Assembly: GCA_019894975.1 (NCBI GenBank)
Contig: JAGXNO010000003.1
Span: 64,001 to 128,000 of the forward strand
Direction: 5' to 3'
From: Promethearchaeota archaeon
Lineage (GTDB): Archaea > Asgardarchaeota > Lokiarchaeia > Sigyniarchaeales > SOKP01
Length of the DNA stretch: 64,000 bases
Part shown: in pieces, positions 1 through 64,000 of the stretch
How the letters are laid out: every line of letters begins with the position of its first letter
Position numbering within the stretch: the stretch's first letter is position 1
Translations under genes and position numbers: made by a program
The notes under the pieces: generated by a model
What the model saw: the letters and a program-made list of their open reading frames with translations, nothing else
What the model was told of the DNA's origin: nothing
Databases searched by the model: none

Positions 1-5
1 CCGCT

Positions 6-668
6 GTGGGTGCAGTTGAGTCTACTATGAAACCAGAATTAGGTGGTTTTAAAGCAGTCAAATTAAGAATTGGAAATGGGTTAAAAAAAGATGAGGAATT
101 AATAAGAGAAGTGAGAGATACATTTCCAGAAATTGACATTATGGTTGATGCGAATTCTGCTTATGATTCTGTAAATGAAGCATTAAAATTGGCAAACATT
201 TGTTTTAAATATGATATTACATGGCTAGAGGAACCTATTCCAACTGATAATCTTAATGGATTAGCAAAGATTAGACAAAAATCACCTGTTGAAATAGCGG
301 GAGGAGAAAATGATATGGGAATATTTAGATTTGAAGATGTTCTTTCTAAAGGATGTTTCGATATTATACAACCAGATGTTACCAGAAGTGGGGGTTTTCT
401 ACAAATGAAAAAGATAGATGCTATGGCAGAGGTAAAAGGGGTTAGGTGTATTCCTCATATATTTGGATTTGGTCATATTTTAGCAGCAAACCTTCATTTC
501 ATAATGTCAACGAGATGTGACTGGTGTGAATTTCCCTTTATACCTGATGAATATCAACTTTTAGAAGAACCTATTAGAGCTGAAAATGGTATTGTAAAAG
601 CATTAGAAAAACCTGGTTTAGGCGTGGAAATCAATAAGAAAATGTTTGAAGATAATGTTCTTACTTAA
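6..668 (+). CDS. Mandelate racemase/muconate lactonizing enzyme (enolase superfamily), C-terminal part; 5'-truncated by the window edge
   Basis: KLRIG, MVDAN, WLEEP, GGEN, IIQPD and terminal PGLG motifs. Confidence 0.85.
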   Translation: MGAVESTMKPELGGFKAVKLRIGNGLKKDEELIREVRDTFPEIDIMVDANSAYDSVNEALKLANICFKYDITWLEEPIPTDNLNGLAKIRQKSPVEIAGGENDMGIFRFEDVLSKGCFDIIQPDVTRSGGFLQMKKIDAMAEVKGVRCIPHIFGFGHILAANLHFIMSTRCDWCEFPFIPDEYQLLEEPIRAENGIVKALEKPGLGVEINKKMFEDNVLT

Positions 669-708
669 CTTTCCATGGATCTTTTTTAAATCCATTGAGC
701 ATATTGGT

Positions 709-2685
709 TTAGGACAATTTAATTATCCTTTCTTTTTCTAGATAACTTATCAGTTCTCCGATCTTACTAGGGAGAAGGATTGTGTTATATTCAAGAGACA
801 AGAAGGATGCTACCCTCAAAATAGTAAAACCTTTACATACTAAATTAACAAGTTCACTCATGGATCCCATATACTCAGATTTGAGATTTTTACAAAATTC
901 TTTAAAAATCGGTATGTCAGATAAGGCAAATAATTTATCTACTAATAATGGCCCCTCAAAATTAGGCATATATTTTTGAGTAAATCCCGCTTCTACTATT
1001 TTTAGGTCTTTGTCTTCAATTGTCTCATCAATTTTTTTACTCCATCTTGCACTATGAACTTCAAGTATTTTTGAAATTTCTTCTTTTGCGGAATCTAGCA
1101 AACTGATTACCATAGGGGATGAATCGATATTTTCTATCCACCTCAATACTTCTATTTCATAATTTTGAGAGGTTTGAAGGATATCCCTTCCCAATAATAA
1201 TAATTCGACCAAATCATTTTTAGATAGTTTTTCTTTTTGCAACGTTATATTGACGGTTAAATCTTCTAGCAATTTAATCGTTATTCCCCATCTTTTATAT
1301 ATACCTTGATGAATAATGGGCCATAACTCTAAAAATATATTTTTGTCTAATAATGAGAGAACGTGAGAGATTGATATACTCATTCCAATGACTCTCTTCA
1401 GTTCTGTTGGATCACAGTATTCTACAGTATCCATTGAAGAGTGATAATAGGGATCTTCGTGACCAAACATAATTGAAGGAATCCCGAAATAAAAATCTGA
1501 AAAAAGAACGTGATCACTTCCCCCTTCATAACTTGTTATTTTATAACTCATTGGAACTTTTGTACCATTAATCGCAATCCCATTTGGATTATGAGCTATT
1601 TTTTCGACAAAGAATGTTGCAATATCATTAAGGATTGATGGAGTAGTGCAAGGTGCTAAACATAACTCTAGAGGATATCCAATTTTAAGGCGATGTTCTC
1701 CAATCATATCTAAATTAAGGCAAGCTATCACACTTTTAATCTTATCTTCGTGATACTTCATCCATGGAGCAGTTCCATTGAATTCTGGAACCCATACAAA
1801 TCGTATTGTCTTTCTCGGTTGCTTAATTTTCTTTTCATTGACTAAAATTTTAAATACTCTTGCTAATTCTAATAATCCCGCAGCACCACTTGCATTATCA
1901 TTTGCACCAGGAAATGGGTGACATAGGTGAGCAATTATAATTACTTCTTGCTCAGGATTTTGCTCTCCCTGAATAGAGGTACTAATTACTTCTAGGTTGC
2001 CCTCTGAAAATTCAGCTTTGATTTTTGCATGCGCTTTTACAGATCCTTTTTTCAACAATTCTTTTAAATGCATTGCCTGTTTGTAGGAAATGCTGAATCC
2101 AAATTTTGCTTTATCAATCCTGTCATGTGTTGTGAAGAAACTATTGTAAATTCGTTTATCTAATTGGTCACCTGTTCTCATCAAATCAGGATAATAAATC
2201 ACCCCTAAAGCTCTTGAATTCTCTATGAGAGGATGATACATGTAAGTAGAACTCGACATCAATATCAACTTCCCGTCGATATCCTTATTTTCATAATCCT
2301 CTTTTTTATCCCCTTTTCCTATATCAACTATTTCAGCTATAATATCACATGACTTGGAATGGGTTATAATAGAAGTAGGAATTTCGTTATAATCACAAAG
2401 TTTGATCCTCTCTGGCTCTGTAATCCAAAGCTCAGCAGATTCAATTTCCCATTGATATGCTGGTATGTATCCCCAGATGTCGTTTTTACCATCAGCAGGG
2501 GCCTTAAAGTGTTCAATTTCCCTATATCCAATTCGGTATAATTCTTGTTTTATTATTTCAGCTATTTCATGATAACCATTAGAAGCTTGAATTCTACTAT
2601 GTTGAGAAATCTTAGCGACCCAATCCCATGCTCCTTGACCATTCACTTCAGATAAAATTGTATTAATGTATTTTTCAAAATCCAT
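709..2685 (-). CDS. M28-family aminopeptidase-like protein (DUF4910-like, with PA domain)
   Basis: AHLCH, GANDNASG, WVPEF, NLDMIG, GGSDH and YYHSSMD metal-ligand motifs. Confidence 0.8.
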   Translation of the reverse strand: MDFEKYINTILSEVNGQGAWDWVAKISQHSRIQASNGYHEIAEIIKQELYRIGYREIEHFKAPADGKNDIWGYIPAYQWEIESAELWITEPERIKLCDYNEIPTSIITHSKSCDIIAEIVDIGKGDKKEDYENKDIDGKLILMSSSTYMYHPLIENSRALGVIYYPDLMRTGDQLDKRIYNSFFTTHDRIDKAKFGFSISYKQAMHLKELLKKGSVKAHAKIKAEFSEGNLEVISTSIQGEQNPEQEVIIIAHLCHPFPGANDNASGAAGLLELARVFKILVNEKKIKQPRKTIRFVWVPEFNGTAPWMKYHEDKIKSVIACLNLDMIGEHRLKIGYPLELCLAPCTTPSILNDIATFFVEKIAHNPNGIAINGTKVPMSYKITSYEGGSDHVLFSDFYFGIPSIMFGHEDPYYHSSMDTVEYCDPTELKRVIGMSISISHVLSLLDKNIFLELWPIIHQGIYKRWGITIKLLEDLTVNITLQKEKLSKNDLVELLLLGRDILQTSQNYEIEVLRWIENIDSSPMVISLLDSAKEEISKILEVHSARWSKKIDETIEDKDLKIVEAGFTQKYMPNFEGPLLVDKLFALSDIPIFKEFCKNLKSEYMGSMSELVNLVCKGFTILRVASFLSLEYNTILLPSKIGELISYLEKERIIKLS

Positions 2686-2711
2686 GATTTTAACAAAATT
2701 TTTTGTTCTTA

Positions 2712-4076
2712 TTATAATTTTCTTTCTAGATCATTTCTCCTTTGTAATAGTATCTCTCTACATTCTTTTAGTTCTCGTGGATAATAAAAATATGGAATAA
2801 TCCAAAAAAGAGATCCTAATAACCAAATAATTAAAACTAATAAAATTGCATAAGGTAACAATGATATATTCCTTTCGATCATGGAAGATATCACTAAATT
2901 TCCAATAATACCCCCGAGATTCACCATTAATCCATTCATAGCATTCGCAGTACTTCTAATTTCAGGTAGAGATACCTCTGAATAAATAGCAAATTGATTT
3001 CCAGAGGAGAAAGCTACAAAAAAAAAACCTAAATATCCTATTATCACAAAAAATATCCAGGAAAAAACGACTTGAACTATTGTTTCAGTATAGAATGGTA
3101 TTAAGTAAAATGCAGATAAAAGAGAAATTCCTACAATAAGACCGATTAATGAAACAACAACTCGACCTTTTAACTTTCCGGATCTGAAATACCTATCTCC
3201 TAATCTTCCACCTATAATGGCTCCAAGGAGAGCACCACTTCCAGCTAGAATATAAATAGTTGTGACTATTAGTTCGGCATCCATACTATCTATTTTTATT
3301 GTTAAATAGAAGATTGCCCACATCCCAAGTGTAACATTAGCTATACCTGAGCAGAACACTGAAATTAATATTCCTCCTACTGATCGTGTTCTAAATAGTT
3401 GCTTTAGATTACTGTAAGTTATTTTGTAGTTATAATTTATTTCACCTTTAAAATTCTCAAATTCTGGTTCTGAGCGTAACCGTTCTGGTTCTATAGCTGA
3501 GAAAGTATAAAAGATTAAAGTAAATAATCCGAAAATAAATCCGATACCATAGGCAATTCTCCATCCTAAAGGTCCTGCATAATTTCCTAGCAACCCTCCA
3601 AATATAATCCCCATGCCTGCCCCTAAAGTTAAACTAAATTGCATCATTCCATATTTTTTACCTCTATCTTTAGGTGAATAAAAATCTCCAATCATAGAAA
3701 ATCCAAGAGGTAAAAAAGCTCCAGCTCCAATTGCGCCTACTATAATAAAAAGGAGGTAATAAAAATAATTTAATGATAAGGAAGCTAAACCATAAGTTAA
3801 AATCCATATAAAATTAGTATAGATAAAAATTGTCTTCCTTGAAAATCTTTCTGAGATTTTATCTCCATAATAACCAAATATTAAGATACTAATAATCCCG
3901 ATAATTAATGATGAAACTGAAACTATTCCTATTCCAAATTTTGTTGTTTTAGGAAGATATGCCAATAAATTGCCTATATTCACAGGTAAAATTCCTCCAC
4001 AAAAAAACATCATGAAATAAAGAAGAAAAATCGAGTGGAAAGTTTTCTTTCGGTTAATTTGATAAACTTCACTCAT
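2712..4076 (-). CDS. MFS transporter
   Basis: About 12 hydrophobic segments; GYYGDKISERFSRK and GGRLGDRY loop motifs; GWR motif. Confidence 0.85.
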   Translation of the reverse strand: MSEVYQINRKKTFHSIFLLYFMMFFCGGILPVNIGNLLAYLPKTTKFGIGIVSVSSLIIGIISILIFGYYGDKISERFSRKTIFIYTNFIWILTYGLASLSLNYFYYLLFIIVGAIGAGAFLPLGFSMIGDFYSPKDRGKKYGMMQFSLTLGAGMGIIFGGLLGNYAGPLGWRIAYGIGFIFGLFTLIFYTFSAIEPERLRSEPEFENFKGEINYNYKITYSNLKQLFRTRSVGGILISVFCSGIANVTLGMWAIFYLTIKIDSMDAELIVTTIYILAGSGALLGAIIGGRLGDRYFRSGKLKGRVVVSLIGLIVGISLLSAFYLIPFYTETIVQVVFSWIFFVIIGYLGFFFVAFSSGNQFAIYSEVSLPEIRSTANAMNGLMVNLGGIIGNLVISSMIERNISLLPYAILLVLIIWLLGSLFWIIPYFYYPRELKECREILLQRRNDLERKL

Positions 4077-4224
4077 AATTCAAATGGATCCGCAAATTAT
4101 CCTTTTTTTTGGTTTTACAAATAATAATATTTGAATTTTATCTTATTAGAATGTTTATGTTAAGCAATTTTCATCAAAATAGAGGATAATGATTGAAGTA
4201 ATAGAAAAAATATGAAATTTAATC

Positions 4225-6444
4225 TTATTCAACTTTAATAAACTTCCCAATACCATTTCCAAGGATTTTCAGTGTTTCTTCCTCTAATTCCTCGGGAATA
4301 TGTCTAAACGAAAAATCTTCGAGTGCGGGTAAGAGGTTCTGAAGCGTTACTCTTGTTAGATAGTCTAACTGATCACATAAGGCAATTAGTTGAAAATGAG
4401 TTGAATTCTCTATTAAAATAGCACCCTTACTTACAGTAAAATAATTCACTTGTTGTTGTAACATATATTTCTTCACGTTTATCCAGAGATCAAGAAATCC
4501 TCTAAGATAAATTGAGTCTTGTGTAGAGCCACTCTTTTCATTTTTTAGAATTAATTCCCAGGCCGAATCTTGTGTTCCAATATATAAAGTATGTACTTCA
4601 ATTTTCTTTTTTGACTTTGTTTCCTCAGATTTCCTGAATGTTAATCTTTGAAACATTCTTCGTAATACTGAATCCGCTGATTTTTCAATCACTCCCGTAT
4701 TTAACTGATTTAAATTTACATTAATATCATTTTCAAGACTGGATAAATCAAAATCATGGGCAATTTTTAAAGCTTCTTCGAAATAAAGTCTTGCTTGTTC
4801 TGGTAGCTTACTCTCTGCAGCAAGCAATCCTTTTAGAAGAACTAATCTACAGAGATCCAAATAACTTTGATTTTCGATAGCAATGGTTTTGGCTAAGTCC
4901 AAATGATTGTATGCGTGATTTAAATGCTCTAGATCTCCGCTCTCCTGGAAGAATTTAAAATATCCTTCAGCAAGTCTAATTTCAATATCACTTGCATCTT
5001 CTACAGACTGATTTTTAAACATGATTTCTCTTTCTTCAATAAGGTGATTGATTAATTCTGCCCAGTTTCCGCGTAATTCTCCTTCAATAGCTTGTAGATC
5101 GTGCATAAAAATATCACCTACCGGTGATTCTAAGAAATCGGGATCATTTGGTAAGTTATTTCTCACAAAATCTATTAATTCAAGAGAATCTGTTTTCCCT
5201 GCAATTCTTTTCAGAGTAGAAAGGAGATCGAGTTTATAATAACTTGGAACATTTTCTTCTGATAGTAGTTTTTGACATAATTCTTTTGATTCATCATACC
5301 GTTCAGATATAAATAGTGTTTCAGCAATAATGCTCATTAAAGAGCTTTTTATAAAGAATTCTTCTTGAACGATTGGTAGTTCTAATATGGCTTGTTGACG
5401 TGTTAATGCTTGATCATATAATCCTTTTTTAGATTCCAGTACAGACATATTTGAGGAAACAACTGCATTAGTTCTTTCATCACCTAGTTCCTCGCTAACT
5501 TCTAAAACGATTTCAAAGACTTTTAGAGCTTTATCTAAATCTCCGCTAGATTGGTTAACAGCGGCATAAAAATTTCCTACAACACTTATGATTTCTCTGT
5601 TTTCTAATAATTGTCCAAAATTGAAAACGGGTTCAATATATTCTATAGCTTTGTTTATTTTTCCAAGAAAATATAGTCTAAATCCATAGTACCCCTGCAA
5701 AAGCATTAATCCAGTCCTCATCTCAATGGAAGTTTGATCTCCCCATTCTTCTTGACAATAATCATATAATTCTTCTAAAAGATCGTAAGCACTTAACCGA
5801 AGATAAACTTCAGCTTTTGCAATTGCCGCTTCTAATTGAATTAATGGTGGAGCTGACTTGAAATCAATTCTCTTGGCTATTAATGTAAGTTCTGATGAGG
5901 GAGAAAATCTTGCTTGTAACCTTAAGTATATTAGATAACTCCAAGAGCGTGGATTGTATTTATAGTTTAGAAGATCTTTACCCTTTCCAATGATAAATCC
6001 CCATTTGACCGCTAAAAATGTGAGTAATTGACTATCGGGATTATTCTGCCTCAAATCGATTAAAAACTCAAACCATTCCTCAACATTTTTAATTTTTAAT
6101 CCCGAAGCCGAAGTAAGAATTTTAATTTCTTCTTCATTTGCTAAAGACATGTAAGCCCGAAGTTCTAGGGGAATTAAACGTTGAAGGGTACTCCATAAAT
6201 CAGGAGCACCTCTTTCACTCTTTTTCTCTTTATAATAATCTTTGTGAGCCCGGTAAGCTCCCTTCTCATCGATTACAACCACATTAATATGCAGTGAATC
6301 TGAATCAATAGGATGTCCTACTCTAACAGTAAAGAGTTTTCCAATCATTGGATTACCTGATTCGGATTTATGGATGTAAGAATTAGGATTATTAATATCA
6401 AAGTTGATTTTATGTTCACACATTTTACAACTAATCTCAGTCAT
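4225..6444 (-). CDS. TPR-like helical-repeat protein with N-terminal CxxC/His putative Zn-binding domain
   Basis: N-terminal CKMC...H...H; central TPR-like helices (GDLDKALKVFE, GLYDQAL, EQARLYFEEALKIA). Confidence 0.6.
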   Translation of the reverse strand: MTEISCKMCEHKINFDINNPNSYIHKSESGNPMIGKLFTVRVGHPIDSDSLHINVVVIDEKGAYRAHKDYYKEKKSERGAPDLWSTLQRLIPLELRAYMSLANEEEIKILTSASGLKIKNVEEWFEFLIDLRQNNPDSQLLTFLAVKWGFIIGKGKDLLNYKYNPRSWSYLIYLRLQARFSPSSELTLIAKRIDFKSAPPLIQLEAAIAKAEVYLRLSAYDLLEELYDYCQEEWGDQTSIEMRTGLMLLQGYYGFRLYFLGKINKAIEYIEPVFNFGQLLENREIISVVGNFYAAVNQSSGDLDKALKVFEIVLEVSEELGDERTNAVVSSNMSVLESKKGLYDQALTRQQAILELPIVQEEFFIKSSLMSIIAETLFISERYDESKELCQKLLSEENVPSYYKLDLLSTLKRIAGKTDSLELIDFVRNNLPNDPDFLESPVGDIFMHDLQAIEGELRGNWAELINHLIEEREIMFKNQSVEDASDIEIRLAEGYFKFFQESGDLEHLNHAYNHLDLAKTIAIENQSYLDLCRLVLLKGLLAAESKLPEQARLYFEEALKIAHDFDLSSLENDINVNLNQLNTGVIEKSADSVLRRMFQRLTFRKSEETKSKKKIEVHTLYIGTQDSAWELILKNEKSGSTQDSIYLRGFLDLWINVKKYMLQQQVNYFTVSKGAILIENSTHFQLIALCDQLDYLTRVTLQNLLPALEDFSFRHIPEELEEETLKILGNGIGKFIKVE

Positions 6445-6507
6445 ATGAACACCTCATCTTATTTGGTATTTGGAAGATGAGAGTTTTGATTTAAATGTAT
6501 TACGTCC

Positions 6508-7116
6508 TTAATATTTAGTAAGGAGTTTTTTACCTAAATCTGTAATCTCATCTAATAATTTATCAATCCCTCTTCCATCTAAAGAACAGGTTTCTATATA
6601 TCTTTGAAAATATTTTCTCTTTCCAACTACAGACTCAACTAATTCATCCGATATATTTCTTTCTAGATCTATTTTATTTCCTACAAGGATTAAGCCTATT
6701 TTTCCATTTTTATGTTTATGATCAAGATCCATGAGTTCCATCCAATTATTTAAATTTTCAAAGGATTCATATCGATCTACTGAAAAAACAAAAATATAGA
6801 TATCGATGGATTTTATAACTTGGTCTTTGATAAGATCTAAAGGATGACCACCGGGAGTTCGTTGCCCAGCTAAATCATAACATTGAAAATGTAAATCTTT
6901 ATATGCCCAAGATTCAATTTCCATAAATGGGGTGCGAGTAATTTCTTTTTTATCCAACACTTCTTTAGGATTTGAACCATTTACATTGTCTGTTGTTTTC
7001 TCAATTAGAGCTTGGACTAATGTTGTTTTTCCGACTGCACCATCCCCTACAATAGTCATACGCACTAATTTTCTTGACTTTTTAACTCTTTTTAAAAATT
7101 GAGATAATTTACCCAT
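6508..7116 (-). CDS. Ras/Rab-superfamily small GTPase
   Basis: G1 GDGAVGKT, G3 DLAGQ, G4 NKID, G5-like ETCSL. Confidence 0.9.
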   Translation of the reverse strand: MGKLSQFLKRVKKSRKLVRMTIVGDGAVGKTTLVQALIEKTTDNVNGSNPKEVLDKKEITRTPFMEIESWAYKDLHFQCYDLAGQRTPGGHPLDLIKDQVIKSIDIYIFVFSVDRYESFENLNNWMELMDLDHKHKNGKIGLILVGNKIDLERNISDELVESVVGKRKYFQRYIETCSLDGRGIDKLLDEITDLGKKLLTKY

Positions 7117-7430
7117 ATAAAATACTCCTATCTTGATATATTCAATTTGTTGAAAAGTTATCCCGAAATAAGAAAGTAGATATTCTTCAGATGTTGGTTA
7201 ATAGATTTTAAAGTATGTTTTAAAATATTTGTACGTGTCATCAATAGAAACAATAGATTTATCATTTTATTCATTTGACAAAAACGATTTGATTAGAATT
7301 CTAACGAATCATCAGTAATTTAGAATCATTAATGTAACTGATAACTAAAATAAAGTCAAGTTTGTGGGTTAAAAAACGAATGTGATATTGAAATATATAT
7401 CAAGAATTTTTCCTAAAAATTTCTCCTCAT

Positions 7431-8705
7431 TTAGTTAAAAACAGGTTCAAAATCCAAGTAAAGACTGAATTCCTTTTTTGTTTTATCAAATTCTTGTCTA
7501 GAACTTCTGAAGATGTTAGTCAGAGTATGATAGTTTAGCTCTTGTTTAAATTTTCTATCCCAATTCCACCAATTAGGCAATCCCATGAAGTGTATATTCC
7601 AAAGATACTCCTGTTCTTCTGATGTCCTGCTCCGAATTTCATTTGACAATAAAAGCCAGAATAAAATAAGATTGCTGGATATTTCCTCATCTTCCTTAAT
7701 TGGTCCCCTGAAGAATTTATTAAATGCTAATAACATTAGCATTGCAAGGCCATATTTCATTTGAATTTTTGAAGTATTCGCTAGGTATTTTTTTCGTATA
7801 GCATCCCAACTTATTTCATTGACAATATTCTCTATATCATTATTGATGCTTTCTCGAATTTTATTAAAATAGAATTCTTCTGTTAAATATGGTTGGGTTT
7901 CAATATATTGAAAAATTCGAAGAGCACAGGCAATTCTCCATTCTAACCATTCTTGAGAATATTCGAATGCTAATTTTAATGCTTTTTCTTTATCTGGCCA
8001 TGAGTTTAAGATAAGGCTTAGTTTATTATTTATTTCATCATAGAATTTTACATAATGATCATATATACGAGCATAAGAATAGCCTAGAATATCAATATAA
8101 GTAAAAATTTCTAATGTATCAATAAAACTGTTAATCTTCACTCTATTATCTAGCAAGCTATTAAATTCAGTATCATTTAGGAGGGAATATACTCCATAAA
8201 AAGTAGATTCTCCTGTAAATATTGTTGCAAATAATAGATGGTACTGAATGGTTTTGTTAATTATTACTTTTTCTGTATCAGATAGCTTAAATTGATCAAG
8301 TAATTTCATTTTAGAGATTAGATAATAACTATGGTAAGGATGGTCTTTCTTATCTTCTAATCTACCAATATCATGATACATTAATACGATTGGGAGAATT
8401 ATATTATTTTGAGAATGCAGCTTTAGAAGTTTTTCCCTAATTACATTCAAAGAATCAGGTGAAAGAGTATCGTGTAAGAACTCTCCGTCTAAAATAAGGA
8501 AGAATATTTTAAAGAGTCTAAATATATGTCGTATTGTTCTTTGGAATTCATCCTTTTCACTCAAGCTACCCTCTTGGAATATATTTTCTAAATTTGGGAA
8601 AATAGAGATCAATTGAAAATAAGCTTTTGAATCTGTGATCTCATTAGAGTTGTCGATCCAATCAAGGTCAATATCTATAAATAGCTTGTGGAGAGATTCA
8701 ATCAT
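7431..8705 (-). CDS. HD-superfamily domain protein
   Basis: H...YHDIG...H...H...D pattern. Confidence 0.5.
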   Translation of the reverse strand: MIESLHKLFIDIDLDWIDNSNEITDSKAYFQLISIFPNLENIFQEGSLSEKDEFQRTIRHIFRLFKIFFLILDGEFLHDTLSPDSLNVIREKLLKLHSQNNIILPIVLMYHDIGRLEDKKDHPYHSYYLISKMKLLDQFKLSDTEKVIINKTIQYHLLFATIFTGESTFYGVYSLLNDTEFNSLLDNRVKINSFIDTLEIFTYIDILGYSYARIYDHYVKFYDEINNKLSLILNSWPDKEKALKLAFEYSQEWLEWRIACALRIFQYIETQPYLTEEFYFNKIRESINNDIENIVNEISWDAIRKKYLANTSKIQMKYGLAMLMLLAFNKFFRGPIKEDEEISSNLILFWLLLSNEIRSRTSEEQEYLWNIHFMGLPNWWNWDRKFKQELNYHTLTNIFRSSRQEFDKTKKEFSLYLDFEPVFN

Positions 8706-8707
8706 TA

Positions 8708-9679
8708 TTATAGCACTTTTTCTTCTAATAGGTTAAAAAATGGTTCAATATCGATATTACCACCACTTAAAATGATACCAACTCTTTCATTTTCTACGTG
8801 AATCTTATTTCCAAGCAAAGCTGCTAAGGGCACTGCTCCTGAAGGTTCAACTATAATTTTCATCCGTTGCCAAAGAAATTTCATAGCGTCGATAATTTCA
8901 ATTTCAGAAACAGTTAGTATATGGTTAACGTATTTTCGAATTATATTAAATGTCCTTTCGCAAATAGAGGTACGTAATCCGTCTGCGATAGTATTTGGAT
9001 ATGTACTGGGAACGATATAACCTGCTTGAATAGATCTATAAGCATCATCTGCTATTGAAGGCTCTACGCCAACAATTTGAGCATTTGGGCATAATTCTTT
9101 AGTTGCAAGAGCAGTACCACTTAATAATCCTCCACCTCCAAGTGGAGCAATTATCAGATCGAGATCTCCTATCTCTTTTATTAATTCATAAGCTGCAGTT
9201 CCTTGGCCACATATTACGTCGTAATTATCATAAGGGTGAATTAGAACATATTGATGACTTTTAATTAATTTTTCAGTGATTTGAGATCGAGCTATTAGAG
9301 TATTATCACAAAATACAACAGTAGCACCATATCCTTTAGTAGCATCAATCTTATTAGGGGGGGCTCCTTTAGGCATTACAATAGTAGCTTTAATCCCTAG
9401 TATCGACGCTGCAAGAGCAACCGCTTGAGCATGATTTCCACTCGAATGTGTAATGACACCACGTTTTTTATCTTTTTCAGAAAGTAAACTTAATGCGTTA
9501 TAAGCCCCACGGAATTTAAAAGCCCCAACTCTTTGGAAATTTTCGCATTTAAAATAAATATCTGCTTTTATTATGGAATTTAATGTCCTTGAATTCATAA
9601 CAGCAGTGTTATTGACGATACCACTATTCCTTTTGAAAGCTTGTTCTATTCCTTGAAATGACATCAGTATTTGTTTCAA
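8708..9679 (-). CDS. PLP-dependent serine/threonine dehydratase (serine racemase-like)
   Basis: FKCENFQRVGAFKFRGA, SSGNHAQA, GGGGLLSG, EPSGA and SGGN motifs. Confidence 0.9.
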   Translation of the reverse strand: MKQILMSFQGIEQAFKRNSGIVNNTAVMNSRTLNSIIKADIYFKCENFQRVGAFKFRGAYNALSLLSEKDKKRGVITHSSGNHAQAVALAASILGIKATIVMPKGAPPNKIDATKGYGATVVFCDNTLIARSQITEKLIKSHQYVLIHPYDNYDVICGQGTAAYELIKEIGDLDLIIAPLGGGGLLSGTALATKELCPNAQIVGVEPSIADDAYRSIQAGYIVPSTYPNTIADGLRTSICERTFNIIRKYVNHILTVSEIEIIDAMKFLWQRMKIIVEPSGAVPLAALLGNKIHVENERVGIILSGGNIDIEPFFNLLEEKVL

Positions 9680-9734
9680 ATACTACTAAATTATAATTTT
9701 AAAAATCTTTCAAAGATTAAATTTTATTAGATAT

Positions 9735-10257
9735 TTACTCTAGATTTAGTCGCAATTCAAGGTCTCCCACCTTTAATTTATTCCCAGTCGGTTCAAAACC
9801 TAATCTTTTGTAAAATTCAAGTGCTTTTTTGTTTTCAGGCAAGGTATATACAATCAATTGTCTTGCGTTATATTTGGATTTTACGTGTTCAAATATCTTT
9901 TTGCATAGCTTTTTTACCATATCCCTTTTCTTGATATTTATCTGCGATCATAAATCTCCAGATGTAGAGAAAAGGTTTAAAATGCTTTATAATCTTATAC
10001 TTCAGAGCATTATCTCCAAGCATTACAAATCCAATTGGAATTTCACCCAAATATATTGCACGCATCCATGCTTCTCTGTAAAAATAAGCATCTGCCATAG
10101 ACACAGCATTAGAAGCAATAAAAAACCTCTGTTTTGGTTTTACTTCTATTCTTGTAATTTCACGATAATTACGTCTAGTAATTCTCCGTAAAGTAATCAC
10201 TTTGTTATCATTCAAGGGTGTGTTTTCCTCTGTCATACTTAGAATAAACCATTTCAT
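9735..10257 (-). pseudogene. GNAT N-acetyltransferase split by a single-base frameshift (pseudogene, sequencing error or slippage)
   Basis: Motif A YQEKGYGKKAM lies in 9889..10257, while motif B PENKKALEFYKRLGF lies in 9735..9920. Removing one A from the A5 run (plus-strand T run 9898-9902) fuses them. Confidence 0.75.
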
Positions 10258-11249
10258 ATTTCTAAAAGAATTTTAACAAAATCTCTTTCACCTGGCTTGG
10301 TATACTTCTCAAACACATTTTGGATATCTTTTAAAGAAACCATTTCGGAGATAATTTGATGAGCATCTACCTCATTATTGGTAATAGTATCAATTGCAGT
10401 TAAGATATCCTCACTATCATGCCCTAAACATCCTTTTAAAGTAACTTCTTTAGAATTTATCATAAAGAAAGGAAATGGTATGCTACCCTTATGAATTCCC
10501 TCAAGAACAATAGTTCCTCCTCTTTTTATTAAAAAGATTGAATCTGATAACGTTTCTTGGTTTCCAACACAATCAAAAATGAAAGTTGGTTCTCCCAGAC
10601 TTTTTATTGTCTTCTTTATTTTTGCTCTTCTTGGAGCCACTGCATCAGTGGCCCCCATTTCTATTGCTTTTTTTCTTAGGAATTCTTCTGGTTCAACCAC
10701 TACGATATAATTGGGATCTTTATGAATTTTTAAAGCTTTTAGGATTGTTAATCCCACACTACCTCCTCCAAATATTAAAACTCTTTCCTCAGCTTTTATT
10801 TGAGATAATTTGAATGCCCTATGCGCCAATGCAAAAGTTTCAATTAGAACTGCTTCTTTCATTGTAATCTTTTGTGGAATTTTAAAAACCCATTCTTTTG
10901 GTGCTTTAACAAATTCGGCAAATCCCCCATCTTGAAATGTTCCTAATCCCCTTAAAACACCTTTACTAGGATCAAGTGAAACAGTAAAACAAACGACTTT
11001 TTCTCCTACTTTTAATTCAGAAACATTTTCTCCTATTTCTGCAACTTCACCTGAGATTTCATGCCCCATTACTAAAGGAACTTGATACATTCTGTATTTA
11101 AAATTTGTTATATCTGAACCACAAATTCCGCAATAATATACTTTAACCAAAACATCATCAGGACCAATTATAGGCTTCGGATAATCTTCTCTATAGACAA
11201 TTTTTTGAATGTCTTTAAAAACTGCAGCTTTAATTGTTCTTCTCCTCAA
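10254..11249 (-). CDS. Zn-dependent (MDR) alcohol/sugar dehydrogenase
   Basis: CGICGSD, GHE and GGGSVG motifs; TTG start. Confidence 0.85.
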   Translation of the reverse strand: MRRRTIKAAVFKDIQKIVYREDYPKPIIGPDDVLVKVYYCGICGSDITNFKYRMYQVPLVMGHEISGEVAEIGENVSELKVGEKVVCFTVSLDPSKGVLRGLGTFQDGGFAEFVKAPKEWVFKIPQKITMKEAVLIETFALAHRAFKLSQIKAEERVLIFGGGSVGLTILKALKIHKDPNYIVVVEPEEFLRKKAIEMGATDAVAPRRAKIKKTIKSLGEPTFIFDCVGNQETLSDSIFLIKRGGTIVLEGIHKGSIPFPFFMINSKEVTLKGCLGHDSEDILTAIDTITNNEVDAHQIISEMVSLKDIQNVFEKYTKPGERDFVKILLEI

Positions 11250-11425
11250 ATAACTTATGTATTGATGATGCTTTCAAAAAATATGCAGCACCATATATTA
11301 CTATCTTGAATTGTAAATTGATATTATAATTATGCTAGAATACAATGCTTTTAAGTAAATACGTTGAATATATTTGATCAAACTAATCAATATATAATAA
11401 TTTACAATCTTATAAGGTTTAAACT

Positions 11426-12664
11426 ATGAACAAAAGACTTTATTCACTTGATTTTTTCAGAGGTATTGCCATAATAATGGTCATAATCTTTCATAGGTTC
11501 ATGTATGATTGGCCAGGGGCAGAGTTTTTCTTTACAGATCCAAAGGGATTTCTTAAAATACCTTGGTTTACAGCAATAATGTTCTTTGCTGGTATGGGAG
11601 GTATTTTTTCTATAATTAGTGGGGTGGTTACAGCTTATTCAACTCATAATCGTATAACTTCAGGAAAAGCTAATAAAAAAATGATTTTATATGCTGGTCT
11701 TTTTTCTTTTTTATGGTTAGCACTAGTAGATTATATCAGAAAATTCCTGTTTAGTACTAAGAGCTATTTTGAAGGAGTATTTTATAATGGGTTAATCACA
11801 GGTTCACTTTTAGAAGGAGAATTAGTCATTCCTCAATTGGAATTATTATACTATACGAGCACTCTGATGATAGTCGGACTTTCTGGATTTATAGTTCCTC
11901 TTATAATGATACTCCTGTCGCGTAATGGTGGTTTTGAAAAAGTAAGTCGTAATAAAATTATTCTTGGAACTCTTGCTGGTGCAATTCTAATTGTAACCCC
12001 AATTTTGTCATTTGCATTTCAACCAATCGTAGATGATTTATTTATTAGTGGTAACTATATAGGAGGTTTTTTTTTAGGGTTATTTGTTTCCCCATACTTT
12101 CCAATTTTCCCCATTATCGCTTATGCCCTACTCGGGGGCATATTAGGAATCTCTTTAGCTAGAGACGATAACAAACGTAATCTAACCATTTTCTGGTTGA
12201 CGTTTGGATTTGCCTTGTTAAGTATTGGAAACTACCTTTTATTAACATTCTTAATTCGTTTCGAGGTTTATAATTATAATTTCGTTCGATTTATGCAATT
12301 AGGAGTCTATCTTATGATTATTATTATTTTACTAAGATTAATAGATTTTAAGCCAGAAGATAAACAAGAGAAGATTGTCAAAAAAACAAGTCCTATTATC
12401 ATGTTTGGGAGAGTATCACTTACAATTTTTGTCTTTGAAGCCATTGTTGCCACAATTTTTCATTGGATTCTCGATTTTATTAATCCTAGGTGGAATACAG
12501 AAGCTTATGTAGTATTGATATTTGGTCTTTTCAATCTAGCTTTTTGGTACTTAATAGTATATTTCTGGAAGAAAAAAGACTTTAAAGGTTCAGTTGAATG
12601 GACGGGAGTATATGTTATCAAAAAACTCTCTGGAATTGGGAAAAAAGAACCAGAAAACAATTGA
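11426..12664 (+). CDS. Multi-pass membrane acyltransferase-like protein (DUF1624/HGSNAT-like)
   Basis: N-terminal RLYSLDFFRGIAIIMV, YFPIFP, GRVSLT and GSVEW motifs; about 10 TM segments. Confidence 0.65.
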   Translation: MNKRLYSLDFFRGIAIIMVIIFHRFMYDWPGAEFFFTDPKGFLKIPWFTAIMFFAGMGGIFSIISGVVTAYSTHNRITSGKANKKMILYAGLFSFLWLALVDYIRKFLFSTKSYFEGVFYNGLITGSLLEGELVIPQLELLYYTSTLMIVGLSGFIVPLIMILLSRNGGFEKVSRNKIILGTLAGAILIVTPILSFAFQPIVDDLFISGNYIGGFFLGLFVSPYFPIFPIIAYALLGGILGISLARDDNKRNLTIFWLTFGFALLSIGNYLLLTFLIRFEVYNYNFVRFMQLGVYLMIIIILLRLIDFKPEDKQEKIVKKTSPIIMFGRVSLTIFVFEAIVATIFHWILDFINPRWNTEAYVVLIFGLFNLAFWYLIVYFWKKKDFKGSVEWTGVYVIKKLSGIGKKEPENN

Positions 12665-12753
12665 TTCAAGTAACCCTATCTACTTTTTTTAAATTCTAAA
12701 ATTGAATCATTAACTTTTATATAAAAAAAAATAATTAAAAAATAATTGTAGAA

Positions 12754-13494
12754 TCATTTATTTAATAGCCCACTCATACTTCTTACAATACTCTCTATTT
12801 CATCATCAAAAGTCTTAACCTGATCGAAAAAGATATTATTCACTTGTAGTAGTTGTGAGACAGCATGTTCGGGAGATTGAATTATTTGTTTAGCCATCTT
12901 AATGGTTTCATCTAAAACCTCCCCCTTCTCAACAAGTTTATTTATTATATTTAATCGATATGCTTCTTCTGCGGTAAGGAAAGTCTCCCTTGTGCCCGTA
13001 TTTAAGGTAATTTCAAGAGCTTTACCTCGTCCCACAAGAGTTATATAGGGAAATAAAAGTGGACACGCTCCAAACCTAATTTCTGGGTGACCAAACAGCG
13101 TTCCTTTTGAAGCAATACGGAGATGACAGATGACTGCAAGGTCAAATCCTCCTGCTAGTGCGTATCCATTTATTGCTGCTATTAATAATTTCGGGAACTC
13201 AAATATTTTCTGATGGAAAAGATGATTGGAATCTACAAAATGTTGATAATCTCCCGTTCCTTGAATCACTGCCTGAACCTCATCTCTATCAAATCCTGCA
13301 GTAAAAACTTCTTCACCTCCATAGAGTACAACTGCTTTTACTCTTTTTTCTTCTTTAAGTGAATCTAATGCTTCAATTATTTCAGCTCGCATGGATTCAC
13401 TTAGAGCGTTTTTTTTCTCAGGTCGATTTAACTTAATTATTGCGATTTTACCTTTTTGCTCAACTAATATAAATTGATATTCTTTATTTGCCAA
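12754..13494 (-). CDS. Enoyl-CoA hydratase/isomerase
   Basis: LNRPEKKNAL, FTAGFD, AINGYALAGG and FGHPE motifs. Confidence 0.9.
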   Translation of the reverse strand: MANKEYQFILVEQKGKIAIIKLNRPEKKNALSESMRAEIIEALDSLKEEKRVKAVVLYGGEEVFTAGFDRDEVQAVIQGTGDYQHFVDSNHLFHQKIFEFPKLLIAAINGYALAGGFDLAVICHLRIASKGTLFGHPEIRFGACPLLFPYITLVGRGKALEITLNTGTRETFLTAEEAYRLNIINKLVEKGEVLDETIKMAKQIIQSPEHAVSQLLQVNNIFFDQVKTFDDEIESIVRSMSGLLNK

Positions 13495-13638
13495 ATTTTA
13501 CATCTCATCAAATTTTATTTTAGATTGTTTAAAATCTAGATAAACATACTTAAATTTCTTTAATATAATCCAAAATATTATAAATTAATTTAGGCTTTTA
13601 AATAGTATTTTAAGAGTAAAACATGAGGATATAGCTTA

Positions 13639-14265
13639 ATGTTTTCTATTTGTACTGCTTTTGTTGAAAACGGAAAATTAGAAGAGACATTAAAACAATA
13701 TGCCGACTCAGAAAGAAAATTCACTAAAGAGATTGGTGTTCTTTTTCGAAAATTTTTTCAATGTCAAATTCAACCTCACATTATTTGGTCAATTACAGAA
13801 TGGGAATCTGAAAAAGCACATCATGATGCTGCTCAATCAATTATGGAAATAAGGCGAGATGATCGTTTCGCTGCGATAGCTTTTGGTCCTGAGCCCTATT
13901 TTGAAATATTCTGTAATGAAGAGGAGTCACTTAACTCTGGTAAGTTCTCAGAAAAACTTCAAATAGTAATTGTTATCCATGGTCTTATTAGTGAAAAAGT
14001 TAAAGATAAATATTTAGAAATTAGAAAAGAAAGAATAAGAGAACATAGAGAACAGTTTCATTGGTTAAGAGTTTTTTATAATACTTATAATTCAAATGAG
14101 TTTGTATCATTTTTGGGATTTAATTCTGAAGATTATTTTAATAAGATCAGAAAAATAGATGATTATTTTTTAGAAGAATATTTGTTTACAGGACTACGAA
14201 ATCCTCTTGGAATGTCATATATTGCTAATTATAATCAGTTTATATGTAAACCAATCAAATTTTAG
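13639..14265 (+). CDS. ABM-like (dimeric alpha/beta barrel) protein
   Basis: ITEWESEKAH motif; two similar half-domains. Confidence 0.45.
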   Translation: MFSICTAFVENGKLEETLKQYADSERKFTKEIGVLFRKFFQCQIQPHIIWSITEWESEKAHHDAAQSIMEIRRDDRFAAIAFGPEPYFEIFCNEEESLNSGKFSEKLQIVIVIHGLISEKVKDKYLEIRKERIREHREQFHWLRVFYNTYNSNEFVSFLGFNSEDYFNKIRKIDDYFLEEYLFTGLRNPLGMSYIANYNQFICKPIKF

Positions 14266-14274
14266 GTTAATTCT

Positions 14275-14508
14275 ATGAAACCTCCTATATGTAGAGTATG
14301 TAATAAAGAGTTAGAGGAAAAAGAAGATGGTGGATTAATCTATTTTAAAAAACGCCAATCTGATATAAAGTGGGAAAAAAGAATGGAAGAAATTGGAGGT
14401 GTTGGACATCCACCCTATGCGGAATGGTTCTGTAAAAGGCATTTTAAGAAGGCAAATGAGCTAAAACATTTACCTATTGATAAAGCTTTAGAGCAGTTAT
14501 TGCTTTAA
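14275..14508 (+). CDS. Small putative zinc-binding protein
   Basis: CRVC ... GHPP ... WFCKRH. Confidence 0.55.
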   Translation: MKPPICRVCNKELEEKEDGGLIYFKKRQSDIKWEKRMEEIGGVGHPPYAEWFCKRHFKKANELKHLPIDKALEQLLL

Positions 14509-14931
14509 AGGGCCTAATTCCTTTATTTGATTCGTAAATTCAGTGATTACTTCTGAAAATCTCTTACCTTCAGATGCACTTACCCATTCTAATCGCACTC
14601 GTTTAGGATCTACTCCTAATTGTTTAATTAAAATGTTATGCAGTCTTTCGAATCTCTCTTGTGTATACTCATTCCCTGTTATATAGTGACAATCACCTAT
14701 ATGACAACCGCTTACAAGAATGCCATCAGCACCGTTCTTGAGGGCTTTTAAAACAAATGAAGGATCTACTCTTCCTGAGCACATTACCCTTATAATTCTG
14801 ATATTAGGAGGATACTGAAATCGAGATACGCCCGCTAAATCTGCTCCCGCATAACTGCACCAATTGCAACAGAAAACCAATAGTTTTGGTTCAAATCCTT
14901 CTTTTTTTACACTATTTTTTGATTTTGACAT
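14497..14931 (-). CDS. mvhD: MvhD [2Fe-2S] subunit (Cys form)
   Basis: FCCNWCSYAGAD, RVMCSGRVD, GCHIGDCHY and WVSASEG motifs; ATG 14931 follows a GGTGA SD. Confidence 0.95.
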   Translation of the reverse strand: MSKSKNSVKKEGFEPKLLVFCCNWCSYAGADLAGVSRFQYPPNIRIIRVMCSGRVDPSFVLKALKNGADGILVSGCHIGDCHYITGNEYTQERFERLHNILIKQLGVDPKRVRLEWVSASEGKRFSEVITEFTNQIKELGPLKQ

Positions 14932-14940
14932 GAATATCAC

Positions 14941-17900
14941 CTATAAACCGTTTTTAACTTCCTCCTTTTCTAATAAATAAGAATCAATCATTGTGTTAAT
15001 TTGATCAAAATCATAGTGTTTTACCATAATAGCTCCAACAGGGCATGTAGCGGCGCATGTTCCGCATCCTTTACATACAGCAGCGTTAATGGATGATTTT
15101 GGTACAATAATACTAATATCTTCGAATTCTTTAGTTATTTCTATAAGACTAATAGCTTTATAGGGACATATATCCTCACATTTTCCACATCCGATACATT
15201 TTTCTTCCAAAACTTCAGCAACTAATCCAGAAGTTGTAATTTTATCTGAGCTTAGGAATCTACTTGCTCTACCTGCAGCTCCATTAGCTTGTGAAATTGA
15301 ATCCTGTAAATTTTTTGGCCATTGTGCACACCCACATAAGAATATTCCATCTGTAGCAAAATCTAAAGGTCTTAATTTAACATGTGCTTCTAAAAAGAAT
15401 CCATTCTTATCTAATGGAACTTTCAACATCATAGCTAATTCTTTTAGATTATCGGAAGGAATCATTGGTGTTGAAAGTATTAATAAATCTGTTTCAAATT
15501 CGACAGTATCTTTTAAATTTGTATCATATACTTTTAACTGATATTTTTCAGGACTTCCCTCACTCTTTGTCACCTCAGGAAGCTTATCTAAGTCGTATCT
15601 GAGAAAAATTGCGTCCTTTCGACGTTCACGGTAGTATTCCTCAAATTCTTTCTTAGCCATCTGTAGATCTCTGTAAATTACAACAACTTCTAATTCGGGT
15701 TTCAATTCTTTTAAGATTCTAACATTTTTTAGTGAAGTAGCGCAGCAAATATTAGAACAGTAAGTTATGCCTTCATTCTGACGAGCATTAACACATAATA
15801 TTATTGTTACTCGATTAATTTGGTCTAACCATGAGTTATCCTTATTTTGCAACTTCTGTTCTAATTCTAATTGAGTCATAATATTTTCATTCTTTTCTTG
15901 ATATCCAAAAAGACCTGTTGGTTTGAGTTCTTGTCCTCCGGTAGCGACAATAATGGTTCCAATTTTTACATTGTGGGATTCGTTATTTGAATCTTTAATT
16001 ACTACATCATAATTCCCTACATATCCTTTAATGTCTTCAAATTTAGCATTAAGAAATACTTGAATGTGGTTGTGCTTCTCAATTTTTTCCTTTGTTTCAT
16101 TTAATAATTCTAACGCATTTTTATGAACAGGATATAATACATTAAGAAATCTTAAATTCCCCCCTAATTCACTGTCTTTCTCTACAATAATAGTTTTAAA
16201 TCCCTGATTTGCGGTATTTAAAGCTGCAGTCATCCCAGATATACCTCCCCCAATAACTAATGATGTGTGAGTAATATCAACTTTCTCTTCTTTCTGAGGT
16301 TTCAATAATCTGGATTTAGCAATATGCATTCTGATTAAATCTTTAGATTTCTCTGTAGCAGCTTCTTTTTCCGTCATATGAACCCAGGAACACTGATCTC
16401 TGATATTTACTAGTTCAAATAAATATTTATTTAATCCTGCTTCTTGACAGGTTTCTTGAAATAACGATTCATGAGTTCTTGGGGTACAAGAAGCTACAAT
16501 AAACCTGTTTAAATTGTGTTCAGCAATTAATTCCTTAATTCTAATTTGAGAATCTGAAGAACAGGAATAAAGATTACTTTCACATACTACAACATTTGGA
16601 AGGCCTTTTACATATTCTACAACCCTAGGAACATCTACATAATTTCCTATATTTATCCCACAGTGACAGACCATAACACCGATTCTTGGCTCATCTGTAA
16701 TTTTTATTACTTTTTCAGGAACATCAAACACTTTTTCCTTCATAAGAGTGTATTTAACAGAACTTAGCAAATCTGCTATTTGGGCTGCTACTCCACTGGC
16801 ATCTGCAACTGTTTCAGGAATATCCATTGGTCCCTGACAGAATCCACATAAGTACACTCCCTCTCTTGTAGATTTTAGTTTATCAAAATAAGAAGCTTCT
16901 TGGAAAAAATCATATTTATCCAACCCAATGTCTAAAGCTTTTCCTAATTCTTTAACACCCTTAGATGGAACAAGCGGTGATGCTAACACTACAAGGTTTG
17001 CTCTAAAATCTTTGAATTCCCCCGTTTTAAGATCTTCATATCTTAAAATTAAATCATTAGTTTCAAGATCTTCTTCAATTGTACTTATCTTAGACTGAAA
17101 GTATTTTACCCCATATTCTTCTTGGGCTCTTTGAATAAATTCATAAAAGTTTTTACCGTAAGCTCGTATATCGTGCCGAAATACATAACAATCTGAATTA
17201 TCTGAATGTTCTTGAGTGATAATTGCTTGTTTTGCTGTATAAGTGCAACAAACGCTTGAACAAAAAGGTACATTTTCATGAAGATCTCGAGAACCCGCAC
17301 ACTGGACAAAAGCAATTACTTCAGGTTCCTTACCATCACTTAATCGCTTTACATGACCCTCAAATGGTCCAGATGCACATAAAATCCTTTCATATTCAAG
17401 TGCACTTACAACATTCTCGAATCGATACCCCCATCTAGAGGATAACTCTTCAGCAGGCATTTCATATCCCGTTGCGACTACTACAGCACCAATATTAATT
17501 TCAAATTCTTCAGGTTTCTGTTCAAAGTCTATTGCATCCGCAGTACAAACTTTTTTGCATACTTGACAGACTCCCTTCTTTAAATATAGACACATCTCTG
17601 AATCAATTAAGTAGATAGGAGGTACTGCTTGAGGAAAAGGAATATACACTGATTTTATTTTCCCAATATTCATTTCAAAAGGATTTGGAGCTAAAATTTT
17701 TGGACATTTATTTGCACAATCCCCACATCCCTTACATTTAGTTTCATCAACATATCGAGGTTTTTTCAAAATTTTTGCTGTAAAATCCCCTGGCTGGCCT
17801 TCAAGTTGAAGAACTTCATGATAAGTCATCAATTCAACATTAGGATTGCGAAAGACTTCAACCATTTTGGGAGCAAGGATACATAGTGAACAGTCCAAAG

Positions 17901-18048
17901 TAGGGAAAGTCTTATCTAATTGAGCCATCCTTCCTCCAATCGAAGGAGATTTTTCCACTAAATAGACTTTAAATCCTAGTTCTGTAAGATCAAGAGATAT
18001 CTGAATTCCAGCTATTCCTCCTCCAATTACCAAAACTGAACCTTCCAT
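14941..18048 (-). CDS. hdrA: Large tandem HdrA-like flavoprotein (two FAD modules, multiple Fe-S)
   Basis: Two GGGIxG Rossmann motifs, LDKTFPTLDCSLC, CHCGINI...SCTPRTHE...RDQCSWVH, C-terminal 2x[4Fe-4S]. Confidence 0.93.
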   Translation of the reverse strand: MEGSVLVIGGGIAGIQISLDLTELGFKVYLVEKSPSIGGRMAQLDKTFPTLDCSLCILAPKMVEVFRNPNVELMTYHEVLQLEGQPGDFTAKILKKPRYVDETKCKGCGDCANKCPKILAPNPFEMNIGKIKSVYIPFPQAVPPIYLIDSEMCLYLKKGVCQVCKKVCTADAIDFEQKPEEFEINIGAVVVATGYEMPAEELSSRWGYRFENVVSALEYERILCASGPFEGHVKRLSDGKEPEVIAFVQCAGSRDLHENVPFCSSVCCTYTAKQAIITQEHSDNSDCYVFRHDIRAYGKNFYEFIQRAQEEYGVKYFQSKISTIEEDLETNDLILRYEDLKTGEFKDFRANLVVLASPLVPSKGVKELGKALDIGLDKYDFFQEASYFDKLKSTREGVYLCGFCQGPMDIPETVADASGVAAQIADLLSSVKYTLMKEKVFDVPEKVIKITDEPRIGVMVCHCGINIGNYVDVPRVVEYVKGLPNVVVCESNLYSCSSDSQIRIKELIAEHNLNRFIVASCTPRTHESLFQETCQEAGLNKYLFELVNIRDQCSWVHMTEKEAATEKSKDLIRMHIAKSRLLKPQKEEKVDITHTSLVIGGGISGMTAALNTANQGFKTIIVEKDSELGGNLRFLNVLYPVHKNALELLNETKEKIEKHNHIQVFLNAKFEDIKGYVGNYDVVIKDSNNESHNVKIGTIIVATGGQELKPTGLFGYQEKNENIMTQLELEQKLQNKDNSWLDQINRVTIILCVNARQNEGITYCSNICCATSLKNVRILKELKPELEVVVIYRDLQMAKKEFEEYYRERRKDAIFLRYDLDKLPEVTKSEGSPEKYQLKVYDTNLKDTVEFETDLLILSTPMIPSDNLKELAMMLKVPLDKNGFFLEAHVKLRPLDFATDGIFLCGCAQWPKNLQDSISQANGAAGRASRFLSSDKITTSGLVAEVLEEKCIGCGKCEDICPYKAISLIEITKEFEDISIIVPKSSINAAVCKGCGTCAATCPVGAIMVKHYDFDQINTMIDSYLLEKEEVKNGL

Positions 18049-19328
18049 TATTTTTCTACCTCCACCTTTTCCTTAGAATCCACAATACTTATTAGGTCTA
18101 CTAAAAATTCCGAAAAATCAACTATTTCTATTGAAGAGATATCTTCATAGTCATTTTGTAAACAAGATAAATGAATTTTACATTTTGGGCATGATGTGAC
18201 CATTATATCTCCTGCATCTTTTGCTTCTAAGAGTCGCTTATATCGTAATGCTTTTGAGCGATCATTACAGTTCATCCAAGAGCTCACACCACAGCATAGT
18301 GCTTCAGTCTTATTATGTGCCATTTCATTGAATTTATACCCCAGTTCTTTTAAATGTGAAAATATTTCACGTACATTATCTATAATATTACTCTCCTTAG
18401 GTAGAAACCTACTTAATCTGCATGGATCATGATAAGTGAATGGAATTGCTTGTTCTTGCTCTTTTGGATTCTTAAATTCAATTTTGTTATCTTTCCATTT
18501 CTCATAAACATATTCGATTAAATGTTTCACCACAAATTTTTCATTGAAATCTTCAAATATATCTTGATAGTCTACTTTAAATGTTCGATAACATTCAGCA
18601 CAAGCAGTGACGATTGTTTTAGCTCCAGTTTGTTCTAATCTATGGATGTTTTTCTTTGCTAAATCAATGAAGGCATTAAGTTTTCCTTGTCCCCAATATA
18701 AATCATGCCCACAGCAAATTTCATCTTGAAGAACTGCAATTGGTTCATTTTCAATTTGACAAAGTATTTTTAACGTACTTTCTGCTATTGAGTCTGAGTT
18801 TTCGAACTCAAAATTAAAATATGGTAAACACCCAACATAATATAAGATATTACCTTGATCTGAAATTTTGCATTCCTTTGGAACCCATTCAAGAGATCTC
18901 TCTGGTTTAATATGTGGTTCACTCATGATTTCTGAAATAGTTGTATATACTCCTTTATGGGCTATATACTCATCAGGATTTTGTCCTTTAGAAGTTCTCA
19001 TTTTATACTTTGCCATCCTTACAATATCAGCAAAATTTATTCCTTCAGGACAGTTCTGGAGACATGCATTACATGTAAGACAATCCCATAAAATACCACT
19101 ATCAATAATTTTTTCTTCAAATCCTTCCAAGATCATTTGAATTATTCTACTTGGTTCAAAACTTTGAACTCGACTTAGTTGACATACACCACTACAACGA
19201 ACACATTGGTAACATCTATATAATAATTTTTTTATATCAGGTTCATAAATTTTTTCAAGATAATGTTTATTATTATCGCTAGATTTTTTTGAGTCGTCTA
19301 CTTTCTTAATCTCAGTAATTACATTCAC
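18048..19328 (-). CDS. hdrD: HdrD-like Fe-S oxidoreductase (HdrC-like ferredoxin + two CCG domains)
   Basis: CYQCVRCSGVC, CLTCNACLQNCP, CCG x2, YHDPCRL; TAATG stop/start overlap with hdrA. Confidence 0.85.
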   Translation of the reverse strand: MNVITEIKKVDDSKKSSDNNKHYLEKIYEPDIKKLLYRCYQCVRCSGVCQLSRVQSFEPSRIIQMILEGFEEKIIDSGILWDCLTCNACLQNCPEGINFADIVRMAKYKMRTSKGQNPDEYIAHKGVYTTISEIMSEPHIKPERSLEWVPKECKISDQGNILYYVGCLPYFNFEFENSDSIAESTLKILCQIENEPIAVLQDEICCGHDLYWGQGKLNAFIDLAKKNIHRLEQTGAKTIVTACAECYRTFKVDYQDIFEDFNEKFVVKHLIEYVYEKWKDNKIEFKNPKEQEQAIPFTYHDPCRLSRFLPKESNIIDNVREIFSHLKELGYKFNEMAHNKTEALCCGVSSWMNCNDRSKALRYKRLLEAKDAGDIMVTSCPKCKIHLSCLQNDYEDISSIEIVDFSEFLVDLISIVDSKEKVEVEK

Positions 19329-19566
19329 TTTTTTTAATTAATTTAGAACTTAATAATATGTAACTATAATGATTAGGGAAAAAAGGGAAACAATTTATTT
19401 TTTCTGATTAGTTTTCATAATTCCACTAAGTCTTAATTGAAAAGGAAATAAAAAATGAAAATACCATGTTCTTTTCTATTTCTATATTAGAGTAATTATG
19501 GATTTTCTTCAATTTTATTAAAAATTCAATAATATCTAATAAAAGAATATTTTGGTTGAATATTAT

Positions 19567-21072
19567 ATGAAAACAACAGAAATAATTGAAACTTCGGTTG
19601 GGAACATTAAAGGATATGAAGATGGGGTTCTTAAGGTTTTTAAGGGGATTCCCTATGCAGAACGGCCTATTGGAGAATTGAGATTTAAGCCGCCCGTTCC
19701 ACGAAAAAAATGGTTTGGTGTTTTTGATGCTTTGGATTACAGCCCTATTTGTGTTCAAACATCGGACTTTCCGGGATTAATTTTACCACCTATACCACAA
19801 AGTGAAGCAGATTCTTTAACTCTGAATATCTGGACCCATGGTACTGACAATAAAAAAAGGCCCGTAATGGTAAGAATTCATGGGGGTGGTTTGACAACAG
19901 GAAGTGGGAGATTGCCTAATGGATTTAAATTAGCTCGGAGAGGAGAAGTCGTAGTAGTTACAATCAATTATCGTTTAGGTGCTTTAGGATTTAGTGAAAT
20001 GCAAGGCATTGAAAGTAATATTGGTATACTTGATCAGATAGAAGCCTTGAAATGGATTCAAAAGAATATTGAACTTTTTGGGGGTGATCCAAACTGTGTT
20101 ACGATATTTGGTATCAGTGCGGGAGGTTGGTCTGTTTCAACATTGATGGCAATACCCGAAGCAAAAGGGCTTTTTAATCGAGTGATTGCGCAAAGCGGAG
20201 CAGTGCATCCTTTAAGTTTTCAAACCGAAAAAGGTGTGGATAGAACTAATAGGATACTAAAAACTCTTAAAATTAAGAAGGGAGATATCAAATCCTTACA
20301 AAGAATTACAGCATATGAGTTAGCAAAAACCTATACAAGTATTGCAAATGAGGATGGGTTAGCTCAAATTCCTTGGGTTCTAAATACGCCCCCCTATATA
20401 GATGGAAAATCTATTCCTGAGCATCCACTCAGGATGATAAAAAAGGGAGTTGCGTCCGATATTGATCTAATGGTAGGAAGCACATTAAATGAGTCTGTTT
20501 TATGGCGAATTCTAATAGGAGCATCTGAAAAACTGGATATAGATAAAGTAAAAAATAGAATTGTACAAGCAACAAAATATTTAGGTCTTGATGAAAAAAA
20601 AGGTTTGGAACTATTTGAAGTGTATAAAGGCAAGGGAGATCCTGAAGCAGTATTGAATGCTTTTTTTACTGATCTTGAATTTAGGATCTCTGCAATAAGA
20701 TTAGCGGAAGAACAATCAGTACATAACCAAAATACATACATGTATCTCTTCACTTACCTCCTTAAATTTCAAGGAAAAGAAGTTGGAGCTGTTCATGGTG
20801 GAGATGCAGGATTTATGTATGGAACCCTCGATTATCCAAATATCCTTGGTCAGATTGAAAATTCTGAAGAAGCTCAACTTTTAAGCGAAAAAATGATGGA
20901 CAGCTGGATTGCTTTTGCAAAAACCGGAAATCCTAACCACGATGGAATTGAAGAATGGCAAAAATACGAAAAAAACAATAGAAAAACAATGATGTTAGGA
21001 ATAGAAACAACTTCTGTCGATGACCCATTGGCAAAACAACGTGTAGCCTGGTCCGACATCATGAAAATATAG
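19567..21072 (+). CDS. Type-B carboxylesterase (para-nitrobenzyl esterase-like)
   Basis: FKGIPYA, HGGG oxyanion motif, NYRLG, FGGDP, GISAGG nucleophile, AVHG, WIAFAKTGNP. Confidence 0.9.
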   Translation: MKTTEIIETSVGNIKGYEDGVLKVFKGIPYAERPIGELRFKPPVPRKKWFGVFDALDYSPICVQTSDFPGLILPPIPQSEADSLTLNIWTHGTDNKKRPVMVRIHGGGLTTGSGRLPNGFKLARRGEVVVVTINYRLGALGFSEMQGIESNIGILDQIEALKWIQKNIELFGGDPNCVTIFGISAGGWSVSTLMAIPEAKGLFNRVIAQSGAVHPLSFQTEKGVDRTNRILKTLKIKKGDIKSLQRITAYELAKTYTSIANEDGLAQIPWVLNTPPYIDGKSIPEHPLRMIKKGVASDIDLMVGSTLNESVLWRILIGASEKLDIDKVKNRIVQATKYLGLDEKKGLELFEVYKGKGDPEAVLNAFFTDLEFRISAIRLAEEQSVHNQNTYMYLFTYLLKFQGKEVGAVHGGDAGFMYGTLDYPNILGQIENSEEAQLLSEKMMDSWIAFAKTGNPNHDGIEEWQKYEKNNRKTMMLGIETTSVDDPLAKQRVAWSDIMKI

Positions 21073-21106
21073 AATCTTAGAAATTTTCGAAACATCTTTT
21101 TTTTAT

Positions 21107-24100
21107 TTATATTATAAGTGCCTTTATAGAAGCCTCAATTTGCTCAAAATCGTAATGCTTAATTGAGATTGCCCCCACAGGACAGCTTACCGCGCAAGTT
21201 CCACATCCTTTACAGAGACTTGAATTGACAGAAGACTTTTTTATAGGAAGACTTACCTCTTCAAATTCTTTAAGGCTATCTATTATTTCTATTGCATTGT
21301 AAGCACATGTCTCCTCGCAAGTCCCACACCCAATACACATATCTTGATTTACTTCAGCAATTAATCCTGACGATGTAATCTCTCCCGCACTTAAAAATCT
21401 ACTTGCTCTTCCCGCAGCACCATTTGCTTGCGATATTGAATCCTGTATATTTTTTGGCCACTGAGCACATCCACATAAGAATATTCCCTCAGTAGCAAAA
21501 TCTAATGGTCTTAATTTTACATGTGCTTCTAGAAAAAAACCATTTTTATCTAAAGGAACCTTGAGCATTTTTGCTAACCCATCTAAATTGTCAGCGGGAA
21601 CCATAGGAGTCGATAGAACTAATAAATCTGTGTTAAATTTGATATCATCTTGTAAATTAGTATCAAAAACTTTAATTTCAAACTTACTTGTTCCTTCATC
21701 TATCTCTTTAATCACCGGTGGACTCTCTAAATCATATCTCAAAAAAATAGCATCTTTTCTTCGCTCACGGTAATATCTTTCAAATTCTTTTTTTGCCATT
21801 TGAAGATCTCGATAGAGAACGATTAATTTGAGGTCCTGCTTTAGCTCTTTTAGGATGTTAATATTTTTTATAGCACTTTCGCAACAAATATTTGAGCAAT
21901 ATGTTATTCCGCTCTCCTGCCTAGCATTAACGCATAATAACGTTGTAATATGATTCAGATTATCAAGCCATGAATTATCCTCATCTTTAAATTTCTGTTC
22001 GAGTTGCAGTTGTGTAATTACATTATGGTTCGTATACTTATAGTCAAAAAATTCATTAGGTGTTAATTCTTGGCCGCCAGTAGCAACAATAATAGTACCA
22101 ATTTTTAATTCATGAACATTTTTATCTGAATCGAGCAATGCAACATCATAATTACCAATATATCCCGTAATATCTTTAAATTCAGAATTTAAAAAGATTT
22201 GAATGTTTTTATTATTCTTAACTTTTTCTATGGTTTCGTTTAATAAGATTGAAGCATCTTCTTGAGTGGGAAATAACATATTTAGGTGCCTTAGATTTCC
22301 ACCTAGGTTTTTCTCCTTTTCTATAAGATAAGTATTAAATCCTTGATTAGCAATGTTCAAAGCAGCCGTCATTCCAGATATCCCTCCACCAATTACCATT
22401 GTAGTTTGAGTGATTTTCAATTTCTTTTCTTCTTGTGGTCTTAACAACCTTGATTTAGCAATACCCATTCTTATTAAATCAATTGCCTTTTCAGTAGCAA
22501 GCTCTTTTTCTGTCATATGTACCCATGAACATTGATCACGGATATTTACCATATCAAATAAGTATTTATTTAATCCCGCTTCTTGACAGGTTTCTTGGAA
22601 TAATGACTCGTGTGTTCTTGGTGTACATGATGCTACAATAAATCTATTTAAATCAAATTCACTTATTACTTCCTTTATTCGCTCTTGAGAATCTGAGCTA
22701 CAAGAATATAGATTGTCTTCACAGAAGGCTACATTAGGTAACGTTTTTATTTGTTCAATAACTTGAGGGATATCAACATATTTCCCTATATTAATTCCAC
22801 AATGACAGATTAATACTCCAATTCTTGGATCATCAGTATCTTTTACTATTTTTTCGGGTATTCCAATAATTTTCTCTTTTGTTTCAGTAAATTTAAAGGA
22901 ATTAAGCAATGTAGCTATTTGTGAGGCAACTCCACTGGCATCAGCAACAGTTTCTGGTATATCCATTGGACCTTGACAAAAACCAGCCAAAAAAATTCCT
23001 TCTTTGGAAGACAGTGATTTATTGAAGTATGATCTTTCCTTAAAGAAATTATAATCATCTAATTCGATATCTAAAACTTTAGAAAATTCTTTGGTCCCAG
23101 CCGAAGGAACTAGAGGTGAAGCTAGTACGACAAGATTTGCCTTAAAATCTTTAAATTCACCTGTTTTTAGATCCTCATAGTGAATGATTAAATCATTAGA
23201 TTCTGGATCTTCTATTATTCTACTAACCTTTGTCTGGAAATATTTTATACCATATTCTTCTTGAGCTCTCTGAGTAAACTCATAAAAATTTTTTCCATAA
23301 GCTCTAATATCATGTCTAAATACAAAACATTTTGAGTTTTCAGAGTGTTCTCGTGTTATAATCGCTTCTTTTGCAGTATACATGCAACATACACTGGAAC
23401 AATAGGGGATTCCCTCACGTAAGTCTCTAGATCCCGCACATTGAATAAATGCGATTATTTCTGGTTCTTCCTCATCGCTAGGTCGTAAAATATGACCTCC
23501 AAATGGCCCAGAGGCAGACAGCATTCGTTCGTATTCCAAGGCATTTACCACATTTTTATACTTATAACCCCATCGTGAGCTTAATTCTTCCCCAAGTACA
23601 TCATATCCCGTAGCAACAACAATAGCTCCAACGTTTAATTTGATTTCTTGAGGTTTTTGTTCATAATCTATTGCTTCTACTTTACAAACCTTTTCACAAA
23701 CTCCGCATACTCCCTTAGTTAGTTTTAAACATAGCTCAGAGTCAATTAAGTACACAGGAGGTACTGCTTGAGGAAATGGAATGTACACAGATTTTCTTTT
23801 ACCAAGATTCATATCAAAGATATTAGGTGATTCAATCTTTGGACATTTGGTAGCACAATCACCACACCCTTTACATTTAGTCTCGTCAATATAACGAGGT
23901 TTCTTAAGGACTGTAACCACAAAATTCCCAGGCTTACCAGATACTTTTTGAACTTCATGATAGGTCATTAATTCAATATTAGGATTTCTAAATACCTCTA
24001 CCATTTTAGGAGCTAAAATACATAGACTGCAATCATTTGTAGGAAAGGTTTTATCAAGTTGAGCCATCCTTCCTCCGATTGAAGGTGTTTTTTCTACTAA

Positions 24101-24187
24101 ATAAACGTTAAATCCTAATTCAGATAAATCTAAAGATGTTTGTATCCCTGCAATCCCACCACCAATAACTAACACTGATCCTTCCAT
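21107..24187 (-). CDS. hdrA: Large tandem HdrA-like flavoprotein, close paralogue of 14941..18048
   Basis: Same motif architecture and near-identical N-terminus (MEGSVLVIGGGIAG). Confidence 0.93.
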   Translation of the reverse strand: MEGSVLVIGGGIAGIQTSLDLSELGFNVYLVEKTPSIGGRMAQLDKTFPTNDCSLCILAPKMVEVFRNPNIELMTYHEVQKVSGKPGNFVVTVLKKPRYIDETKCKGCGDCATKCPKIESPNIFDMNLGKRKSVYIPFPQAVPPVYLIDSELCLKLTKGVCGVCEKVCKVEAIDYEQKPQEIKLNVGAIVVATGYDVLGEELSSRWGYKYKNVVNALEYERMLSASGPFGGHILRPSDEEEPEIIAFIQCAGSRDLREGIPYCSSVCCMYTAKEAIITREHSENSKCFVFRHDIRAYGKNFYEFTQRAQEEYGIKYFQTKVSRIIEDPESNDLIIHYEDLKTGEFKDFKANLVVLASPLVPSAGTKEFSKVLDIELDDYNFFKERSYFNKSLSSKEGIFLAGFCQGPMDIPETVADASGVASQIATLLNSFKFTETKEKIIGIPEKIVKDTDDPRIGVLICHCGINIGKYVDIPQVIEQIKTLPNVAFCEDNLYSCSSDSQERIKEVISEFDLNRFIVASCTPRTHESLFQETCQEAGLNKYLFDMVNIRDQCSWVHMTEKELATEKAIDLIRMGIAKSRLLRPQEEKKLKITQTTMVIGGGISGMTAALNIANQGFNTYLIEKEKNLGGNLRHLNMLFPTQEDASILLNETIEKVKNNKNIQIFLNSEFKDITGYIGNYDVALLDSDKNVHELKIGTIIVATGGQELTPNEFFDYKYTNHNVITQLQLEQKFKDEDNSWLDNLNHITTLLCVNARQESGITYCSNICCESAIKNINILKELKQDLKLIVLYRDLQMAKKEFERYYRERRKDAIFLRYDLESPPVIKEIDEGTSKFEIKVFDTNLQDDIKFNTDLLVLSTPMVPADNLDGLAKMLKVPLDKNGFFLEAHVKLRPLDFATEGIFLCGCAQWPKNIQDSISQANGAAGRASRFLSAGEITSSGLIAEVNQDMCIGCGTCEETCAYNAIEIIDSLKEFEEVSLPIKKSSVNSSLCKGCGTCAVSCPVGAISIKHYDFEQIEASIKALII

Positions 24188-24270
24188 TATTTAGCACTTC
24201 TAATTTTTTTTAATAAGGTTTAGTTTACAGAATCTTTTTTCCCGTTGAATAAAAAATAAGGATATGAAAT

Positions 24271-24399
24271 TATATAAACATTTTTATAATGAATGATCAG
24301 AATCTAACATTTTTTGCTTTGTGAATGATCAGTCCCAAATATTTGTCACTTTTATATTTTCGTAATCAACCATTCCGTTACTTTTGTATTTTCGTAATC
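24271..24399 (-). promoter_or_regulatory. Candidate promoter of hdrA (21107..24187) with two pairs of upstream direct repeats
   Basis: TTTATATA TATA-like box on the minus strand at 24271-24278; TGAATGATCAG at 24290 and 24322; ACTTTT(A/G)TATTTTCGTAATC at 24348 and 24380. Confidence 0.45.
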
Positions 24400-24703
24400 G
24401 TTTATTTTGTTTGTTAATGTTATATTATTAGGAAGAATAGATCCAGATTGATAACTTATTTTGGGTTTTAAGATGGATTCAAGCATGATCACAATTCTTT
24501 CTTACCTATTATCTGCATTATGTTTATTGGTGATAATAAAAAATGGATTAATGATCCATATCTCTCACACAAATCCAAATACTTATTAAGATTGATCAAA
24601 GATCAAAGATATAATAGAGAAAATACTATTCTTTGAAAAAAAATGATTTTAGAATAAAAATTTTTTTTGGAACTATTAATAAAAATTGAGATAAATTCTT
24701 TAT

Positions 24704-25135
24704 TTATTTTAGTTTTAAAGGTCCTTGTTCTTTTATTTGATTTGTAAATTCTGTAATTACCTCTGAAAATCTCTTCCCTTCAGAGGCACTAACCCATTCA
24801 AGTCTAAACCTTTTTTTAAGATTAAATATTTTTAAAACATCCTGAAAACGTTCAAATCTATCTCGTGCAAACTCGTTACCTTTTAAGTAGTGACAATCTC
24901 CAATATGACACCCAGTTACAATAACTCCATCAATGCCATCTTTAAATGCTTCTAAAATGAAGGCAGGATCTACTCTCCCAGAGCACATTACCCGTACTAT
25001 CCTAATTGTAGCAGGGTATTGAAATCGTGAGACTCCCGCCAAATCTGCTCCCGCATAACTGCACCAATTGCAACAAAAACATAAAATTTTTGGGTGAAAT
25101 TCCTTTTGACTTACTTTTTTTTTTGACTTAGACAT
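24704..25135 (-). CDS. mvhD: MvhD [2Fe-2S] subunit (Cys form)
   Basis: FCCNWCSYAGAD, CSGRVD and GCHIGDCHY motifs. Confidence 0.95.
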   Translation of the reverse strand: MSKSKKKVSQKEFHPKILCFCCNWCSYAGADLAGVSRFQYPATIRIVRVMCSGRVDPAFILEAFKDGIDGVIVTGCHIGDCHYLKGNEFARDRFERFQDVLKIFNLKKRFRLEWVSASEGKRFSEVITEFTNQIKEQGPLKLK

Positions 25136-25159
25136 AAGTTACTACCTTAGAATTTAACT

Positions 25160-28100
25160 TTAGGTTAATAGTGCTGAAATCATTGCATTAATTTGCTCAA
25201 AACCAAAATGTTTGATTACTATTGTGGAATTAGGACATTGAGCCCCACAAGTACCACAACCTTTACAGAGTGCAGGATTAATATGAGATTTCTTTGTAGC
25301 CATTGTAAAATCTTCAAACACTCGTTCTTTCTCTATTAGTTCAATCGCGTTGAATTGGCAGACATCTTGACAATTTCCACAACCAATACAATTTTCTTCT
25401 ATTACAGTCGCTACAAGCCCTGATGTTACAATTTTTTCAGCACTTAATATTTTTACTGCTTGAGCAGCAGCTCCATTGGATTGTGCTATTGACTCTCGAA
25501 GATCTTTAGGTGAATGAGCACATCCACATAGGTATATTCCATCGGTTGCGAAATCTATTGGTCTCAACTTAACGTGAGCTTCTAAAAAGAATTTATCCTC
25601 GTTTAACGGAACTTTTAACATTTTCGCTAATTCTTCGTTTTCTTTGATTGGTGCTTCTAATCCTGTACTTAAAACGATTAGATCTGGATTTATTATAAGT
25701 TCTCCTAAATCAGGATTATTTACTCTTAAATTTAATTGTTTGTTTTTTAAATTTAATTCTGGGGGATTGGTTTTATCAAATCTGATAAAAATAATGTTAT
25801 TATCTCGCGCTTGGTTATAATATTTTTCTTTAAAGCCATAGGTTCTAATATCGCGATATAAGACCACTATTTCTATATTAGGATTAATTTCTTTTGCTTT
25901 TAACGCATTTTTTATGGCTTCTGAACAACAGATTCTACTACAATATGAGTGTTCTTCATTTCTGGACCCAACACATTGAATCATAACTATAGATTTTAAT
26001 CCTTTTATCTTATCTGTAGTAAAAAGATCTTTTTCAAAGTTAGTTTGAGTTATAATTCTTTTATCTTGCCCAAATTTATATTCTTTTGGTTGATATTCTT
26101 TTGCTCCAGTAGCTACAATAATTATGCCATGATCAAGATCAATGCTTTTCTTAATACTCCCATGGCTAATGTTTGTGGAAAAATTTCCAATATATCCTGA
26201 GATTGAATTAATTCTGGCTTCTTTAAATACATGGATAAGTTGATTACTTTCTACATTTTTAATCAAATTCCTAAGATAATCTTGAATATCATCATTTTCA
26301 AGTGTTTTATAAAGATTATTTGCAATCCCCCCTAAAGAATCTTCTTTTTCAATTAAAAATATCTCAAAACCTTGAGAGGCAAGGTTTAATGCTGCAGTGA
26401 TTCCAGATACACCCCCACCTATAATTAATCCCTTATCTATCACAGCTATTTCTTGTTCTTGTAATGGTATTAATTGACTAGCCTTTGCTACTGACATCCT
26501 TAGTAAGTCTTTCGATTTTGCTGTTGCTTTTTCTGGTTCATGCATATGAACCCATGAGCATTGATCACGGATATTAACCATTTCAAAAAGATATTTATTC
26601 AAACCAACCTCTCTTATAGTTGCTTGAAATAAAGATTCATGAGTTCTTGGGGTACATGAGGCAACTATTACTCTATTAAGTTGGTTCTTTTCTATTTTTT
26701 CTTTAATATTAGTTTGAGTATCTGCTGAACATGTATACAAATTATGCTCTGCATAAACGACATCGGGCAGTGTCTTAACATATTCTACAACACTAGGAAC
26801 ATCAACTACACCCCCGATGTTTATCCCACAGTGACATATAAATACACCTATTCGGGGTGGAAGACTACTTACGTCTAATTCATTGGGAAGTTCTTTCTTT
26901 GAGATTAATTTATTTCTTGCTTCTGATAATAGAACATTGACACGTCCTGCAGCAGCACTAGCTTCAATAACAGTTTCTGGAATATCTTTAGGTGCTGCAA
27001 ATGCACCACATACATAAATTCCCGGTTTAGAGGTCTCTACGGGAGAAAAAGTTTCAGTTTTACAAAATCCATAATCATTTAATTCAAAATTTAATACTTG
27101 TGCTAATTCTTTTGCTTTTTGATTTGGTTGCATTCCAACAGAAAGAACAACTAAGTTAAAAATTTCTTCCACAATTTTTCCATTTTCATTTTCATAATAG
27201 ACTCTTAAATCTTTAGAGTTAGGGTTTTCTTTTATGTAAGAAATTCTACGTCTGATGTATCTTACTCCATATTCATCTCTCGCTCTCTCAATATACTTAT
27301 CAAAGTCTTTACCGTACGCTCTGATATCCATCGTAAAAATGGTTGGTTTTATAATTTCCATATGTTCTTTCGCGATTACAGCTTCTTTTGTAGTGTACAT
27401 ACAGCATACTGAAGAACAGTATTCAATACCTTTACTTCTATCCCTTGAACCAATACAATGTAAAAATGCTATTTTTTTAGGAATAGTTCCGTCAGAAGGT
27501 CGAATTATTAAACCGGAATGCGGTCCACTTGCACTAAGAATACGTTCAAATTCAATACTGGTAATCACATTAAGATATTTACCATAACCATATTGTGTCA
27601 GAGGAGTGGGATCATATTCATCAAATCCAGTTGCTACTACTACAGCACCCACATTAAGAGATATCTCTTTATCTTGAATTTCATAGTCTATAGCTTTTGC
27701 TTTACATATCCCTTTGCACATTCCACAGCCAATGCATTTTTCTTTATTTATTGAAAACACTAATGGAACCGCCTGTGGAAATTTTACAGATATTGCAGCT
27801 TTATTAGAAAGCTTTTCATTAAAAAAATCAATAGCTTCAATAGGGCATTCCTGAGCGCATAAACCACATCCAGTACATTTGCTTTGATCCAAACGAAGCG
27901 TCCCTTGAGTTAATTCAACATTAAAATTACCAGGTTCACCATCAATTTTTTCGATTGAAGTGTTAATTAAAATATCGATATTTTCATGTCGACCAGTTTC
28001 TACTAATTTCGGGGCCAGAATACATATTGCACAGTCATTAGTTGGAAATGTTTTATCCAATTGAGACATAACCCCCCCAATACTGGTAGTGGATTCTGCG

Positions 28101-28195
28101 AGGTAAACTTTATATCCAGAATCTGCTAGATCTATAGAGGTTTGAATACCTGCAATTCCACCACCAATAACTAAAACAGCTCCAACTTTTTCCAT
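25160..28195 (-). CDS. hdrA: Large tandem HdrA-like flavoprotein
   Basis: LDKTFPTNDCAIC, CSSVCC, CHCGINI, SCTPRTHE, CSRICC, C-terminal ferredoxin. Confidence 0.93.
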   Translation of the reverse strand: MEKVGAVLVIGGGIAGIQTSIDLADSGYKVYLAESTTSIGGVMSQLDKTFPTNDCAICILAPKLVETGRHENIDILINTSIEKIDGEPGNFNVELTQGTLRLDQSKCTGCGLCAQECPIEAIDFFNEKLSNKAAISVKFPQAVPLVFSINKEKCIGCGMCKGICKAKAIDYEIQDKEISLNVGAVVVATGFDEYDPTPLTQYGYGKYLNVITSIEFERILSASGPHSGLIIRPSDGTIPKKIAFLHCIGSRDRSKGIEYCSSVCCMYTTKEAVIAKEHMEIIKPTIFTMDIRAYGKDFDKYIERARDEYGVRYIRRRISYIKENPNSKDLRVYYENENGKIVEEIFNLVVLSVGMQPNQKAKELAQVLNFELNDYGFCKTETFSPVETSKPGIYVCGAFAAPKDIPETVIEASAAAGRVNVLLSEARNKLISKKELPNELDVSSLPPRIGVFICHCGINIGGVVDVPSVVEYVKTLPDVVYAEHNLYTCSADTQTNIKEKIEKNQLNRVIVASCTPRTHESLFQATIREVGLNKYLFEMVNIRDQCSWVHMHEPEKATAKSKDLLRMSVAKASQLIPLQEQEIAVIDKGLIIGGGVSGITAALNLASQGFEIFLIEKEDSLGGIANNLYKTLENDDIQDYLRNLIKNVESNQLIHVFKEARINSISGYIGNFSTNISHGSIKKSIDLDHGIIIVATGAKEYQPKEYKFGQDKRIITQTNFEKDLFTTDKIKGLKSIVMIQCVGSRNEEHSYCSRICCSEAIKNALKAKEINPNIEIVVLYRDIRTYGFKEKYYNQARDNNIIFIRFDKTNPPELNLKNKQLNLRVNNPDLGELIINPDLIVLSTGLEAPIKENEELAKMLKVPLNEDKFFLEAHVKLRPIDFATDGIYLCGCAHSPKDLRESIAQSNGAAAQAVKILSAEKIVTSGLVATVIEENCIGCGNCQDVCQFNAIELIEKERVFEDFTMATKKSHINPALCKGCGTCGAQCPNSTIVIKHFGFEQINAMISALLT

Positions 28196-29472
28196 TATTT
28201 TTCTCCTTTAGGTTCATTTGAGTTTACTACTTCTATCATGTCTACTAAAAACTCAGAAAAATCTATAATATCAATTGAAGAAAAATCTTCATAATCTTTT
28301 TTTAGACATCTTAAATGCATTCGGCATTTTGGACAGGAAGTAATCATTTTTGTTCCTACTGCTTTAGCTTCCAAAAGACGCTTATATCGTAGAGCTTTAG
28401 ATTTTTCATTACAATTCATCCAGGAATTCACCCCACAACAATAAGAATTTTCTTTATTATGTTCCATTTCTTTGAAATCATATCCAATGGTTTTCAAATG
28501 CTTAAAAATTTCTCGGACATTCTCAATTACCTTATTCTCCTTTGGTAAAAACCGACTTAATCTACAAGGATCGTGATAAGTGAAAGGAATAACATCATTA
28601 GATTCATTAGGATTTTTAAATTGAACTTCTCCCTGCTTCCACTTATCAAAAATATATTCAATTATATGTTTAACTTCAAATTTATTATTAAATTCTTCAA
28701 AAATATTTGGGTAATCAATTTTAAAGGTTCTATAACATTCAGCACATGCGGTTATAATTGTTTTGATACCTGCGTCTTCAAAATTACTCAAATTTTTTTT
28801 TCCTAATTCGATAAATGCTTCGAACTTTGCCTGGCCCCAATATAGATCATGACCACAACATGTTTCATTTTTAAGAACGACTACGGGATCTCTTTCTAAT
28901 TGACAAATAATCTTTAAAGTGCTTTCCGCTATAGAAGTTGAACCTTCAAATTCATAATTAAATAAAGGTAAACATCCCACATAATATAAAATTTCTCCTT
29001 TATTTGAAACGTTACAACCTTTTGGAATCCAATCTAAAGGTCTTTCAATATTAATATTATCTTGAACCATTAGTTCTGACATTAGAGGATAAATACCTTT
29101 GTGAGCAATTGAACGATCAGGATTCTGAATATCATTTAATCGCATTTTATACCTGGCAATTCTAACAATATCAGCAAAATTAATGTCTTTAGGACAATGT
29201 TGTAGGCAACTATTACACATTAAACAATCCCATAATACCTGGCTATTAATTATCTCATCTTCAAAGCCTTCTAATATCATCTGAATAATTCTACTTGGCG
29301 TAAATTTTTGAACTTTACTAATTTGACATACACCTGAGCAACGAGCGCATTGGTAACACTTTTTTAGTAAATTAACTAAATCAGGTTCATAAATTTTTCC
29401 TATATATAAATTAGAATCAGTTTTTCCTATTTTTTCTTTTTTTAATTTTTCCAATTCTGTTATACGATTCAC
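28195..29472 (-). CDS. hdrD: HdrD-like Fe-S oxidoreductase, paralogue of 18048..19328
   Basis: CYQCARCSGVC, CLMCNSCLQHCP, CCG x2. Confidence 0.85.
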   Translation of the reverse strand: MNRITELEKLKKEKIGKTDSNLYIGKIYEPDLVNLLKKCYQCARCSGVCQISKVQKFTPSRIIQMILEGFEDEIINSQVLWDCLMCNSCLQHCPKDINFADIVRIARYKMRLNDIQNPDRSIAHKGIYPLMSELMVQDNINIERPLDWIPKGCNVSNKGEILYYVGCLPLFNYEFEGSTSIAESTLKIICQLERDPVVVLKNETCCGHDLYWGQAKFEAFIELGKKNLSNFEDAGIKTIITACAECYRTFKIDYPNIFEEFNNKFEVKHIIEYIFDKWKQGEVQFKNPNESNDVIPFTYHDPCRLSRFLPKENKVIENVREIFKHLKTIGYDFKEMEHNKENSYCCGVNSWMNCNEKSKALRYKRLLEAKAVGTKMITSCPKCRMHLRCLKKDYEDFSSIDIIDFSEFLVDMIEVVNSNEPKGEK

Positions 29473-29476
29473 TACC

Positions 29477-30589
29477 TTATTTTAGGTTTTTCATAAATTC
29501 ATGTTTTCTTTCCATTTTTGATTCAGAAAACTTTACGATTAGATTTTTTATACTTCTTCTTTTACTTTCGTCGAGTTTTAAACTTTTTATAATGTTTTTT
29601 TCCAACACCTTATTAAATATCTGTTTTCCTTTTTCAGTACGGGGCAATACAGTAGTAAATTTATCTGGGGAACCAAGTCCACCAAACGAAATATCTGAAT
29701 AAACATTAGTAAAATCAGTGCAGGAATGACAAGCAGGACGAATATAATTAACTAGTTTATTAAAAGGAATATGGATTATTTTTTCTTTTTCTTTTTCATC
29801 CTTTAGTTTTAGAATTAAATCTTCCTTAATATTTATCTTGATTATATCTTCGAATTTTATCTTAAATTCTTCTTCAAATTTCCCAATTTGAGATTTTTCA
29901 AATAAAAAATTATGATAACAGAATAAGCCAAAAGTAATCTCAACATGTTCTGAAGGGGTAACCCCAAGATTTTGCATACATCTAATCGTGTAGATTTGAC
30001 ATGGTGTTCCCACAATTGCTAGTTTTTTAAATTTATAATGATTCAGTTGAGGAATTGATTGTGTATAAGTATTAAACCTTTGAATTTCATCTAAATGAGG
30101 TGATATATTCAAATTTGTACCTGAAGCTTTGATTAAGTCGTCTTTAGTCTCTGCAAACATAGCTTCTCGGGAAAAAGGACCCTCAGCTTTAGAGACTATT
30201 GCCCCATCAATAATTTTATTTTCCAATAAAAAATTTAAAAGTGTATTAACCACGCCCCCATCTGTACCATATTTTAGAAATTCTTCATCTGTGGTTTGAC
30301 ATGAATAGATTTCTTCAGCAAATCCATAAGGCATTGAAGTGAAATCAGTGAATTGATAAGTTTTATTCAGATCATCATCTAAAATATGTGTTTGAGGGCA
30401 TAATATATAACATATACCACAATCGAGACATGCCTCCTTATTTATATATTCAGGGGGAGAATTAGGTTTTTTAAAGCCAATAACTTTTTCAAAAGCCGCT
30501 GAGCAGAATGATGTACATCCTCCACATTCTTGGCAGATCCCTTTTTCATGAACTTCCTTAATTAAATCTTGGAATGTTTTTACAGGCAT
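29477..30589 (-). CDS. FrhB/FdhB-family (F420-binding) subunit with N-terminal ferredoxin
   Basis: CQECGGC, CLDCGICYILCP, DGGVV, VGTPCQ, GLFC, CHSCTDF, DISFG. ATG 30589 (MPVKTF) preferred because the track start overlaps the upstream gene. Confidence 0.85.
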   Translation of the reverse strand: MPVKTFQDLIKEVHEKGICQECGGCTSFCSAAFEKVIGFKKPNSPPEYINKEACLDCGICYILCPQTHILDDDLNKTYQFTDFTSMPYGFAEEIYSCQTTDEEFLKYGTDGGVVNTLLNFLLENKIIDGAIVSKAEGPFSREAMFAETKDDLIKASGTNLNISPHLDEIQRFNTYTQSIPQLNHYKFKKLAIVGTPCQIYTIRCMQNLGVTPSEHVEITFGLFCYHNFLFEKSQIGKFEEEFKIKFEDIIKINIKEDLILKLKDEKEKEKIIHIPFNKLVNYIRPACHSCTDFTNVYSDISFGGLGSPDKFTTVLPRTEKGKQIFNKVLEKNIIKSLKLDESKRRSIKNLIVKFSESKMERKHEFMKNLK

Positions 30590-30605
30590 ATTTTTAATAT
30601 TTACA

Positions 30606-32114
30606 TTACTCTTTCTGTAAAATAATTGGTTTACAATTTTTTCTCTTAATACCAGCAATCCTTTCGAGTAAGGGTTGTCCTGGTTTGACATCTTTCAAAC
30701 TTTTTGATTCAATTAATCCTGCTTTAACTGCTTCTTTATAGATTTTTTCACCTTTTTTATTTCTTGTAATGACTGAAGACCACCCGCTGGGAGATCCAAT
30801 TGATCCAACAGAAATATCAGCATAATCAGCAGTTAGGTCTTCACAATAATGACAATTGTGACGAGCGTAGGATTTAACATCGTTCAAGGGAACGTTTAGA
30901 TCTTCACCTGAATCTAGATAAATAATGAATTTACCCCCACTTATGTCCATTTTTGTTACTTTTTGAAAATCTGTTTCAAATTGTTCTTTAATTAAGCTTA
31001 GGACGCCTTCATAAGGAAATGATTCCATACAAAAGAGCCCTATTCTATATTTTATATTTTTGAAAAAAGGTAACCCGCTTGGAAATAAGCTACCCTTTTC
31101 CAAGGCGTTCATCATACAAGGAACACCTACAACTGCGATGTTATCAAACTTTTTTGTACCATCTATAATACTTAAAGTTGAGGCATTAGCGTATTTAGTA
31201 CCACTTGTTTTATATAAATCCTTGACATCTTCTATTATTACTGGTTCTGGCTTCCATAGTTCTTCTGAATGTTTTACTGCTACAATTGCATCAACTAATT
31301 TATTCTCGAGTAAATACTCAAGTAGAGATGTAACGATACCCCCATCTTGTCGTACTTTTTTAATATCATCCTTGGTGGTGCTGGCTGAATATGCGTTAAC
31401 ATAGCCATTAATATTTTCTGAAAACTTCAAGGATTTCTCAATTTTGCTTATACTTTTACCCGCTTGCTCAATTGAAAATGATCTTGGGCAAACAGAATAA
31501 CATAAGCCACATTTCATGCATGTCGCATCGTCGATCTCCAAAGTGTCTGCTGTCACTGTAATGGCATTTACTGGACAAATTGATGAGCACCAACCACATT
31601 GACAACATACTTCAGAATCAAACACAATGGAAACAGGTTCAAAAAACCGTTCGATAAAACCATCAGGTAGATCTTTAACCTGGTATCGGTAGAAATATTC
31701 TTTTTCTTCGACTTCTTTTTCTTCTCCCTTTATTTTCTTAATAACAGTTTTAGTTTTTATTTCAATATGTTCTTCTATATATCCTTGTTCTTTCAGATAA
31801 ATTACATCGCGAATTACATTTTCAGGAGGAAAATCTTTTATAATTTTAGCAATTTCTTCTAAAAATAACGGTTCTTTACCTTTTAAAGATTCTAAAACTA
31901 ACTTACGCTCTGTTTCAGCATCGATCATAGCATCTAGGAATTCATAAAATTCTTCTTCAGAATATTTACCAGTTTCTAAAATTTCACCTTTAGCTTCGAA
32001 AAAAGCCCTAATCTGAAAATTCTCGACTGCTTTATAGGTGGCATCCATTAAATTTCTTGGAGAGATTCCATTGAAATTTAGATTTTTTGAGATTTGAACC
32101 ATATTTCCAACCAT
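30606..32114 (-). CDS. FrhB/FdhB-family subunit with N-terminal extension and ferredoxin
   Basis: CCQCGWCSSICP, CMKCGLCYSVCP, QDGGIVT, SGTKY, VGVPC, GLFCME, CHYCED, ADISVG; start may be 32102. Confidence 0.87.
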   Translation of the reverse strand: MVGNMVQISKNLNFNGISPRNLMDATYKAVENFQIRAFFEAKGEILETGKYSEEEFYEFLDAMIDAETERKLVLESLKGKEPLFLEEIAKIIKDFPPENVIRDVIYLKEQGYIEEHIEIKTKTVIKKIKGEEKEVEEKEYFYRYQVKDLPDGFIERFFEPVSIVFDSEVCCQCGWCSSICPVNAITVTADTLEIDDATCMKCGLCYSVCPRSFSIEQAGKSISKIEKSLKFSENINGYVNAYSASTTKDDIKKVRQDGGIVTSLLEYLLENKLVDAIVAVKHSEELWKPEPVIIEDVKDLYKTSGTKYANASTLSIIDGTKKFDNIAVVGVPCMMNALEKGSLFPSGLPFFKNIKYRIGLFCMESFPYEGVLSLIKEQFETDFQKVTKMDISGGKFIIYLDSGEDLNVPLNDVKSYARHNCHYCEDLTADYADISVGSIGSPSGWSSVITRNKKGEKIYKEAVKAGLIESKSLKDVKPGQPLLERIAGIKRKNCKPIILQKE

Positions 32115-32166
32115 TTGGATTAAAATTTATTAAAAAACTTATACTTAAATTGAATACTATTTTAAA

Positions 32167-32234
32167 ACCCCTTCCCTCGCAAGGTAAGTCATCTTATAAC
32201 TAACATTTTTTTATAAGATTCATTCTGCAGGGGT
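32167..32234 (-). promoter_or_regulatory. Eukaryote-type SECIS element (selenocysteine insertion hairpin)
   Basis: RNA ACCCCUGCAGA-AUGAA-UCUUAUAA-AAAAAUGUUAG-UUAUAAGA-UGAC-UUACCUUGCGAGGGAAGGGGU. It has an AUGA/GA core, a perfect 8-bp upper stem, an A-rich apical loop and a lower CCCUGCAG/UUGCGAGGG helix, and lies directly 3' of two TGA-interrupted genes. Confidence 0.8.
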
Positions 32235-32693
32235 AATTATAACTTGTTTTGTTTCTTCAGTTTCCACTTCTGAATCATGATCTATTAAATTAAGCGGACT
32301 TGGTCCGAAGGTTTTTACCTTTTCTATAGTATCTTCCACACTTTTTACAAATTTTTCTGCTTCTGCTCCACTTAACCAATACATATTAACCCTTTGATTA
32401 CCGAAACCCCGAGATTCTAAAATCCTGTTTGCTAATTCAACATGTCTTTGAGCCGTGAAATTGCCGTTCTTAAACTGGCATTCATTAGGGCGTCAACCTA
32501 CAATCATGACACCATCCGCTCCAGATTTCATACTGTAAAGTATGTGTTTCAAATCTACTCTCCCTGTACAACGCACTTTAATAATTTTTATAGATGAAGA
32601 ATATTTCAGTCGAGAAACTCCTGCTAGATCAGCAGCACTGTAACCTCATTTTAAACATGCAAATGCAACAATCTTATAATTATAATTATTCAT
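32220..32693 (-). CDS. mvhD: Selenocysteine-containing MvhD/VhuD (157 aa; U16, U67); absent from the ORF track
   Basis: Manual translation MNNYNYKIVAFACLK-U-GYSAADLAGVSR...RCTGRVD...GADGVMIVG-U-RPNECQF...WLSGAEAEKF. TGA at 32646-32648 and 32493-32495 align to Cys of the Cys paralogues (CNWC, GCH). Confidence 0.92.
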
Positions 32694-32696
32694 TGT

Positions 32697-34643
32697 TTAA
32701 TCCCCTCCTAACAGTCCATCAATCTCAGCAAATAATTGATGATCTCGATAATATCTTATATCAATGGCCTGAGTAGGACAGCAAGTTGCACAAATACCGC
32801 ATCCATCACAATTTATCTCATCAATATATGCTCCAATTTCTTCATCAATCTTAATAGCGTTTTTAGGGCATTCCTTTTCACATCGTCTGCAGGAAATGCA
32901 AAATTCGCTATCAACTTCAGCAGTAATTAATTCAATATCAATTTCTCCTGGAGATGTTAGTTCAGCAACTTTACTAGCAGCAGCTCTAGATTGTGAAACG
33001 GAATAAGCAATATTTTTTGGCCCTTGAGCAAATCCAGCTATAAAAATGCCTTTTGACTTAGTCTCTTGCGGCATTAATCCGAAATGTGATTCTGTAAGAA
33101 AGCCGTATTTGTTAGTATCAAGCTTTAAAACGTCTACGATTTGTTGAGTGCCTTTTGAAGGAAGTGCTGCCGTGGATAAGACAACTAAATCAGCATCAAT
33201 TTTGACAATCTTATCAGTTAATGATGAATATAATCGAACTTTCACGTTTTTAGTTTCAGGATCTTCTGAGATTTCACCAACTTTTCCCCGAATCATCCTA
33301 ATACCTTTATCTTTCGCACGTTCATAATACTCCTCAAAACCTTTTTCTGGAGTCCTTATATCGATATAACAAATTGTAATCCTCGCATCAGGAAATTCTT
33401 CTAGAAGCAATCTCCCATTCTTTAGAGCAAGCATACAACAGACACCACTACAATAGGTTCTTTCTGTTTCTCTACTGCCCACACATTGAATGAACACAAT
33501 TTCCTTAGGTTCCTTATTATCTGAAATTCGATGCACATGACCTTCAAGTGGTCCATTTGGAGCTAACATCCGTTCTAATTGAACCTGGGTTATCACATTT
33601 TCAATCTCTCCATAACCATATTCACCAAAAGGTTCATGTATATCCCAACCAGTTGCAATTATGACTGTACCCACTTCAACATTAACTTCCACTGGCTCCT
33701 GACTAAAATCAATTGCATCCAATTCGCACGCATCAACGCATGAAAAGCATTCTACACAAGCTTCTCTATCAATATCATATAAAAATGGGACTGCTTGACC
33801 GAATGGAATGTCTATTGCTCTTCGTGCTCCCAGATTTTCATCAAAATAATTTTGCGTGTAAACAGGACAAACTTCAGCACAGGCCCCACACCCATTACAT
33901 TCATCTGTCGTATATCGTGGTTTCTTTACAATTGTTGCGATATAATTACCAACATATCCTTCGATCTTTTTTACTTCACAATAGCTCATTAATTCGATGT
34001 TTTCGTTTCTATTAACTTCTAACATTTTAGGCCCGCAAATTCATATTGCACAGTCATCTGTAGGAAAAGTTCTATCCAATTGAGCCATCCTTCCTCCTAT
34101 TGTAGTCTTTTGTTCTACAAGATAAACTTTGATACCTTGATTGGCGAGATCTAAAGCCGCATTCATACCACCAATCCCTCCTCCAACTACTAAAGTAGCT
34201 TTAGTAACAGGGACTGTTTTAATAGGGACGGGCTCTAATCGTTTAACTCGTTCAACACCGCCTTTTACCAATTGTTTAGCTTTTTGTGTAGCTTCTTCTT
34301 TGCTATCTGTACACCAAGAACAATGTTCTCGAACGTTTACCATTTGAAAATAATAAGGGTTTAAATCTGTTTTAGCAATTGTACCCCTATAAATTACTTC
34401 GTGCGTTCGGGGAGTTCAAGCTGATGCTACGATTCTGTTTAGATTTTTTTCTTTGATATCTTCAATTATTTCATTTTGGGCATTGTCGGTTCAAAGAAAT
34501 GCATTCTTTTTTGATATTATAATTTCTTCAGGAAATTCGTTTTTAACATACTCTACTAGCTCATCACAATTAACTTTACTTTTTATATTTATACCTCACT
34601 GACATGCATAGTATCCAATCCGATGATTTGTATTTTTATTCAT
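32697..34643 (-). CDS. hdrA: Selenocysteine-containing HdrA (648 aa; U16, U51, U76, U201); split into fragments in the ORF track
   Basis: One frame from ATG 34643 to TAA 32697, with TGA at 34596-98 (CQUG), 34491-93 (FLUT), 34416-18 (ASAUTPRTHE) and 34041-43 (DDCAIUICGPKM). Each matches a conserved Cys in the three Cys-type HdrA paralogues. Confidence 0.92.
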
Positions 34644-35098
34644 TTCTTTTTACACATCCACCTCGTGTTATTTATACAAGATTGTATAATAGAATATAAT
34701 TTTCTGAATTTACTAATTCTTTTCTTAGGTTTTATTCTTTTTTAAACTTTTTTAATCTTTCTGTTTATCGATATAAACAGTTTTTAGATTTTGAATAATT
34801 GTAATATTTCATTTCAAATCAATCTGATACTTTTTGAAAGTTTTATGATGGAGAATAAAAAGAGATTAGGGTTTCATGATCGTTTTCATACATTTTTATT
34901 CAGATTAGTAATTTTAATTCATTCTAATATTCTGATTCTTACTATTCAGCTGTCAAAATTGTTATTCATAATAAAAGATTAGAGAGAAATTAGTTTTAAG
35001 CAAATTCTTTTTAGGAAAAGAGAAATCAATAGCGATGTTTATATTCTATGCGAAATAATTGCATTTAAGTAATTAGAGATTTAGAATATAGTGAAAAC

Positions 35099-36433
35099 AT
35101 GACAAAGATCCATACTAAGATAAATCTCATTGTTTTAATAGGGATTGCTTTTTTTATTACTTTTGGTTTAAATGCTTTGAAATCCACGCCCACATCTCCG
35201 AATTCTACTGCTATAGGTTCAAACATGAGAATTGCGGCAGCGCAAGTTAATTATACATCGGATTTCATAAACACTTGGGGTGGTATTGATAGTGATACCG
35301 GATGGGATATTGCGTTAGATGACTCCGGAAATATCTACATCTCGGGATCTACTGAAAGCTTTGGTGCGGGTAAGGATGATGCTTTTATAGCTAAATTTGA
35401 CAGTTCAGGAAATTCTATTTTGAACATTACATGGGGCGGTAGTGGTATTGATGCTGGTACAGGTATAGTGTTAGATGACTCCGGAAATATCTATATTACG
35501 GGAGCTACAAATAGCTCTGGCACGGGTAACTTCGATGCTTTCATTGCTAAATTTAACAGCACAGGACATTCCTTATTGAATATTACATGGGGTGGCAACG
35601 ATGCTGATGGGGGATATGATATTTTACTGGATGATTCCGGAAACATCTTCATAACTGGTTATACTGAAAGCTTTGGTGCAGGTGATAATGACGCTTTTAT
35701 TGCTAAATTTAACAGTACAGGACATTCCTTACTGAATGTTACCTGGGGTGGCAGTGATAGTGATGATGGATATAGTATTGCATTAGATGCCTTAGGAAAT
35801 ATTTATATTGCAGGTAGCACCTGGAGTTTCGGAATAGATGCTTTTATTGCAAAATTTAACAGTTCAGGGCATTCCTTGCTGAACATCACTTGGAGTGGCG
35901 GTGATGCTCAATTTGGATGGGATATGGCGTTAGATGGGTCCGGTAATATCTATATTACAGGATATGTTTATGGATTTGGGAATTTGGCTCAAGCTTTCAT
36001 TGTTAAATTTAATAATACAGGGCATTTAAAAATGGAAATCATTTGGGGTGGCAATAATTATGATGTAGGATTTGGTATTGCATTAGATGGGTCCGGAAAT
36101 ATCTACATAACCGGAACAACTGATAGTTTTGGCGCAGGTGGCTATGATCTTTTCATTGCCAAATTTAACAGTACGGGGCATTCTTTACTGAATACTACCT
36201 TGGGTGGTATTGATGATGATTGGGGAAAAGGTATTGCATTAGATAATTATGGTAATATTTTCATCACAGGATATACTGAAAGCTTTGGTGCAGGATCTCA
36301 TGATACAATAATTGCAAAATATAGGCAGATTAGTGATAATGATTCAGGATCCATCCCAGGATATGATTTACTTTTTCTCATTGGATTCTTAGGGTTATCC
36401 TTAGTACTCCTTACCAAAAAATATATCAAATAA
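35099..36433 (+). CDS. Secreted seven-bladed beta-propeller (SBBP-repeat) surface protein with Loki-CTERM anchor
   Basis: N-terminal signal/TM; seven ~52-aa repeats (WGG..D.G..IALD.SGNIYITG.T.SFGAG..DAFIAKF); C-terminal IPGY + TM + basic tail. Confidence 0.85.
   Translation: MTKIHTKINLIVLIGIAFFITFGLNALKSTPTSPNSTAIGSNMRIAAAQVNYTSDFINTWGGIDSDTGWDIALDDSGNIYISGSTESFGAGKDDAFIAKFDSSGNSILNITWGGSGIDAGTGIVLDDSGNIYITGATNSSGTGNFDAFIAKFNSTGHSLLNITWGGNDADGGYDILLDDSGNIFITGYTESFGAGDNDAFIAKFNSTGHSLLNVTWGGSDSDDGYSIALDALGNIYIAGSTWSFGIDAFIAKFNSSGHSLLNITWSGGDAQFGWDMALDGSGNIYITGYVYGFGNLAQAFIVKFNNTGHLKMEIIWGGNNYDVGFGIALDGSGNIYITGTTDSFGAGGYDLFIAKFNSTGHSLLNTTLGGIDDDWGKGIALDNYGNIFITGYTESFGAGSHDTIIAKYRQISDNDSGSIPGYDLLFLIGFLGLSLVLLTKKYIK
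35272..36322 (+). repeat. Intragenic ~156-nt tandem repeats encoding propeller blades
   Basis: ttagatgactccggaaatatcta at 35315 and 35471; recurring gctaaatttaacag and gaaagctttggtgc. Confidence 0.75.
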
Positions 36434-36635
36434 TATTTTTTTCTTTTCATTTTTTTCAAATTATTTTAGCATTTAGATACTAAAAGACAGGTAGAAATAG
36501 GATTAAAGTCTGAGTATTCTAAGAAGAAATTAAAAAAATACCTATATTGATAATATTAAATTTTTAAATAGGAATCCGACAATACTCTTATATAAGAAAT
36601 ATTTACTGAATAATATAGTTTAAAGATGTGAGAAT

Positions 36636-37445
36636 ATGACAGATGGAATCTTTATAATACGAGGTGGTTTTTTTGGGTGGGAATTTACAATTAAACTCCT
36701 TTATGTTATATTAGGACTTATCCTTTGCATTTATGACTGGAAGAAGAATAAAAGAAAAGATTATTTCTGGGTGTTACTATTTGGTACATTTTTGTACCTT
36801 GGATCTGAAATAATGCTCTTTTCTTTTGGAGGTCGAGTTATGCAGGAACAGCTTTTATTTGGTATGGATATCAGTTCCATACCCGGGTTATGGATTCCCC
36901 TACTAGCTGTGGGAGATGTTGTAGTGCTAGCAGTGATCGCTTTGTTTTTCGCAGATAGAATAAGAGTCTCTGAAACACGAAAAAAGTGGGGAATTGTTTT
37001 CATAGTATGGGTATTTTTTAGAGATGTATTACCCTATTTAATCCTTTTTGGATTGGGAGACAATTTTGACACTGTTTCTGTGGGAGACCCTCTTATTTAT
37101 TCTAGAAGAAATATGATAGAAATAGGTACTCTAATAGCTTTATCAACTATGATCGCTATTGGTATAATCTGGCTCGTTAAAACAGATAAGAAATCAAGAA
37201 AGCGAGGATTATATATGATTGGTATAATGCTTATTCTGATGATAGTATGGAGTCTCGGAGAATGGTTCTCTGGTCAAAGATGGATCGAAATTGGGCCGGA
37301 GGAAGGTCCTTGGACTCTTGCGCCCCCTCTTCTAGGGTTTATGATGTTCCTGTATGATATTATCATCGAAATGGGACTTTTTACGGTGTGTTTTCTAGCA
37401 TTTCCCTATTTATTAAAATTGATAAAATCCGATAACCAAGATTAA
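36636..37445 (+). CDS. Hypothetical multi-pass membrane protein
   Basis: About 7 hydrophobic segments; no recognised motif. Confidence 0.6.
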   Translation: MTDGIFIIRGGFFGWEFTIKLLYVILGLILCIYDWKKNKRKDYFWVLLFGTFLYLGSEIMLFSFGGRVMQEQLLFGMDISSIPGLWIPLLAVGDVVVLAVIALFFADRIRVSETRKKWGIVFIVWVFFRDVLPYLILFGLGDNFDTVSVGDPLIYSRRNMIEIGTLIALSTMIAIGIIWLVKTDKKSRKRGLYMIGIMLILMIVWSLGEWFSGQRWIEIGPEEGPWTLAPPLLGFMMFLYDIIIEMGLFTVCFLAFPYLLKLIKSDNQD

Positions 37446-37476
37446 TTCTCTTTTTTTTTAATTTTAGAATTAGCCT

Positions 37477-38457
37477 TTAACTGTGAGAATTTAGGGTACT
37501 ACGATATTCTTTATAATAAAGTGATTTGTATAAAAGAAATTTCCTCACAATTGGTCTAAACATTGCTGTAAATAAATGTGAAAATGCGACTTTTTTTCGT
37601 ACTTCATTAAAATAATCATCAAGCGTATGTCTTTGGTACTGTAATAGAGCTTGACTTTTATCTGTAGTCAAGTATCCACAGTGAAATCCCTTTGTGCTGA
37701 ATGCTTCTGGAGGTAAAGGGCTCCTTCCTATCCCGAAAATATCAAACATCTCATTAAGATAATCTTTATAAGAAATACGACATCTTTCGCCACCAGCGAT
37801 ATGTAATGTCTCACCCCATATATCCCTATTTTCTACAGCATTTGCAAGAGCTAGACCAACATCTTTTGTATCACAAATTTCAATGCAAGTGTTTAACGGC
37901 ATTTCAAACATAAGTGGATCTAATTGAAGTTTATTGATAGATACAATATAAGTCAAACGGCAAATTACCCATTTTAATCCTGAATTCCTAACAAGTTCTT
38001 CACATTTTACCTTTTGTTTGGCATATTCATCATCGTCATTTGGATTAAGTGGGTCAATAGGTCGAATTAAAGGATTTTCAGTTCTATCACCATAAATAGC
38101 TACCGATGAGGTGAATATGAGCTTTGGTTTTTGTGGTTGTTTTTCCATTGCTTCAATAACATTCAAGGTTCCTCCAACGTTAACTGCTTCAGCAAATTTA
38201 GGTTTTCTATCAGCAAGAGGAGGAATTATCGCAGCTACATGAATTATGACGTCGCAACCAGTAACGGCTAATTCTACATCTTTTGGATTTCTCAAATCTC
38301 CCCAGAATATTTCTGCCTGATTCTTAAATTTGCGTGCTAGATGACGATTTCTTTTATTCTTTATCTCAAAAATCCTTACGTCATAATTTCTTCTTAGCAA
38401 TTCTTTCAATGTGCTTAGGCCTACATTGCCAAATGCTCCCGTTAATAATATTCTCAT
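37477..38457 (-). CDS. NAD-dependent epimerase/dehydratase (extended SDR)
   Basis: TGAFGNVG, HVAA, SSVAIYG and YAKQK (YxxxK) motifs. Confidence 0.9.
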   Translation of the reverse strand: MRILLTGAFGNVGLSTLKELLRRNYDVRIFEIKNKRNRHLARKFKNQAEIFWGDLRNPKDVELAVTGCDVIIHVAAIIPPLADRKPKFAEAVNVGGTLNVIEAMEKQPQKPKLIFTSSVAIYGDRTENPLIRPIDPLNPNDDDEYAKQKVKCEELVRNSGLKWVICRLTYIVSINKLQLDPLMFEMPLNTCIEICDTKDVGLALANAVENRDIWGETLHIAGGERCRISYKDYLNEMFDIFGIGRSPLPPEAFSTKGFHCGYLTTDKSQALLQYQRHTLDDYFNEVRKKVAFSHLFTAMFRPIVRKFLLYKSLYYKEYRSTLNSHS

Positions 38458-38726
38458 AATATTCTCACTTTTGATATATCACTTCTGGATATATCATTCT
38501 TAAATATATAAAGAAAAATCATATATATAAATCTTGGGGAAAACATAATACTATGATTAAAAATTGCATCTATTGGAATATATATAAATATATATGCAAA
38601 AATGATTTATAGAAATAAGATTAATTAGAATAAAATTAAGGGAGTATAATCATAACTTTTAAATATATAGTTTTATATTCTAGTGATAGAAAGTTAAAAA
38701 AATAACAAGGGTGAAAAAGCAAAAAA

Positions 38727-38831
38727 ATGACTACTAAAGGGATTTACGAGGTTGTATTAGGCATCATTGGAATGTCTGGTTTGGCTGCCCTATGTGTCGT
38801 TATGTTGTTGTTGCTTGGTCTTGTAGCTTAG
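38727..38831 (+). CDS. Putative 34-aa single-TM small protein (below the ORF-track cutoff)
   Basis: MTTKGIYEVVLGIIGMSGLAALCVVMLLLLGLVA*; GC-richer than its flanks; GGTGA at 38710-38714. Confidence 0.5.
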   Translation: MTTKGIYEVVLGIIGMSGLAALCVVMLLLLGLVA

Positions 38832-38854
38832 CAATAACTTAAACTTTATTCTTT

Positions 38855-39433
38855 TCAATCAGCTTTTAAACTTTCAATTCTTTGGTTAATTTCATTTACA
38901 ACATTTTGTAATTTACTGACAATTTTCGAAATAACTATTTTTCTTTTAGAGAGAATCTCAAGTTTTTCATTGACATCTTTACCAACTAAACTCGTATCCT
39001 CAATTAATTCAGGGCCAAACAAGCTTTCAAAATCATCTGGTATATTGGAATCAGTAATCCCGATTGTTGACATTATCATGGAAAGAAGTGATTTGCGCAT
39101 ATTTTGTTGCCGTTCGATAAGCTTTTTCAGAGTTTTTTTGCCTTTTTGCGTGATTTCATAAACTTTCCGTTCTCTTTTTCCCTCCATTTCAGAAGTAAAC
39201 TCAATTAAACCTTTTTTTGTTAGAGATGATAAATGTGGATATAAAGATGATGCAGTCGGATTCCAAACTCCATAAGTGTCATCCTTTATTATTTGCATTA
39301 AACTATACCCATGAGAAGGCCCTTTTTCCAAAGTTAATAGTATTAAAGTGCTAATATGGCCTTTTTTCATTGAGTTTTCAATTGCATCAGCAATTGCGTC
39401 GATTTTTTCTATTTCTTCTTGTTTTCCACTCAT
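38855..39433 (-). CDS. PadR-family transcriptional regulator
   Basis: ILLTLEKGPSHGYSL, SLYPHLSSL, RKVYEITQKG; ATG 39433 (MSGKQEE) preferred. Confidence 0.9.
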   Translation of the reverse strand: MSGKQEEIEKIDAIADAIENSMKKGHISTLILLTLEKGPSHGYSLMQIIKDDTYGVWNPTASSLYPHLSSLTKKGLIEFTSEMEGKRERKVYEITQKGKKTLKKLIERQQNMRKSLLSMIMSTIGITDSNIPDDFESLFGPELIEDTSLVGKDVNEKLEILSKRKIVISKIVSKLQNVVNEINQRIESLKAD

Positions 39434-39567
39434 ATCAATGCAACTATGCAAATTAAAGAGACAAAATGTCAAATATAGATATATCAAAATATGTAATATA
39501 TATTAAAAATATGTGTTTTCATAAAAACAAGAGAAAAAAGAGATTTTAGAGTGTGTGCTAGCTTTTT

Positions 39568-40062
39568 TTATACTTCTGATAATTGTCCTTTGCTCCTATT
39601 TCTACGAACAATAAACAATAGAGCAATTATTGAAATTCCCAGAATCAATAATAATCCAGAATACCCCGGAATTCCTGAACCATTGGAAGATCCACAGGTA
39701 CCTCCACCCACTACAATACACTCTGTTACAGTACCTCCTTGATTGCATGTAGCACTAGCTTGAATTCTAGCGCCATTATTGGCAGTTACATTATATTGAT
39801 AGGTAAATAAAATTGAACTTGGCTGACTTGTGTACGTCTCACTTACAGTTGTAGTTCCATTAACTTCAATCACTACGGATAATACAAAATGATTACTTGG
39901 ATTAGATACAGAATGAGAAATTGTAGCATTTAGCTTATTAGTGTTTGAATTATAGAATAAAACAATCCCACTTGGGGGATGAGCTTTTACACTGTCAATT
40001 CTGGAAGTTGCACTCACAATAAAGAGGAGTATCAGGATATAGTAAAATTTTCGTTTAGACAT
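39568..40062 (-). CDS. Secreted protein with Loki-CTERM anchor (His/Cys-rich, possibly metal-binding)
   Basis: Signal peptide ending VKA-HPP; H...NH...CNQGG; C-terminal IPGY + TM + RRNR. Confidence 0.7.
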   Translation of the reverse strand: MSKRKFYYILILLFIVSATSRIDSVKAHPPSGIVLFYNSNTNKLNATISHSVSNPSNHFVLSVVIEVNGTTTVSETYTSQPSSILFTYQYNVTANNGARIQASATCNQGGTVTECIVVGGGTCGSSNGSGIPGYSGLLLILGISIIALLFIVRRNRSKGQLSEV

Positions 40063-40214
40063 TTTCTTAACACTTTGTAATTATATCCGTATTGGGATTA
40101 AATTCAGTATCCCCATATTTAATACTTTACCTTAAAAAAAAAGGAAAATGAATTCCAAGAATAGTATGTGTACCTTAAGTTATCATTTTTGATATTATAT
40201 CTATTATTTAAGAT

Positions 40215-40952
40215 TTATCGAGGGATTAATTCTTGGTTGTTAAGTACGATAAGTGAAAGGGGGATTACCCAAATTAAAATTGAGAAGAGTAACAACCATT
40301 CCAATAAAGGAGTGCTTTCTATTAAATTCAGTACAGCCGTAGTTAATGGGCCAAAGATTCCATAGATTCCTAGTAATTTGGGGATCTTAGTATTATATAA
40401 AACAATTAACCACCCCATAAAAAATGCACCAAATGTAAAACCACCAAATGCTAAATAAGACATAATACCGTGTGGTCCTTCTCCTAAAATCGATAAAAAA
40501 TCGTAATCTCTATCAGCAGAGAAAATTCCAACACCAATATATCCAAGATTGCCCATAATACTAAATAAGAAAGCGAAACTGCTCAATCGAAAACGTAATC
40601 TTGAATAATGTTGACTATTATCTGTGGTTCGTTTAGGTAAAGGGGCAAGTAAATTCTCCATATAGAACGTAAGTGGTATAGTCATAGTTCCTGCTATTAT
40701 GCACGCAATATCATATAAGAATGGAGCCGGAGTATGGTCGGAAGAACCTAGATCAGAAATCCAGTTGTCCCAAATAGTATAACTGTCAGGATCAAGAGAA
40801 TATGCAACGATAACGCCAATTATCAGTAAAATTATATATCCGATCATTACACAAAACGCAGAGATTTTTACTATCTTAAAATCTGTTACAAAACTGTAAA
40901 ATCTGGCTCGAATTTGATTTATTGATCTCCGAATTGACATAGATGATTTCAT
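40215..40952 (-). CDS. DUF998-like membrane protein
   Basis: NWISDLG, GVGIFS and PHG motifs; about 6 TM segments. Confidence 0.65.
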   Translation of the reverse strand: MKSSMSIRRSINQIRARFYSFVTDFKIVKISAFCVMIGYIILLIIGVIVAYSLDPDSYTIWDNWISDLGSSDHTPAPFLYDIACIIAGTMTIPLTFYMENLLAPLPKRTTDNSQHYSRLRFRLSSFAFLFSIMGNLGYIGVGIFSADRDYDFLSILGEGPHGIMSYLAFGGFTFGAFFMGWLIVLYNTKIPKLLGIYGIFGPLTTAVLNLIESTPLLEWLLLFSILIWVIPLSLIVLNNQELIPR

Positions 40953-41130
40953 AATTCATTTATTTTAAAGATAATGGTATTCGATAAGGTTTCTTATTAA
41001 TTTTTTCCTTTTTATCAAGAATATAATCCGTTTATGTCGTATTTAGGAAATCTTTTTATAGAGATGTGATCTATTTTGATAATAATCACAGAAAAAATAT
41101 CTGATTCTTAAAGTATTAAAGGCTTGTCAG

Positions 41131-42726
41131 ATGCAAAAAACGAAGATAAATCCAAAAGAGATTTTTGAAAGAAATAAAGAATTTGGAGCAAAAAATTCAG
41201 CAAGCATGTTAACAGAAATAATAGAATCAGATACGGATACGAATAAAAGAAAAGAAGCTATTAAATACTTAGCACTAATCAGCAATAATTTTATGGATAT
41301 AAGAGAAGAGTGTTATGAAATCTTTGAGAATTTATTAATATCTGATGACATTGTCGGTATTAAATGTGAAGCAGCTAAAGCTTTAGGTAGAATTAAGCAT
41401 GAAAAAGGTTTAAAGCCTCTAAAATGGGTGTTAGAACAGAAAAAAGTTGATAATCAAATAAAACTGTCGGCTTTGAAGGCATTAAGTAAAATTAGATTTC
41501 AGGAACCAGAAATTCAGCTTTTTATTAATGAGTTAGAAAATAATTCTAATGCAATAAAAGACTTTGTAACAATCCAATTGCTTAGCTTAAATCCTGAAGA
41601 ACTCATTGGTTTGTTAATAAATTCATTAGAAGTTAAACCCTTTTCAAATGAACATAAGGCAGAAATAATAAAATTAATTGGGTATGAAGTATCAAGTATT
41701 AATGTTTCTTATGAAGATTTAAGCTACATCGAAGTAAAATATCCAGAATTAAAAACTAATTTAATTGAAAAAAAAGGTCTTTTACTTGAAGTTATTACCT
41801 TAGTTTTGAAGGAAGAAGATGTGGATCTTCTGAACTCTGTTATAACAATCCTAAACTTAATTAAAGAAGATATTGAAAATGATTTAATTCGGTTGTTATT
41901 ATTAGATGATTTCATAGTAAAAAAGAACGCCATTATCTTATGTGGGAAATTAAAACTTAAGAAATCTGTTGATTTACTCATAATAAATTTAGATAACATG
42001 TATAATGAAGTTAGTATTGCATCCATTGAAGCTTTGGGTGAGATTGGAGATATTTCCGCGGTACCTGAACTCTTAGATATATTGGATATCGAAGATATCA
42101 GTTTTGAATATACAGATTTAGATATGAAGCTATATATTTTGGATGCTATAAAAAAGATTTATTCAAGTAATCAAAATGCGTCATATGAATATTTATATGC
42201 CAGCCTAAAAAAAGATAACAATACAATACAAGAAAGCGTGGCTTTCATATTAGGGGAAATTGGTAAAAATGAATTTGTAAAACCTTTAGTTGAATTATTA
42301 GATATTAGAAATTTAGACATTAGAAAGAATACTATAATTGCATTAGGTAAAGTAGGAGATGTAGGTTCTATCAACAATTTAACCACCATCTTGGAGGATG
42401 ATAGTTCTTATTGGCTCATAAAGAAGGTGGCTGTTGATGCAATTTTTAATATAATACAAACCAATTGGTACAAAGTAAAAGATGGTGAAAATGAAGTAAA
42501 AAGGCTATTAAGTAAGGAGATAGCAAGACTAATCGATCATTTAGGAAATAAACCTGAGGAAAACTTCAAGGTAAAAATAAGTCTAATAAAGTTATTAGAA
42601 ACTTACGGCGATAAACATGCTTTAAGCGCATTACTCAATAGAGTTAATGATTTTCATAGAGTTGTCAGAATTCGAGTTTCTAATGCCATAAAGAAAATAG
42701 AGGAAAGACTTGAATTAGAGAATTAA
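41131..42726 (+). CDS. HEAT/PBS-lyase repeat protein
   Basis: Repeated AAKALGRI, IEALGEIGD, AFILGEIG and IIALGKVGD units. Confidence 0.85.
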   Translation: MQKTKINPKEIFERNKEFGAKNSASMLTEIIESDTDTNKRKEAIKYLALISNNFMDIREECYEIFENLLISDDIVGIKCEAAKALGRIKHEKGLKPLKWVLEQKKVDNQIKLSALKALSKIRFQEPEIQLFINELENNSNAIKDFVTIQLLSLNPEELIGLLINSLEVKPFSNEHKAEIIKLIGYEVSSINVSYEDLSYIEVKYPELKTNLIEKKGLLLEVITLVLKEEDVDLLNSVITILNLIKEDIENDLIRLLLLDDFIVKKNAIILCGKLKLKKSVDLLIINLDNMYNEVSIASIEALGEIGDISAVPELLDILDIEDISFEYTDLDMKLYILDAIKKIYSSNQNASYEYLYASLKKDNNTIQESVAFILGEIGKNEFVKPLVELLDIRNLDIRKNTIIALGKVGDVGSINNLTTILEDDSSYWLIKKVAVDAIFNIIQTNWYKVKDGENEVKRLLSKEIARLIDHLGNKPEENFKVKISLIKLLETYGDKHALSALLNRVNDFHRVVRIRVSNAIKKIEERLELEN

Positions 42727-42877
42727 CACTAATTTTACTAACTAAAAGTAAATTAAAATTTATAATCCTTCGAAAAGGTACAATGTTTAAATAGGATTAT
42801 TGACACAATCATTTAATTTCTGTAAGAAATTACAATGAAATTCAAATGTTGAAATGTAATCTAAAGGTGATATTGCA

Positions 42878-43507
42878 ATAAAAATATTTAGCAAAAAAAT
42901 ACCGATTTTTGCAATCTTTCTGCTCTGCATAATAACATTCCTATCCAGTTTTCCATTAAATGTAGCAGGTGCTTATTTAGTGAATGTAGGTGACGAATGG
43001 ACATATATGACAAAACGGCAAGGTATTTCTCAAGGCACCGAGGGGATAAATGTAACTCACGTACCCAGTCCTCCAGAACTTGTCCGTGGAGATATTTATG
43101 TAAACGGTACAGCGACATTTTTCAATCAAACGTTAGATAATGAATTCTTATTTAATGAGACCATGATAACCGCGTTGATGGTCAATTACTCTACAAAAAC
43201 TAGAAGTTATGCGGGGGTACCATGTGAATGTGTTTATATTCCCACAGAAAGGGGAGGATATTGGATGATCGACACTACAACGGGTATAGTAGTTGAGATT
43301 TATAGCGTTAACCTTCTTTTTTTCATTGAGGAATTTATTAAAGTTCATACGTGGGTTATCTCTTGGTCAGTTACAGACATTCCAGAAGATCCAAGAGAAC
43401 CTTCAGTTGGTGGTACTGAAGCTGTTCCCGGTTATGATATTTTATTCACTATCGGAATAATTGCGGTTATATCAACTCTAATAACAATAAGACTTAAAAA
43501 AAAATAA
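42878..43507 (+). CDS. Secreted protein with Loki-CTERM anchor; probable ATA/ATT start
   Basis: In-frame signal peptide IKIFSKKIPIFAIFLLCIITFLSSFPLNVAGAY upstream of the track GTG (42980), bounded by TAA 42857; C-terminal VPGY + TM + KKK. Confidence 0.7.
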   Translation: MKIFSKKIPIFAIFLLCIITFLSSFPLNVAGAYLVNVGDEWTYMTKRQGISQGTEGINVTHVPSPPELVRGDIYVNGTATFFNQTLDNEFLFNETMITALMVNYSTKTRSYAGVPCECVYIPTERGGYWMIDTTTGIVVEIYSVNLLFFIEEFIKVHTWVISWSVTDIPEDPREPSVGGTEAVPGYDILFTIGIIAVISTLITIRLKKK

Positions 43508-43671
43508 CATAAGATCTTATTTCATTTTATTTTAATTTAATTTTTGACTTAAATTTCAAAAAATAGATACCTCTATCTATTAATTAATAATCTTTTTTTA
43601 CAAAAATCCATTCAATTTAATTAATTATCATCAATAAATGAAACATATTATAGAGATTACTGGAAATTAAC

Positions 43672-45174
43672 ATGACAGAGAATAATACAGAAAAAATCGA
43701 AACTCAATATGATTATTCCTTTGAGTATATTCAGAAGAAGCTTGAAGGCAAGAAAGATAGCTTCGGAATGCTCATGAAAGAGATCGTTCGCACAGGAGTC
43801 TGCACCGAATGTGGAACTTGTGCGGCTGTTTGCCCTGTTTTAGAATGGGATCATGTTACAGCACAACCAAAATTAACGGGTAAATGCACTGGCTGTGGTA
43901 TTTGCTATAATCAATGTCCTCGAACTATCACCGACCCTTATGTCTTGATGGGGCAATTCGGTACAGGTTATGTTGCAAACACTAATATTCCAGAAGTTAT
44001 CGGAGGTCAGGATGGAGGAACTGTAACAAGTATCCTTTGTTATTTATTTGATGAACATTTAATTGATGCGGCGATAGTAACAATGAAGGATCCCAGTAAA
44101 CCATGGCATCCCGTTGCACAAATTATTACAAGTAAGGATGATGCAATTAAATCTTCAGGATCTATTTATAGTCATTCCCAAACAGTGGAAGCGTTGATGG
44201 ATGCTATTAGACAGGATTTCAGATCAATAGCATTCGTAGGTACCCCTTGTAATATAGATGCTGTGAAAAAGATGTTTGATAGTCCAACAGGAATGTTAAA
44301 ATATTTCATGCGTGCTCACGTGCTCTCTATAGGATTATTCTGCATGGATTCATTTGCTCCTGAAGCTATTTATCCATTTTTCGAAAAAGATGGTATAGAC
44401 TTATCAAAAGTGCAGAAAATGGATATTAATAAAGGTAAATTTCACGTATACTATGATCCAGAGGCAGAACCTATAAAGTCCTACACTATCAAACAATTAG
44501 ACAAATTCAAATCTTCAAGTTGTAATTTTTGTACAGATCTGACTGCTGAAAACGCGGACATATCAGTTGGTTCGGTAGGAAGCGGTGCTAAGAGGAATAC
44601 AGTCTTTGCGAGAAGCGGTCTTGGACGAGAAATTATGGAAGATGCTGCTGAGAAAGGATACTTGACAATAGAACCATTTAATGCGATTAACTTGAATGCT
44701 GTTTTATTCTTAGCTAAGCTTAAAAAGGTTGCGCAGTATAACATTCAAAAAAGAAAAGTCTTTATAGTGAGAGATACCGTTGAGGAAGAGGAGCCTAGAA
44801 TTGAAACAAAACCAGAGATTCAACAAGATTCTGTTAAATCACCTCTGGGTACAAGGAAATTTATTAGTGCTTCACAAACTTTAAAAGAAAGAGAAAAGGT
44901 AGTAACACTCTCCTTAACGAATACAATAGGTTATGTGCTAGAAGATCTTAAAATAAGAATTGTTACTGTCGAAGAGCTTTTTGAAAAAAGACCCTGGATT
45001 ACAACCATCAAGGAGTTATTCCCATTTGAAACAATTGAAATAGGATACCCTCTTGATGTCCCCGAAGGACAACCAATTGCCGCAAATATCTTAGTAGAAG
45101 CATCAACGGAATCTTTTGGAAAACTTTTTTCAAGAACATTTAAAGTTGCACCAACGGAAGAAAAAACTAAATAA
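43672..45174 (+). CDS. FrhB/FdhB-family protein with N-terminal ferredoxin and extra C-terminal domain
   Basis: CTECGTCAAVCP, CTGCGICYNQCP, QDGGTVT, VGTPC, GLFCMD, CNFCTD, ADISVG; ~130-aa C-terminal extension. Confidence 0.85.
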   Translation: MTENNTEKIETQYDYSFEYIQKKLEGKKDSFGMLMKEIVRTGVCTECGTCAAVCPVLEWDHVTAQPKLTGKCTGCGICYNQCPRTITDPYVLMGQFGTGYVANTNIPEVIGGQDGGTVTSILCYLFDEHLIDAAIVTMKDPSKPWHPVAQIITSKDDAIKSSGSIYSHSQTVEALMDAIRQDFRSIAFVGTPCNIDAVKKMFDSPTGMLKYFMRAHVLSIGLFCMDSFAPEAIYPFFEKDGIDLSKVQKMDINKGKFHVYYDPEAEPIKSYTIKQLDKFKSSSCNFCTDLTAENADISVGSVGSGAKRNTVFARSGLGREIMEDAAEKGYLTIEPFNAINLNAVLFLAKLKKVAQYNIQKRKVFIVRDTVEEEEPRIETKPEIQQDSVKSPLGTRKFISASQTLKEREKVVTLSLTNTIGYVLEDLKIRIVTVEELFEKRPWITTIKELFPFETIEIGYPLDVPEGQPIAANILVEASTESFGKLFSRTFKVAPTEEKTK

Positions 45175-45245
45175 ATTTTATTAGAAAAGTATAATGAATA
45201 TAATTATAGGAAAAAAATAAAAACAGAAAACTAAAAAGGTGAAAA

Positions 45246-46157
45246 ATAATTAAAATAGCTCTTATTGGACTTTCTGGATGTGGAAAAACAAGTGTATATT
45301 CTGTAGCGTTTGCTGCTAAAAGTCCTGAAGATACCAAAGGTTTAGCACCAACAATATTATATGAAACAAGAAGACATCCTTTTTTAGGTTTGCAAGTTGG
45401 AATCTTTGACTTCGGTGGACAAGATCAGTTTAGAAGCGAGTATTTAGCTAAACCTGAGATTTTCAGAGGTACCGATATCCTTATTCCTATCGTAGATTTA
45501 CATGAACCAAAGACCTTTGAGGATGCCAAACAATATTTTATAGATTTATTGGATCTCTATCGCAAAAATAATGAGAAACCTAAGATTTTCTTATTTCTCC
45601 ATAAGTACGATGTAGAAAATTACCAGAAAGAACTTCTCGATACTAATGTAAAAAATGCGAAGGAAATCTTTTTGGATTTGTTTAAGGACTATGATTTCGA
45701 TTTTATGCTCACAAGTATCTATGAACAAGATAAATTGGCTAAAGTATTTAGAGATATCTTAATCTCACAATATTCTGAATTAAAATCTCATGTAGAAAAA
45801 GCAGAAAAGCAATTAGATGACATTAAAGCAAAAGTTATTATTGCTGATATTTCTGGTAATGTAATTGTTCATAATGTTCAAGGTGTAAGTAGTGGACTGA
45901 CATTAAGGGGAGATTTAAGAGATTTTATTAATGCTTGTAATACGGTGAGAGAGAATATATTTATGTCAGATTCTGCAAAATTCAGTGGACGTAATGATGA
46001 CGGGAAAGATATAGAGCTTCATATCTTTAAGTATATCATATCTGTGCTTGTTATGAAAAGTAGCGATTTAGACAGAGATTCTCAAGATAAATTGAATATG
46101 TTATTGAATGATATGAAATTATTTGCGGATCTGATTATTTCAGCTCATTCAGATTAA
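45246..46157 (+). CDS. Rag/Gtr1-like small GTPase with C-terminal (roadblock-like?) domain; probable ATA/ATT start
   Basis: P-loop GLSGCGKT in frame upstream of the track start; DFGGQ, LHKYD and TSIY motifs. Confidence 0.8.
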   Translation: MIKIALIGLSGCGKTSVYSVAFAAKSPEDTKGLAPTILYETRRHPFLGLQVGIFDFGGQDQFRSEYLAKPEIFRGTDILIPIVDLHEPKTFEDAKQYFIDLLDLYRKNNEKPKIFLFLHKYDVENYQKELLDTNVKNAKEIFLDLFKDYDFDFMLTSIYEQDKLAKVFRDILISQYSELKSHVEKAEKQLDDIKAKVIIADISGNVIVHNVQGVSSGLTLRGDLRDFINACNTVRENIFMSDSAKFSGRNDDGKDIELHIFKYIISVLVMKSSDLDRDSQDKLNMLLNDMKLFADLIISAHSD

Positions 46158-46243
46158 TTAAATTGAACAAAAATATTTTTTACTCTTTTCTATTTTTTTA
46201 GTTTTTGATAAGATATAACATATTACTGTAGGTTGAGATTAGT

Positions 46244-46837
46244 TTGGTGAAAAGGTGTAATTGGGGTAATTATAACGATCAAATGAAAGAGTATCATGAT
46301 ACTGAATGGGGTGTTCCTGTGCATGATGACCGTCTTCTTTTTGAATTTCTGACATTAGAAGGAGCTCAAGCAGGTCTAAGTTGGAATACGATATTGCAAA
46401 AGCGTGAGAACTTTAGAGAAGCTTTTGATAATTTTGATTATAATAAAATAGCTGCATACGGTGAAAAAAAAGTAGAAGAATTGCTTAATAATGCGGGGAT
46501 TATAAGGAATAGACTAAAAATTGAATCCACAATCGTAAATGCTAAGGTTTTATTAAAAGTACTAGAAGAGTTTGGTTCTTTCGATAATTACATATGGGAA
46601 TTCATAGATAACAATCCCATTATAAATAAATTTAAGACATTAGAAGAATTACCCCCAAAAACGGAGCAATCAGAGCGAATTAGCAAAGCTCTAAAGAAGC
46701 GTGGATTCAAATTTGTTGGACCAACGATAATTTATAGTTTCATGCAAGCTGTAGGAATGATAAATGATCACACAATTGATTGCTTTAGATACGAAGAAAT
46801 AAATCAAATTATAAGAAAAAGTGTCTATATTAAGTAG
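46244..46837 (+). CDS. tag: DNA-3-methyladenine glycosylase I
   Basis: RCNW, YHDTEWG, LEGAQAGLSW, FKFVGPT and NDHTIDC motifs. Confidence 0.95.
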   Translation: MVKRCNWGNYNDQMKEYHDTEWGVPVHDDRLLFEFLTLEGAQAGLSWNTILQKRENFREAFDNFDYNKIAAYGEKKVEELLNNAGIIRNRLKIESTIVNAKVLLKVLEEFGSFDNYIWEFIDNNPIINKFKTLEELPPKTEQSERISKALKKRGFKFVGPTIIYSFMQAVGMINDHTIDCFRYEEINQIIRKSVYIK

Positions 46838-47216
46838 CTTCATTTTCAATAACTGAATATTTCTCAACCATTGTAATCAATGTATTTAAGTCAATGGGTT
46901 TCTCTAAAAAATCAATAGCACCTATTTCTAAAGCCTTTTTTTTTATTGTGTAATCAGCACTTACGAAAATGATTTTAATATCAGGACTGATACTAAGAAT
47001 TTCCTCTGTTGTCTCTAATCCATTTTTTACAGGCATTCGATGGTCCATTAGAATAAGATTGGGTTTATTTGCAATCTCTTTAAAGATATTGATTGCTTCC
47101 TCTCCATTATATGCTTTTGCAACAACTTCATGTCCTTCTATAACTAAAAATTGCTCGAATAGCAAAACCACATCTGTATCATCATCGATTATAAAGATCT
47201 TAGTTATTTTGAACAC
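46830..47216 (-). CDS. Stand-alone response regulator receiver domain
   Basis: IIDDD, LMDHRMPVKNG, VSA and EKP motifs. Confidence 0.9.
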   Translation of the reverse strand: MFKITKIFIIDDDTDVVLLFEQFLVIEGHEVVAKAYNGEEAINIFKEIANKPNLILMDHRMPVKNGLETTEEILSISPDIKIIFVSADYTIKKKALEIGAIDFLEKPIDLNTLITMVEKYSVIENEAT

Positions 47217-47225
47217 ATCACCTGT

Positions 47226-48128
47226 TTAAAGCTCTCTTATCTCCTTTATAAGTTTAGCCGATTCCTTACATTTTTGATTAATTAACTCTAAGTTAGATTT
47301 CTCTTGACTAGTCAAATTTGCACTTAAATTGATTAGTTCTGAAGAGCTCTTAATAACCTGCATAATATTTCCCAAATTATGAGAATACTTATCTTTCAAA
47401 ACATACTTCTCTCTAGAAGAAATAGTGTATTCAAGATGAACGAGTAAAATTATGAGAATAACTGAAGAACTAATAGACGGAACATAATAAAGCACTATAA
47501 GTAATGTATCTTCAGCATTGTACAACCCATAATTATAGCCCGATAAAAAACTTATAGCTGAAATGGGAAAATAACTAATAAATAGAAATACAATTGCATA
47601 ATACCATCTTATACTTTTTCCCATATATTTGACAAATTCTTTCCTTTTTATTGGAGGTACAATATAACCGATTAATAGTAAAATATAAACAAGGAACACC
47701 GAAAATAGCATTGTAAGTGTAAAACCAATTATAATATATAGTAAAAGGGGTAACGAGAATGATAATATCACTAAAAATGTAAATAGTCTAAGAGGTACAA
47801 TCATATAATAAGTAAAAAAACCCCAAGTATAAAAACCAAAACCACCGAGAGCAAATGTTACATTTAAGACAAGATAAAATTCCTTTAAACCATTTACTTC
47901 GGTCATATCTGCAAGGATAGGAAAAATGTTTGCTACTATCCAAAATAACCAACTGAATATAAATAGTAAAAATTTACTATCCCTTGAATCGTGAAAAAAT
48001 TCAATTGAAACTGCTAATCCTATTACTCTTATAAAAATAAACATAACCAAACATAATAATACAAGATCATTCATTTCTTCTAACCTTAAAAGATAATAGC
48101 TGATATCGATGGAAGCTTTAGGGAACAA
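47226..48128 (-). CDS. Multi-TM sensor-like protein ending in a HisKA/DHp-like segment (no HATPase domain)
   Basis: About 7 TM segments, then YSHNLGNIMQVI H-box-like motif and a stop about 45 aa later. Confidence 0.55.
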   Translation of the reverse strand: MFPKASIDISYYLLRLEEMNDLVLLCLVMFIFIRVIGLAVSIEFFHDSRDSKFLLFIFSWLFWIVANIFPILADMTEVNGLKEFYLVLNVTFALGGFGFYTWGFFTYYMIVPLRLFTFLVILSFSLPLLLYIIIGFTLTMLFSVFLVYILLLIGYIVPPIKRKEFVKYMGKSIRWYYAIVFLFISYFPISAISFLSGYNYGLYNAEDTLLIVLYYVPSISSSVILIILLVHLEYTISSREKYVLKDKYSHNLGNIMQVIKSSSELINLSANLTSQEKSNLELINQKCKESAKLIKEIREL

Positions 48129-48279
48129 ATTCTTCTGTTTCTAATGTAAAATATAATAGAATTTGTATTTAATTATTCTCAGTTCAATTACTAATTTGTA
48201 AAAATGTATATAGTTGAAGTTTATTGAGAATTTAATAAGTAGATTTTTATTTATGTTAGATAGAATGTAAAGTGATTAT

Positions 48280-48465
48280 ATGAGATGTGAGGGTTGTTTA
48301 AAGCAAGAAAATTTATATATGTGCTTTTTTACAGACAAAACAAAAGAAATCTATTACTGTGCTAAATGTTTAGGTAAGTTGTTAATAGAAGATCCGTATC
48401 CAATTTATAATATGAGCAAACTTCAATTCACTTGGAAAAAAACGGAAGTTGCTAAAAATGAATAG
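48280..48465 (+). CDS. Small putative zinc-finger protein
   Basis: CEGC...CAKC; GTGA upstream. Confidence 0.5.
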   Translation: MRCEGCLKQENLYMCFFTDKTKEIYYCAKCLGKLLIEDPYPIYNMSKLQFTWKKTEVAKNE

Positions 48466-48500
48466 AGCTAATTTCTGTTTCTATTTTAGACAATTTGAGA

Positions 48501-49229
48501 TTAATCACTATTTAAAATCAAACTATGTAAATCATCGAGAGTTCCTTTGTAAGTAGGCTCTGGAATATTAATATCCACCTTAGTATAGGGGCTATTAATC
48601 AAGAAAGTGTGAATCCCTAAGCGTGCTGAAATAAGATCCCTAGCTTCATCACCCACCATAAGACAGGCTTCTGGGGGATGGTTTATACGATCGAGAATTT
48701 GTTCATAATAAAGTAAATTTGATACTGATTTGGTGGCATAACTGTTTTCCAAGGTGGTGATCAAAAGGTAAGGAAAGTCTGCCACCCCTGCCCATTCTAG
48801 GCGTTGTTTAATGGCAATTGCGGGGAGAAGAGGAGTGGTTGCAATGACAACATCATAACCCTTATTAAAGGCAGTTTGAACAACTCTGCGTGCATCTGGT
48901 TTTCTTTGAGCATGTTGGCGTAATAGGGAAAAACCATCTTCATAAAATTTAGTAATTAACGGTTGAAGTTCTTCTTGAGAATGACCCTCTAAAGGGAAAA
49001 AGACACTTTCATATAATTCCTCATTTGATTTTTGTCCATTATTCTTTTCTACTACCTTTAAAGCTTTCAATATTTTAGATATAAACTTTTTTGGAGGTAC
49101 AAGGTGAGCAACTCGCTGAGCTAAAAGATTTAAGTATTGAAATATAAATTTATCTAACTTAATTTCAAGGAGAGTGCCATCTAAATCAAAAAGTATAGCT
49201 TTGATATTCTTGTGAAGAGAATCCTTCAT
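48501..49229 (-). CDS. HAD-superfamily hydrolase
   Basis: FDLDGTL, IAT, K and MVGD motifs. Confidence 0.9.
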   Translation of the reverse strand: MKDSLHKNIKAILFDLDGTLLEIKLDKFIFQYLNLLAQRVAHLVPPKKFISKILKALKVVEKNNGQKSNEELYESVFFPLEGHSQEELQPLITKFYEDGFSLLRQHAQRKPDARRVVQTAFNKGYDVVIATTPLLPAIAIKQRLEWAGVADFPYLLITTLENSYATKSVSNLLYYEQILDRINHPPEACLMVGDEARDLISARLGIHTFLINSPYTKVDINIPEPTYKGTLDDLHSLILNSD

Positions 49230-49496
49230 TCTATCATTGCACAGGTTATTTTTTTTCTATAATAATTATTGATAGGAATTTCACCTATTTACTTTTTCGC
49301 AATTCATAGGATTCAATTCATAGAAATATGCAATGAACGAAAGGAAAAAAAAATGTTAACAAATATGATAAAAAATCTTAAATAAAAAAAGGACTTTCCT
49401 ATATCGTCAAACCTTAACAAATGAAATAAAAAGTTTTTATTTTTATCTATCTTTTAATACAATTAATATAAAAAATTACAATTATTCTGTTTAGAC

Positions 49497-50711
49497 TTGG
49501 TAATTTTACAGTTAACTGATTTAAATAAAGGTTCTGTGTTCATTGGAGACAAATTAAATATCAAAACTCAATTCGAATTTGAAGAAGATACTGATATTTT
49601 ATGGAGTGGTATTAGATTAATAACTAATCCACCATGTCTTAAAGAAGTACAAGTCTCAAAAGAAGAAGTTTTCTCAAAAGGACATTTTGAAGCGGGGAAA
49701 TATGTAAGAGAAAAGTCTATTCTTATAAATACTAACGTTGTGCCCACAATTAAAAATAGAGACTTTGAATATCACCTCAAATTAATCTTAAGACAGCCTA
49801 ATCCTCTTAATCCAGAAGATGATCTAGTTATTAACAAAGCTCATGATATTGAAATAAAAGCTAAAGATTCTGGATTCCAAGCAAAAGTTCCAAAACCAAT
49901 TTCATTTTCATTATCAGGATTAAATATTATGTTAAGTAAGGATGTATACAAACCAGGGGAAACAATTAAAATTAACTTTTCCTCAGAAGAGCTCAAAGAA
50001 CTCGAAGTAAGGTTATTACAAGATGCTAATGTTGTATGTCATTGTGAAGCTTATGGCCAGACATGTAGCAAAGTTGATCAGTTACCACCTGCAATTGCAG
50101 GAGATGTTCGAACTACGAATTTAGAAAAGGAATTTCTATTATTAAAGGTTCCTGAAATTGCCGAACCTTCTTATAATTTTATCTATTCTCCATCTGAAAA
50201 AGAACAGTTTGGTTTTAGATATGGAGCATACACACAATGGAGTCTGTTATTTATAGGTAAGAGAAAACCTGAGTTTGGTACAGAAACCATAAAATTTGGT
50301 GTTCCTATATCGATTGCATCCTCGCCATTAGTAATTGAAAAAGTTGCAGTAGATTTATTTACGGGGGGAACTTCTGGAGCATCAAGCTTATTTGATGGGG
50401 TTTCATCTAAGTTCCAAAAAACCTATAAAGTGATTTCAATTGATTCTGATATTGATAAATATAGAATAAAGATTAAAAATATATCAAAAGAGGATCTGAA
50501 AGGAGTTACAATTAAGGTTTTAGGATTACAAGAAGGTTTATTTGAAACCTCACCAAATTTGACTGGTTTTAATGTTTGGAAACAGGGGGAGGAAAAGGAA
50601 ATTATTTATGAAATTAAACAGGATATATCAGCACTTATTTCTATTTTAGAAGATAATAATCAACAGAATATAAGGATCCAATCACCTGTTTCAACCACGA
50701 GCTTTTTCTAA
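49497..50711 (+). CDS. Hypothetical beta-sandwich protein, possibly arrestin-fold
   Basis: Beta-strand periodicity; FEAGKY...VVPTI...FEYHLKL resembles arrestin-N; YKPGETI begins a second sandwich. Confidence 0.4.
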   Translation: MVILQLTDLNKGSVFIGDKLNIKTQFEFEEDTDILWSGIRLITNPPCLKEVQVSKEEVFSKGHFEAGKYVREKSILINTNVVPTIKNRDFEYHLKLILRQPNPLNPEDDLVINKAHDIEIKAKDSGFQAKVPKPISFSLSGLNIMLSKDVYKPGETIKINFSSEELKELEVRLLQDANVVCHCEAYGQTCSKVDQLPPAIAGDVRTTNLEKEFLLLKVPEIAEPSYNFIYSPSEKEQFGFRYGAYTQWSLLFIGKRKPEFGTETIKFGVPISIASSPLVIEKVAVDLFTGGTSGASSLFDGVSSKFQKTYKVISIDSDIDKYRIKIKNISKEDLKGVTIKVLGLQEGLFETSPNLTGFNVWKQGEEKEIIYEIKQDISALISILEDNNQQNIRIQSPVSTTSFF

Positions 50712-50729
50712 TAGCATTCCTAAAGTAGA

Positions 50730-51323
50730 TTAATTGATCGCTGATATCAATTTATGATCATAATATTTGTTCAAAACTAATCGTATAATGTCTTCAAAAC
50801 ATTCTAAAACACCTTCTCCACTTACAGCGATAGTGTATCTTGAGTCTATGTTTTGATATTGGTGAAAATCAATCTGTTTTAAGAATTTTGTGGATGGGAA
50901 TTTATTTGGTAAATCTTGTTTGTTGAAAGCAACTAAAATTGGAAGATCTTTTAAAGCGTCCCCAAAGTAAGATACTAACTCCCTCCATGAGATCATATCT
51001 CGTTCATAAACATCTTCCTGTGAGTCAAGAACAAAAATAATACCATCCACAGCTTTTAATGTGATAGGTCTTGTTATTAGATAGAAATTTTGCCCTGTGG
51101 TGGTATAGAGACTAATTTTAAGAATCCAATCTTGATTTTGAAAAGACATTGTCCCATAATCGAAGAATAGAGTCCGATTAACTGTACTTTCAATGCTAAG
51201 AATTTTATCTTCTTTCCCAAAATGAGCAAATAATGTTTTAATTGAAGTAGTCTTCCCGGATAATGCGGGTCCAAAATACACTATTTTAATGCTTATCGTC
51301 TTCTCAACAGGATCAATAATCAA
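50730..51323 (-). CDS. MglA-like small GTPase
   Basis: KIVYFGPALSGKTT, RTLFFD, LYTTTGQ, DGIIFVLDSQ and NKQDLP motifs. Confidence 0.85.
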   Translation of the reverse strand: MIIDPVEKTISIKIVYFGPALSGKTTSIKTLFAHFGKEDKILSIESTVNRTLFFDYGTMSFQNQDWILKISLYTTTGQNFYLITRPITLKAVDGIIFVLDSQEDVYERDMISWRELVSYFGDALKDLPILVAFNKQDLPNKFPSTKFLKQIDFHQYQNIDSRYTIAVSGEGVLECFEDIIRLVLNKYYDHKLISAIN

Positions 51324-51435
51324 ATTTAGTTCAACTTAAAACAAGTTTAATTTCAAGTTGAACTATAACCTTTTAAAAACCGAGGTTTTTTTATTTAAAT
51401 TTAAATAAAGAAATGGTAGTCCTACATCTTTCTGG

Positions 51436-51828
51436 CTAAAGAGTAGAAAAAATAAGCAAGTTTCCTTTTAACTCACATTTCAATAGATCTCTTAATATTA
51501 AAAGTTCAATGTCTCTTCTTAAAATTGCTTCACTTATGTTTAATTTATTATTTTCTTTTAACTCTTGGTTAAGATCTTTGAATGAAATTGAATTTTTTTT
51601 ACTAGGCATTTTATTTAGATGTGTAAGAATTACTTGCTGTTGATATGCTGACTTACAATTGGAATCAAGTTGGTAAAGTTGATGCGTTAAATTATAATCA
51701 AGGCTATCTTCATTTGTTCTTTCAGCATTTTTCAGAAAATCTAAGACTTGTAATGCTTCTGGGTAATTTTCTTCAACCATTAAATTCCTTACTTGATTTA
51801 ATTTTTCAATAAATTCTTTGGCATTCAT
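51436..51828 (-). CDS. Hypothetical protein with C-terminal winged-helix (PCI-like)
   Basis: Helical N-terminus, then SISFKDLNQEL...IELLILRDLLKCELKG. Confidence 0.45.
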   Translation of the reverse strand: MNAKEFIEKLNQVRNLMVEENYPEALQVLDFLKNAERTNEDSLDYNLTHQLYQLDSNCKSAYQQQVILTHLNKMPSKKNSISFKDLNQELKENNKLNISEAILRRDIELLILRDLLKCELKGNLLIFSTL

Positions 51829-51927
51829 GATAAGTATTGGAAAACTCCTCACTTAATGAATTTTAGATTAATTATGTTTTAAAATTAAAAAAGGGAAAAA
51901 TAAAAGAGAAAATAACTTAAAGGTTCG

Positions 51928-52158
51928 TTAGAAGGGAACACTTATAACTTCTTTAACTTCGGGAATATGAGTTTTTAAGGCTCGTTCAATCCCGAATTTT
52001 ACTGTTTGTTGGCTCATTGGACATCCAGCACAATGACCCATTAAGCGAACTTTAACCGTTCCATCTTCCTCGACTGAGACTAGCTCAACATCGCCACCAT
52101 CCATTTGGAGCTGGGGTCGAATCTTTTCAATGATTACCTTGACTTTTTCTTCATCCAT
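51928..52158 (-). CDS. NifU/Nfu-type Fe-S cluster scaffold
   Basis: IRPQLQMDGGDVEL and GHCAGCPMS motifs. Confidence 0.92.
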   Translation of the reverse strand: MDEEKVKVIIEKIRPQLQMDGGDVELVSVEEDGTVKVRLMGHCAGCPMSQQTVKFGIERALKTHIPEVKEVISVPF

Positions 52159-52410
52159 TATATCTTCACTCGTTTAAATTATATTATATTCTTTAATTAA
52201 ATAAAGACGAATTATCTTTTAAAGGGTTGTTTTTATAAATTATTAAATTTTTACGAATATCTCCTAAGTAGATATCAATTAAAATCAAAAATAGTTATGT
52301 ATCTATTAATTAAGGAAATTTTCGAGATAATTCTTAGAATTCTTAGAAAAGTTAATTATCTGTCATTAATTATTTAGATTATATTTAACAATTGAAGTTT
52401 TGTAAAAATT

Positions 52411-53658
52411 ATGAGTGATACAGAAATCGAAGAAAGTAATAAACAAGAAGATTTGAAAAAGAGACAACCAAGAAGGAAACAAGTTAAAAAAACCCAAGGT
52501 CAAATGATTCAAGAGTCTTTGGGATTAAATCCTGTTGATATACAGGAGATTGAAAAAAAGCTTTTTATCGTTCGTTTTCTTGATTTCTTTTCTGAAGATA
52601 CGTTAGAATTTATATTCAAGGAACGGATTATGGGACAAAATATTGAACGTTTAACAACATATCTGAGCGCTCTGCAGGTTGAAAGAGAAGAAGAAAAATT
52701 ATTAAAACAATCTTTTGATTCAAAAAATATAATTGGTATAATAGAAACCGTAAAAAATAAAGCAGAAACCTTTTCCGTTGATAAAGGAATCAAAAATAAC
52801 GTAAACAAGCGGTTAAGGAAATTAACGTTATACATTACCATACCAATATTTGTATTACTAACAGTATTTACGATATTCCCATTTTTCTCCAGTCTTTATT
52901 TTGTCTTTTTTCCGATCTTATGTGTTGTGTGTTTATTACCTCAATTAATAAGAGGAAAGGTTGTAAAAAAATGGTTTCAATTCAAGGAACAAAATAAGAA
53001 TGAGATCTACACAGAGAATAGAAATGATATTATGGTTCTAAAGAGCTTTGCAGGAGAATTATTAAACAATATAAGGTCTCGACTTTTAGAATTAGAGGTT
53101 CCTCTTCAATTAATCAAATTTACACTCTTTAGTAGGGATTATGAAAATTTGAAATTAGAAAGCCAGAAAAGCATACGAGGATTTATGCAGTATTTTTTTA
53201 CCTTTGAATATCCTCCCGGAATGGATCCTACTCCCATACCTGAGAAACTACAGCAATATCACCAACCAATTGCTACGACGAGAAAAGGTGAAAAACCTGA
53301 AAAAAATTTCATAATACTATCAGAAATGAGAGGGAGTAATGGTATTATAGACCATTTCGTTCCAACTTTAAAAGATGCTCAAGCAGAAAAAATAAATGAG
53401 TTTTTAAATGAATGTGAGTTTGTAAAAGCTCCAAATGATTTTAAAACGATTATCCCCAATTATGGAGACTCACTCGCAATATATTGTGTTTGTGGTGAAA
53501 TTGCTGAAATTGATAATGTTCAGATTTGTAATTGGAAAAATCAGTTTAAATTTTATCTGTTTGAAACAAAAGAATGTAAATGCGAAGAATCTGTTTATGC
53601 GCTTTCTTTAATGGATGATTCTATAGACGTTCCTGAACAATTTAAAGATATTTTTTAA
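52411..53658 (+). CDS. Hypothetical two-TM membrane protein with C-terminal Cys cluster
   Basis: Two central TM segments; C-terminal CVCG...CKCE. Confidence 0.55.
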   Translation: MSDTEIEESNKQEDLKKRQPRRKQVKKTQGQMIQESLGLNPVDIQEIEKKLFIVRFLDFFSEDTLEFIFKERIMGQNIERLTTYLSALQVEREEEKLLKQSFDSKNIIGIIETVKNKAETFSVDKGIKNNVNKRLRKLTLYITIPIFVLLTVFTIFPFFSSLYFVFFPILCVVCLLPQLIRGKVVKKWFQFKEQNKNEIYTENRNDIMVLKSFAGELLNNIRSRLLELEVPLQLIKFTLFSRDYENLKLESQKSIRGFMQYFFTFEYPPGMDPTPIPEKLQQYHQPIATTRKGEKPEKNFIILSEMRGSNGIIDHFVPTLKDAQAEKINEFLNECEFVKAPNDFKTIIPNYGDSLAIYCVCGEIAEIDNVQICNWKNQFKFYLFETKECKCEESVYALSLMDDSIDVPEQFKDIF

Positions 53659-53667
53659 GATTTATTT

Positions 53668-55017
53668 TTATTTTCTCTTTCTTTTTGAATGCCAGTCATA
53701 AAGGAGTCTAAATCCTCTAACCGCCCGTTCAACTTCATTTTCAAATACAGGAATTCTTAATTCAGAGGCAGTTTTTACTACTCTTTTTGCACCTTCATGT
53801 TCAGCTTGGATTAATATGGTAATTATTGGTTTTTCGGGATTTGATTTTTTTATATTACTAAAAATATTGAAATCAAATTCAATTTCGGTGAAAAACTCTA
53901 AAGCTAAAATTAAACCACCTACAGCATCATCATTTAATAAAGTTTTAGAAGAAGTGTTATAAATTTCGCAAATCTTTGTACCAACAAATCTATCAGGGGG
54001 CCAATAATCGACAGGATTCCCTAAATCACAAGTAGAACCACCTACCTTCTCGAGTATTATATTTTTGTGATCGTTAGTTAATACCGCTAAAGATAGTTCC
54101 TGCTTCCGCATTTCTTTTATAATAAGATATATTGCTCCTGAGCTTGGACCTATAATCCCTAAATCTGGATTTTTAGGTTCTGGACACCACAGAAAAATCT
54201 TGGCAAACTCAAATAATTCAATATAGTTAACCACTGCAATACCCCCTGCCTTTATTAATTCTTCTTCCTTTTCATCTTCTTTTCCAACGTAGAAAAATAA
54301 CACGGGTTTAATCGGGGATAAATTTTGTACAGATTTAACTATTCTCTCTGTAATTTCTCTAAGAAAAAGTAAGATAACTCTGGTGGTCTTATCTTCTTTG
54401 AAGTAATTTAAGACATCTGCATCATCAACATCAAATCCATACCCCAAATGAATGACTTTAGAAATAGGTAAATCTTGAGGAGGATTCCACCACCCCATTG
54501 CCCCTGCTAACCCTCCAGATTGCGCTATGAAACTGATACCTTCTTTTACCTTCCTATGTTTCTGCATAAGATACTGCCTTACAGGGATTATTGATGTTGT
54601 AAAGTTATTTATAAAATTAATGATTCCAAGCATAGAAGGACCCATGTATGAAACATCATACTTCCTGCTAATTCTTGTTAAGTTTTCTATTAGTTCTGGA
54701 TCACTTGTGTCTATTCTTAATTCAGATTCAATCGCAATATTTTTAATACCAATCTTTGCTAACTTCTCAAATATATGGGATATATCTTTACCTAATACAA
54801 TAACCGCTAACTCTGGGATCTCCGGTAATTCTTCTAATGAATGATAAGATTTCACACCTAAAATTTCATCTGCATTTGGGTTTAAGATGAATACTTTTCC
54901 TCGATAAACTATCTCTAAAAGATTTTTTAGAATAGTATAACTGAAAGTATAGGCCTTTCTTGAAGCACCAACAATTAGAATGCTTTTAGGATTAAAAAAA
55001 GGTTCAAGATTTTTCAA
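53668..55017 (-). CDS. ADP-forming acyl-CoA synthetase alpha-subunit-like CoA-binding protein (phospho-His loop missing)
   Basis: FFNPKSILIVGAS, GPSMLG, AQSGG and NPVD motifs; no SHTG motif. Confidence 0.75.
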   Translation of the reverse strand: MKNLEPFFNPKSILIVGASRKAYTFSYTILKNLLEIVYRGKVFILNPNADEILGVKSYHSLEELPEIPELAVIVLGKDISHIFEKLAKIGIKNIAIESELRIDTSDPELIENLTRISRKYDVSYMGPSMLGIINFINNFTTSIIPVRQYLMQKHRKVKEGISFIAQSGGLAGAMGWWNPPQDLPISKVIHLGYGFDVDDADVLNYFKEDKTTRVILLFLREITERIVKSVQNLSPIKPVLFFYVGKEDEKEEELIKAGGIAVVNYIELFEFAKIFLWCPEPKNPDLGIIGPSSGAIYLIIKEMRKQELSLAVLTNDHKNIILEKVGGSTCDLGNPVDYWPPDRFVGTKICEIYNTSSKTLLNDDAVGGLILALEFFTEIEFDFNIFSNIKKSNPEKPIITILIQAEHEGAKRVVKTASELRIPVFENEVERAVRGFRLLYDWHSKRKRK

Positions 55018-55184
55018 GGTTCAACAATTAAATGGTTTTAAAATCAATTAATTTAAAGAATATACACGAACTATTATATTTTACAATTTAACCAGCCTTT
55101 CAAAATAATAAATTTGCTTAAACAATCAGAAAATTCGAATAAAAAAGAGTAGAATCTATTAACTTAATTTTATAGCTAATTCTA

Positions 55185-55817
55185 TTAGACTTTAGCAAAT
55201 TCTATTTCATAAAGAGGTATTTCTCTTCGATTCTTAGCATCGTAAAGAGGTAATCCTGATCGTTTCAAAAGTTCTGGTGTTTTATATCTAAGGATAACAA
55301 TCTGACAGGGACTTGACACCTTCATAGAAGCAATCCGAAGACGATCTCTTACGACTGCAAGGTTTCTTAGATGAGTTCCTACATCAACAATTATCTGTCC
55401 AGCTCTAACTCGCGCGGCTACCCCCATTGATCGTCCAAATGAATTTCTCATTCCTGACTGAACTCTGTCTGCTCCTGCAAAGGCTAACATCCGGTTTTCT
55501 CGAATTTTCTGAAAAGGTTTTGGTCGAATTCTCAAACGGAAGTTTTGTCTTCCTAATTTACGTTGAAGAACCCCATTGATGGTAATTCTAATTGCTTCCA
55601 GTGAATTAGAAGATATTTGAATCTGTCTGTTAACTTTAAGACCTACTACAAGTTCCCAATCTTTCCAATCCTGCTCCTTATTCCCCCCCCAAAAGCGAAC
55701 AATCTTAGATTGGGAACCTCCACGAGCATATTCACGCCGATGATTTGCTGATCTTTTATGTTGGTACGGTCTCCTCGTCCATTTACTATAACAGTGCCAT
55801 GGTCTTTTATTTGCCAC
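55185..55817 (-). CDS. rpl10e: 50S ribosomal protein uL16 (L10e)
   Basis: RPWHCY, SLEAIRI, IRENRMLAFAGADRVQSGMRNSFG, AARV; GTG start after GGTGA SD. Confidence 0.95.
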   Translation of the reverse strand: MANKRPWHCYSKWTRRPYQHKRSANHRREYARGGSQSKIVRFWGGNKEQDWKDWELVVGLKVNRQIQISSNSLEAIRITINGVLQRKLGRQNFRLRIRPKPFQKIRENRMLAFAGADRVQSGMRNSFGRSMGVAARVRAGQIIVDVGTHLRNLAVVRDRLRIASMKVSSPCQIVILRYKTPELLKRSGLPLYDAKNRREIPLYEIEFAKV

Positions 55818-56091
55818 CTAATCACCTATCTGGTTAATTCTCTTTAAGTTTAATAGAAAATAATTAGCTTAGTTAAATTAAGTATTTATCGTTATTTATC
55901 AAAAATAATTTAATTCTAATAAGTTTTTTGAATCTTACAGATGTTTAAAGAAGCATTATGCTTTTTAACAATAATTGGATTGAAATTTGAACTTATATAA
56001 GATTAACATATTATATAAAAATCTTGTAGGATACTAGGTTTTTGTAAGTCTAGATTTGGATTTAATCTATCATTTTATTTATATTATAATT

Positions 56092-57231
56092 ATGATTAGT
56101 ATTGACACCGCTTTCAAACAAAAAACAAAATTACTATGCAGTGGGCTATATCTGAATGAGACCTTAATCGATCATTGTAAAACTCAAGGAATTCAGATTG
56201 ATTATGGTAGGAAAGGAGGAGCAGGTCCTTCTGGAGGAAGATATTTCCTATTAGAAGATGGACTTACATTAGTAAACGTTGCACTCTGGAATAATCCGAA
56301 CACCACTGATTTGTTTTTAAAAGAAAACAGGAATGGATATTTCGAAGTTTATAATGAGGGGAGTAATCAGTTATTTGGGAAACTAAAGCTTATCCAAAAT
56401 CCTCTTTTTTATAATCCAAAATATCTTACGTCCGATGGAATTCCAATGAAAAAAATTGCTTTAGTACATGGAGTTGATTGCCTTTCTAGTACAATTTATC
56501 AAAAATGTGTCTACTGGGCGTGTGGAGAAGCGTGTTCCTTCTGCGGAATTGAAGTAAGCTTACAAAATGATGCAACACTCGAAGAAAAAAATGCTAAGCA
56601 GATGTCAGAAGTTATCACTGCAGCTAAAAAAGAGGGACGATGCAATCACATGACTTTAACAAGTGGTACAGATGAATCTAAAGATAAGGGGGCAAAAAGA
56701 TATATTGAAATATTACAAGGAATAAAGAAGAACTATAATGATCTCCCATTACATGTTCAGATTGAAGCTTTAGAAGATTTAGAATATATTAACAAATTAA
56801 AAGAAGCAGGAGCAGATACTATTGGAATTCACATTGAAGTTCTTAATGAGCAATTGAGAAGAGACATTACACCGGGAAAATTTCATCTTTCTTATCAACT
56901 TTTTGAAGAAAATTGGAAACATGCTATTGAAGTGTTTGGTCAAAATCAAGTGAGTAGCTATGTTTTGACTGGATTAGGGGAAAAAAAAGCTGATTTTCTT
57001 AAAGATGTAGAAAAACTTGTTTCAGTGGGAGTCATTCCATATATAACACCAGTTAGATCTATCCCCGGAAAACATAATTTACCTTTAACGGATTATAATG
57101 TATTGTTGGAGGTATATCAAAGAACTGGTGAATTGATGAAGGAGTATGGGCTTAATCCATTAAAAAACAAAGCAGGATGTGTTCGTTGTGGGGGTTGCTC
57201 AGCTATCAAAGAAGCATATAGAGTAGCTTAA
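56092..57231 (+). CDS. Radical SAM protein, MSMEG_0568-like
   Basis: GRKGGAGPSG, STIYQKCVYWACGEACSFCGI (CxxxxxxxxCxxC variant), TPGK, C-terminal AGCVRCGGCS. Confidence 0.8.
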   Translation: MISIDTAFKQKTKLLCSGLYLNETLIDHCKTQGIQIDYGRKGGAGPSGGRYFLLEDGLTLVNVALWNNPNTTDLFLKENRNGYFEVYNEGSNQLFGKLKLIQNPLFYNPKYLTSDGIPMKKIALVHGVDCLSSTIYQKCVYWACGEACSFCGIEVSLQNDATLEEKNAKQMSEVITAAKKEGRCNHMTLTSGTDESKDKGAKRYIEILQGIKKNYNDLPLHVQIEALEDLEYINKLKEAGADTIGIHIEVLNEQLRRDITPGKFHLSYQLFEENWKHAIEVFGQNQVSSYVLTGLGEKKADFLKDVEKLVSVGVIPYITPVRSIPGKHNLPLTDYNVLLEVYQRTGELMKEYGLNPLKNKAGCVRCGGCSAIKEAYRVA

Positions 57232-57479
57232 ATTTTAAAGAGGCTATGAAAATAATACCTTTTACTAGCTTTTGTAAATTATTTTCACTTATTTATTTAT
57301 GAATTTTATAAATTATGTAATTTACAATTGGATGATTATTAATTTAAACCATTCAATGATTAAGAATATACCTAATGAAGATTTTAATCCCCAATAACAA
57401 TAAATTTAAATATTTTTTATAATCTATTTTCAAATATATTGAAATAAGTAATATATACTACAACGGTTTGTGAGTTTAA

Positions 57480-58412
57480 ATGATAGAATTGATGTTTAAA
57501 ATTGGATCCCCATTAGTTTTATTGATACTTCTTATAATTATTCTAATTAGCGGAAGGTCAAATAGAAGAGCAGAACAAGAATTCATGTCTAGTGATGATT
57601 TTATAAAAGATTGGCTAAAAGATCACGGGCAAGCTCGTAAGGTGGAAGAACAATTAGCTAAAATGAAGAAGGATCCCGCAGGTCGAGTATATATGCCATT
57701 AACTTATAAAGGTGCAAAAATCTTTATAAAATGGGGTTTAAGCCCCAATAAAGTATCTATTATGAATTTGTTATTTTCATTCTTGATATTTTATGGTGTG
57801 GTATTAGTGGGCCAAGGACATACGCTAGACATTCTTACTCAACAACCAATCTATGGATTCTGGCTTGTTCCTCTTGCCTTATTAGTTTTATTTACGGGAT
57901 TGATCGATGGAATTGATGGTGCTATAGCAAGATTACTAGATACAAAGTCTAAAAGTGGAGCGTGGTTCGATAATATAATAGATAGAGTTAGTGATACATT
58001 AATGTTGGTATGTTTAATTCCAACTAACCTTTCAATCTTATCTGGCAGTGGGTACGATTTCAAATGGGTGATTTGGACGAACATATTTATAATCTTCCTC
58101 TATGAATATATGAGAGCTAGACATGAGGGTTTAGGTTTACATGAAACCAAGCCATTTGTTGGGGAAAGAGTAACAAGAATATCAATAATCTGTACATTTT
58201 TTGCAATTTATGGGGTTTCAAGCCTTGCAGTACTCATTACAAATTTAATTAATCCCGATACCGCGTCAATCTGGGAATCTTCCCATACAGGAATAACTAC
58301 ATGGTGTATGTTCATTTTTCAAATCACTTTGTTACTTATTATGCTATATTCCGTAATAGGATTTGGAAAATATATCTGGAAAAACCTAAAAAAAATGGAT
58401 AACGAAAACTAG
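57480..58412 (+). CDS. CDP-alcohol phosphatidyltransferase family
   Basis: SPNKVS and DGIDGAIAR...SKSGAWFDNIIDRVSD signature. Confidence 0.92.
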   Translation: MIELMFKIGSPLVLLILLIIILISGRSNRRAEQEFMSSDDFIKDWLKDHGQARKVEEQLAKMKKDPAGRVYMPLTYKGAKIFIKWGLSPNKVSIMNLLFSFLIFYGVVLVGQGHTLDILTQQPIYGFWLVPLALLVLFTGLIDGIDGAIARLLDTKSKSGAWFDNIIDRVSDTLMLVCLIPTNLSILSGSGYDFKWVIWTNIFIIFLYEYMRARHEGLGLHETKPFVGERVTRISIICTFFAIYGVSSLAVLITNLINPDTASIWESSHTGITTWCMFIFQITLLLIMLYSVIGFGKYIWKNLKKMDNEN

Positions 58413-58428
58413 ATATGAGATATAAATA

Positions 58429-59781
58429 ATGAAATTATCAAAACTTCTATTATATGGATCTATATGTGTAGTATTTTTTGTTCTCTTACACATGTATCTC
58501 CCACCAATTTTTTCATCAGGTGTGAAAAGAGCTATTGATCGATTTATTCTTGATCCCTTAACTAATTGGTTATTTGTATTTCCCCTATTCGGCTTAATAA
58601 TGTTACTAGGATTTGTAATTTATTATATGATTCATTTCTTAGCATCTTTTGGGAGAGGATATAAAGTTAAGAACGAATATAACGCGAAGGTTAGTATATT
58701 AATCGCATCTAAAAATGAAAAGATACTATTGGAAAGAACATTAAATTCTATCCTTAAATCAACTTATCCAAAGGAGAATATCCAGATAATCATAATAACA
58801 AGCGGATCAACAGATGATACAACAGAATTTTCAAAAAACTTTGCTAAAGAAAATAATATGATAGATATCGAGGTTTTATCGGAAAATCTTCCTAAAATGG
58901 GAAAGCCTCCAGCCTTAAATTATGGATTAAAATATGTAAAAAATGATATCGTTGTACTCTATGATTCTGGATGCATTTTAGAGCCAAAAGCTCTTAGTAA
59001 TTTGATAGCACCATTTCAAGATGACAAGATTAAGGCAGTCATTGGACCCGTTTTGGTAGAAAATTGGAAGATAAACAAATTAACTCGAGGGATTTATCTT
59101 GATTACGCTATGATTTCTGGTGGAGGTATCTCATTCGAGATTAAAAATCGGTTAGGATCGTCTGCTTATGCATTTGGGAGAAATTTTGCAGTAACTACTA
59201 AGCAACTTCTAAAATATGGAGGTTTTAATGAAGATTCAATGACAGAGGATCTTTATCTTTCGGTATTACTAAATTTAGATGGGATTAACATATTTTTTTC
59301 ACCAAAAGCAAGAGTTTTTGAATATGTGCCCACTAAATGGAAAATATTAGTAAAGCAACGTACGCGATGGCTTGCAGGATATGTTTTTGATATGCCACAA
59401 TTAATGTCTATGAAAGGCGAAGAAAAAAGCGGAAAATCAATTATTATCTCAAGAAATATGACAATGATGCTTATTGGAAATTTAGATACGTGGATCCCTA
59501 TTGTAATAGGATTTGCAATATTACAATTTCTAACTGGAGAGTGGTATTTATTAACTTGGACCCTCTCCTGTTTAATCTTTCAATTTGGGTTCTTATTTAA
59601 TGCTGTGCGTAAATATGGTGATGGTCATTATAGTATTTTGTTCTTTTTTCTCGTTAGCGCATTTATCCATCTTTATATGTTTTTACGACAGTTCCGACTT
59701 CCAAAGGAGATCAGTTGGGAAAAAACTCCCATGATTTTAGAAAAACAAGAAGATGAAATTAAAGCTCTATCAGGTAAATAA
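58429..59781 (+). CDS. Membrane GT2 glycosyltransferase (processive type)
   Basis: GSTD, GKPPALN, YDS, TED and QRTRW (QxxRW) motifs; flanking TM segments. Confidence 0.9.
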   Translation: MKLSKLLLYGSICVVFFVLLHMYLPPIFSSGVKRAIDRFILDPLTNWLFVFPLFGLIMLLGFVIYYMIHFLASFGRGYKVKNEYNAKVSILIASKNEKILLERTLNSILKSTYPKENIQIIIITSGSTDDTTEFSKNFAKENNMIDIEVLSENLPKMGKPPALNYGLKYVKNDIVVLYDSGCILEPKALSNLIAPFQDDKIKAVIGPVLVENWKINKLTRGIYLDYAMISGGGISFEIKNRLGSSAYAFGRNFAVTTKQLLKYGGFNEDSMTEDLYLSVLLNLDGINIFFSPKARVFEYVPTKWKILVKQRTRWLAGYVFDMPQLMSMKGEEKSGKSIIISRNMTMMLIGNLDTWIPIVIGFAILQFLTGEWYLLTWTLSCLIFQFGFLFNAVRKYGDGHYSILFFFLVSAFIHLYMFLRQFRLPKEISWEKTPMILEKQEDEIKALSGK

Positions 59782-59836
59782 TCTTTTTATTTTTTTATTG
59801 TTTTATTATTTCTAAAAATAATCTTTATTTGTTAAA

Positions 59837-61135
59837 ATGTTAAAGTTGAAAGATCACCTACCCGACGAGCTAAGAACAAAATATTTTGATTTTGAATCTC
59901 GTGACTACTCTGATGATAAATTTTGTAACGATTTGTTGGATCAATTAAAATTATCTTATAAAAATTGTAATTATTTTAAGGAAAAGCTCTGTAAGAAATT
60001 CGAGTTTGCTATTCCTGATGAGTTAACCGTTGAAGATTTAGATAAAATCCCATTTATTCCAACAGAAGCTTATAAAAAATCAGCAAACAGAACTCTTCTG
60101 TTACTGAAAGTTCCCCTTGATGATATCACGCTTTTTTCTTGTTCATCTTCTACTACTGGAGATCCTTCGATTGTACCTCGGTCATTGGAAGATTTTGATC
60201 AAATACAATATAATTCAATTAAAGTCTTCACAGAATTTTTTGATTGGAAGGATCTAAAAGTAGGCTCGAAGAGATGCTTAGTGTTCAACTTTGCTCCAGA
60301 TCGCTTTTTCATGTCATTAATGGCTAAACGGACTTTAAAAGAATTTGAATACGTTGACAAAACTCGTTATTTTACAGCATGCATGAACAAACCCTGGGAA
60401 TATTATGGACATGAAGAATATATGGTAAAATTTAAACTTTTAAAAACAATTTGGGCAATAATTTCAACGTTTTCAGTAAGAGGAGGTTTTATTTTAGACG
60501 TTAGTAAAATGTTAAAGATGGTGAGCAAAATTTTAAAGAAAGGGTCTTGGAAAGACACAGAGGTGAGTAGAATTATATTTGGTGGAAGTCCTCTTTTAAT
60601 GAATAATATGTTTGAGAAACGGTTGCTAAAAGAAAATGAATTCTTTGATCTTGATGGAAAATCTTTTGTTGGCTGTGGTGGTGGAGGATGGGATGGTATT
60701 AAAGGTGAAGCGAAGATGGATCGAGTGAATAAAGTTAAATTTATTGAAAATTATGAAAAAGTCTTTAATATTAAACCAAAAAATATCTCCGATATTTATG
60801 CATTCACCGAAGGACCAACTCTTTTTGGAGGACATTGGTCTGAGAAATATCAAGATTTTTTACTACACTGTCCTGATACTTCTCGAATAATTGTAAGGGA
60901 TCTTGAAAATTTAGAAGCTGTTAATAATGGAGAAGAAGGACTATTAGAAGTTCTTACACCTTATGGGGTTAATGGTACAATTAATCAAGCGGTTTTAGTT
61001 GATGATATTGTAGACTTAATCTCACAAACGAAGTGTCCAGAGTGTGGTTATGAAGGAGCTACCTTTCGGATAATAGGGAGACTAAAAAATGCTCAAGGAA
61101 AAAGCTGTTCTTCTTTGATTGATTGGATCTATTAA
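59837..61135 (+). CDS. LuxE-like acyl-protein synthetase (adenylate-forming)
   Basis: IPFIP, SSSTTGDPS, GGGGW, YAFTE, GLLEVLTP and CPECG..G..FRIIGR...CS motifs. Confidence 0.75.
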   Translation: MLKLKDHLPDELRTKYFDFESRDYSDDKFCNDLLDQLKLSYKNCNYFKEKLCKKFEFAIPDELTVEDLDKIPFIPTEAYKKSANRTLLLLKVPLDDITLFSCSSSTTGDPSIVPRSLEDFDQIQYNSIKVFTEFFDWKDLKVGSKRCLVFNFAPDRFFMSLMAKRTLKEFEYVDKTRYFTACMNKPWEYYGHEEYMVKFKLLKTIWAIISTFSVRGGFILDVSKMLKMVSKILKKGSWKDTEVSRIIFGGSPLLMNNMFEKRLLKENEFFDLDGKSFVGCGGGGWDGIKGEAKMDRVNKVKFIENYEKVFNIKPKNISDIYAFTEGPTLFGGHWSEKYQDFLLHCPDTSRIIVRDLENLEAVNNGEEGLLEVLTPYGVNGTINQAVLVDDIVDLISQTKCPECGYEGATFRIIGRLKNAQGKSCSSLIDWIY

Positions 61136-61203
61136 TCCTACTAGGATTTATGACACTCTTTTTACTTATAATTACTTTAGTTAAAAAAATAAAAAATAAA
61201 AAA

Positions 61204-62610
61204 TTATTCATCTACAAGTCCATATTTTGAAAGTCCTTTTCTCATATCAGCTTGAAAAGCCCCAGGAGTCCCTTCTATGAACGCGTTAGTTATATCTTGA
61301 TTCTCAACAATAGTTGAAGCTCTTTTATTTGCTTTCTCTTCGGCAAGTGATGAAATTGCCATTCTTGCCATCTGTTGAAACTGAGGGGGTGATAACTCAA
61401 TAAGAGCTTCAAAAATTTCCTTTGTCTCGCTATCCCAATCTAGCCCGGATTTTTTAAGTTCCTTTGGTTTAGCTGATTCGAGCCCAAATTCACGACTGGT
61501 CACAATATCATCCATATACTCTTTTAATGATACCACATATCTTTGAGATTCTTCACTGTTTAGCTTTACTGCTTTTTTTGCCCATTCTTCACAATAATTA
61601 CATTCATTACACATTGCTAAGCAGTTTTGCTTCTTAAAAAAGTCTATGAACCCATCCAATTTGGTGTTGTCAATTATTAGTTTAGATTTTGATTCTTCAC
61701 CAATTGTTTCAGTTAATTTCACATTGGGGTCTTTTTGTTCTAAACCCCCAAAAGACATTGAGAATCCTTGAATTATATCTATAAGATTTCCATCGTACTT
61801 TCGCGAAGAGAAAGCTTTTACAGATCTAGCAATCCATTGGGTTGACATACGGCGACCAGCTATTTTAAAATTATCTATTCCAATCGCTTCATAATGAGAC
61901 AAATCTTCAGGTCGAACCCATCTTGCTTTGATAACTTCAGTAGGATCAGAGAATTTGATAATACTACAGTTTAAGATGCACGTATCAATATAGTTACGCT
62001 CAAATTGTTGATGTGTTTGTGAAGCGTGTCCTAAGGTATTATAATGATATTGTCTAAAGGGACATTGATATAAACACCCATCAGTTAAAAGTACAATAAT
62101 CTTACACTTCACAGCTTTTTTTATTTGTTCCAATGTCTTAAAATCACGATTTATCATCACTCCAAGAGTAATTTCATCTGCTCCTAGGTTTTCATAAAAC
62201 ATAGCTCGATTAACACTATTCACGTGAGCAATTGTAGAGACACGTATTTTTAGTTTTGGAAATTGTTCTTTAATGAGTTGTATTAAAAATGGAATCGATA
62301 CTGTCACGCTATCGGCTCCGATATCACTAATCCATTGTAGATATTTAAGTAATTCTTTATGATAATGTGGATCATATTCCATATTATTCATACATGGTGC
62401 ATTAAGGAGATAAGAAAATTCCATATCTTTATCATGAACTTTCCTTATATAATCCGCGATATCTTCTTCGGATATTTGCTGCAATAAAAAAGACGGACGA
62501 CCCCCTCCTACAATTGTGTGATCTGAAACACCATATACCCCAGATACAGGATACTGAGCCAACTCATCAATTAGTGTTAAATCCCAATTTGTAGCAACAT
62601 GAAGTTTTAT
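61204..62610 (-). CDS. U32-family Fe-S protein (UbiU/V-, RlhA-like) with C-terminal PCP_red/DUF2621-like domain; probable ATA start
   Basis: KLHVATNWD, GGGRP, YLLNAPC, GCLYQCPF, RWVRPEDL, FKIAGR, CNECNYC; ATA 62610 follows GGTGAG SD and an in-frame TAG. Confidence 0.8.
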   Translation of the reverse strand: MKLHVATNWDLTLIDELAQYPVSGVYGVSDHTIVGGGRPSFLLQQISEEDIADYIRKVHDKDMEFSYLLNAPCMNNMEYDPHYHKELLKYLQWISDIGADSVTVSIPFLIQLIKEQFPKLKIRVSTIAHVNSVNRAMFYENLGADEITLGVMINRDFKTLEQIKKAVKCKIIVLLTDGCLYQCPFRQYHYNTLGHASQTHQQFERNYIDTCILNCSIIKFSDPTEVIKARWVRPEDLSHYEAIGIDNFKIAGRRMSTQWIARSVKAFSSRKYDGNLIDIIQGFSMSFGGLEQKDPNVKLTETIGEESKSKLIIDNTKLDGFIDFFKKQNCLAMCNECNYCEEWAKKAVKLNSEESQRYVVSLKEYMDDIVTSREFGLESAKPKELKKSGLDWDSETKEIFEALIELSPPQFQQMARMAISSLAEEKANKRASTIVENQDITNAFIEGTPGAFQADMRKGLSKYGLVDE

Positions 62611-62627
62611 CTATCTCACCTTGTTTT

Positions 62628-63017
62628 TTATTTTTGGATAGCTTTTTCATGAGCTTTGGCATTAAGTGGCAATAATGGCGCACATGCCATAAGCTTAGTA
62701 GGATCACCATCAACATCATATGTTCCAGCCATTGTTGCTTCAATAGGATTTGTTTCTCCCGAATTTACCTTTTTAATAACTTCGAAATTCGTTTTATGAA
62801 TAACTTTTGGCACATCAGGTCCACTATATTCGCCCATTCCCCAACTCATTTTATTTTCTTCGATCGATTGCCAATAGTCCATCTCTGGACGATCTTTAAT
62901 TTTATATTGAAAAACTAACGGTGCGATGGGTTTCAATAGAACTGCTAAATCGGGCAATTCGTTATAGGCTTTCATGAAGCTATCAAGATATGCTTCCCAT
63001 TCTTCCTTTGTATCCAT
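62628..63017 (-). CDS. SCP2 sterol/lipid-carrier domain protein
   Basis: SGETNPIEATMAGTYDVDGD C-terminal SCP2 signature; ATG 63017 after GGAGGT. Confidence 0.8.
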   Translation of the reverse strand: MDTKEEWEAYLDSFMKAYNELPDLAVLLKPIAPLVFQYKIKDRPEMDYWQSIEENKMSWGMGEYSGPDVPKVIHKTNFEVIKKVNSGETNPIEATMAGTYDVDGDPTKLMACAPLLPLNAKAHEKAIQK

Positions 63018-63078
63018 TTTATCTTTTACCTCCTTTTTTTGGTTTATTATTTTTTTGATTTTATCTATTAGAAAAAAA

Positions 63079-63999
63079 TTATTTTGAAAATTCAAGTCCT
63101 GCTTTGGCACCCATCAATAAGAAATCTACCATAGTCCCATTATAATCATTTTCGATCTTATAATAAAGACTATCTGGTGTGAAAGTTACTCCATAAATAA
63201 ACTTATGAACATCACTTTGGAAGGGAGATTCCTTAGTAAATTTTTGTATTAATGGATGTAGATGCACTGGAACTTCTTTACCATTATGGCATGTCATACC
63301 AAAACACAATCGTTCGATTTTTTCAGAATCCCAACTAAAGCTATAATTAAGGTGTACAGCATTACAACAATATTTCAATATTTCTTCTGATGGAACTTTG
63401 AAACCTAAATCTTCTATAAGCCTTTTACACTTATCAACACTTGTTTTAGAGGGATCCTTTAACATAAAATAGATATTCGTCGTGTTATGTGAGAAATCAA
63501 AAGCAAACAGCGCTAGTGTAGTCAATCCATGCTTTTTGAAATAATTCTCATACTTTTTAATACTTTCTGGTGCAAAATTCATAGAAAAAAGTGGATCAAT
63601 TGAACCTGGTATTATAAAAGGCCATATCTTTGAGAATCCTTTTCTTGCATCTATATCTACACCATAACCCATAATATCAAATGTATCCAATGCTTCTACG
63701 ATCATTTTATGAATTGGATGACCATTTTTTTCAATCAATCCTTCCATGACAGCTATTGTATATGGATCAGGATTATGAGGGATCATCATTTCTACATATC
63801 TTACAGATACATCTCTTTTTTCGACCGGTTTTGTGGTGGTTCTAATTGATAAAGATGATCCTAAATAGAACTTTTTATAAGCATTTAGTCCTTTCCAAAT
63901 AGCTTCTTCATTAAAATTCACTTCGGTAAGTTTGCAGAGAGTATGGATATCATTAACCATCTGATGCAGATCATTTGTGAGCTTAAAATCAGAATTCAC
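63079..63999 (-). CDS. ABBA-family aromatic prenyltransferase (NphB/CloQ-like)
   Basis: DPYTIAV.EGL..NGHP, YGVD....GFSKIW.F, FKKHGL, D......NIYF, LGF.VP, SWDSEKIERLCF and YGVTF...YYKIE match recalled NphB/CloQ motifs; start lies at the window edge. Confidence 0.8.
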   Translation of the reverse strand: MNSDFKLTNDLHQMVNDIHTLCKLTEVNFNEEAIWKGLNAYKKFYLGSSLSIRTTTKPVEKRDVSVRYVEMMIPHNPDPYTIAVMEGLIEKNGHPIHKMIVEALDTFDIMGYGVDIDARKGFSKIWPFIIPGSIDPLFSMNFAPESIKKYENYFKKHGLTTLALFAFDFSHNTTNIYFMLKDPSKTSVDKCKRLIEDLGFKVPSEEILKYCCNAVHLNYSFSWDSEKIERLCFGMTCHNGKEVPVHLHPLIQKFTKESPFQSDVHKFIYGVTFTPDSLYYKIENDYNGTMVDFLLMGAKAGLEFSK

Positions 64000-64000
64000 T

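Follow-up and report, generated by a model that had tools for sequence, protein, structure and literature searches.

A Loki-type SECIS element at the end of an archaeal hdrA-vhuD gene pair, in which the UGA of the core is also the vhuD stop codon

The hdrA-vhuD pair and the hairpin at its end

The window, by which we mean the whole stretch of 64,000 nucleotides of Promethearchaeota DNA that was analysed, carries two selenoprotein genes in tandem on its minus strand. The first, hdrA (32697 to 34643), has 648 codons and a UAA stop; translated with TGA as selenocysteine (Sec, U), it contains four in-frame Sec UGAs, at codons 16, 51, 76, and 201 (34598-34596, 34493-34491, 34418-34416, and 34043-34041), and its product combines Fer4 and FAD/pyridine-nucleotide oxidoreductase domains (Pfam). 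After a spacer of three bases, on the same strand, follows vhuD, or mvhD (32220 to 32693; 157 codons and a UGA stop at 32222-32220), with Sec UGAs at codons 16 (32648-32646) and 67 (32495-32493). Its product of 157 amino acids belongs to the FlpD/MvhD family (PF02662; Pfam E value, 2.1e-44), and U16 and U67 align with invariant cysteines of both Cys-type MvhD paralogues encoded in the window. Both Sec codons are kept in every orthologue that covers them, at a constant spacing of 51 codons where both are covered; a FlpD domain with two selenocysteines at conserved cysteine positions about 50 codons apart identifies the gene as vhuD. Genes for tRNA-Sec and SepSecS are both present in this genome. 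Standard gene callers split hdrA and vhuD at this locus, and it is in annotation that the practical value of recognizing the arrangement lies.

The Sec-type pair sits in a minus-strand cluster that spans window positions 14497 to 34643 and also includes two Cys-type mvhD genes (14497 to 14940 and 24704 to 25135), large HdrA-like genes, an HdrD-like CCG-domain gene, and two FrhB-family genes.

The hairpin at the end of vhuD (32167 to 32234, minus strand) is a complete lokiSECIS, the Asgard counterpart of a type I eukaryotic SECIS element, as judged from its sequence, its fold, covariation across 42 loci, and a covariance model, R1, described below. Read along the minus strand, its parts follow one another in the order ACCCCU-GCAG-A-AUGA-AUCUUAUAA-AAAAAUGUUAG-UUAUAAGAU-GA-C...UUGC...AGGGGU. 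The lower helix (helix I) has as its 5' arm ACCCCU (32229 to 32234), which is at the same time the Thr and Pro codons 154 and 155 of vhuD and pairs with 32172-32167, the 3' arm AGGGGU (32167 to 32172) that is assigned by covariation. The core AUGA (32220 to 32223) contains the UGA (32222-32220) that is the in-frame vhuD stop, codon 158. Above it stands the upper stem (helix II), with a 5' arm AUCUUAUAA (32211 to 32219) whose last three bases form an in-frame UAA (32213-32211), an apical loop AAAAAUGUUAG of 11 nt (32200 to 32210) with five leading A residues and a terminal AG, and a 3' arm UUAUAAGAU (32191 to 32199) placed by motif match and covariation. The GA that completes the tandem G.A core (32190-32189) and the invariant C after it (together 32188 to 32190) close the motif, whose core reads GAAUGA/GAC.

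The initial annotation had placed the hairpin, the core UGA at codon 158, and the downstream UAA correctly, and its reading of the 5' arm of the lower helix as coding sequence holds, since the last vhuD codons, ACC CCU GCA GAA (TPAE), form that arm. The upper stem that it gave as 8 bp becomes 9 bp, all nine of them paired, when the flanking A-U pair is counted.

Some further features of the copy in the window may be recorded here. Between 32189 and 32223 on the minus strand it has stops in all three frames, namely, the core UGA, a UAG at the end of the loop, and a UGA made up of the last stem base and the 3' GA; this third-frame UGA is not conserved, some orthologues having A or G before the GA. 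A UUUU run (32167-32164, minus strand) stands directly 3' of the lower helix, and a U-tract is kept there in most orthologues (GGGGUUUUU; alignment columns 76 to 80). The next gene, frhB-like (32114-30606), begins about 50 nt beyond the U-tract.

Conservation, covariation, and likeness to known elements

The folding energy of the hairpin is unremarkable (z = -1.0; 34 of 200 shuffled sequences were equally stable), and thermodynamic significance is uninformative for a hairpin so rich in A and U. The motif itself is rare. A perfect AUGA-9-11-9-GA match occurs once in the window, at the 32234-32167 element, and the strict pattern has 10 matches in the 3.9-Mb genome where 0.9 would be expected from Markov shuffles.

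We retrieved 42 related vhuD loci from other Asgard genomes, 41 of which reach the 3' end of the gene, and the resulting alignment has 42 rows with the window included. The element is found at the same place in all 41 orthologous loci that reach the 3' end, although these orthologues are related and the counts of loci are not counts of independent events. In one of them, L021, the orthologous SECIS lies at the expected place with one A.A mismatch; a hairpin farther downstream in that locus, considered as a candidate SECIS, was spurious. The GAAUGA sequence is invariant (42/42), as is the C that follows the 3' GA, the latter being GA in 38 loci and AA in 4. The loop is 11 nt long in 39 loci, 10 nt in two, and 12 nt in one, with three consecutive A residues within the leading A run and the terminal G invariant in all 42.

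The paired regions, by comparison, vary in a compensated manner. In the three-helix structure 90.2% of the alignment cells form standard pairs, against 47 to 53% when the partners are slid, with double-sided changes in 10 pairs and a covariation score that was reached by none of 500 shuffles. The nine pairs of the upper stem are paired in 95% of cells and show double-sided changes in four pairs; the lower helix is paired in 90% of cells, with compensated changes from CG to UA (6 cells), CG to AU (6 cells), and UA to CG (9 cells). Among these are synonymous changes at the third positions of the last Thr and Pro codons of vhuD (ACC to ACU and CCU to CCC), matched on the 3' arm by G to A and A to G (6 and 9 cells, respectively), which argues that these two codons are under selection at the level of RNA. 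RNAalifold independently recovered the upper stem and the outer lower helix. The middle helix (columns 14 to 17 with 61 to 64) is paired in only 80% of cells and has an alternative register; it and a putative kink-turn C stem (columns 15 to 17 with 55 to 57) are each partly supported.

The covariance model R1, built from the orthologue alignment, has a single match in the window, the 32167-32234 element itself (104 bits; E value, 9e-23). The eukaryotic Rfam model SECIS_1 had no match, either in the whole window at the gathering score or within 32100-32300 at E <= 10, where the weak matches to snoZ5, mir-208, snoJ33, and the glycine-GGAnGA family are chance. The lack of a match to the eukaryotic model agrees with the two papers on Asgard archaea, in which SECISearch3 and tools for eukaryotic SECIS elements likewise found nothing (PMC4989117, PMC11227280). 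No better SECIS turned up elsewhere in the window to replace the hairpin.

The published description of lokiSECIS elements calls for an AUGA, a 9-bp stem, an 11-nt loop whose first five positions are A-rich and whose last G is preceded by A, and a GA (PMC4989117), and the looser model of Huang et al. 2024 allows a stem of 7 to 15 bp and a loop of 8 to 20 nt (PMC11227280). The element in the window agrees with both: AUGA stands just 5' of a 9-bp stem, the 11-nt loop starts A-rich and ends in AG, GA follows on the 3' side, and the structure is conserved with compensatory changes. The initial annotation's identification of a eukaryote-like SECIS of Loki type is borne out by this exact geometry and by the retention of the element, with covariation, in the orthologues. 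The element overlaps the end of a UGA-containing selenoprotein gene and is the single element of its hdrA-vhuD pair; motif and covariance-model searches found no SECIS between hdrA and vhuD. In all these respects the locus resembles the HdrA-VhuD tandems already described from Loki genomes (PMC4989117), with the same gene pair in the same order, a very short spacer, four Sec in HdrA and two in VhuD, one element after vhuD with the same AUGA, stem, loop, and GA, and a vhuD that may end in UGA. Loki HdrA always ends in UAA or UAG (PMC4989117), and hdrA here, with its four in-frame UGAs and UAA end, is as Mariotti et al. predicted. Nothing at the locus differs in kind from those tandems; it is another genome's copy.

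With type I eukaryotic SECIS elements the hairpin shares the AUGA...GA quartet that forms the tandem G.A core, the adenines of an A-rich apical loop, two helices, placement after the coding sequence, a minimal spacing between UGA and SECIS, and, presumably, action at a distance. It differs from them in an upper stem of only 9 bp, in overlapping the coding sequence, and, presumably, in serving two cistrons. No SBP2 is known in Asgard archaea (PMC4989117, PMC11227280). The core also resembles the kink-turns bound by proteins of the L7Ae family, having what would be a closing G-C pair, a 3-nt AAU bulge, tandem G.A/A.G pairs, and a longer stem. The invariant G32225 could pair with the invariant C32188, leaving AAU as a bulge before GA/GA, and the next pair of the putative C stem (columns 16 and 56) is standard in 31 of 42 loci. 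This likeness is one of sequence, all core residues being invariant and hence beyond covariation. For connecting selenocysteine decoding in archaea with that in eukaryotes, the SECIS elements of Asgard archaea offer the best link available.

The U-tract behind helix I may represent an oligo-U terminator of archaeal type, in which case the mRNA would end immediately after the SECIS. Another reading would make the whole structure, stem plus U-tract, a stability or termination hairpin at the mRNA 3' end, leaving Sec insertion to depend on something else. The UUUU directly after the lower helix, which is fairly well conserved, and the missing Rfam SECIS match speak for it, but an invariant AUGA/GA core, a fixed 9+11+9 geometry, and an A-rich loop are not features of terminators. 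Moreover, elsewhere in the genome the motif recurs, with other helix sequences, behind selenoprotein genes and behind little else, and R1 finds no other candidate in the window. We hold this reading to be extremely unlikely.

The core UGA as a stop codon

The sharing of a triplet between a stop codon and a SECIS core has precedents. In the VhuU.1 lokiSECIS the AUGA supplies the UGA stop of the gene (Mariotti et al. 2016, Mol Biol Evol, PMC4989117), so that the core UGA doubles as the stop in both cases, the published worked example being vhuU and the present one vhuD. Overlap between a UGA stop and the AUGA motif is frequent in Lokiarchaeial selenoprotein genes (Huang et al. 2024, ISME J, PMC11227280). 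Many Loki selenoprotein genes end in UGA, and it was proposed that closeness to the SECIS would preclude recoding there, by analogy with the minimal spacing in eukaryotes (PMC4989117), which is given as roughly 50 to 110 nt between UGA and SECIS (Martin 1996, as cited in PMC4989117).

Among the vhuD relatives most loci have the overlap, but some do without it. With the window included, 35 of the 42 loci have the core UGA as their first in-frame stop. The seven others end earlier with their SECIS intact, at a UAA 16 nt upstream (L033, L035, and L041), a UAA 17 nt upstream (L034), or a UAG 5 nt upstream (L038 to L040), and they fall in at least three places on a maximum-likelihood tree, corresponding to about three or four changes of state. 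The overlap looks ancestral in the vhuD orthogroup and appears to have been lost repeatedly. The sequence that encodes TPxE is conserved in the seven early-stop loci although it is out of frame or untranslated there, so that its conservation is attributable to the RNA.

The initial annotation had further described the UAA three codons after the core UGA as a back-up stop. Its position is as given, and an in-frame UAA lies 9 nt beyond the core UGA in 33 of the 35 overlap loci; its role as a selected back-up finds no support. The triplet forms the top of the upper stem and persists in all seven loci whose stop precedes it. In L008 it has been lost together with a compensating change in the stem, and the next stop comes only at +66 nt; in L030 it is replaced by UGA, and the next stop is a UAG at +21. 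To judge from the aligned sequences, the +9 UAA is stem sequence. In L008 and L030, which have no nearby further stop, the core UGA itself must terminate translation.

The stretch of vhuD that leads into the element has its own pattern. Compared with the Cys paralogues, the Sec-type VhuD carries about 22 additional residues as a tail; this tail is acidic and poorly conserved, and its sequence varies among orthologues, which fits a reading frame that simply runs on to the first stop. The distance from the second Sec UGA to the SECIS core is 238 to 273 nt, mostly 258 to 264 nt, in all 41 loci that cover that UGA, those with a fully translated tail and those in which an early stop shortens it alike. 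A constraint on spacing could account for this, but so could common descent by itself; conceivably, if improbably, the nonconserved vhuD tail serves as a spacer that always keeps the second Sec UGA at that distance.

These observations most probably mean that the hairpin, of Loki type, is the only SECIS that a bicistronic hdrA-vhuD unit possesses, that its core UGA is a stop by proximity, and that the overlap is tolerated and not a required device. On this model, the folded element would present a kink-turn-like core, G[AAU]GA...GAC, beneath the 9-bp stem and A-rich loop, and would most likely recruit the Sec elongation factor with Sec-tRNA. Through such recruitment the six in-frame UGAs upstream of the hairpin, four in hdrA and two in vhuD, which lie 273 nt to about 2.4 kb away, would be decoded as selenocysteine. 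The reading frame of vhuD would cross its acidic, poorly conserved tail, enter the 5' arm of the SECIS, and end at the first in-frame stop it meets, the core UGA. A ribosome with codon 158 in its A site should already have unwound the lower helix and would cover the upper stem; with no folded SECIS left at that moment, the release factor would win and the UGA would terminate. That a ribosome must unfold the SECIS on arriving at the core UGA, as the initial annotation proposed, is a supported inference and the same as that published by Mariotti et al. 2016 (PMC4989117). Termination at codon 158 would be an instance of the minimal-distance rule known for eukaryotic SECIS elements and proposed for Loki by those authors, a rule compatible with the UGAs that this genome reads as Sec, the nearest of which lie 114 nt or more from a core. 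The overlap would be the tolerated result of a very compact gene end, inherited within the vhuD orthogroup and lost several times. On the proximity model, whether a UGA is a stop or selenocysteine is set by its closeness to the SECIS and not by the identity of the triplet.

Two other readings give the shared triplet a function of its own. The initial annotation saw in it a built-in device for discriminating stop from Sec; such a device would be selected because a stop inside the SECIS core guarantees that this UGA is never recoded. The majority state of the overlap, its apparent antiquity, the invariance of GAAUGA, and the dependence of L008 and L030 on the core UGA as the only nearby stop speak for such a device. 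They are outweighed by the loci that have moved their stop to a UAA or UAG 5 to 17 nt upstream, in at least three lineages, while keeping the SECIS, and by the other eight SECIS elements that R1 finds in this genome, none of which uses the core UGA as a stop. The AUGA is equally invariant where it is not a stop, so the RNA explains its conservation; any stop within or adjoining the SECIS would be protected equally, and UAA and UAG need no protection. We consider a selected device of this kind unlikely. The overlap is optional among relatives and inherited within the orthogroup. Since it is the majority state and looks ancestral, some selective benefit is possible, whether as a fail-safe against recoding or through termination coupled to melting of the SECIS, which would tune the six upstream UGAs to ribosome traffic; that selection keeps the overlap for such a reason seems to us improbable.

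Alternatively, the core UGA might at least sometimes be read as Sec, so that the protein would end ...TPAE-U-I-L at the UAA with a selenocysteine near its C terminus. The frequency of an in-frame UAA 9 nt on would suit this, but that UAA is just as well conserved where it lies beyond the stop and is dispensed with in L008 and L030, and the two codons in between belong to the stem and covary with its 3' arm. A ribosome at this UGA would, moreover, have unfolded the SECIS, and eukaryotic elements need a spacing of roughly 50 to 110 nt. This reading is accordingly very unlikely, and we prefer termination by proximity to both.

Publications of 2016 and 2024 already contain the element, its overlap with a stop codon, and the explanation that such a stop stands too near to be recoded (PMC4989117, PMC11227280), and the case is known in kind. 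What is added here is a census of the overlap within one vhuD orthogroup (35 of 42 loci, with at least three losses), the compensated synonymous changes, and the recognition of the +9 UAA as stem sequence. How a Sec UGA is told from a stop UGA is a real question, and the locus cleanly illustrates the published answer, namely, that distance from the SECIS decides. The gain is in quantitative detail, an overlap that is common but dispensable and a supposed back-up UAA that is structural, and no new question is opened.

Other lokiSECIS sites in the genome

The eight further sites found by R1 have lower-helix sequences that differ yet still pair. Wherever the gene upstream of a site is legible, it contains UGA codons. 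At least five of the sites stand behind genes, or parts of genes, for known selenoproteins: an hdrA with two Sec, an hdrA fragment at a contig end, a vhuD paralogue with two Sec, and two peroxiredoxin-like (PrxL) genes with UxxU and UxxC motifs; another follows a protein with a UGA-UGA tandem. Six of the eight lie 5 to 27 nt after a UAA, one lies about 229 nt behind the contig-end hdrA fragment, and one has no clear cargo gene. The element in the window is the only one of nine whose core UGA is a stop.

One of these sites, at C109:36086-36171 (plus strand; L044), lies about 28 kb before the window, 14 nt after the UAA of the two-Sec hdrA, apparently with no intervening vhuD. This hdrA with a SECIS of its own departs from the rule of one SECIS after vhuD.

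At C98:164913-164996 (plus strand; L043:3014-3097) there is a strong lokiSECIS (57 bits; E value, 1.6e-9) with no recognizable selenoprotein gene upstream. The sole candidate for its cargo is a 105-aa open reading frame (ORF) with one transmembrane segment and one UGA (CDIF-U), which would cross the AUGA in another frame and end at the UAG with which the apical loop closes; neither a Pfam family nor homologues were found for it. A SECIS-like element with a longer apical region, of type II-like appearance, lies at C33:26162-26251 (plus strand; L047:3063-3152; 38.6 bits). It begins about 16 nt beyond the end of a 297-aa ORF that has no Pfam family and whose sole UGA is codon 5, and its cargo is uncertain.

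The lokiSECIS behind the UGA-UGA tandem, on C87 with its AUGA at 80151 (minus strand; L048:213-695, minus strand), stands 10 nt after the UAA of a 161-aa ORF that contains HAD-U-U-AD. No Pfam family matches this ORF, and the homologues in the database either are truncated at the UGAs, at 118 aa, or have WW in their place; the sequence beyond the UGAs is conserved.

What the first reader, a model, noticed from the sequence alone, without database searches (positions are those of the whole stretch)
32697..34643. HdrA with four selenocysteines, three of them in the N-terminal Fe-S-binding domain
Seen: a single frame of 649 codons with four in-frame TGAs. Each replaces an invariant Cys of the neighbouring HdrA paralogues: CHCG to CQUG (U16), YSCS to FLUT (U51), ASCTPR to ASAUTPR (U76), DCAICI to DCAIUI (U201). 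Established: Methanococcales HdrA carries Sec at the DCxxU position, and Lokiarchaeota encode Sec machinery. Inference: the three extra Sec sit at ligand positions of the N-terminal [4Fe-4S] cluster. That would give a largely selenolate-ligated cluster, which could tune electron bifurcation. Standard gene callers fragment this gene.
Basis: partly seen in the sequence, partly recalled or inferred. Interest (0 to 1): 0.9.

Follow-up and report, generated by a model that had tools for sequence, protein, structure and literature searches.

The report
Four-selenocysteine HdrA in a Lokiarchaeon
This is a real gene for an electron-bifurcating flavoprotein (HdrA) with four selenocysteines, read with its two-selenocysteine partner VhuD through one shared eukaryote-like SECIS hairpin, but this arrangement was already described for Lokiarchaeota in 2016.

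Summary
On the minus strand, 34643-32697 is one 648-codon frame with in-frame TGA at codons 16, 51, 76 and 201. It matches solved HdrA structures end to end (E 1e-196). Each TGA sits where methanogen HdrA and the window's own HdrA paralogues have Cys.

The TGAs are not damage:
- In 80 orthologous loci from other Promethearchaeota (Lokiarchaeota) MAGs, TGA is kept at codon 16 (75/75), 76 (75/75) and 201 (80/80). Codon 51 alternates between TGA (52) and a Cys codon (23).
- Contigs from an independent metagenome study carry the same letters.
- TGA is otherwise an ordinary stop in this genome.
- The genome holds tRNA-Sec, SepSecS, SelB, two Sec-containing SelD genes and a PSTK-like gene.

Three bases downstream lies a vhuD with two Sec codons. 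Its UGA stop is part of the AUGA core of a single lokiSECIS, whose stem covaries across orthologues. That one element would serve six UGAs up to 2.4 kb away.

All of this matches Mariotti et al. 2016, so it is already known. The ligand assignments are still inferred, not shown.

The parts
32697..34643 (-). hdrA coding sequence, 648 aa plus TAA stop, with four in-frame UGA (Sec) codons
   Evidence: full-length match to HdrA structures 9sfi_A (E 8e-196) and 5odc_A (E 2e-189); FAD and Fer4 Pfam domains.
34596..34598 (-). UGA codon 16 (motif CQUG), second position of the N-domain CxC motif
   Evidence: TGA in 75/75 orthologues that cover it. Always co-occurs with U201 in the paralogues and orthologues sampled.
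34491..34493 (-). UGA codon 51 (motif FLUTD)
   Evidence: 52 orthologues have TGA and 23 have a Cys codon, the classic Sec/Cys alternation.
34416..34418 (-). UGA codon 76 (motif ASAUTPR)
   Evidence: TGA in 75/75 orthologues.
34041..34043 (-). UGA codon 201 (motif DCAIU), the canonical HdrA Sec position, equivalent to Cys197 of M. thermolithotrophicus
   Evidence: aligned to X (Sec) of 9sfi_A. TGA in 80/80 orthologues.
32220..32693 (-). vhuD/mvhD coding sequence, 157 aa, with Sec codons U16 (32648-32646) and U67 (32495-32493). Its ATG lies 3 nt after the hdrA stop, and its own stop is UGA.
   Evidence: Pfam FlpD E 2e-44. Both Sec align to the Sec ('X') positions of 9sfi_K VhuD and to Cys16/Cys67 of 9sw2_D MvhD.
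32183..32229 (-). lokiSECIS (eukaryote-like type I). AUGA core at 32223-32220, whose UGA is the vhuD stop. 9-bp stem 32219-32211 with 32199-32191. 11-nt loop AAAAAUGUUAG at 32210-32200. GA at 32190-32189.
   Evidence: fold; 95% paired, 7 of 9 pairs with compensatory changes, 0/500 shuffles reach this; 70.1 bits, E 9e-16, the only significant hit in the window.
24704..32114 (-). Same-strand downstream genes: two FrhB-like (30606-32114, 29477-30691), an HdrD-like CCG protein (28195-29472), a fused double HdrA (25160-28195) and a Cys-only MvhD (24704-25135)
   Evidence: Pfam. Likely partners of the HdrA module; co-transcription was not tested.

Best explanation
hdrA and vhuD form a two-gene selenoprotein unit in a Lokiarchaeial (Promethearchaeota) genome. 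All six internal UGAs, four in hdrA and two in vhuD, are read as selenocysteine. Decoding uses tRNA-Sec and SelB, directed by one eukaryote-like SECIS hairpin that overlaps the vhuD stop codon and lies 0.27 to 2.4 kb downstream of the UGAs.

The protein is a standard four-domain HdrA: an electron-bifurcating FAD protein with six [4Fe-4S] sites. Its four Sec replace invariant Cys of one functional site. Three lie in the mobile N-terminal domain that carries the 'shuttle' [4Fe-4S] cluster. The fourth is the U of the CxxU pair beside the bifurcating FAD, which in the dimer faces the partner's N-terminal cluster.

Shown here: the frame, the family, TGA conservation, the SECIS, the Sec machinery and the identity of the sequence in independent assemblies. 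Inferred: actual Sec insertion, co-translation from one mRNA, and which Sec are Fe ligands. My best guess is that U51, U76 and U201' are ligands together with Cys14, while U16 is a nearby free selenol.
For: - Frame and family.
- Conservation: TGA kept in 75/75, 52 of 75 (the other 23 are Cys), 75/75 and 80/80 orthologues from distinct MAGs at 75-91% identity. There are no frameshifts, and the hdrA stop is always TAA or TAG.
- SECIS: exact AUGA / 9-bp stem / 11-nt AAAAA loop / GA architecture. The stem covaries. It is the only hit in the window.
- Machinery in the same genome: tRNA-Sec at 62.6 bits with anticodon TCA, SepSecS E 9e-116, SelB at 248 bits, above cut-off, two SelD genes each with one TGA, and a PSTK-like gene at 125 bits.
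- TGA is a normal stop for 248 of 1881 long ORFs.
- Contigs from another study (X4) and another sample (X3) are identical across all four codons.
- Literature: the same architecture is described in PMC4989117 and PMC11227280.
- Site mapping: PMC9012536, PMC13580544 and PMC13518236. The fused paralogues in the window have the N-domain Cys and the DCxxC pair in complementary halves.
- Sec at textbook ferredoxin ligand positions (CxxCxxUxxxC) occurs in close orthologues.
Against: - There is no protein-level evidence of selenium here or, to my knowledge, for any Asgard HdrA.
- The PSTK candidate scores below the NCBIfam equivalog cut-off.
- No SBP2-like factor is known in archaea, so how one SECIS acts over 2.4 kb and across a cistron boundary is unexplained.
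- Ligand assignment rests on sequence alignment and on second-hand descriptions of the crystal structure. The 2026 cryo-EM papers describe Cys202/Cys205 (C198/U201 here) as a dynamic pair holding an unknown ligand or a selenylsulfide, not as a fixed cluster ligand.
- The MvhD to N-domain profile alignment is weak (E 3e-4, probability about 40%).
Confidence: 0.9

Rival explanations
1. The Sec residues are not Fe-S ligands. They are redox-active catalytic or relay residues, doing selenol/selenylsulfide chemistry between clusters and FAD, as Mariotti et al. proposed in 2016.
For: - PMC4989117 states that the Sec sites are conserved Cys not involved in cluster coordination.
- PMC13518236 sees density for a Cys-Sec197 bond in M. 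maripaludis.
- PMC13580544 calls Cys202/Cys205 and MvhD Cys16 'additional' cysteines that hold an unknown ligand.
- U16 and U201 always co-occur in the sample, and U16 aligns to the non-ligand MvhD Cys16.
Against: - The 2016 statement predates the 2017 crystal structure.
- The N-domain has only four invariant Cys/Sec: 14, 16, 51 and 76. Position 26 varies. The domain binds a [4Fe-4S] cluster (PMC9012536), so at least two of the three Sec must be ligands.
- Orthologues carry Sec at classic ferredoxin ligand positions.
Confidence: 0.2
2. The gene is a decaying pseudogene, or the TGAs are assembly or sequencing errors for TGT/TGC.
For: Four stop codons in one frame; the gene is fragmented by ORF callers.
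Against: - The same TGAs are present in 75-80 orthologues from different MAGs, with no frameshifts.
- Letters are identical in contigs of an independent study.
- Every TGA falls on an invariant Cys.
- A SECIS and the Sec machinery are present.
Confidence: 0.01
3. UGA is generally reassigned in this organism (for example to Trp or Cys), so the codons are not specifically Sec.
For: None beyond the in-frame TGAs themselves.
Against: - TGA ends 248 of 1881 long ORFs.
- In the HdrA, VhuD and SelD genes examined here, internal TGAs align with Cys or known Sec positions.
- A dedicated tRNA-SeC with anticodon TCA sits beside SepSecS.
Confidence: 0.01

Closest known systems
Lokiarchaeota multi-Sec HdrA-VhuD pairs with a shared lokiSECIS (Mariotti et al. 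2016, PMC4989117; extended to about 1400 Asgard selenoproteins by Huang et al. 2024, PMC11227280)
   Same: - Up to four Sec in HdrA at conserved Cys, including the canonical position near 200.
- vhuD with two Sec immediately downstream on the same strand.
- A single SECIS after vhuD with AUGA/GA core, 9-bp stem and 11-nt A-rich loop.
- hdrA stop is never UGA.
- Six UGAs over about 2 kb.
   Different: Nothing essential; this is another genome's copy. The AUGA core here doubles as the vhuD stop, which the paper reported for VhuU.1. One paralogue elsewhere in this genome (C109:34067-36001) has no vhuD, whereas the paper found all HdrA paired.
Methanococcales HdrA (Sec197) and VhuD (two Sec); structures 9sfi and 9t1s (M. 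maripaludis Hdr-Vhu-Fwd, PMC13518236)
   Same: Same four-domain HdrA at about 55% identity by eye. Sec at the DCxxU position. VhuD Sec at the same two positions.
   Different: - Methanococcal HdrA has Cys at the three N-domain positions.
- Each methanococcal gene is reported to have its own archaeal-type SECIS (PMC4989117).
- The host is a methanogen that reduces CoM-S-S-CoB. Here there is no hdrB/hdrC or hydrogenase next to the gene, but FrhB-like and HdrD-like genes instead.
HdrA of M. thermolithotrophicus / M. wolfeii HdrABC-MvhAGD crystal structure (5odc; Wagner et al. 2017, seen here only through PMC9012536)
   Same: Collinear over 640 residues (E 2e-189). All cluster Cys motifs and the FAD fold are conserved.
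   Different: It is all Cys. By alignment, Cys13, 46, 71 and 197 are Sec here.

Membership tests
HdrA (electron-bifurcating heterodisulfide reductase subunit A) | Full-length collinear similarity to structurally characterised HdrA | tested here: met
   residues 7-646 align to 9sfi_A (E 8e-196), 5odc_A, 8rvu_a and 7bkb_A.
HdrA (electron-bifurcating heterodisulfide reductase subunit A) | FAD-binding thioredoxin-reductase-like domain with a GxGxxG motif | tested here: met
   Pyr_redox_2, NAD_binding_8 and FAD_oxidored at residues 150-202; motif VVGGGIGG.
HdrA (electron-bifurcating heterodisulfide reductase subunit A) | Inserted and C-terminal 2x[4Fe-4S] ferredoxin domains, plus the four-Cys cluster site of the TrxR domain | tested here: met
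   Fer4 families at 247-311 and 575-628. Cys 249/252/255/259, 296/299/306 and 387/398/402/403 are Cys in 80/80 orthologues. Position 302 is Cys in 77 and Sec in 3.
HdrA (electron-bifurcating heterodisulfide reductase subunit A) | N-terminal cluster domain with invariant Cys, plus the CxxC pair (Cys194/197 in M. thermolithotrophicus numbering) | tested here: met
   positions 14, 16, 51, 76, 198 and 201 are C or U in every homologue sampled, down to 40% identity.
HdrA (electron-bifurcating heterodisulfide reductase subunit A) | Works with HdrBC to reduce a heterodisulfide | tested here: inconclusive
   No separate hdrB/hdrC genes are adjacent. An HdrD-like CCG-domain gene lies 3 kb downstream on the same strand. 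The substrate is unknown in a non-methanogen.
Archaeal selenoprotein gene | In-frame UGA aligned to Cys or Sec of homologues and conserved among orthologues | tested here: met
Archaeal selenoprotein gene | SECIS element on the same transcript | tested here: met
   That hdrA and the SECIS share one mRNA is inferred from the 3-nt gap between the genes. One RNA-library contig from a relative spans the junction, which is only a weak hint.
Archaeal selenoprotein gene | tRNA-Sec, PSTK, SepSecS, SelB and SelD in the genome | tested here: met
   PSTK is only a 125-bit full-length match, below the 290-bit equivalog cut-off.
Archaeal selenoprotein gene | Selenium actually incorporated into the protein | not testable with these tools
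   Needs proteomics or 75Se labelling.
lokiSECIS (eukaryote-like type I SECIS of Asgard archaea) | AUGA ... GA core flanking a 9-bp stem, with an 11-nt apical loop starting with A's, close to the stop codon | tested here: met
   exact architecture at 32189-32223. The description is taken from PMC4989117.
lokiSECIS (eukaryote-like type I SECIS of Asgard archaea) | Stem maintained by compensatory changes among orthologues | tested here: met
   7 of 9 pairs have double changes and 95% of cells are paired, against 42-59% when the partner is slid by 1-3 columns.

The most novel reading that the evidence does not exclude
All six Sec of the HdrA-VhuD pair line the two alternating electron paths of the mobile arm into and out of the bifurcating FAD.

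- The N-terminal 'shuttle' [4Fe-4S] cluster would have three selenolate ligands (U51, U76 and U201 of the partner protomer) and one thiolate (Cys14).
- HdrA U16 and VhuD U16 would be homologous non-ligand selenols. Each meets the C198/U201 pair in one of the two conformational states.
- Supporting pattern: in the homologues sampled, Sec at 16 and 201 always occur together (UCCU), while 76 and 51 are later additions.

This would be a naturally selenium-rich Fe-S relay. It contradicts the 2016 statement that these Sec are not cluster residues.
Probability: 0.4. Interest if true: 0.6.

Novelty: already known. Interest (0 to 1): 0.3.

Why it matters
Multi-Sec HdrA-VhuD with one distal, eukaryote-like SECIS is the key example of how the archaeal Sec system may have turned into the eukaryotic one. 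It is also a striking case of one recoding signal acting on six UGAs across two cistrons. This locus is a clean, complete and well-conserved copy of that system, useful as a reference or for constructs, but it adds no new principle.

The part worth a specialist's time is structural. Read against the post-2017 Hdr structures, the Sec positions fall on the mobile N-terminal cluster and on the Cys/Sec pair beside the bifurcating flavin. Those are the elements whose role in gating electron bifurcation is currently debated.

Tried and rejected
- Rfam at gathering thresholds finds nothing in the window. The SECIS was instead found by eye, by folding and with a home-built covariance model.
- BLASTP of VhuD against the HdrA N-domain is not significant. 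Only profile-profile alignment gives a weak collinear match.
- The 2017 crystal-structure paper is not held, and the 2016 paper's supplements are not held. So I could verify neither the exact ligand list nor the published HdrA.1-4 Sec positions.
- PMC12054007 and PMC12350162 gave no ligand detail.
- The RNA-library run X17 gave only contigs of a roughly 96% identical relative. It may contain DNA, so it does not show transcription or co-transcription.
- Parts of the stretch had no cover in some runs, and I draw nothing from that.
- I considered an alternative start at Met207, which gives the 442-aa ORF. I rejected it because it would remove the FAD-binding GxGxxG motif.
- I did not run structure or complex prediction. 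The tools return no coordinates, so they could not settle ligand identity.

Full report
**Observation**

Read on the minus strand, window 34643-32697 is a single frame of 648 sense codons ending in TAA. It has in-frame TGA at codons 16, 51, 76 and 201; the plus strand is closed. Ordinary ORF calling splits it into pieces of 100 and 442 aa.

The product aligns over residues 7-646 with solved HdrA chains: 9sfi_A at E 8e-196 and 5odc_A at E 2e-189. It carries the expected FAD and ferredoxin Pfam domains.

- In those alignments U16, U51 and U76 face Cys, in the motifs CxCG, YMCAD and AACSPR.
- U201 faces the Cys of DCSIC in 5odc_A and the Sec ('X') of 9sfi_A.
CHCG, YSCS and ASCTPR sit in the C-terminal half of the three roughly 1020-aa fused HdrA proteins of the window. 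DCxxC sits only in their N-terminal half.

**Are the TGAs real Sec codons?**

A scan of one genome per species returned 80 orthologous loci at 75-91% identity, almost all labelled Promethearchaeota or Promethearchaeia MAGs. Counts at each codon, among loci that cover it:

| Codon | TGA | Cys codon |
|---|---|---|
| 16 | 75/75 | 0 |
| 51 | 52/75 | 23 |
| 76 | 75/75 | 0 |
| 201 | 80/80 | 0 |

- All other cluster Cys are conserved, and the frames carry no other disruption. The hdrA stop is always TAA or TAG.
- Logan contigs from another sample (X3) and from an independent study (X4) match the window with zero differences across all four codons.
- TGA ends 248 of 1881 long ORFs in the genome, so there is no general reassignment.
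- The same genome encodes the Sec machinery:
  - tRNA-Sec at 62.6 bits with anticodon TCA, with SepSecS next to it (E 9e-116).
  - SelB at 248 bits, above cut-off.
  - Two SelD genes, each with one TGA.
  - A full-length PSTK-like gene scoring below the equivalog cut-off.

**Surroundings**

Three bases after the hdrA stop begins a 157-aa VhuD/MvhD gene (32693-32220; Pfam FlpD E 2e-44). It has TGA at codons 16 and 67. Both are Sec ('X') in the VhuD chain 9sfi_K, and Cys16 and Cys67 in the MvhD chain 9sw2_D, with the same numbering.

Its UGA stop (32222-32220) is part of an AUGA motif. That motif is followed by a perfect 9-bp stem, an 11-nt loop AAAAAUGUUAG, and GA. This is exactly the lokiSECIS described in PMC4989117.

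- In 42 orthologous copies the stem is 95% paired. Seven of nine pairs show compensatory changes, and none of 500 shuffles or slid registers comes near this.
- A covariance model built from them finds one hit in the window (70.1 bits, E 9e-16). It finds nothing else inside hdrA-vhuD, and five hits in the whole genome.
- The six UGAs lie 272 to 2375 nt upstream of the AUGA.
- Downstream on the same strand come two FrhB-like genes, an HdrD-like CCG protein, a fused double HdrA and a Cys-only MvhD. No hydrogenase or separate hdrB/hdrC genes are adjacent.

**Comparison with what is known**

Mariotti et al. 2016 (PMC4989117) reported the following for Lokiarchaeota:
- vhuD always directly downstream.
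- A single lokiSECIS after vhuD and none elsewhere.
- Up to six UGAs over about 2 kb.
- hdrA stops that are never UGA.

Huang et al. 2024 (PMC11227280) extended this to hundreds of Asgard genomes. The window's locus matches point for point, so the finding is already known.

The genome itself has four Sec-HdrA paralogues, with 4, 3, 2 and 2 TGA. In a sample of 151 genomes of the phylum:
- The 3-4 TGA orthologues occur only in the window's own family.
- 2-TGA forms are widespread.
- Cys-only forms are common.

**The Fe-S ligand idea**

The 2016 paper said the Sec sites are not cluster ligands, but it predates the structures.

- Chadwick et al. 2022 (PMC9012536) summarised the crystal structure. 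They state that the N-terminal cluster is bound by N-domain Cys plus Cys197 of the other HdrA protomer. They also note that HdrA variants show complementary loss of the N-domain and of Cys197. The window's fused paralogues show the same complementarity.
- Across homologues down to 40% identity, only positions 14, 16, 51 and 76 of the N-domain, and 198 and 201, are invariantly C or U. Position 26 varies. With four such residues in the domain and at least three needed, at least two of the three N-terminal Sec must be ligands.
- A profile-profile alignment of the VhuD/MvhD family to the HdrA N-domain is weak but collinear (E about 3e-4). It pairs the residues as follows:

| VhuD | HdrA |
|---|---|
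| C13 | C14 |
| U16 | U16 |
| C42 | U51 |
| U67 | U76 |
| C72 | no counterpart |

- PMC13580544 calls MvhD Cys16 and HdrA Cys202/205 'additional' cysteines. [quoted passage not shown] PMC13518236 sees a possible Cys-Sec197 selenylsulfide in M. maripaludis.
- My best guess is that U51, U76 and U201' are ligands together with C14, and that U16 is a free selenol next to the cluster. This is inference only.
- Two observations support it. Sec at 16 and 201 always co-occur in the sample, with patterns UCCU, UCUU, UUCU and UUUU. Some close orthologues carry a fifth Sec at an unambiguous ferredoxin ligand position, CxxCxxUxxxC.

**Verdict**

The system was published in 2016. Only the structural reading of where the Sec sit goes beyond the literature I could find, and it remains untested. 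Earlier first-reader notes on the same window flag the same SECIS, the six-UGA arrangement and the VhuD gene; my tests agree with them.

Noticed in passing
L039, L071, L087 and L141 (codon about 301 of hdrA); L047 (codon about 614): Some close orthologues have a fifth in-frame TGA. It falls at a textbook [4Fe-4S] ligand Cys of the inserted ferredoxin domain (CVECFSUVDAC) or of the C-terminal one (CDGUGIC). That would make seven UGAs per SECIS, and it exceeds the 'up to four' of the 2016 paper.
   Followed up: partly
Own genome, G000:C109:34067-36143 (outside the window; locus L008): A two-Sec HdrA paralogue (CRUG plus DCGIU) with no vhuD after it. A lokiSECIS (57 bits) sits directly behind its stop, and the protein has a roughly 30-aa C-terminal extension. 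This is an exception to the rule that Loki hdrA is always paired with vhuD.
   Followed up: partly
window 14941-18048, 21107-24187, 25160-28195 (minus strand): Three roughly 1020-aa fused double HdrA proteins. The first half has the DCxxC pair but no N-terminal cluster domain. The second half has the cluster domain (CHCG, YSCS, ASCTPR) but no DCxxC. The complementarity matches what was reported for ANME HdrA fusions, but in the opposite order.
   Followed up: partly
window 32211-32222 (minus strand): The vhuD UGA stop lies inside the SECIS core and is followed three codons later by an in-frame UAA. Many orthologues keep the same UGA-then-UAA arrangement. This looks like a back-up stop in case the last UGA is read through.
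   Followed up: no
Own genome, G000:C108:10686-12773 (loci L113, L114): Two adjacent SelD (selenophosphate synthetase) genes, each with one in-frame TGA. Duplicated Sec-SelD was noted for Loki- and Thorarchaeia in PMC11227280.
   Followed up: no
Own genome, G000:C98:164924-164970 and C74:585-631: Two further strong matches to the HdrA/VhuD-type lokiSECIS model (55.8 and 47.6 bits). I did not identify the selenoprotein genes next to them.
   Followed up: no

Follow-up and report, generated by a model that had tools for sequence, protein, structure and literature searches.

The ABBA prenyltransferase, SCP2 and U32 genes at the end of the analysed stretch of a Loki-type Asgard archaeal genome (64,000 nucleotides, hereafter the window) form the 3' end of a single operon of eight genes. 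There is about an even chance that this operon prenylates, and then modifies without O2, a greasy and probably aromatic small molecule, and the compound it makes is most probably an accessory meroterpenoid or phenolic lipid associated with the membrane rather than a housekeeping respiratory quinone. If true, this would be the first ABBA prenyltransferase pathway in Archaea as far as literature searches show, and these searches found no paper describing the cluster. It would also bring U32 hydroxylation of the prephenate type, independent of O2 and served by an SCP2 carrier, from the ubiquinone synthesis of Proteobacteria to the archaea and to a new substrate class, and would point to a membrane-associated metabolite that has yet to be described, in the lineage nearest the eukaryotes. 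Since the cluster is accessory, its physiological weight may be modest.

Organisation of the operon

A sequence-only reading of the window had proposed a module of three co-oriented genes and suspected that the operon runs past the end of the window. ORF calls and Pfam searches recover all three genes on the minus strand and a further five upstream, so that the actual unit comprises eight genes and includes four radical SAM enzymes and a membrane protein (Table 1). From 5' to 3' the operon encodes a B12-radical SAM enzyme, the small membrane protein, two radical SAM/SPASM enzymes, a second B12-radical SAM enzyme, the prenyltransferase, the SCP2 protein and the U32 protein, spanning approximately 9.7 kb of the minus strand with intergenic gaps of -4 to 148 nt. 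The prenyltransferase gene, which starts with an ATG located 251 nt past the window end in the contig sequence, is separated by 61 nt from the SCP2 gene, which in turn is separated by 17 nt from the U32 gene. The likely start of SCP2 is the ATG at 63017 with a GGAGGT just upstream; the GTG at 63110 is a less likely start. The conserved N-terminus of the U32 protein reaches the ATA at 62610, just after an in-frame TAG and a GGTGA. Three neighbouring genes (57480..61135) are convergent to the trio.

Table 1. Genes and domains of the operon and its neighbourhood; positions are those of the window unless given for locus L003
Feature	Position	Strand	Remarks
U32-family Fe-S protein	61204..62610	-	468 aa from ATA 62610; 452 aa if TTG 62562
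C-terminal DUF2621-like helical module of U32	61207..61455	-	Pfam DUF2621 25.2 bits, under the 27.7 cut-off
SCP2-fold lipid-carrier protein	62628..63017	-	129 aa; Pfam SCP2 (PF02036) 22.4 bits, cut-off 21.3
ABBA/PT-barrel prenyltransferase	63079..64000, cut by window end	-	full gene L003 80-1252, 390 aa
B12-radical SAM enzyme, outside window	L003 1307-2722	-	
Radical SAM/SPASM enzyme, outside window	L003 2738-4147	-	
Radical SAM/SPASM enzyme, outside window	L003 4144-5523	-	
Membrane protein, outside window	L003 5594-6277	-	
B12-radical SAM enzyme, outside window	L003 6425-7900	-	
CDP-alcohol phosphatidyltransferase	57480-58412	+	Pfam
Family-2 glycosyltransferase	58429-59781	+	Pfam
LuxE-like adenylate-forming enzyme	59837-61135	+	Pfam

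The prenyltransferase

The prenyltransferase matches the Pfam family PTase_Orf2 (PF11468) with 180.5 bits (E 6e-53) over profile positions 3-283 of 287. In its AF2 model (pLDDT 90.6, pTM 0.86) helices alternate with strand pairs, and residues 1-85 make up an extra helical domain which is encoded beyond the window. The best Foldseek matches are AmbP3, FamD1 and AmbP1 at 27-30% identity and target-normalised TM-scores of 0.83-0.92, with further matches to EpzP (26-27% identity) and to NphB and CloQ (about 20%). A search of the PDB sequences with the prenyltransferase profile retrieves FamD1 with 184 bits, EpzP with 177, NphB with 121 and CloQ with 64. R137, R151, K208, N259, Y261, R314, K365 and Y370 are invariant, and the motifs that contain them are also conserved in FamD1 and the AmbP enzymes; the basic and Tyr residues among them may be those that bind the prenyl diphosphate. 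Profile and predicted PT-barrel fold therefore agree on the ABBA identity that had been claimed from the window, and the fold on which that claim was made to depend is present in the model.

The Asgard enzyme has its Pfam family and fold in common with AmbP1, AmbP3 and FamD1 of cyanobacterial indole alkaloid synthesis, and likewise with EpzP (phenazine), NphB/Orf2 (naphterpin) and CloQ (clorobiocin). Unlike these proteins it has an archaeal host, carries an N-terminal DUF2621-like module of 85 aa and is encoded in a radical SAM/U32/SCP2 operon rather than in a polyketide, phenazine or aminocoumarin cluster. To our knowledge every characterised ABBA prenyltransferase has an aromatic acceptor, and in the proposed pathway this soluble PT-barrel enzyme would move a prenyl group onto such an acceptor. 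Against this pathway, the cluster and its neighbours include no gene for making an aromatic ring.

The U32 protein and the SCP2 carrier

The U32 protein consists of a TIM-barrel core, two cysteine clusters and the C-terminal helical module. It matches Pfam Peptidase_U32 (PF01136) with 57 bits, covering profile positions 2-86 of 233 only, and the best Foldseek match of its AF2 model (pLDDT 83.8) is the U32 protein Mk0906 (5d88, E 5e-11). Eight of its ten cysteines are invariant within the subfamily, namely C73, C179, C183 and C215, and C330, C334, C337 and C340. The former set is retained across all three paralogue groups and resembles the UbiV pattern of one far-upstream cysteine plus three. 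The canonical U32 Fe-S motif is CX6CX15CX3/4C (PMC6747719), of which the CX6C segment is absent here and the CX3C half alone aligns.

At the sequence level the protein is no more similar to UbiU/UbiV than to the RNA hydroxylases. The NCBIfam models of UbiU, UbiV and RlhA give no match and that of TrhP reaches 31.9 bits (cut-off 534), while BLAST aligns TrhP at 27% identity over 123 aa and UbiU with an E value of 0.26. In a tree of small sampling the U32 proteins of the cluster form one clade (support 100/99) apart from E. coli UbiU, UbiV, TrhP and RlhA. The scores and this small tree thus speak against orthology to any of the four, and the grouping with TrhP/RlhA that the sequence-only reading had named among the findings that would refute it is seen neither with NCBIfam or BLAST nor in the tree. 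Wherever the role of a U32 protein is known, it is the O2-independent hydroxylation of an aromatic or heteroaromatic ring, and UbiU/V take the oxygen from prephenate (PMC10990095). By analogy, the divergent U32 Fe-S enzyme may hydroxylate the ring without O2 and could likewise use prephenate as oxygen donor, which the genome can make since it encodes chorismate synthase and chorismate mutase. Hydroxylase chemistry is an extrapolation for this protein because it is highly divergent and the first half of the cysteine motif is missing.

The SCP2 protein belongs, as judged from its sequence, to the SCP2 family. Its own Pfam match is marginal, the profile matches 18 of 19 orthologues and paralogues (best E 2e-7), and the protein shares 76-82% identity with the C-terminal domain of a 683-aa U32-module-SCP2 fusion found in relatives. 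Its pocket would hold the greasy prenylated intermediate.

The pairing is reminiscent of UbiT-UbiU-UbiV, which hydroxylates ubiquinone precursors independently of O2 in Proteobacteria. In both systems the genes for a U32 Fe-S protein and an SCP2 protein are linked, with natural SCP2-U32 fusions in Asgard relatives and a UbiT-UbiU fusion reported in Zymomonas (PMC6747719), and both have an anaerobic setting, in the Asgard case with a genome able to make prephenate. In long Asgard variants a gene for a U32-like protein of 384-389 aa overlaps the U32-SCP2 gene by 4 nt, and these adjacent paralogues recall, at the level of genes, the UbiU-UbiV heterodimer with UbiT (PMC6747719). In contrast to UbiU and UbiV, the cluster U32 proteins are a separate deep clade without the CX6C half of the motif and carry a second, CX3CX2CX2C cluster and the helical module. 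The SCP2 protein shows no detectable sequence similarity to UbiT, and where the Ubi system has a U32 pair the operon has a single cluster-type U32 and its relatives two or three. The host is an archaeon, and the genes have as neighbours, instead of a Ubi pathway, those for four radical SAM enzymes and a soluble ABBA prenyltransferase.

Distribution and variants of the cluster

In a survey of 301 sampled genomes the prenyltransferase occurs in 19, all of which also encode the U32 protein (19/19); they belong to one class and mostly to one family. Within the window's genus 3 of 23 sampled genomes have the cluster, and within the family roughly one in three; no copy was detected in the remaining 230 sampled genomes of the phylum. 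It is thus accessory and patchily inherited within one family of Loki-type Asgard archaea. More than 15 related loci, from at least six genera, share this gene order and content. The order prenyltransferase-SCP2-U32 is found also in L019, L022, L027 and L028 (several genera), SCP2 adjoins U32 also in L040, L041 and L043, and it is fused to a U32 paralogue in L004, L021, L023, L024, L025, L030 and L045. Some relatives have a third U32 alongside the SCP2-U32 fusion, and SCP2 is also found fused to a SPASM enzyme. The recurrent order, the fusions and the strict co-occurrence imply that the arrangement is not due to chance, and the trio is indeed kept together across related genomes, which the sequence-only reading had made a condition.

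L040, L041 and L043 have no prenyltransferase and keep the membrane protein, SCP2 and U32 (with a B12-radical SAM enzyme), which identifies these three as the core to which the prenyltransferase, the second SPASM enzyme and the extra U32 paralogues are add-ons. The initial proposal of a module that prenylates a ring, carries it on SCP2 and hydroxylates it is supported in part, by the protein families, their coupling and their conservation; it is weakened by the divergence of U32 and SCP2 from UbiU/V/T and by the optional nature of the prenyltransferase.

As the SCP2/U32 core is independent of the prenyltransferase, the substrate may be a pre-existing lipid. It is rather unlikely, though the most credible of the alternatives, that the cluster tailors an existing non-aromatic membrane lipid of the archaeol, tetraether or polyprenol type. 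SCP2 would extract the lipid for hydroxylation by U32 and methylation by the B12-radical SAM enzymes, and its isoprenoid chains would be cross-linked or cyclised by the SPASM enzymes; the neighbouring CDP-alcohol transferase and glycosyltransferase would add head groups, and prenylation would be a late, optional decoration. The reduced variants speak for this, as do the SCP2 fusions of several cluster enzymes and the best score of one B12 enzyme, against the 'lipid biosynthesis B12/rSAM' family TIGR04072 (268 bits). CDP-alcohol transferase, GT2 and LuxE-like genes also repeatedly adjoin the cluster on either side (L019, L021, L027, L028, L030, L041, L043). However, these neighbours are recurrent rather than obligatory, and the CDP-alcohol transferase has orthologues in 10 sampled cluster-less genomes and elsewhere often lies on another contig. 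The known substrates of U32 proteins are all aromatic rings, which the proposed mechanism requires (PMC10990095). Aliphatic lipids are not among the known substrates of ABBA prenyltransferases, and Tes scores 58 bits against the SPASM enzymes, below AhbD and NirJ.

It is improbable that the cluster makes, without O2, a membrane electron carrier of quinone or quinol type, in functional analogy to anaerobic ubiquinone synthesis and with the intermediate bound to SCP2. The proposed reactions can be mapped onto quinone biosynthesis (a prenyltransferase, decarboxylase-like relatives of AhbD/MftC, up to three U32 paralogues and methylases), and the coupling of U32 to SCP2 parallels UbiU/V with UbiT, fusion included (PMC6747719). 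MqnA/D of the futalosine pathway were not found in the genome, which is 95% complete, so that a known menaquinone route would not be duplicated; the genome also encodes five generic UbiA-family proteins and one UbiD. Yet the patchy distribution fits poorly with a core respiratory electron carrier, and the paralogous second copies of the cluster in G030 and G186, with two prenyltransferases, look like secondary-metabolite diversification. The cluster has no known quinone-pathway (Ubi/Men) genes and no O-methyltransferase, ring-forming genes are found neither in nor beside it, and neither U32 nor SCP2 is orthologous to its Ubi counterpart (UbiU/V and UbiT). The most ambitious formulation, a new and fully O2-independent Loki route to a prenylated, C-methylated and hydroxylated quinol-like aromatic redox lipid, carried on SCP2, with docking through DUF2621-type modules and a new deep U32 branch, is unlikely in this complete form.

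Even less probable is a catabolic or transformation pathway that uses U32, SCP2 and the B12-radical SAM enzymes for an O2-independent attack on a hydrophobic aromatic or isoprenoid compound of external origin. Bacterial look-alikes (L048, L047), with three U32 genes, one of them fused to module and SCP2, four B12-radical SAM genes, an alpha/beta hydrolase and aldehyde:ferredoxin oxidoreductases (AFOR), appear degradative. Pfam searches of the window and upstream genes found no AFOR, hydrolase or transporter in the Asgard cluster, whose prenyltransferase is a biosynthetic enzyme and whose recurrent neighbours are lipid head-group enzymes.

Radical SAM enzymes and the shared helical module

All four radical SAM enzymes contain the CX3CX2C motif (C120 in each of the SPASM enzymes, C219 in one B12 enzyme and C211 in the other), and their SPASM and B12-binding domains match Pfam. 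For one B12 enzyme the closest named families are TIGR04072 and BzaD. The closest named families of the SPASM enzymes are AhbD, NirJ and AhbC (115-139 bits); MftC, PqqE and a number of peptide maturases match more weakly. The SPASM enzymes share with AhbD/AhbC/NirJ and MftC/PqqE a radical SAM core carrying this motif and a SPASM auxiliary-cluster domain, but the scores against AhbD/AhbC/NirJ and MftC/PqqE (104-139 bits) compare with cut-offs of 265-650. An N-terminal helical module stands where AhbD, NirJ, MftC and PqqE have an RRE or nothing, and the operon has neither the tetrapyrrole genes nor the peptide precursor of their contexts. Because none of the radical SAM family scores comes near its curated cut-off, the reaction types are guesses. 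For the pathway to a prenylated, probably aromatic product, the two B12 enzymes may add C-methyl groups and the two AhbD/NirJ-like SPASM enzymes may catalyse oxidative decarboxylation or a C-C/C-H transformation. The transmembrane part of the membrane protein is conserved and its low-complexity tail is not.

An alignment of the copies shows that a helical module of approximately 80 aa is common to the U32 protein, where it is C-terminal, and to the prenyltransferase and both SPASM enzymes, where it is N-terminal. A six-frame hmmsearch of the whole genome finds it in exactly four proteins, all encoded by the operon. The module is all-helical and related to DUF2621/PCP_red, and could serve as a common adaptor that docks the enzymes to one carrier, membrane protein or substrate. 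Analogies are offered by RiPP recognition elements and by the Ubi metabolon around UbiJ, in which one small non-catalytic domain or one SCP2 protein ties several unrelated enzymes to a shared substrate or carrier.

Such a domain on unrelated cluster enzymes is a hallmark of RiPP recognition elements, and a small N-terminal domain followed by radical SAM and SPASM domains is the layout of many RiPP maturases, with peptide maturases among the weaker matches. It is nevertheless very unlikely that the module is a leader-recognition element on SPASM maturases, prenyltransferase and hydroxylase. The module is DUF2621-like rather than of the PqqD-like fold, and the cluster holds no conserved short ORF or other precursor candidate, its sole unassigned ORF being the membrane protein; the Zn-ribbon paralogues that flank the cluster are membrane proteins as well. 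The cluster has neither peptidase nor transporter, the SCP2 fusions suggest a lipid, and PagF and LimF, which prenylate peptides, match the prenyltransferase structure only remotely (E about 1e-5). The least likely role is the tailoring of a tetrapyrrole-type cofactor, to which the AhbD, NirJ and AhbC matches, BchE among the B12-radical SAM matches and the relationship of the module to PCP_red (the C-terminal domain of protochlorophyllide reductase subunit B) might point, as every score is far under its family cut-off, SCP2 and ABBA prenyltransferases have no known tetrapyrrole role and the module profile retrieves no BchB/ChlB from the PDB sequences.

Outside Asgard archaea the module is fused to PTase_Orf2, SCP2, U32 with SCP2, a class I methyltransferase, an HpaB-like protein and a LuxC-radical SAM/SPASM protein. 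Its presence on bacterial methyltransferases, LuxC-radical SAM fusions and SCP2 proteins of uncultured anaerobes suggests that it may be a general adaptor of pathways with greasy intermediates. For one of these non-Asgard module proteins the gene lies together with those for a P450 and a halogenase, within a cluster for aromatic tailoring.

The eight-gene operon

The prenyltransferase, SCP2 and U32 genes are the last three members of an eight-gene operon. The sequence-only reading had suspected that the operon runs past the window, and this is borne out by the remainder of the contig (the window being G000:C109:64001-128000), which extends for 17 kb more and carries five further minus-strand genes 5' of the prenyltransferase, with gaps of -4 to 148 nt. 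The 5' border of the operon is set by a divergent gene.

Coordinates of the operon genes and of other features named in the text (L003 is a stretch of the contig that reaches past the window end, in its own coordinates)
Feature	Location	Strand	Size or basis
B12-binding radical SAM	operon gene 1 from 5'	minus	491 aa
Membrane protein ORF without family	operon gene 2 from 5'	minus	227 aa
Radical SAM/SPASM pair	operon genes 3 and 4 from 5'	minus	459 and 469 aa
Second B12-binding radical SAM	operon gene 5 from 5'	minus	471 aa
Prenyltransferase, SCP2 and U32 ORFs	window 61204-64000	minus	ORF calls
CDP-alcohol phosphatidyltransferase, GT2 and LuxE-like genes	window 57480-61135	plus	
Radical SAM, MSMEG_0568 family	window 56056-57231	plus	TIGR04043, 275 bits (cut-off 304)
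Zn-ribbon paralogue	L003 8027-8524	plus	
Second LuxE-like paralogue	L003 11719-12909	minus	
Further B12-binding radical SAM	L003 15096-16556	minus	
Further B12-binding radical SAM	L003 16715-17920	plus	
Canonical U32 genes of the same genome	G000 C150:116-793; C11:32458-33132; C112:10121-10801		~262 bits to PF01136
Paralogous clusters (G030 and G186)	L024 7547-16947; L025 3996-12153		
Uncultured bacterial clusters	L048 1-15271; L047 3774-23315		

All four radical SAM enzymes of the operon contain a CX3CX2C motif. The nearest named families of both SPASM enzymes are AhbD/NirJ/AhbC followed by MftC and PqqE, while one B12-binding enzyme is closest to TIGR04072 ('lipid biosynthesis B12/rSAM') and BzaD and the other to Ta0216, with scores that in each case lie far below the curated cut-offs. 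The 227-aa ORF is, on the evidence of its alignments, a genuine gene. Its orthologues occupy the equivalent position in 13 loci. Their N-terminal part is conserved, with several invariant polar residues and two or three hydrophobic helices, and is followed by an unconserved C-terminal tail of low complexity. A Pfam search with this membrane protein gave no match and an Atlas search returned noise-level matches only (<=0.77). A role as RiPP precursor, considered both for this ORF and for the Zn-ribbon paralogues that flank the cluster, was rejected because the alignments show both to be membrane proteins.

At its full length on the contig the prenyltransferase has 390 aa and starts with an ATG 251 nt outside the window end. 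For the SCP2 gene the most likely start is the ATG at 63017, which is preceded by GGAGGT. The conserved N-terminus of the U32 protein extends to an ATA codon (window 62608-62610, minus strand), at which the gene appears to start: an in-frame TAG is immediately upstream, GGTGA precedes it and a conserved segment, KLHVATNWD, follows. At the equivalent position the U32 orthologues of four other genomes have ATA or ATT (loci L028, L023, L030 and L041) and the rest have GTG or ATG, which suggests near-cognate AUA/AUU initiation in this lineage. A scan for bacterial-type promoters and terminators, a type of scan ill-suited to archaea, gave the same counts as shuffled sequences.

Folds and families of the prenyltransferase, U32 and SCP2 proteins

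The prenyltransferase matches Pfam PTase_Orf2 with 180.5 bits, and its AF2 model (pLDDT 90.6, pTM 0.86) is most similar in Foldseek to AmbP3, FamD1 and AmbP1 (27-30% identity, target-normalised TM 0.83-0.92), then to EpzP, NphB and CloQ, with peptide prenyltransferases and DMATS enzymes as distant matches only. A profile search against PDB sequences produced the same ranking. The initial assignment as an ABBA prenyltransferase is upheld by both the Pfam score and the structural matches.

The U32 protein is divergent. It scores 57 bits against Pfam Peptidase_U32, covering positions 2-86 of the 233 in the profile, and can be aligned to canonical U32 proteins over residues ~34-165 only. Foldseek ranks Mk0906, itself a U32 protein (5d88, E 5e-11), first among the matches to its AF2 model (pLDDT 83.8), ahead of generic TIM barrels. 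BLAST finds TrhP at 27% identity over 123 aa (E 9e-8) and UbiU at E 0.26, and the NCBIfam TrhP model gives 31.9 bits (cut-off 534). The canonical U32 cysteine motif includes a CX6C half (PMC6747719); the segment bearing this half is absent from the operon protein and the CX3C half is retained. Eight cysteines are invariant in the subfamily, of which C73, C179, C183 and C215 are also retained in two U32 paralogue groups of relatives, the others being C330, C334, C337 and C340. In a tree of the cluster-type U32 proteins with three canonical U32 proteins of the same genome and E. coli UbiU, UbiV, TrhP and RlhA, all cluster-type paralogues form one clade separate from the rest (support 100/99); because sampling was small and branches are long, the tree says only that the cluster U32 is placed by its sequence outside the four characterised subfamilies. 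Clustering with the RNA hydroxylases TrhP and RlhA, which would have told against the initial reading, is accordingly not seen. The three canonical U32 genes of this genome carry the usual cysteine motif, are nearest to E. coli RlhA in the same small tree and probably encode RNA hydroxylases.

The SCP2 protein scores 22.4 bits against Pfam SCP2, barely above the cut-off of 21.3. It has no similarity to E. coli UbiT in BLASTP (E 15), and among PDB sequences it best matches an SCP2 protein (E 0.52). A complex prediction for the prenyltransferase and SCP2 scored 0.00, which is informative neither way.

A helical module shared by four operon proteins

Four proteins of the operon carry mutually alignable copies of a module of ~80 aa, which occupies the N-terminal 85 residues of the prenyltransferase, the N-terminal ~85 of each SPASM enzyme and the C-terminal ~80 of the U32 protein; a profile of the module run against the six-frame translation of the whole genome matches exactly these four proteins. 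In the AF2 model of the prenyltransferase it folds into five helices (pLDDT 81-91). The module is weakly related to Pfam DUF2621 (14-25 bits, cut-off 27.7), and in the Atlas it resembles small DUF2621/PCP_red proteins from anaerobic bacteria, with scores that make them no more than leads. Against PDB sequences the profile found nothing significant (best E 0.26), and a literature search found no paper mentioning DUF2621. Among 1.84 billion representatives the profile matches 307 proteins at E <=1e-3, many of which are stand-alone proteins of 80-100 aa that are common in anaerobic bacteria. In others the module is fused to another protein, which is PTase_Orf2 (at either of its ends), SCP2 alone or with U32, a LuxC-radical SAM/SPASM protein, a plain radical SAM enzyme, an HpaB-like protein or a class I methyltransferase. 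Fusions of the last four kinds, and to several SCP2 proteins, are found outside the Asgard archaea (P0305, P0345, P0362, P0384, P0258, P0307 and P0356).

Gene order, variants and distribution

The prenyltransferase has 121 homologues, nearly all of 388-390 aa, and the U32 protein has 559. Comparison of 20 loci from related genomes and metagenome contigs revealed a recurrent order of B12-binding radical SAM, membrane protein, SPASM, SPASM, B12-binding radical SAM, prenyltransferase, one of two endings and U32, so that the trio is indeed kept together with SCP2 either free or fused. The ending is either a free SCP2 gene, as in the window, or a gene for a 384-389-aa U32-like protein overlapping one for a ~683-aa protein composed of U32, module and SCP2, the SCP2 domain of which shares 76-82% identity with the free SCP2 protein encoded in the window. 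Some loci encode a third SPASM enzyme with SCP2 at its C-terminus. Reduced variants consist of B12-binding radical SAM, membrane protein, SPASM, SCP2 and U32 (L040, L043), of membrane protein, SCP2, U32 and B12-binding radical SAM (L041) or of U32 only (L038, L042); by these variants the membrane protein, SCP2 and U32 are the most stable set and the prenyltransferase is an add-on. The genomes G030 and G186 contain a second, paralogous cluster which lacks the B12 enzymes and is ordered membrane protein, SPASM, prenyltransferase, U32-like, U32-module-SCP2 and SPASM, to which G030 adds a second prenyltransferase. A literature search found no description of the cluster.

In a sample of 301 genomes from the phylum, 19 have full-length matches to the prenyltransferase and 25, which include all 19, have the U32 protein. 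All cluster-positive genomes belong to one class, and the window's family holds 22 of the 25 positives, equivalent to 22 of its 68 other genomes; in the window's genus the cluster is present in only two of the 22 other genomes. The search gave no prenyltransferase or U32 match in the other 230 genomes. A spread across all Asgard archaea, as NCBI labels would imply (Thor-, Odin-, Hod-, Heimdall- and Hermodarchaeota), was rejected because it conflicts with GTDB placement: GTDB assigns both G204, with a contig labelled Heimdallarchaeota, and G057, with one labelled Hodarchaeota, to the family of the window. The organism names that NCBI attaches to homologous MAG proteins are therefore an unreliable guide.

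Related clusters outside the Asgard archaea

Two clusters of uncultured bacteria combine several of the same components and have no prenyltransferase. One (L048) encodes four B12-binding radical SAM enzymes, an aldehyde:ferredoxin oxidoreductase (AFOR), an alpha/beta hydrolase and three U32 proteins, one of them fused to module and SCP2. Besides four B12-binding radical SAM enzymes and two AFOR, the other (L047) encodes a DUF2621 protein on its own, a protein of 1104 aa that combines SCP2 domains with the module, and one cupin, one amidohydrolase and one SRPBCC protein. They may represent a related, perhaps catabolic, oxygen-free pathway. Locus L046 carries LuxE, LuxC and a LuxC-module-radical SAM/SPASM fusion, in L049 a module-tagged methyltransferase lies amid HpaB, a decarboxylase-type amidohydrolase, HemN-like enzymes, a P450 and a halogenase, and the prenyltransferase-module fusion also stands alone in bacteria. 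Judged by these non-Asgard clusters, the association of U32, SCP2, module and B12-binding radical SAM predates the Asgard operon and reaches beyond it.

A proposed pathway

The acceptors of characterised ABBA prenyltransferases are aromatic. U32 proteins of known role carry out the O2-free hydroxylation of aromatic or heteroaromatic rings, and the partner of UbiU/V is the SCP2 protein UbiT with prephenate as the oxygen donor (PMC6747719, PMC10990095). Chorismate synthase and chorismate mutase are encoded in the genome. SCP2 occurs fused to U32 and to a SPASM enzyme, which speaks for a hydrophobic intermediate that would be passed between enzymes. Taken together, the best model is that a prenylated aromatic lipid is tailored without O2, and we infer every chemical step of it.

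Several facts speak against a quinone, one product that the sequence-only reading had considered: the cluster is patchy and accessory in its distribution, has undergone paralogous diversification, includes neither a ring-precursor gene nor an O-methyltransferase gene and exists in variants that lack the prenyltransferase. MqnA/D were sought in the genome and not found and generic UbiA and UbiD homologues are present, a combination which neither favours nor excludes a quinone. In the tailoring of a prenylated aromatic lipid, the module would serve as a common adaptor among the tailoring enzymes.

Genes flanking the cluster

The CDP-alcohol phosphatidyltransferase, GT2 and LuxE-like genes are convergent to the U32 gene, and in seven further loci the same set adjoins the cluster, on one side or the other. 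Of the 301 genomes, 34 have an orthologue of the CDP-alcohol transferase; among them are 23 of the 25 U32-positive genomes and 10 that lack the cluster. Several genomes have it on a different contig. The transferase was therefore rejected as an obligate part of the system and is a frequent neighbour of the cluster. Upstream of it lies a radical SAM gene of the MSMEG_0568 family. Two more B12-binding radical SAM genes are located at the contig end, and distant paralogues of this type are likewise found beside the cluster in L019, L030, L041 and L043. One to four Zn-ribbon paralogues, each with a zinc ribbon at the N-terminus and two or three transmembrane helices after it, flank the cluster in L003, L021, L023 and L028. 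The second LuxE-like paralogue, on the opposite side of the operon, lies in a glycan-type neighbourhood of UDP-galactopyranose mutase, GT2, hexapeptide transferase, polysaccharide deacetylase and sulfotransferase genes.
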